Source: a virus (Duplodnaviria; Heunggongvirae; Uroviricota; Caudoviricetes). Taken from it: a stretch of DNA of 4,413 bases. Within the stretch, counting starts at the first letter, position 1. Each line of letters opens with the position of its first letter. A program made the position numbers and the translations under genes. The stretch lies in IMG/VR virus record IMGVR_UViG_3300000059_000084. The stretch is one strand, 5' to 3'. A model generated the notes under the pieces. It worked only from the letters and a program-made list of their open reading frames with translations. It made no database searches and had not been told where the DNA came from. This document shows positions 1-4,413 of this stretch, piece after piece.

Positions 1-15
1 TTCTCTGTATCCGGC

Positions 16-36
16 GTTAATTGTTAACTGGTTAAC
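16..36. repeat. Three direct copies of GTTAA at 16-20, 23-27 and 31-35 (the last two as GTTAAC), spaced 7-8 bp; possible protein-binding array or simply the end of an upstream gene
   Basis: Read directly: cgGTTAAttGTTAACtgGTTAACg. Frames 1 and 3 have TAA stops at 25-27 and 18-20, so an upstream + strand gene could terminate here. Confidence 0.3.
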
Positions 37-45
37 GTCACCTGG

Positions 46-59
46 AGGCACCAGGCACC
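46..59. repeat. Tandem heptamer AGGCACC x2 immediately upstream of the first ORF
   Basis: Read directly: AGGCACC (46-52) followed by AGGCACC (53-59). It overlaps a short CCTGG/CCAGG inverted repeat (42-46 / 51-55). Function unknown. Confidence 0.25.
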
Positions 60-91
60 GCATCACAAAATTCATTGTTGAGGACGCGATA

Positions 92-280
92 ATGGAAACC
101 TTATTACCAAACGTTAATACGTCTGAAGGTTGTTTTGAAATTGGTGTCAGTATCAGTAACCCTGCATTTACTGAAGATGCCATTAATAAGAGAAAACACG
201 AACGGGAGTTATTAAATAAAATATGCATTCTTTCAATGCTGGCCCGTTTACGTCCGACGCAAAAAGGATACTGGCAATGA
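92..280 (+). CDS. Small hypothetical protein (62 aa from ATG 92); the frame is open back to position 2, so it could instead be the 3' end of a longer gene starting upstream of the window
   Basis: ATG at 92 is preceded by GAGGA (80-84) with a 7-nt spacer. Its TGA stop (278-280) overlaps the next ATG (277-279) in an ATGA arrangement. No recognisable motif in the translation. Confidence 0.4.
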   Translation: METLLPNVNTSEGCFEIGVSISNPAFTEDAINKRKHERELLNKICILSMLARLRPTQKGYWQ

Positions 281-468
281 ATACCACATTTGCACTTGTT
301 CTGACGGTTTTTCTTGTTTCCGGTGAACCGGTTGACATGGTTACTGGCGTATACAGCTCAATGAAAGAATGCATGGCTGCCGCAGCCGAACAGAAAATTC
401 CTGGTAACTGTTATCCGGTCGATAAAGCTATTCGCATGGATAATAACGAAATCCCGGCAGGACTTTAA
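277..468 (+). CDS. Small hypothetical protein (63 aa) with a hydrophobic N-terminal segment (MNTTFALVLTVFLVSG), probably membrane-anchored or secreted
   Basis: ATG at 277 is preceded by AAGGA (264-268) with an 8-nt spacer. The track's alternative start at 223 has no Shine-Dalgarno and would overlap the previous ORF by 58 nt, so 277 is preferred. No lipobox Cys follows the hydrophobic stretch; two Cys lie in the C-terminal half. Confidence 0.5.
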   Translation: MNTTFALVLTVFLVSGEPVDMVTGVYSSMKECMAAAAEQKIPGNCYPVDKAIRMDNNEIPAGL

Positions 469-561
469 AACAGCACCGTAACAAATATCCGGTTTCATTT
501 TTATATGCCAGCAATGGCAGGGATTTGTTCACCCTTAAATCTGTAATGAGGTTAAAACAAA

Positions 562-3021
562 ATGAGTAAAGTCTTTATTTGCGCCGCCATTCCGGACGAA
601 CAGGCAATAAAGGAAGAAGGTGCAGTTGCTGTAGCCACTGCCATAGAAGCCGGTGATGAACGGCGCGCCCGCGCAAAATTTCACTGGCAATTCCTGGAGC
701 AATATCCGGCTGCTCAGGACTGCGCTTATAAATTTCTTGTCTGCGAGGATAAACCCGGCATGGCCCGCCCTGCCCTTGATTCCTGGGATACCGATTATAT
801 GCAGGAAAACCACTGGGATGAGGAATCTGCTTCCTTTGTCCCGGTCGAACCTGAATCCGATCCGTTGAGCGTGACTTTTGACAAGCTGGCCCCTGAAGTG
901 CAGAACGCTGTCATGGTTAAGTTCGACACATGTGAAAACATCACCGTTGATATGGTGATTAGCGCACAGGAATTGTTGCAGGAAGACATGGCGACATTCG
1001 ACGGACATATCGTTGAAGCGTTGATGAAAATGCCAGAAGTTAACGCCATGTATCCGGAGCTTAAGCTGCATGCCATCGGGTGGGTTAAGCATAAATGTAA
1101 TCCAGGTGCCAAATTGCCCGAAATTCAGGCGGAGATGCGCATCTGGAAAAAACGTCGCGAAGCCGAACGCAAAGAAACCGGAAAACATACTTCCGTTGTT
1201 GATCTCGCCCGCGCCAGAGTCAACCGGCAGAACACTGAAAACTCAACAGGAAAAATCCACCCTGTCACTACCGCCATTCGTCGCGAATACAAGCAGACAT
1301 GGAAAACACCGGATGAAGAACTGGCCTACGCTTTCTGGCCTGGTGATATTGATGCCGGAAACATTGACGGCAGCATCCATCGCTGGGCAAAAAATGAAGT
1401 TATCGACAAAGATCGCGAAGACTGGAAACGTATTTCCGCATCAATGCGCAAACAGCCTGATGCCATTCGCTACGACCGTCAGACTATTTTTGGCCTTGTT
1501 CGTGAGCGTCCACTCGACATTCACAAAGATCCCGTGGCACTGAACAAATACATCACTGAATACCTGACTACAAAGGGCGTGTTTGAAGATGAAGGAACAA
1601 ATCAGAGCACAACTGATACTCTCCCGTCGCCAGTACCAGAAACTGATGCAGTGGAAACGGCAATGCCGGACAACGAAAAAACCGAATGCGAAGTGGAAAC
1701 CGAACCATCTGTAGAGCGTGAGGGGCCGTTCTATTTCCTCTTCACCGATAAGGATGGCGAAAAATACGGTCGCGCAAACAAACTTTCTGGTCTGGATAAG
1801 GCGCTGGCCTCAGGCGCAACTGAAATCACGAAAGAAGAATATTTTGCCCGCAAAAACGGTACATACTCAGGTTCACAACAAAATACTGGTGCATCTGACA
1901 CGACCGCACAACCAGAGCCGGTAAAAGTTACCGCTGACGAAGTAAACAAAATTATGCAGGCAGCCAATATCAGCCAGCCTGACGCCGATAAGTTGCTTGC
2001 TGCCTCTCGCGGAGAATTTGTTGCAGGGATTAGCGACCCGAATGATCCGAAATGGGTGAAGGGGATTGAAACCCGCGATTCAGTGAACCAGAACCAGCAA
2101 AAAGCGGAACAAAACAGCCCAAATGCGTTACAAAACGAGCCAGAAACGAAACACCCTGAACCAGTAGCGCAACAGGAACCGGAAAAAGCCTGCACTGCCT
2201 GCGGCCAGACCGGCGGCGGCAACTGTCCTGACTGTGGCGCGGTGATGGGCGACGCAACATACCAGGAAACATTCGATGAAGAGAATCAGGTTGAAGTTCA
2301 GGAAAATGATCCGGAGGAAATGGAAGGCGCTGAACATCCACACAAGGAGAATGCTGGCAGCGCTCAGGACCACGCCAGCGATAGTGAAACTGGCGAGACG
2401 GCAGATCCCTTAATTACGGTGAACAGTCATCACATTATTACATCCACCAGCAGGGTGTGGCATCACCTGATGATCGACCTTGAAACGATGGGAACTAACA
2501 GCAATGCCCCCATCGTGGTTATTGGTGCTGTGTTCTTCGATCCGCAGACTGGGGAAATCGGACCAACTTTTTATATCGTTATCAGTCTGGCTGACGCAAT
2601 GGACACAGGCGCAACCCCTGACGGTGGAACCATCGAATGGTGGCTGAAGCAGTCCAGTGAAGCCAGAGCTGCCATTTTAACAGACCAGGTAAAACTGAAG
2701 GATGCCCTTTCGCAGTTTCGGGAGTTCATCAACGAATACTCAGATGAAAAATTCGTTCAGGTATGGGGTAATGGTGCGACTTTCGATAACGCAATTTTGC
2801 GCACCTCATACGAACGTCTGGACATCCCCTGCCCGTGGCGCTACCACAACGATCGCGATGTACGCACAATCGTTGAGCTGGGAAAAACAATCGATTTTGA
2901 TGCCAGAACCGTTATTCCATTCGAAGGCGTGCGCCACAATGCGCTGGATGACGCCCGTCACCAGGCAAAATACGTTACAGCTACGATACAAAAACTGATC
3001 CCGAGTCAGGCTGATTTTTAA
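562..3021 (+). CDS. Large prophage exonuclease (819 aa): N-terminal region of unknown function, acidic low-complexity linker with a zinc ribbon, and a C-terminal DnaQ-like DEDDh 3'-5' exonuclease domain (Rv2179c-like; proteins of this kind are often annotated exodeoxyribonuclease VIII-like in prophages)
   Basis: Single uninterrupted 2460-nt ORF. ATG at 562 has GAGG at 547-550. The C-terminus carries the three DEDDh motifs in canonical order and spacing: MIDLET (D at 2476-2478, E at 2482-2484), WGNGATFDNAIL (D at 2785-2787), and HNALDD (H at 2935-2937, D at 2950-2952). Position upstream of xis-int matches the exonuclease slot of lambdoid recombination modules. Confidence 0.85.
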   Translation: MSKVFICAAIPDEQAIKEEGAVAVATAIEAGDERRARAKFHWQFLEQYPAAQDCAYKFLVCEDKPGMARPALDSWDTDYMQENHWDEESASFVPVEPESDPLSVTFDKLAPEVQNAVMVKFDTCENITVDMVISAQELLQEDMATFDGHIVEALMKMPEVNAMYPELKLHAIGWVKHKCNPGAKLPEIQAEMRIWKKRREAERKETGKHTSVVDLARARVNRQNTENSTGKIHPVTTAIRREYKQTWKTPDEELAYAFWPGDIDAGNIDGSIHRWAKNEVIDKDREDWKRISASMRKQPDAIRYDRQTIFGLVRERPLDIHKDPVALNKYITEYLTTKGVFEDEGTNQSTTDTLPSPVPETDAVETAMPDNEKTECEVETEPSVEREGPFYFLFTDKDGEKYGRANKLSGLDKALASGATEITKEEYFARKNGTYSGSQQNTGASDTTAQPEPVKVTADEVNKIMQAANISQPDADKLLAASRGEFVAGISDPNDPKWVKGIETRDSVNQNQQKAEQNSPNALQNEPETKHPEPVAQQEPEKACTACGQTGGGNCPDCGAVMGDATYQETFDEENQVEVQENDPEEMEGAEHPHKENAGSAQDHASDSETGETADPLITVNSHHIITSTSRVWHHLMIDLETMGTNSNAPIVVIGAVFFDPQTGEIGPTFYIVISLADAMDTGATPDGGTIEWWLKQSSEARAAILTDQVKLKDALSQFREFINEYSDEKFVQVWGNGATFDNAILRTSYERLDIPCPWRYHNDRDVRTIVELGKTIDFDARTVIPFEGVRHNALDDARHQAKYVTATIQKLIPSQADF
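2191..2235 (+). other. Zinc-ribbon motif C-x2-C-x7-C-x2-C (CTACGQTGGGNCPDC) inside the exonuclease linker
   Basis: Read from translation: Cys codons at 2191-2193, 2200-2202, 2224-2226 and 2233-2235, flanked by acidic low-complexity sequence. Four-Cys spacing is typical of a zinc ribbon or knuckle. Confidence 0.5.
2470..3018 (+). other. DEDDh (DnaQ-like) 3'-5' exonuclease catalytic domain, sub-feature of the 562-3021 CDS
   Basis: Exo I (D-x-E), Exo II (F-D-N) and Exo III (H-x4-D) motifs in the right order and spacing across about 180 aa. This is not the PD-(D/E)xK fold of RecE or lambda Exo. Confidence 0.8.
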
Positions 3022-3032
3022 TGTTCAACCAT

Positions 3033-3064
3033 CGCCGGTTGTGACTGGTATTCTGCAACCGGCG
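3033..3064 (+). promoter_or_regulatory. Perfect 9-bp GC-rich inverted repeat (CGCCGGTTG ... CAACCGGCG) with a 14-nt loop, in the 69-bp gap between the exonuclease stop and the xis start
   Basis: Read directly: arms at 3033-3041 and 3056-3064 are exact reverse complements, with possible G-U wobble extension at 3042/3055 and 3043/3054. No U-tract follows, so it is not a canonical intrinsic terminator. Confidence 0.4.
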
Positions 3065-3090
3065 CTCATCTGAAGTAAGAGATAAAAGCG

Positions 3091-3342
3091 ATGAGCGAAG
3101 TAATCATGATTGTCTCTCCCGGTAAATGGGTATCCGAAGAACAGCTAATTGCGCTGAAAGGAATAAAAAAGGGAACGCTAAAAAAAGCCAGGGAAAAATC
3201 GTTTATGGAAGGAAGGGAATATAAGCATGTAGCCCATGACGGTATGCCATGGGATAACAGCCCATGCTTTTACAACCTAGAAGAAATTGATCGCTGGATT
3301 GAACGTCAGGCATCAGCAAGACCAAGACGTCATCTTACTTGA
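3091..3342 (+). CDS. xis: Excisionase-like small DNA-binding protein (83 aa; putative prophage excisionase, DUF1233-like)
   Basis: Small basic protein encoded immediately upstream of, and co-oriented with, the integrase. ATG at 3091 has AAGAG about 10 nt upstream; an alternative in-frame ATG lies at 3106. Family assignment is from memory of similar prophage excisionases, not a search. Confidence 0.65.
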   Translation: MSEVIMIVSPGKWVSEEQLIALKGIKKGTLKKAREKSFMEGREYKHVAHDGMPWDNSPCFYNLEEIDRWIERQASARPRRHLT

Positions 3343-3376
3343 CTAAGAACAATACTAACCAATGAGAGAAGCTAAA

Positions 3377-4413
3377 ATGAAATATCCGACAGGCGTGGAA
3401 AACCATGGAGGGAAATTACGTATCTGGTTTGTTTATAAAGGTGTAAGAGTCAGGGAAAATCTGGGGGTTCCTGACACGACAAAAAACAGGCGCATTGCAG
3501 GTGAGCTGCGCGCCTCTGTTTGTTATGCAATAAAAACCGGCGTTTTCGACTATGCAAAACAGTTTCCCTCCTCACACAATCTGGAAAAATTTGGTGAGGC
3601 CCGACAAGATTTAACCATAAAGGAACTGGCTGAAAAATTTCTGGCACTGAAAGAAACGGAAGTCGCAAAAACGTCACTCAACACGTACCGTGCCGTCATC
3701 AAAAATATTCTGAGCATAATCGGTGAAAAAAATCTTGCCTCGTCGATTAATAAAGAAAAATTGCTGGCGGTACGTAAAGAGTTACTTACTGGATACCAGA
3801 TCCCCAAAAGTAATTATATTGTTACGCAACCGGGGAGATCGGCTGTCACCGTAAATAATTACATGACAAATCTTTACGCCGTGTTCCAGTTTGGTGTTGA
3901 TAACGGTTACCTGGCAGATAATCCGTTTAAGGGGATCTCGCCATTAAAGGAATCAAGAACCATTCCCGATCCTCTTTCACGGGAGGAATTTATCCGTCTT
4001 ATCGACGCCTGCAGAAATCAGCAGGCCAAAAATTTATGGTGTGTTTCTGTTTATACAGGCATTCGCCCTGGTGAACTGTGTGCGCTTGGGTGGGAGGACA
4101 TAGATCTGAAAAATGGAACAATGATGATCAGGAGAAATTTAGCAAAAGATCGTTTTACGGTACCGAAAACACAGGCTGGTACCAATCGGGTAATTCACCT
4201 TATCAAGCCTGCAATCGACGCTCTCAGGAGTCAGATGACACTAACGAGGCTGAGCAAAGAACATATTATTGACGTTCACCTCAGAGAGTTCGGCAGAACA
4301 GAAAAACAAAAATGCACCTTTGTTTTTCAACCTGAAGTGTCAGCGAGAGTAAAAAATTATGGTGACCATTTTACCGTTGACTCAATAAGGCAGATGTGGG
4401 ACGCAGCGATAAA
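3377..4413 (+). CDS. int: Phage tyrosine integrase, lambdoid IntR/IntS-like, 3'-truncated by the window edge (345 codons present, no stop)
   Basis: Hand translation of frame 2 from ATG 3377 (GAGAGAAG Shine-Dalgarno at 3364-3371) is open to the window end. N-terminus MKYPTGVENHGGKLRIWFVYKGVRVRE resembles the arm-binding domain of Rac-type integrases. VYTGIRPGELCALGWEDIDL carries the first conserved catalytic Arg of the tyrosine recombinase box. The HxxR and Tyr motifs would lie beyond 4413. Confidence 0.9.
   Translation, partial: MKYPTGVENHGGKLRIWFVYKGVRVRENLGVPDTTKNRRIAGELRASVCYAIKTGVFDYAKQFPSSHNLEKFGEARQDLTIKELAEKFLALKETEVAKTSLNTYRAVIKNILSIIGEKNLASSINKEKLLAVRKELLTGYQIPKSNYIVTQPGRSAVTVNNYMTNLYAVFQFGVDNGYLADNPFKGISPLKESRTIPDPLSREEFIRLIDACRNQQAKNLWCVSVYTGIRPGELCALGWEDIDLKNGTMMIRRNLAKDRFTVPKTQAGTNRVIHLIKPAIDALRSQMTLTRLSKEHIIDVHLREFGRTEKQKCTFVFQPEVSARVKNYGDHFTVDSIRQMWDAAI

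Follow-up and report, generated by a model that had tools for sequence, protein, structure and literature searches.

DicB and YdfD encoded by an overlapping gene pair in a Qin-like prophage of Escherichia coli

Two small open reading frames (ORF1 and ORF2) lie tightly packed upstream of an exonuclease gene in a stretch of 4,413 nucleotides (the window) from the virus record IMGVR_UViG_3300000059_000084. This locus raises the questions of what the two small proteins are, and whether their close arrangement reflects a dedicated functional partnership. A sequence-only reading of this DNA had been unable to match either translation to a family that it could name, but our profile searches placed both of them in families with published functions. 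ORF1 matched the Pfam family PF05358 (DicB) over positions 1-62 of 62 (E=3.5e-36, 123.1 bits compared to a threshold of 27), the NCBIfam model NF049927 "cell division inhibition protein DicB" (CellDivInhibDicB) with 127 bits compared to a curated cutoff of 100, and PHROG 1251 over its full length. It thus shows a full-length match above the curated thresholds at a length of ~62 aa, as is characteristic of the DicB family. ORF2 matched PF07358 (DUF1482; YdfD/YebW) with 82 bits compared to a threshold of 25 (E=2.8e-23) and phrog_1092 over positions 1-63 of 63 (E=7e-37), and NCBIfam offered no YdfD model. Besides scoring above the gathering threshold, ORF2 has the length of ~63 aa, the hydrophobic N-terminus and the cysteine core of the DUF1482 family. 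PDB sequence searches with both proteins gave no match at E<=1.

In E. coli K-12 the corresponding proteins are DicB (b1575), with 84% amino acid identity to the product of ORF1, and YdfD (b1576, annotated as 'lysis protein'), with 73% identity to the product of ORF2. The feature is already known, namely as DicB and YdfD of a Qin-like prophage, and RefSeq annotates both proteins in thousands of E. coli genomes. Judged by these matches, the two ORFs are very probably dicB and ydfD, which form the distal end of the protein-coding part of the dicBF operon in a Qin-like E. coli prophage, and the functions of the K-12 orthologs would carry over to them.

Boundaries, conservation and junction of the gene pair

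The two genes and their translation signals are arranged as follows (stop codons are included in the gene coordinates):

80..84, plus strand: dicB Shine-Dalgarno sequence GAGGA, 7 nt upstream of the ATG; kept in nearly all of 87 loci
92..280, plus strand: dicB (ORF1), start ATG 92-94, stop TGA 278-280; 62 aa
264..268, plus strand: ydfD Shine-Dalgarno sequence AAGGA within the Q-K-G codons of dicB, 8 nt upstream of the ATG
277..280, plus strand: ATGA stop/start overlap of dicB and ydfD; identical overlap in K-12 (L001 2795-2798)
277..468, plus strand: ydfD (ORF2), start ATG 277-279, stop TAA 466-468; 63 aa

The sequence-only reading had described two small ORFs upstream of the exonuclease that share this ATGA and are each preceded by a Shine-Dalgarno sequence. 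The overlap is borne out by both the sequence and the ORF list, and the two Shine-Dalgarno sequences can be read directly from the DNA. The two small genes are thus a real, tightly packed pair that belongs to the early-left operon of this lambdoid prophage, with the exonuclease downstream.

We considered that the gene boundaries might differ, such that ORF1 is the 3' end of a larger gene that is open from position 2, or that ORF2 starts at ATG 223, which would result in a protein of 81 aa and a 58-nt overlap with dicB. Upstream of ATG 92, no stop codon interrupts the frame between the window edge and position 91 (92-aa translation), the ORF lister, which produces a mechanical list, gives the 81-aa version of ORF2 in this window, the same version is found in K-12, and some public automatic gene calls have 81 or 85 aa. 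However, the open frame upstream of the dicB ATG comprises 3-54 codons in relatives, in 21 loci it is without an in-frame start, and in K-12 a stop closes the same frame shortly before the point that corresponds to the beginning of the window. Since the upstream frame is short and variable in relatives and closed in K-12, the region 2-280 is not the tail of a bigger gene, whereas the sequence-only reading had named such a tail as evidence against its own proposal. Furthermore, every profile starts at ATG 92 or ATG 277, with the Pfam and PHROG profiles of ORF2 beginning at the residue encoded at 277. Good Shine-Dalgarno sequences are located before 92 and 277 and none before 223, and the RefSeq products have 62 aa and 63 aa. 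Taken together, different boundaries appear extremely unlikely.

The conservation of the pair, which had been suggested as a check, was examined in 87 loci that were gathered via YdfD and stem from six species-representative genomes, 80 IMG/VR records and K-12. In all 87 loci dicB is found directly upstream of ydfD, and the junction CAATGAAT (CAATGA) is invariant. Both genes are intact in 86 of the 87 loci, and the absence or frame disruption that would have spoken against the pair was encountered once, as a frameshift of ydfD in a Shigella flexneri locus. The ydfD Shine-Dalgarno sequence reads AAAGGA in 86 loci and ACAGGA in one, and this holds also for loci whose DicB shares no more than 56-65% identity with that of the window. 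The Shine-Dalgarno/ATGA junction is unchanged even between divergent dicB alleles, which is one of the modest comparative points of this locus. A true ATGA overlap is present in 58 loci, and in the other 29 a TGG-to-TGA change leads to a DicB of 60 aa and a gap of 2 nt before the ydfD ATG. YdfD itself comes as a 63-aa form and, more commonly among the relatives, as a 67-aa form ending with KTAP, because the stop TAA there reads AAA.

In the called frames, pairwise Nei-Gojobori dN/dS amounted to 0.38 (dicB) and 0.26 (ydfD), compared to 0.65-1.3 in shifted frames. Both genes are under purifying selection, and the full-length matches to curated families together with the Shine-Dalgarno sequences and junction conserved in 87 loci place the gene pair far beyond chance. 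Within YdfD, the residues C32 and C45 and the motifs QKIP and PAG are invariant in 25 sequences. The window protein resembles K-12 YdfD in its length of 63 aa, the two-cysteine core, the motif QKIPGNCYPVDK, the C-terminal IPAGL, the hydrophobic N-terminus and the overlap with dicB, but differs from it at 17 of 63 residues, which are concentrated at positions 21-37. DicB likewise has the length (62 aa), the location after the dicF spacer and the ATGA overlap of its K-12 counterpart, but 10 of its 62 residues are changed, for the most part in the C-terminal tail, which reads RPTQKGYWQ in the window and RLMPKGCAQ in K-12.

From the geometry of the junction we infer that dicB and ydfD are translationally coupled. 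Ribosomes that end at the ydfD ATG on the dicB message, or 2 nt before it, would translate ydfD, aided by the Shine-Dalgarno sequence inside the dicB Q-K-G codons. YdfD would then be made only with DicB and roughly in proportion to it, which would keep the lytic effect of YdfD in check. The junction RNA (235-320) showed no stable structure that could enforce such coupling (z=+1.76). As this RNA is without notable structure, re-initiation of ydfD translation after dicB and independent initiation from its own Shine-Dalgarno sequence are both possible.

The dicF-dicB leader and the Qin left arm

The remaining features of the window are:

1..91, plus strand: dicB leader, corresponding to the 3' part of the conserved spacer between dicF and dicB; 99% identity to K-12 Qin (L001 2519-2609)
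506..529, plus strand: weak terminator-like hairpin in the ydfD-exonuclease spacer, TGCCAGCAATGGCA followed by GGGATTTGTT, from a consensus scan; identical in K-12
562..3021, plus strand: exonuclease of 819 aa, the intact counterpart of ydfE; PF16473 at residues 634-807 (E=2.1e-69), phrog_2082 over the full length
3091..3342, plus strand: excisionase of the DUF1233 type; PF06806 (E=1.6e-31), phrog_539
3377..4413, plus strand: tyrosine integrase that runs off the right window edge; PF12167 Arm DNA-binding domain and PF00589

The gene order is accordingly the 3' part of the dicF-dicB spacer, dicB, ydfD, a full-length ydfE exonuclease, xis and int, and the C-terminal domain of the exonuclease is a Rv2179c-like DEDDh 3'-5' exonuclease. 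The Qin prophage of K-12 MG1655 encodes dicF, dicB and ydfD with the same 4-nt overlap, followed by a ydfE pseudogene cut by IS2E and an intQ pseudogene. The window DNA is colinear with that of K-12 Qin, with 93% column identity over an alignment that takes in the leader and the downstream spacer, and ydfD directly follows and overlaps dicB as in the Qin arrangement. Whereas the K-12 left arm was broken by IS2, exonuclease, xis and int are complete here as far as the window extends. By gene order and sequence, the window is the intact, undegraded form of the left arm of Qin in a Qin-like lambdoid prophage of E. coli, and it shows the former state of the K-12 pseudogenes ydfE and intQ. Of 5426 complete E. 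coli genomes, 4560 contain similar DNA, and RefSeq labels the products there dicB, DUF1482 family protein and exonuclease. In the closest genome (97% identity) the genes are a repressor, DUF1391 (ydfA-like), a DicF-like element, the spacer, dicB, DUF1482, exonuclease, xis and int.

In K-12, the CI-like protein DicA acts as the repressor of the operon, and a polycistronic RNA from dicBp spans ydfABC, dicF, dicB and ydfD; a ydfABC-dicFB-ydfD species of 1,608 nt was detected and none longer (PMC10448788). The hairpin with the T-rich tail at 506-529 may mark the end of this transcript, though the terminator consensus scan returned no higher number of candidates than were found in shuffled sequences.

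The position of dicB downstream of DicF and its spacer, as expected for a dicBF operon, is indicated by the leader, which differs from the K-12 spacer by one base. DicF itself lies outside the window, in K-12 ~84 nt upstream of the position equivalent to 1. The K-12 DicF scored 76.7 bits, and the DicF-like element upstream in the closest genome scored 38.7 bits, which is below gathering. The complete K-12 spacer has a predicted folding energy of -66.1 kcal/mol (z=-5.16; 0 of 200 shuffles were as good), and this fold is closed by a stem of ~28 bp, in which the U-tract and the first nucleotides after DicF pair with a region ending at the dicB Shine-Dalgarno sequence. The window holds just the 3' arm of this long-range stem (~56-84) and the two inner hairpins, at 13-39 and 41-55. 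The long stem is kept in the consensus fold of 33 unique leaders, with changes that are all one-sided, mostly wobble-compatible and in no case compensatory.

Membership in a known RNA family was considered for the leader and rejected. Compared to the gathering threshold of 47 of the Rfam family STnc100 (RF02076), the truncated copy in the window scored 19.8 bits and the full spacers 34.4 (K-12), 37.0 (NS-NP030) and 43.8 (Rac-SA53), so that the leader is related to STnc100 at best. The related PasD (bioRxiv 10.64898/2026.05.13.724894) is found in another setting, namely the late region.

The region 8-76 of the window recurs at 94-98% identity in phages without dicB. In Rac-SA53, Stx phage 75/02 and phage Evi, the same DicF (or DicF-like) element and the same spacer of ~170 nt precede kil/kilR, an unrelated division inhibitor, and the leader similarity between the kil and dicB loci ends ~15-20 nt before the start codon.

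Functions of DicB and YdfD

The gene dicB was first described in 1988, lysis by ydfD was described in 2016, and IspG was reported as the target in 2022. K-12 DicB forms a complex with MinC, which ZipA brings to the septal ring, where MinC depolymerises the Z ring, resulting in filaments (PMC6832061). By the same MinC interaction DicB inhibits the inner-membrane channel ManYZ and blocks DNA entry of lambda-like superinfecting phages, which provides ~100-fold more resistance to lambda and other phages that inject through ManYZ (PMC6832061). With 84% identity to the K-12 protein, the window DicB probably functions in the same way, as a MinC binder, ZipA-dependent division inhibitor and ManYZ phage-entry blocker. 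Overproduction of YdfD leads to rapid lysis, and in a study by one laboratory YdfD was reported to bind IspG and to block the MEP isoprenoid pathway; the lysis was relieved by overexpression of ispG or by supplementing the metabolite (PMC8835842). Because co-expression of DicB or of SulA prevents the lysis (PMC8835842; also PMC11430063), YdfD lysis requires active division. By its likeness to K-12 YdfD, the window protein would also cause division-dependent lysis and bind and inhibit IspG.

These assignments correct the previous reading of the locus, which had proposed a division inhibitor or exclusion factor resembling Kil. Such a factor is indeed encoded by the pair, namely DicB (PMC6832061), but the proposal had been placed on ORF2 and belongs to ORF1, and ORF2 encodes the lysis protein. 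KilR of Rac and Kil of lambda are small prophage-encoded inhibitors of FtsZ-ring assembly. DicB has the same functional role and operon slot, but there is no sequence relationship of these proteins to DicB or YdfD. The targets of Kil proteins are FtsZ and the tethers that hold it at the membrane. DicB differs from them in mechanism and acts through MinC (PMC6832061).

A hydrophobic N-terminal helix had furthermore been attributed to ORF2. The hydrophobic stretch is present, with a mean Kyte-Doolittle value of 2.7 over residues 4-14, so that the attribution was borne out in part. The longest apolar run comprises 14 residues in the window protein and 11 in the commonest alleles (LNTGEP), and is followed by E, P and D. 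This is shorter than the ~18-20 apolar residues of a membrane-spanning helix, and the 19-residue window, which includes E17, P18 and D20, scores 1.61, a value that we regard as borderline for spanning a membrane. In structure prediction with AlphaFold2, the best model (pLDDT 76, pTM 0.56) has a beta-beta-alpha-beta fold with residues 4-12 as a strand; it was built on a shallow alignment of 25 sequences, and the other four of the five models had a pLDDT of ~50. A Foldseek search with the best model gave nothing at E<=0.001 in PDB or BFVD. Below significance, the model resembled only small uncharacterised phage proteins.

These properties bear on the possibility that ORF2 encodes a small holin- or Kil-like protein of the inner membrane with an N-terminal transmembrane helix, which is toxic through membrane damage and not through inhibition of an enzyme. 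The hydrophobicity of the N-terminus, the borderline score and the low confidence of four of the five structure models would be in line with such a protein. In addition, the 2016 YdfD paper by Masuda reportedly proposed membrane association. On the other hand, the short apolar run and the predicted strand do not fit a transmembrane helix, GST-YdfD is soluble and binds the cytoplasmic IspG, and ispG overexpression or metabolite supplement rescues the lysis (PMC8835842). According to what PMC8835842 relates of Masuda 2016, deletion of the N-terminal domain reportedly lowers YdfD killing but does not abolish it. An N-terminal transmembrane helix in YdfD is therefore unlikely, and toxicity through membrane damage appears quite improbable compared to the reported inhibition of IspG.

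Packing of the pair and the question of a dedicated module

The close arrangement of dicB and ydfD could also indicate a dedicated module that is toxin/antidote-like or in which lysis is gated by division, with YdfD as toxin and the co-translated DicB restraining it, e.g. as a lysis timer or an abortive-infection-like switch. The sequence-only reading had similarly suggested a coupled toxin-antitoxin-like or anti-defence pair, and this is right insofar as DicB masks the toxicity of YdfD. Co-expression of DicB is stated to abolish YdfD lysis in the passages of PMC8835842 and PMC11430063 that cite Masuda 2016. The invariant neighborhood and junction in 87 of 87 loci would agree with a dedicated module, and in a co-occurrence survey of deposited phage genomes each of the 20 records that encode DicB encoded YdfD as well. 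However, SulA rescues as well as DicB (PMC8835842), and the rescue by DicB is therefore indirect, via the division block and not via a specific interaction. DicB also has functions that are independent of YdfD (MinC, ManYZ). Divergent dicB alleles (56-65% identity) occur with near-identical ydfD, which argues for free recombination and not for co-evolution.

DUF1482 proteins are, moreover, found without DicB. In eight further phage records of the survey (six from Klebsiella, one from Citrobacter and one from Salmonella) we identified DUF1482 at 43-45% identity with no detectable DicB. On the K-12 chromosome the DUF1482 paralogue YebW (b1837) belongs to the same Pfam family, and yebW, which has no DicB, is located 104 nt after yebV. 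A specific antidote would be expected to neutralise YdfD directly and to co-occur with it obligatorily; co-occurrence is not obligatory for the DUF1482 family, and the SulA result speaks for an indirect rescue. Known defence and toxin-antitoxin models gave no match, as PADLOC did not recognise either protein and Pfam assigned no toxin-antitoxin or defence family to them, the only hits being DicB and DUF1482. The occurrence of DUF1482 without DicB, the SulA result and the missing PADLOC match argue against a true toxin-antitoxin pair, and we regard a dedicated module of this kind as unlikely.

A related scenario would be that in functional Qin-like phages dicB-ydfD acts as one co-translated unit, in which YdfD stops isoprenoid and envelope synthesis of the host early in lytic growth and DicB, made in stoichiometric amounts, blocks septation against premature lysis. 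Separately, the structured leader formed by DicF and its spacer, which is common with kilR, might gate translation of the division inhibitor downstream of it, be it DicB or KilR. We consider these ideas speculative and unlikely. The preferred reading remains that of dicB and ydfD as neighboring genes of a Qin-like dicBF operon, probably with the functions of their K-12 orthologs.

The packing itself has parallels elsewhere. In the two phages inspected, one from Klebsiella and one from Salmonella, the DUF1482 gene overlaps an upstream small ORF by 4 nt and 1 nt, respectively. These DUF1482 genes are located early-left like ydfD, near exonuclease or recombination genes, but their upstream ORFs belong to the unrelated families phrog_22279 and phrog_3722. 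Such tight packing therefore seems to be a general feature of the operon slot and not the mark of a specific partnership between DicB and YdfD. That DUF1482 genes of other enterobacterial phages likewise overlap unrelated small ORFs is a further modest comparative point.

The spacer between DicF and dicB

Our comparison revealed that the spacer between DicF and dicB is more conserved than the genes downstream of it. The spacer was located as follows:

Window, 1-91: 3′ part of the DicF-to-dicB spacer
E. coli K-12 Qin region (L001), 2436-2609: DicF-to-dicB spacer
kil/kilR loci (L088-L090), about 1400-1600: the same spacer

In the last three loci, from Rac-SA53, Stx phage 75/02 and phage Evi, it precedes kil/kilR, a division inhibitor that is unrelated to DicB. 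The complete spacer is predicted to fold into a very stable structure (-66 kcal/mol, z=-5.2), with long-range pairing over about 28 bp in a stem that extends to the Shine-Dalgarno (SD) sequence of dicB, and its match to Rfam STnc100 was below threshold. The spacer may be a control element, acting on translation or through RNase III, that interchangeable division inhibitors have in common.

Allelic variation of dicB and ydfD

Among the 87 loci with ydfD relatives, the pair was found broken only in Shigella flexneri SFBU0723 (L007, about 2785-3157), where dicB is intact and ydfD is disrupted by a frameshift in its start region that leaves a truncated ORF. A 60-aa DicB allele is common (29 of 87 loci; L038-L064 and others) and results from a change of TGG to TGA at the equivalent of window positions 272-274. 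In this allele the ATGA overlap is replaced by a 2-nt gap, and the SD sequence and ATG of ydfD are the same as elsewhere. YdfD occurs in two lengths: the 63-aa form of the window and K-12 stops at a TAA (window 466-480 region), and the commoner 67-aa form, encoded by 63 of 87 loci, carries AAA instead of TAA and ends in KTAP. Strongly divergent DicB alleles, with 56-65% identity to the window protein, were detected in eight loci (L017, L029, L030, L036, L037, L082-L084), and the YdfD alleles paired with them are 83-95% identical. From sequence comparison, this pairing implies that recombination breakpoints would lie at or near the invariant dicB/ydfD junction.

Near-identical E. coli-type dicB-ydfD or leader sequences were also present in a MAG labelled Veillonella parvula (L006), Aeromonas phage AP1 and Actinobacillus phage vB_Apl-pPE4. 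For these records, which are assigned to unrelated hosts, binning or assembly contamination is the likeliest cause, rather than a true host range.

DUF1482 (YdfD-like) genes without DicB were identified in phages outside Escherichia, each with an upstream ORF:

L092, 2391-2692: Klebsiella phage ST16-OXA48phi5.1
L093, 2301-2698: Salmonella phage SW-37

The DUF1482 gene overlaps the small upstream ORF by 4 nt in the Klebsiella phage and by 1 nt in the Salmonella phage, and these ORFs belong to unrelated families (phrog_22279 and phrog_3722, respectively). The Klebsiella phage ORF ends in Q-K-G, encoding the same AAAGG SD sequence as in dicB.

The region downstream of ydfD

A weak hairpin, TGCCAGCAATGGCA, with a T-rich tail lies between ydfD and the exonuclease gene (window 506-529), and K-12 has it in identical form. 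The 1,608-nt ydfABC-dicFB-ydfD transcript that has been described (PMC10448788) could have its 3′ end here; the number of terminator-type sites in our scan was no higher than in shuffled sequence. The 819-aa exonuclease (window 562-3021) is the intact counterpart of the K-12 pseudogene ydfE, and is composed of:

Residues 1-257: N-terminal region, phrog_5943
Middle part: similar to the RecE/ExoVIII central region, with a score far under the NCBIfam cutoff
C-terminal domain: Rv2179c-like DEDDh 3′-5′ exonuclease

Follow-up and report, generated by a model that had tools for sequence, protein, structure and literature searches.

The stretch of DNA analysed here, hereafter the window, comprises 4,413 nucleotides of a tailed phage (IMG/VR record IMGVR_UViG_3300000059_000084) and carries the following features.

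92..280, + strand: dicB, cell-division inhibitor, 62 aa (Pfam DicB, E 3.5e-36)
277..468, + strand: ydfD (DUF1482), probably 63 aa from the ATG at 277
562..3021, + strand: gene under study, 819 aa, a RecE-family scaffold with a DEDDh head (predicted 3'-5' exonuclease)
562..1920, + strand: Segment A, YdfE-type N-terminal region, aa 1-453
1921..2414, + strand: Segment B, middle region common to Rac RecE, aa 454-618
2191..2235, + strand: putative zinc ribbon, C544-x2-C547 ... C555-x2-C558 (sequence motif)
2415..3021, + strand: Segment C, DEDDh head (predicted 3'-5' exonuclease) of the DexA / Rv2179c-like family, aa 619-819
2444..2451, - strand: Chi octamer 5'-GCTGGTGG-3' (0.04 sites per strand expected in the window)
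2476-2478, 2482-2484, 2785-2787, 2935-2937 and 2950-2952, + strand: catalytic codons D639, E641, D742, H792 and D797
3091..3342, + strand: xis, excisionase (DUF1233), 83 aa (Pfam E 1.6e-31)
3362..4413, + strand: int, tyrosine integrase, 5' part only

The dicB product also matches the NCBIfam model CellDivInhibDicB (E 1.8e-37), and the gene lies upstream of the nuclease gene on the same strand, in an order shared with the related locus L001, Tritos and vB_EcoS-640R1. Its stop codon is overlapped by the ATG of ydfD at 277, in agreement with PGAP and phage annotations, in which ydfD comes directly after dicB and the two overlap by 4 nt. In the mechanical ORF list this frame reaches back to 223, and the Pfam DUF1482 match (E 5.9e-23) covers aa 23-79 of the resulting 81-aa ORF. 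As an earlier reading of the sequence alone had observed, these two small ORFs are the only ones upstream of the nuclease gene in the window. Downstream, xis follows after 69 nt, a gap too short to hold another gene, let alone one the size of an annealase; its homologous locus is named “excisionase family protein” by PGAP. The integrase frame is open from the ATG at 3362 to the window end, and at a 95%-identical locus the PGAP “site-specific integrase” begins 20 nt after xis. The order cI ... DicF-dicB-ydfD-exo-xis-int recurs in an E. coli prophage (95% identical), Evi (91%), Tritos and HannyBb. In this Qin/Tritos-type lambdoid prophage no gene stands between the one under study and xis-int on the strand that carries dicB and ydfD, and the position of the gene suggests that it probably belongs to the early-left operon. 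This is the exo/recE slot directly upstream of xis-int that the sequence-only reading had recognised, and the one held by Rac RecE (exonuclease VIII). The 819-aa protein is matched over its full length by PHROG 2082 “exonuclease”, and at 95%-identical loci PGAP names it “exonuclease” or “3'-5' exoribonuclease domain-containing protein”.

The frame and its motif residues lie where they had been placed, and the assignment of the catalytic domain to DEDDh, not PD-(D/E)xK, is borne out. The Pfam family PF16473, “Rv2179c-like”, matches aa 634-807 (nt 2461-2982) with an E-value of 2.1e-69; the score is 233.2 bits, where the family cut-off is 27, and the match spans all but the last two of the 177 profile positions (1-175). 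A weak Pfam RNase_T match was found besides. The Exo I (D-x-E), Exo II (D) and Exo III (H-x4-D) motifs are all present, with D639 and E641 in DLET, D742 in WGNGATFD, and H792 and D797 in HNALDD, and these five intact residues align with D7, E9, D119, H186 and D191 of T4 DexA. In an alignment of 30 homologues most of the catalytic columns are invariant, E641 being so and H792 nearly so. Neither Pfam nor NCBIfam revealed a PD-(D/E)xK domain, and BLASTP comparison with the nuclease domain of Rac RecE did not either. Judged by these motifs, the head is firmly identified as a member of the DEDDh (DnaQ-like) superfamily with an intact active site.

We know of no way to tell from sequence whether a DEDDh domain acts on DNA or on RNA, and here the solved relatives have to serve as a guide. 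A single-sequence phmmer search of the PDB returned T4 DexA (8kel, E 6.8e-9), two sequence variants of which were the only solved relatives found by that search, whereas the M. tuberculosis exoribonuclease Rv2179c, namesake of PF16473 and a member of the same Pfam family, was not matched in the PDB at E<=1 by either the single sequence or a profile of the 30-sequence family. Rv2179c is therefore distant, and its RNase activity is not transferable to the head. Weak oligoribonuclease profile matches were also seen (NCBIfam E 0.0038; PDB Orn E 0.0025). DexA (exonuclease A; PDB 8KEL/8KEN) belongs to the same DEDDh subfamily, with about 27-29% identity to the head and extra loops, and is a 3'-5' exonuclease on both ssDNA and dsDNA (Kang et al., NAR 2025, PMC12153337). 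Within the 819-aa protein the head would accordingly be read as a DNA exonuclease of 3'-5' polarity. The exoribonuclease name carried by the Pfam family speaks against a DNA substrate; however, an RNA role is not favoured, because the closest solved relative is a DNA exonuclease and Rv2179c went undetected. The suggestion in the sequence-only reading of an RNA- or oligonucleotide-directed head is for these reasons not upheld, the more so as the other heads found on the same scaffold belong to DNA recombination.

The remainder of the protein is related to RecE, a feature which the sequence-only reading had missed. BLASTP aligns aa 262-619 with residues 278-592 of Rac RecE (E 2e-64), near-identical from aa 470, with about 85% identity over aa 470-619, the zinc ribbon included. 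In the DNA, positions 1986-2414 are 81.6% identical to Rac recE by blastn, and the homology ends at nt 2414. The NCBIfam RecE model NF007259 matches aa 246-619 with 276 bits against an equivalog cut-off of 1269, over model positions 271-603 of 877, and no part of the protein aligns by BLASTP to RecE 596-866. Segment B holds a conserved LLAASRGEFVxGISDPNDPKWVKGI block, a CxxC...CxxC zinc ribbon and an acidic linker predicted to be disordered, all three common to Rac RecE and the 819-aa protein; the zinc-ribbon motif is found residue for residue in Rac RecE (CNACGQTGGDNCPDCG) and also in a headless scaffold of phage 75/02 Stx. Predicted confidence (pLDDT) falls below 50 at aa 501-540 and 565-620. 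Segment A is predicted to fold into an alpha/beta unit with helices (aa 1-205), a helical unit (245-345) and a beta-hairpin with a helix (388-432), and is replaced in some relatives by a RecE-type N-terminus.

The two proteins are similar in size (866 aa for Rac RecE) but differ at both ends. The first ~250 aa are here of the YdfE type, unlike those of Rac RecE, and at the C-terminus the PD-(D/E)xK 5'-3' dsDNA exonuclease of Rac RecE (aa ~600-866) gives way to a DEDDh domain of presumably opposite polarity; in Rac recE is followed by recT, but here there is no recT. Since the RecE homology stops at aa 618, where the PD-(D/E)xK domain would start, the gene is a relative of recE in which the head has been swapped and recT lost. 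Of the earlier proposal that the slot is filled by a nuclease foreign to it, the presence of a DEDDh domain in the recE slot therefore stands, but the protein is not unrelated to RecE. It is a real mosaic of the non-catalytic two-thirds of a RecE-type protein and a DexA-like exonuclease.

The same scaffold carries other heads elsewhere, namely the RecE PD-(D/E)xK nuclease, RecT and a Rad52-like domain, and which head is present goes with what lies next to the gene. In Rac and HK225, where the head is PD-(D/E)xK, recT comes next; in the window, L001, Evi, Tritos, HannyBb and 640R1 the head is DEDDh, xis-int comes next and no annealase was found. A DEDDh head and no nearby annealase were found at 18 fused loci from Escherichia, Kluyvera, Citrobacter, Enterobacter and Pluralibacter, the xis-int order after the fused gene having been checked in 16 of the 18.

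The search for an annealase gave a uniformly negative result. There is no recT downstream of the nuclease gene, where xis is found instead, and no match to RecT, Bet or Erf in the window or its close relatives, in which the 5-10 kb upstream were inspected as the sequence-only reading had advised. Searches by tblastn at E<=1 of the 95%-identical prophage, Evi, Tritos and HannyBb gave no above-chance match to RecT, Red-beta, Erf, lambda Exo, Gam, Abc2 or the Rad52-like head, in a screen of limited sensitivity, as the RecT annotated in HK225 escaped the Rac RecT probe. No annealase family was found by Pfam among the non-structural genes of Tritos; two of their products, of 356 and 204 aa, match nothing in Pfam. 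Recognisable annealase, SSB and anti-RecBCD genes are absent from the window and from the complete relatives Tritos and HannyBb, and the gene under study is probably the sole Rec-module gene of its element. Coupled resection and annealing of the Red/RecET type is unlikely because there is no annealase, which agrees with the earlier judgement. The two results which the sequence-only reading had named as marks of an ordinary RecE-type module, a PD-(D/E)xK RecE assignment of the C-terminal domain and a coupled RecT/Bet gene immediately upstream, were both looked for and neither was obtained.

The single Chi of the window, against 0.04 expected, is in the active orientation and lies between the RecE homology, which ends 30 nt before it, and the Pfam head domain, 10 nt after it, a position kept in nine relatives (loci L001, L002, L006, L010, L012, L014-L016 and L064). 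Tritos has 9 sites on the top strand and 2 on the bottom against 0.86 expected per strand, and HannyBb has 5 and 2 against about 0.85. Within the fused genes themselves, 26 Chi sites are antisense (active) and 5 are sense.

The observed pattern is already catalogued. In a 2025 survey of lambdoid Rec modules (Zheng, Casjens, Davidson, Amundsen and Smith, Genome Res 2025, PMC12315714) DnaQ-like 3'-5' nucleases are recorded in such modules, and the “Tritos” class is defined by the presence of a nuclease and the absence of SAP, SSB and anti-RecBCD genes, with all four of its members rich in Chi; its prototype, Tritos, carries a homologue about 85% identical to the protein described here. Tritos is 88% identical in DNA over the whole 4.4-kb window, with the order dicB-ydfD-exo-xis-int, and its scaffold (aa 1-620) shares 85.5% protein identity. 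The main text of that survey proposes that Rec-less, Chi-rich phages use RecBCD; it does not describe a fusion to a RecE-type scaffold, nor does it say to which type, DnaQ or RecE, the Tritos nuclease was assigned. The survey also has “RecE-2” proteins, which are related to RecE but lack a nuclease domain; the headless scaffold of 75/02 Stx may be their counterpart. As the sequence family is also named in databases, the gene is an uncharacterised variant, not a new kind of system.

The best explanation, for which we would put the chances just short of even, is that the mosaic trims 3' ends of DNA without an annealase of its own, recombination proceeding through the RecBCD-RecA pathway of the host. 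The head would remove nucleotides from free 3'-OH ends of DNA by two-metal catalysis, D639, E641, D742 and D797 binding Mg2+ and H792 acting as general base, and the scaffold would bring it to a DNA-end or partner context common to the RecE nuclease, RecT and the Rad52-like sister heads. Strand exchange would be left to RecBCD-RecA, since these are phages without an annealase or RecBCD inhibitor and rich in correctly oriented Chi. The nuclease would then not prepare 3' tails for annealing; it would most likely shorten 3' tails or ends, for instance making blunt ends onto which RecBCD could load, or alternatively process recombination or replication intermediates. The sequences establish which domain is present, where the mosaic joints lie, that no recognisable annealase is there and that the scaffold bears several kinds of head. 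We infer a DNA substrate, 3'-5' polarity, targeting by the scaffold and cooperation with RecBCD, and of these the targeting role is purely conjectural, as comparison of the scaffold model gave no informative structural neighbour. Two points from the survey call for caution. A pro-recombination role is not obvious, because 3'-5' DNA exonucleases of the host usually inhibit homologous recombination, and adjacency to xis-int may not imply a role in recombination, because sporadic DnaQ-type genes occur near int outside recognisable Rec modules (Zheng et al., PMC12315714).

A more far-reaching version of this reading, which we consider rather unlikely, is that the N-terminal and middle region of RecE is an exchangeable delivery platform whose effectors may be a nuclease of either polarity (5'-3' or 3'-5'), a Rad52-like annealase or RecT, or none when it stands beside gam-bet-exo, the DEDDh version trimming 3' ends for RecBCD. 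If true, the DEDDh version would represent an annealase-independent strategy in which RecBCD acts at the phage's own Chi sites, and in which a phage nuclease works together with RecBCD, neither circumventing nor blocking it.

Other explanations place the activity outside recombination. The head could be an exclusion nuclease resembling HREX/EcD, degrading the modified (e.g., 5hmC) DNA of superinfecting T-even phages and so protecting the lysogen or infected cell. EcD (HAK9828821.1), an E. coli homologue of DexA which appears to consist of the head only, cuts 5hmC-containing T4 DNA but leaves unmodified dsDNA alone, and its plasmid-borne expression protects against T4; bacterial DexA homologues are reported mostly from Escherichia, Citrobacter and Klebsiella (PMC12153337), genera which largely overlap those in which fused or standalone heads were found in prophage-like contexts. 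The EcD cloning primer encodes MIDTET, corresponding to M637-IDLET of the head, and the N-terminal spacing is that of the head, with A78 of EcD equivalent to D90 of DexA. However, the relation of EcD to the head is putative, and both EcD and DexA are standalone proteins of about 180-227 aa, whereas the head is the C-terminal quarter of 819 aa. The 5hmC-linked residues of DexA are moreover not conserved, the place of W152 being taken by H762 (close relatives have W, Y or C) and that of D169 by T776 (S/T/A in relatives, the MAFFT column lying in a gapped loop and being less certain), and the “tetramer” Asp, which is Ala in EcD, is retained as D714 in a column that is Asp in 6/6 aligned sequences. 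A gene in a repressed early-left operon, as the position suggests, would also be silent in the lysogen, and PADLOC gave no defence-model match except to a generic CRISPR-associated DEDDh (1e-6). We regard exclusion as improbable, and a defence role, like the anti-defence role raised in the sequence-only reading, as no more than a possibility. Similarly improbable is that the nuclease scavenges nucleotides, converting DNA fragments and oligonucleotides to dNMPs for phage replication with no role in recombination. It is true that DexA has such a role in host-DNA breakdown in T4 (PMC12153337), that the 145 neighbouring ORFs of standalone homologues include three YfbR-like 5'-deoxynucleotidases, six DUF2303/YfdQ proteins and one dATP/dGTP pyrophosphohydrolase, and that the standalone copy of vB_EcoM-720R4 lies about 1.1 kb downstream of a yfdP-yfdQ-HD hydrolase cluster in the same operon. 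Yet no such nucleotide-metabolism genes were present among the neighbours examined at fused loci, where the head is joined to a scaffold whose other heads belong to recombination, and we know of no lambdoid phage that degrades host DNA.

Trimming of RNA or oligoribonucleotide 3' ends, or breakdown of linear nucleotide signals to counter defence systems, is more doubtful still. DEDDh enzymes include many RNases, and the name of the Pfam family and the weak oligoribonuclease matches given above are consistent with such a role; against it stand the failure of the 30-sequence profile to recover Rv2179c when DexA was found by a single sequence, the action on DNA of all the other heads of the scaffold, the Erf, Sak4-type AAA_24 and SSB genes which adjoin some standalone homologues, and the lack of a match to known anti-defence families. 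Lastly, the gene might be a functionless relic, a recombination accident kept without selection in defective prophages. Shuffling among lambdoid phages typically leaves such mosaic joints, at a related locus (H1) a stop codon interrupts ydfD, some relatives carry IS insertions, and the Qin prophage of E. coli K-12 presumably retains only a truncated ydfE. However, the ORF is intact over 819 codons, D639, E641, D742 and D797 are invariant and H792 nearly so in homologues down to 27% identity, and several genera retain the fusion although their heads are only 50-70% identical. Complete phages that form plaques or were induced have it as well (Tritos, HannyBb, Evi, mEp460_ev081 and PhiR42_1), and 2255 of 5426 complete E. 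coli genomes contain a single place in which at least 80% of the window is covered. A relic is thus very improbable.

RecE-RecT and Red are the workhorses of recombineering, and to our knowledge no function has been assigned to the large N-terminal part of RecE since the protein was described. The only effect reported is that full-length RecE boosts linear-linear recombination (PMC11611040). That one scaffold is found with nucleases of presumably opposite polarity, with annealases or with nothing suggests that its binding target should be common to all of them. The DEDDh version is very common in E. coli and is present in EHEC prophages (PPompW elements, some of them adjoining Stx2a-converting phages), and it belongs to a Chi-rich class of lambdoid phages which seemingly depends on host RecBCD. 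If the nuclease conditions ends for RecBCD, or if it excludes rivals, it would bear on the exchange of genes by prophages, toxin genes included, and in either case new parts for recombineering could follow.

The 819-codon gene of the window is a mosaic of the recE lineage whose DexA-type DEDDh head is intact and which has no recognisable annealase partner. It is one of five genes on the plus strand of the window, a stretch that belongs to a Qin-like lambdoid prophage and forms the end of its early-left region nearest to int. These genes and the only Chi octamer of the window are as follows.

92-280, plus strand: dicB
277-468 (probable), plus strand: ydfD (DUF1482), its ATG lying in the ATGA (nt 277-280) that overlaps the dicB stop codon
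562-3021, plus strand: the 819-codon ORF
2444-2451, minus strand: Chi octamer, in the orientation active in lambdoid phages
3091-3342, plus strand: excisionase gene xis (DUF1233)
3362 to window end, plus strand: 5' part of the integrase gene

The ydfD ORF as called mechanically (223-468, 81 aa from the ATG at 223, with a 58-nt overlap with dicB) is longer; its DUF1482 match begins at residue 23 and annotated homologues begin at the ATG over the dicB stop codon, and the true gene therefore probably spans 277-468. At the E. coli locus with 95% identity, ydfD carries an internal stop and is a pseudogene. An antisense ORF of 217 aa (535-1188, minus strand) extends over the 5' region of the exonuclease gene and probably just reflects the codon composition of the sense frame. 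An Rfam scan of the window found nothing real (DicF lies upstream of it), and promoter and terminator scans of the window were at or below shuffle expectation.

The whole window is about 95% identical to many E. coli chromosomes, on which the long gene carries the PGAP name 'exonuclease' or '3'-5' exoribonuclease domain-containing protein', and at least 80% of it is covered at a place in 2255 of 5426 complete E. coli genomes. The exact 819-aa protein was not found in the assembly index; the nearest species representatives are from E. ruysiae (88%) and E. albertii (84%). Heads 59-71% identical to that of the window were also seen in sequences binned as Veillonella parvula (L015, a MAG), Geobacteraceae (L035, a MAG) and Chryseobacterium sp. 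(L061), the first of which holds a complete fused gene with xis-int in DNA 88-89% identical to the window; these contigs most likely reflect contamination or faulty binning and not true hosts.

The sequence-only reading had assigned the catalytic domain to the DEDDh nucleases and had seen no PD-(D/E)xK domain, and in this it was correct. Residues 634-807 match Pfam PF16473 (Rv2179c-like; E 2e-69), no PD-(D/E)xK domain is detectable in the protein, and the five motif residues D639, E641, D742, H792 and D797 coincide in alignment with the catalytic positions of T4 DexA; among 30 homologues, down to 27% identity, all are invariant except H792, which is nearly so. A single-sequence search for solved relatives recovered only two sequence variants of T4 DexA (E 6.8e-9 and 9.2e-8), an enzyme with 3'-5' exonuclease activity on both ssDNA and dsDNA (PMC12153337). 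The family-profile search, in which the score of DexA is inflated as DexA is itself in the profile, added only marginal matches to DnaQ, oligoribonuclease and Cas2-DEDDh and never recovered Rv2179c.

What the same reading had overlooked, in describing an exonuclease slot filled by a DEDDh nuclease, is the kinship of the rest of the protein with RecE. The NCBIfam RecE model matches aa 246-619, and in BLASTP aa 262-619 align with residues 278-592 of Rac RecE (E 2e-64), the alignment being near-identical from aa 470 and including a CxxC...CxxC putative zinc ribbon and an acidic linker. At the DNA level, the similarity to recE (81.6% identity) covers window 1986-2414 and ends at nt 2414, the point at which the RecE nuclease domain would start. 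A second joint is seen by comparison with relatives like phage vB_EcoS-640R1, which match window DNA 1-566 and 1921-3065 and carry a RecE-type N-terminus in place of 567-1920. The two joints therefore define three segments: a YdfE-type N-terminus (aa 1-453), a region common to RecE (aa 454-618) and the DEDDh head (aa 619-819).

Homologues of aa 1-340 were only near-identical, mostly partial E. coli entries, among which no diversity of architecture was visible. The architectures were surveyed by an exhaustive cluster-representative search combined with local BLAST using domain probes and Pfam scans; for aa 1-620, the scaffold, the exhaustive search returned only 240 cluster representatives from 1.84 billion proteins, among which the following combinations were found.

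Architectures of scaffold proteins (N-terminal part; head; cluster representatives)
YdfE-type N-terminus; DEDDh head; P0121, P0122
RecE-type N-terminus (100% identical to Rac RecE 1-280); DEDDh head; P0129
Scaffold; RecE PD-(D/E)xK head; P0139, P0228, P0199
RecE N-terminus and middle; RecT domain; P0185
Mostly YdfE-type N-terminus; 'head 3' (about 265 aa, without a Pfam match); 14 representatives, P0128 among them

In head 3, a Rad52/Sak-like annealase domain precedes a coiled coil. P0185 (703 aa) has the Rac-type RecE N-terminus (aa 1-280, 100% identical) and middle joined directly to RecT (Pfam E 1.2e-42), without a nuclease domain, and is either a natural in-frame recE-recT deletion fusion or an artefact of assembly or annotation. 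In the large protein collection the N-terminal region (window 562-1581, aa 1-340) of homologues has precomputed matches to PF27430 and PF27432; the Pfam-A copy used here gave none there, and newer Pfam releases thus apparently define families for this part of the scaffold.

The scaffold also occurs without a nuclease head. In Shigella phage 75/02 Stx (L013:4068-6116) a 682-aa scaffold protein keeps the zinc ribbon and ends in a short conserved tail (WKRQLVLAAVYGLCANPA...); directly 3' of its gene lies a complete gam-bet-exo set, 79-95% identical to the lambda counterparts. The protein is possibly an example of the 'RecE-2' type, which the survey of Zheng et al. describes as having no nuclease domain (PMC12315714). 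A similar tail is present in P0141 and P0125, two further representatives.

The type of head goes together with the type of neighbour. The PD-(D/E)xK heads of Rac and HK225 are followed by recT, and the DEDDh heads of the window, its 95%-identical E. coli prophage relative (L001) and the phages Evi, Tritos, HannyBb and vB_EcoS-640R1 directly by xis-int, the distance from the stop codon to xis being 69 nt in the window. Among 18 fused species-level loci (from Escherichia, Kluyvera, Citrobacter, Enterobacter and Pluralibacter), the 16 checked for gene order all have xis-int directly after the fused gene. Within 10 kb, tblastn of the 18 loci found no RecT, Red-beta, Erf, lambda Exo, Gam, Abc2 or head 3, with a panel of limited sensitivity whose Rac RecT probe misses the RecT of HK225. 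Because of this limited reach, Pfam scans of candidate neighbours were added; they found no annealase family in the larger upstream ORFs of the fused loci or in the non-structural genes of Tritos, of which two encode proteins that match no family at all. The inference drawn from the sequence alone, that the gene is not half of a Red/RecET-type pair, was reasonable. In a Citrobacter youngae locus (L058:850-3131), genes for an AAA_21/AAA_15 ATPase (476 aa) and, after it, a DUF4435 protein (285 aa) lie about 5-7 kb upstream of the fused exonuclease gene, a pairing known from candidate anti-phage systems.

Head-only proteins of about 170-300 aa were found in 60 of 80 species-level loci, and many of these are also encoded just upstream of xis-int. 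Such homologues (some 60 loci among L017-L091, and L005:3037-3609 in vB_EcoM-720R4) are up to 63% identical and extend well beyond Enterobacterales. Among 145 ORFs near standalone homologues were 16 integrases, six DUF2303/YfdQ proteins, three YfbR-like 5'-deoxynucleotidases, two SSBs, two Sak4-type AAA_24 proteins and, by Pfam, one Erf; by tblastn, an Erf gene lies directly upstream of the standalone head in three loci. From these families it follows that the head is found within recognisable Rec modules as well as outside them, as the survey of Zheng et al. likewise describes for such nucleases (PMC12315714). Genes for DUF2303/YfdQ or the YfbR-like 5'-deoxynucleotidase are frequent near standalone heads, on the same strand, and these neighbours hint at a link to nucleotide metabolism separate from recombination.

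The combination seen in the window has a recent precedent. In the survey of 325 lambdoid phages by Zheng, Casjens, Davidson, Amundsen and Smith (Genome Res 2025; PMC12315714), Table 1 includes a class of four phages, with Tritos as prototype, which have a nuclease, have neither annealase, SSB nor anti-RecBCD function, and are all Chi-rich; phages without a recombination system of their own are there argued to be enriched in Chi and to use host RecBCD. Our counts agree with that part of the survey, there being nine top-strand and two bottom-strand Chi sites in Tritos and five and two in HannyBb, against about 0.85 expected per strand. In the fused genes themselves 26 Chi sites are in the active orientation and five in the other. 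The Chi of the window falls at the joint: RecE homology has ended before it (nt 2414) and the Pfam match of the head begins after it (nt 2461). The site is kept in Escherichia-lineage copies with either N-terminal type. Copies from Kluyvera, Citrobacter and Enterobacter have Chi elsewhere in the gene and not at the junction, and the junction Chi was therefore rejected as a family-wide feature, being conserved in the Escherichia lineage only.

The substrate of the head is probably DNA, since its nearest characterised relative is a DNase, the other heads of the scaffold all act on DNA and some standalone homologues lie in Rec modules. We propose that the enzyme would trim DNA 3' ends and that strand exchange at the phage's own Chi sites would fall to RecBCD-RecA; the ends might, for instance, be blunted so that RecBCD can load, an idea that builds on studies of host single-strand exonucleases in recBCD+ recombination. 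Nucleotide scavenging is a rival to end trimming. Trimming of RNA or oligonucleotides, suggested by the sequence-only reading along with an anti-defence role, is weakened by the lack of any detectable link to Rv2179c; neither suggestion gained positive support, and PADLOC matched no defence system. That the gene is a functionless relic is likewise made less probable, since different genera keep the active site and viable phages carry the gene.

A further rival, the exclusion of phages with modified DNA, takes its model from EcD (HREX), an E. coli homologue of DexA that is reported to cleave DNA containing 5hmC and to give cells protection from T4, in a paper where prophages and the RecE-type fusion go unmentioned (PMC12153337). 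EcD is probably a head-only member of the subfamily of the window head, because the MIDTET encoded by its cloning primer corresponds to M637-IDLET of the window protein, with equal spacing to the DexA D90 column. A sequence search with the cloning primers of EcD (protein HAK9828821.1) gave one chance match in an unrelated contig for the reverse primer and none for the extended forward primer. By the EcD paper's own criteria (PMC12153337), the window head does not look EcD-like: DexA W152 aligns with H762 and D169 with T776, and D90 is kept as D714. Exclusion of this kind is thus weakened, the specificity residues not being conserved in the window head and the gene probably lying in a repressed early-left operon.

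The gene itself is a common variant, already named in databases and recently catalogued, and does not represent a system of a new kind. What is added here is the exact mosaic map of the gene, the re-assignment of a group of 'exonuclease'-labelled proteins as Rad52-like annealase fusions, and the recognition of the RecE scaffold as a platform common to heads of opposite polarity and to annealases.
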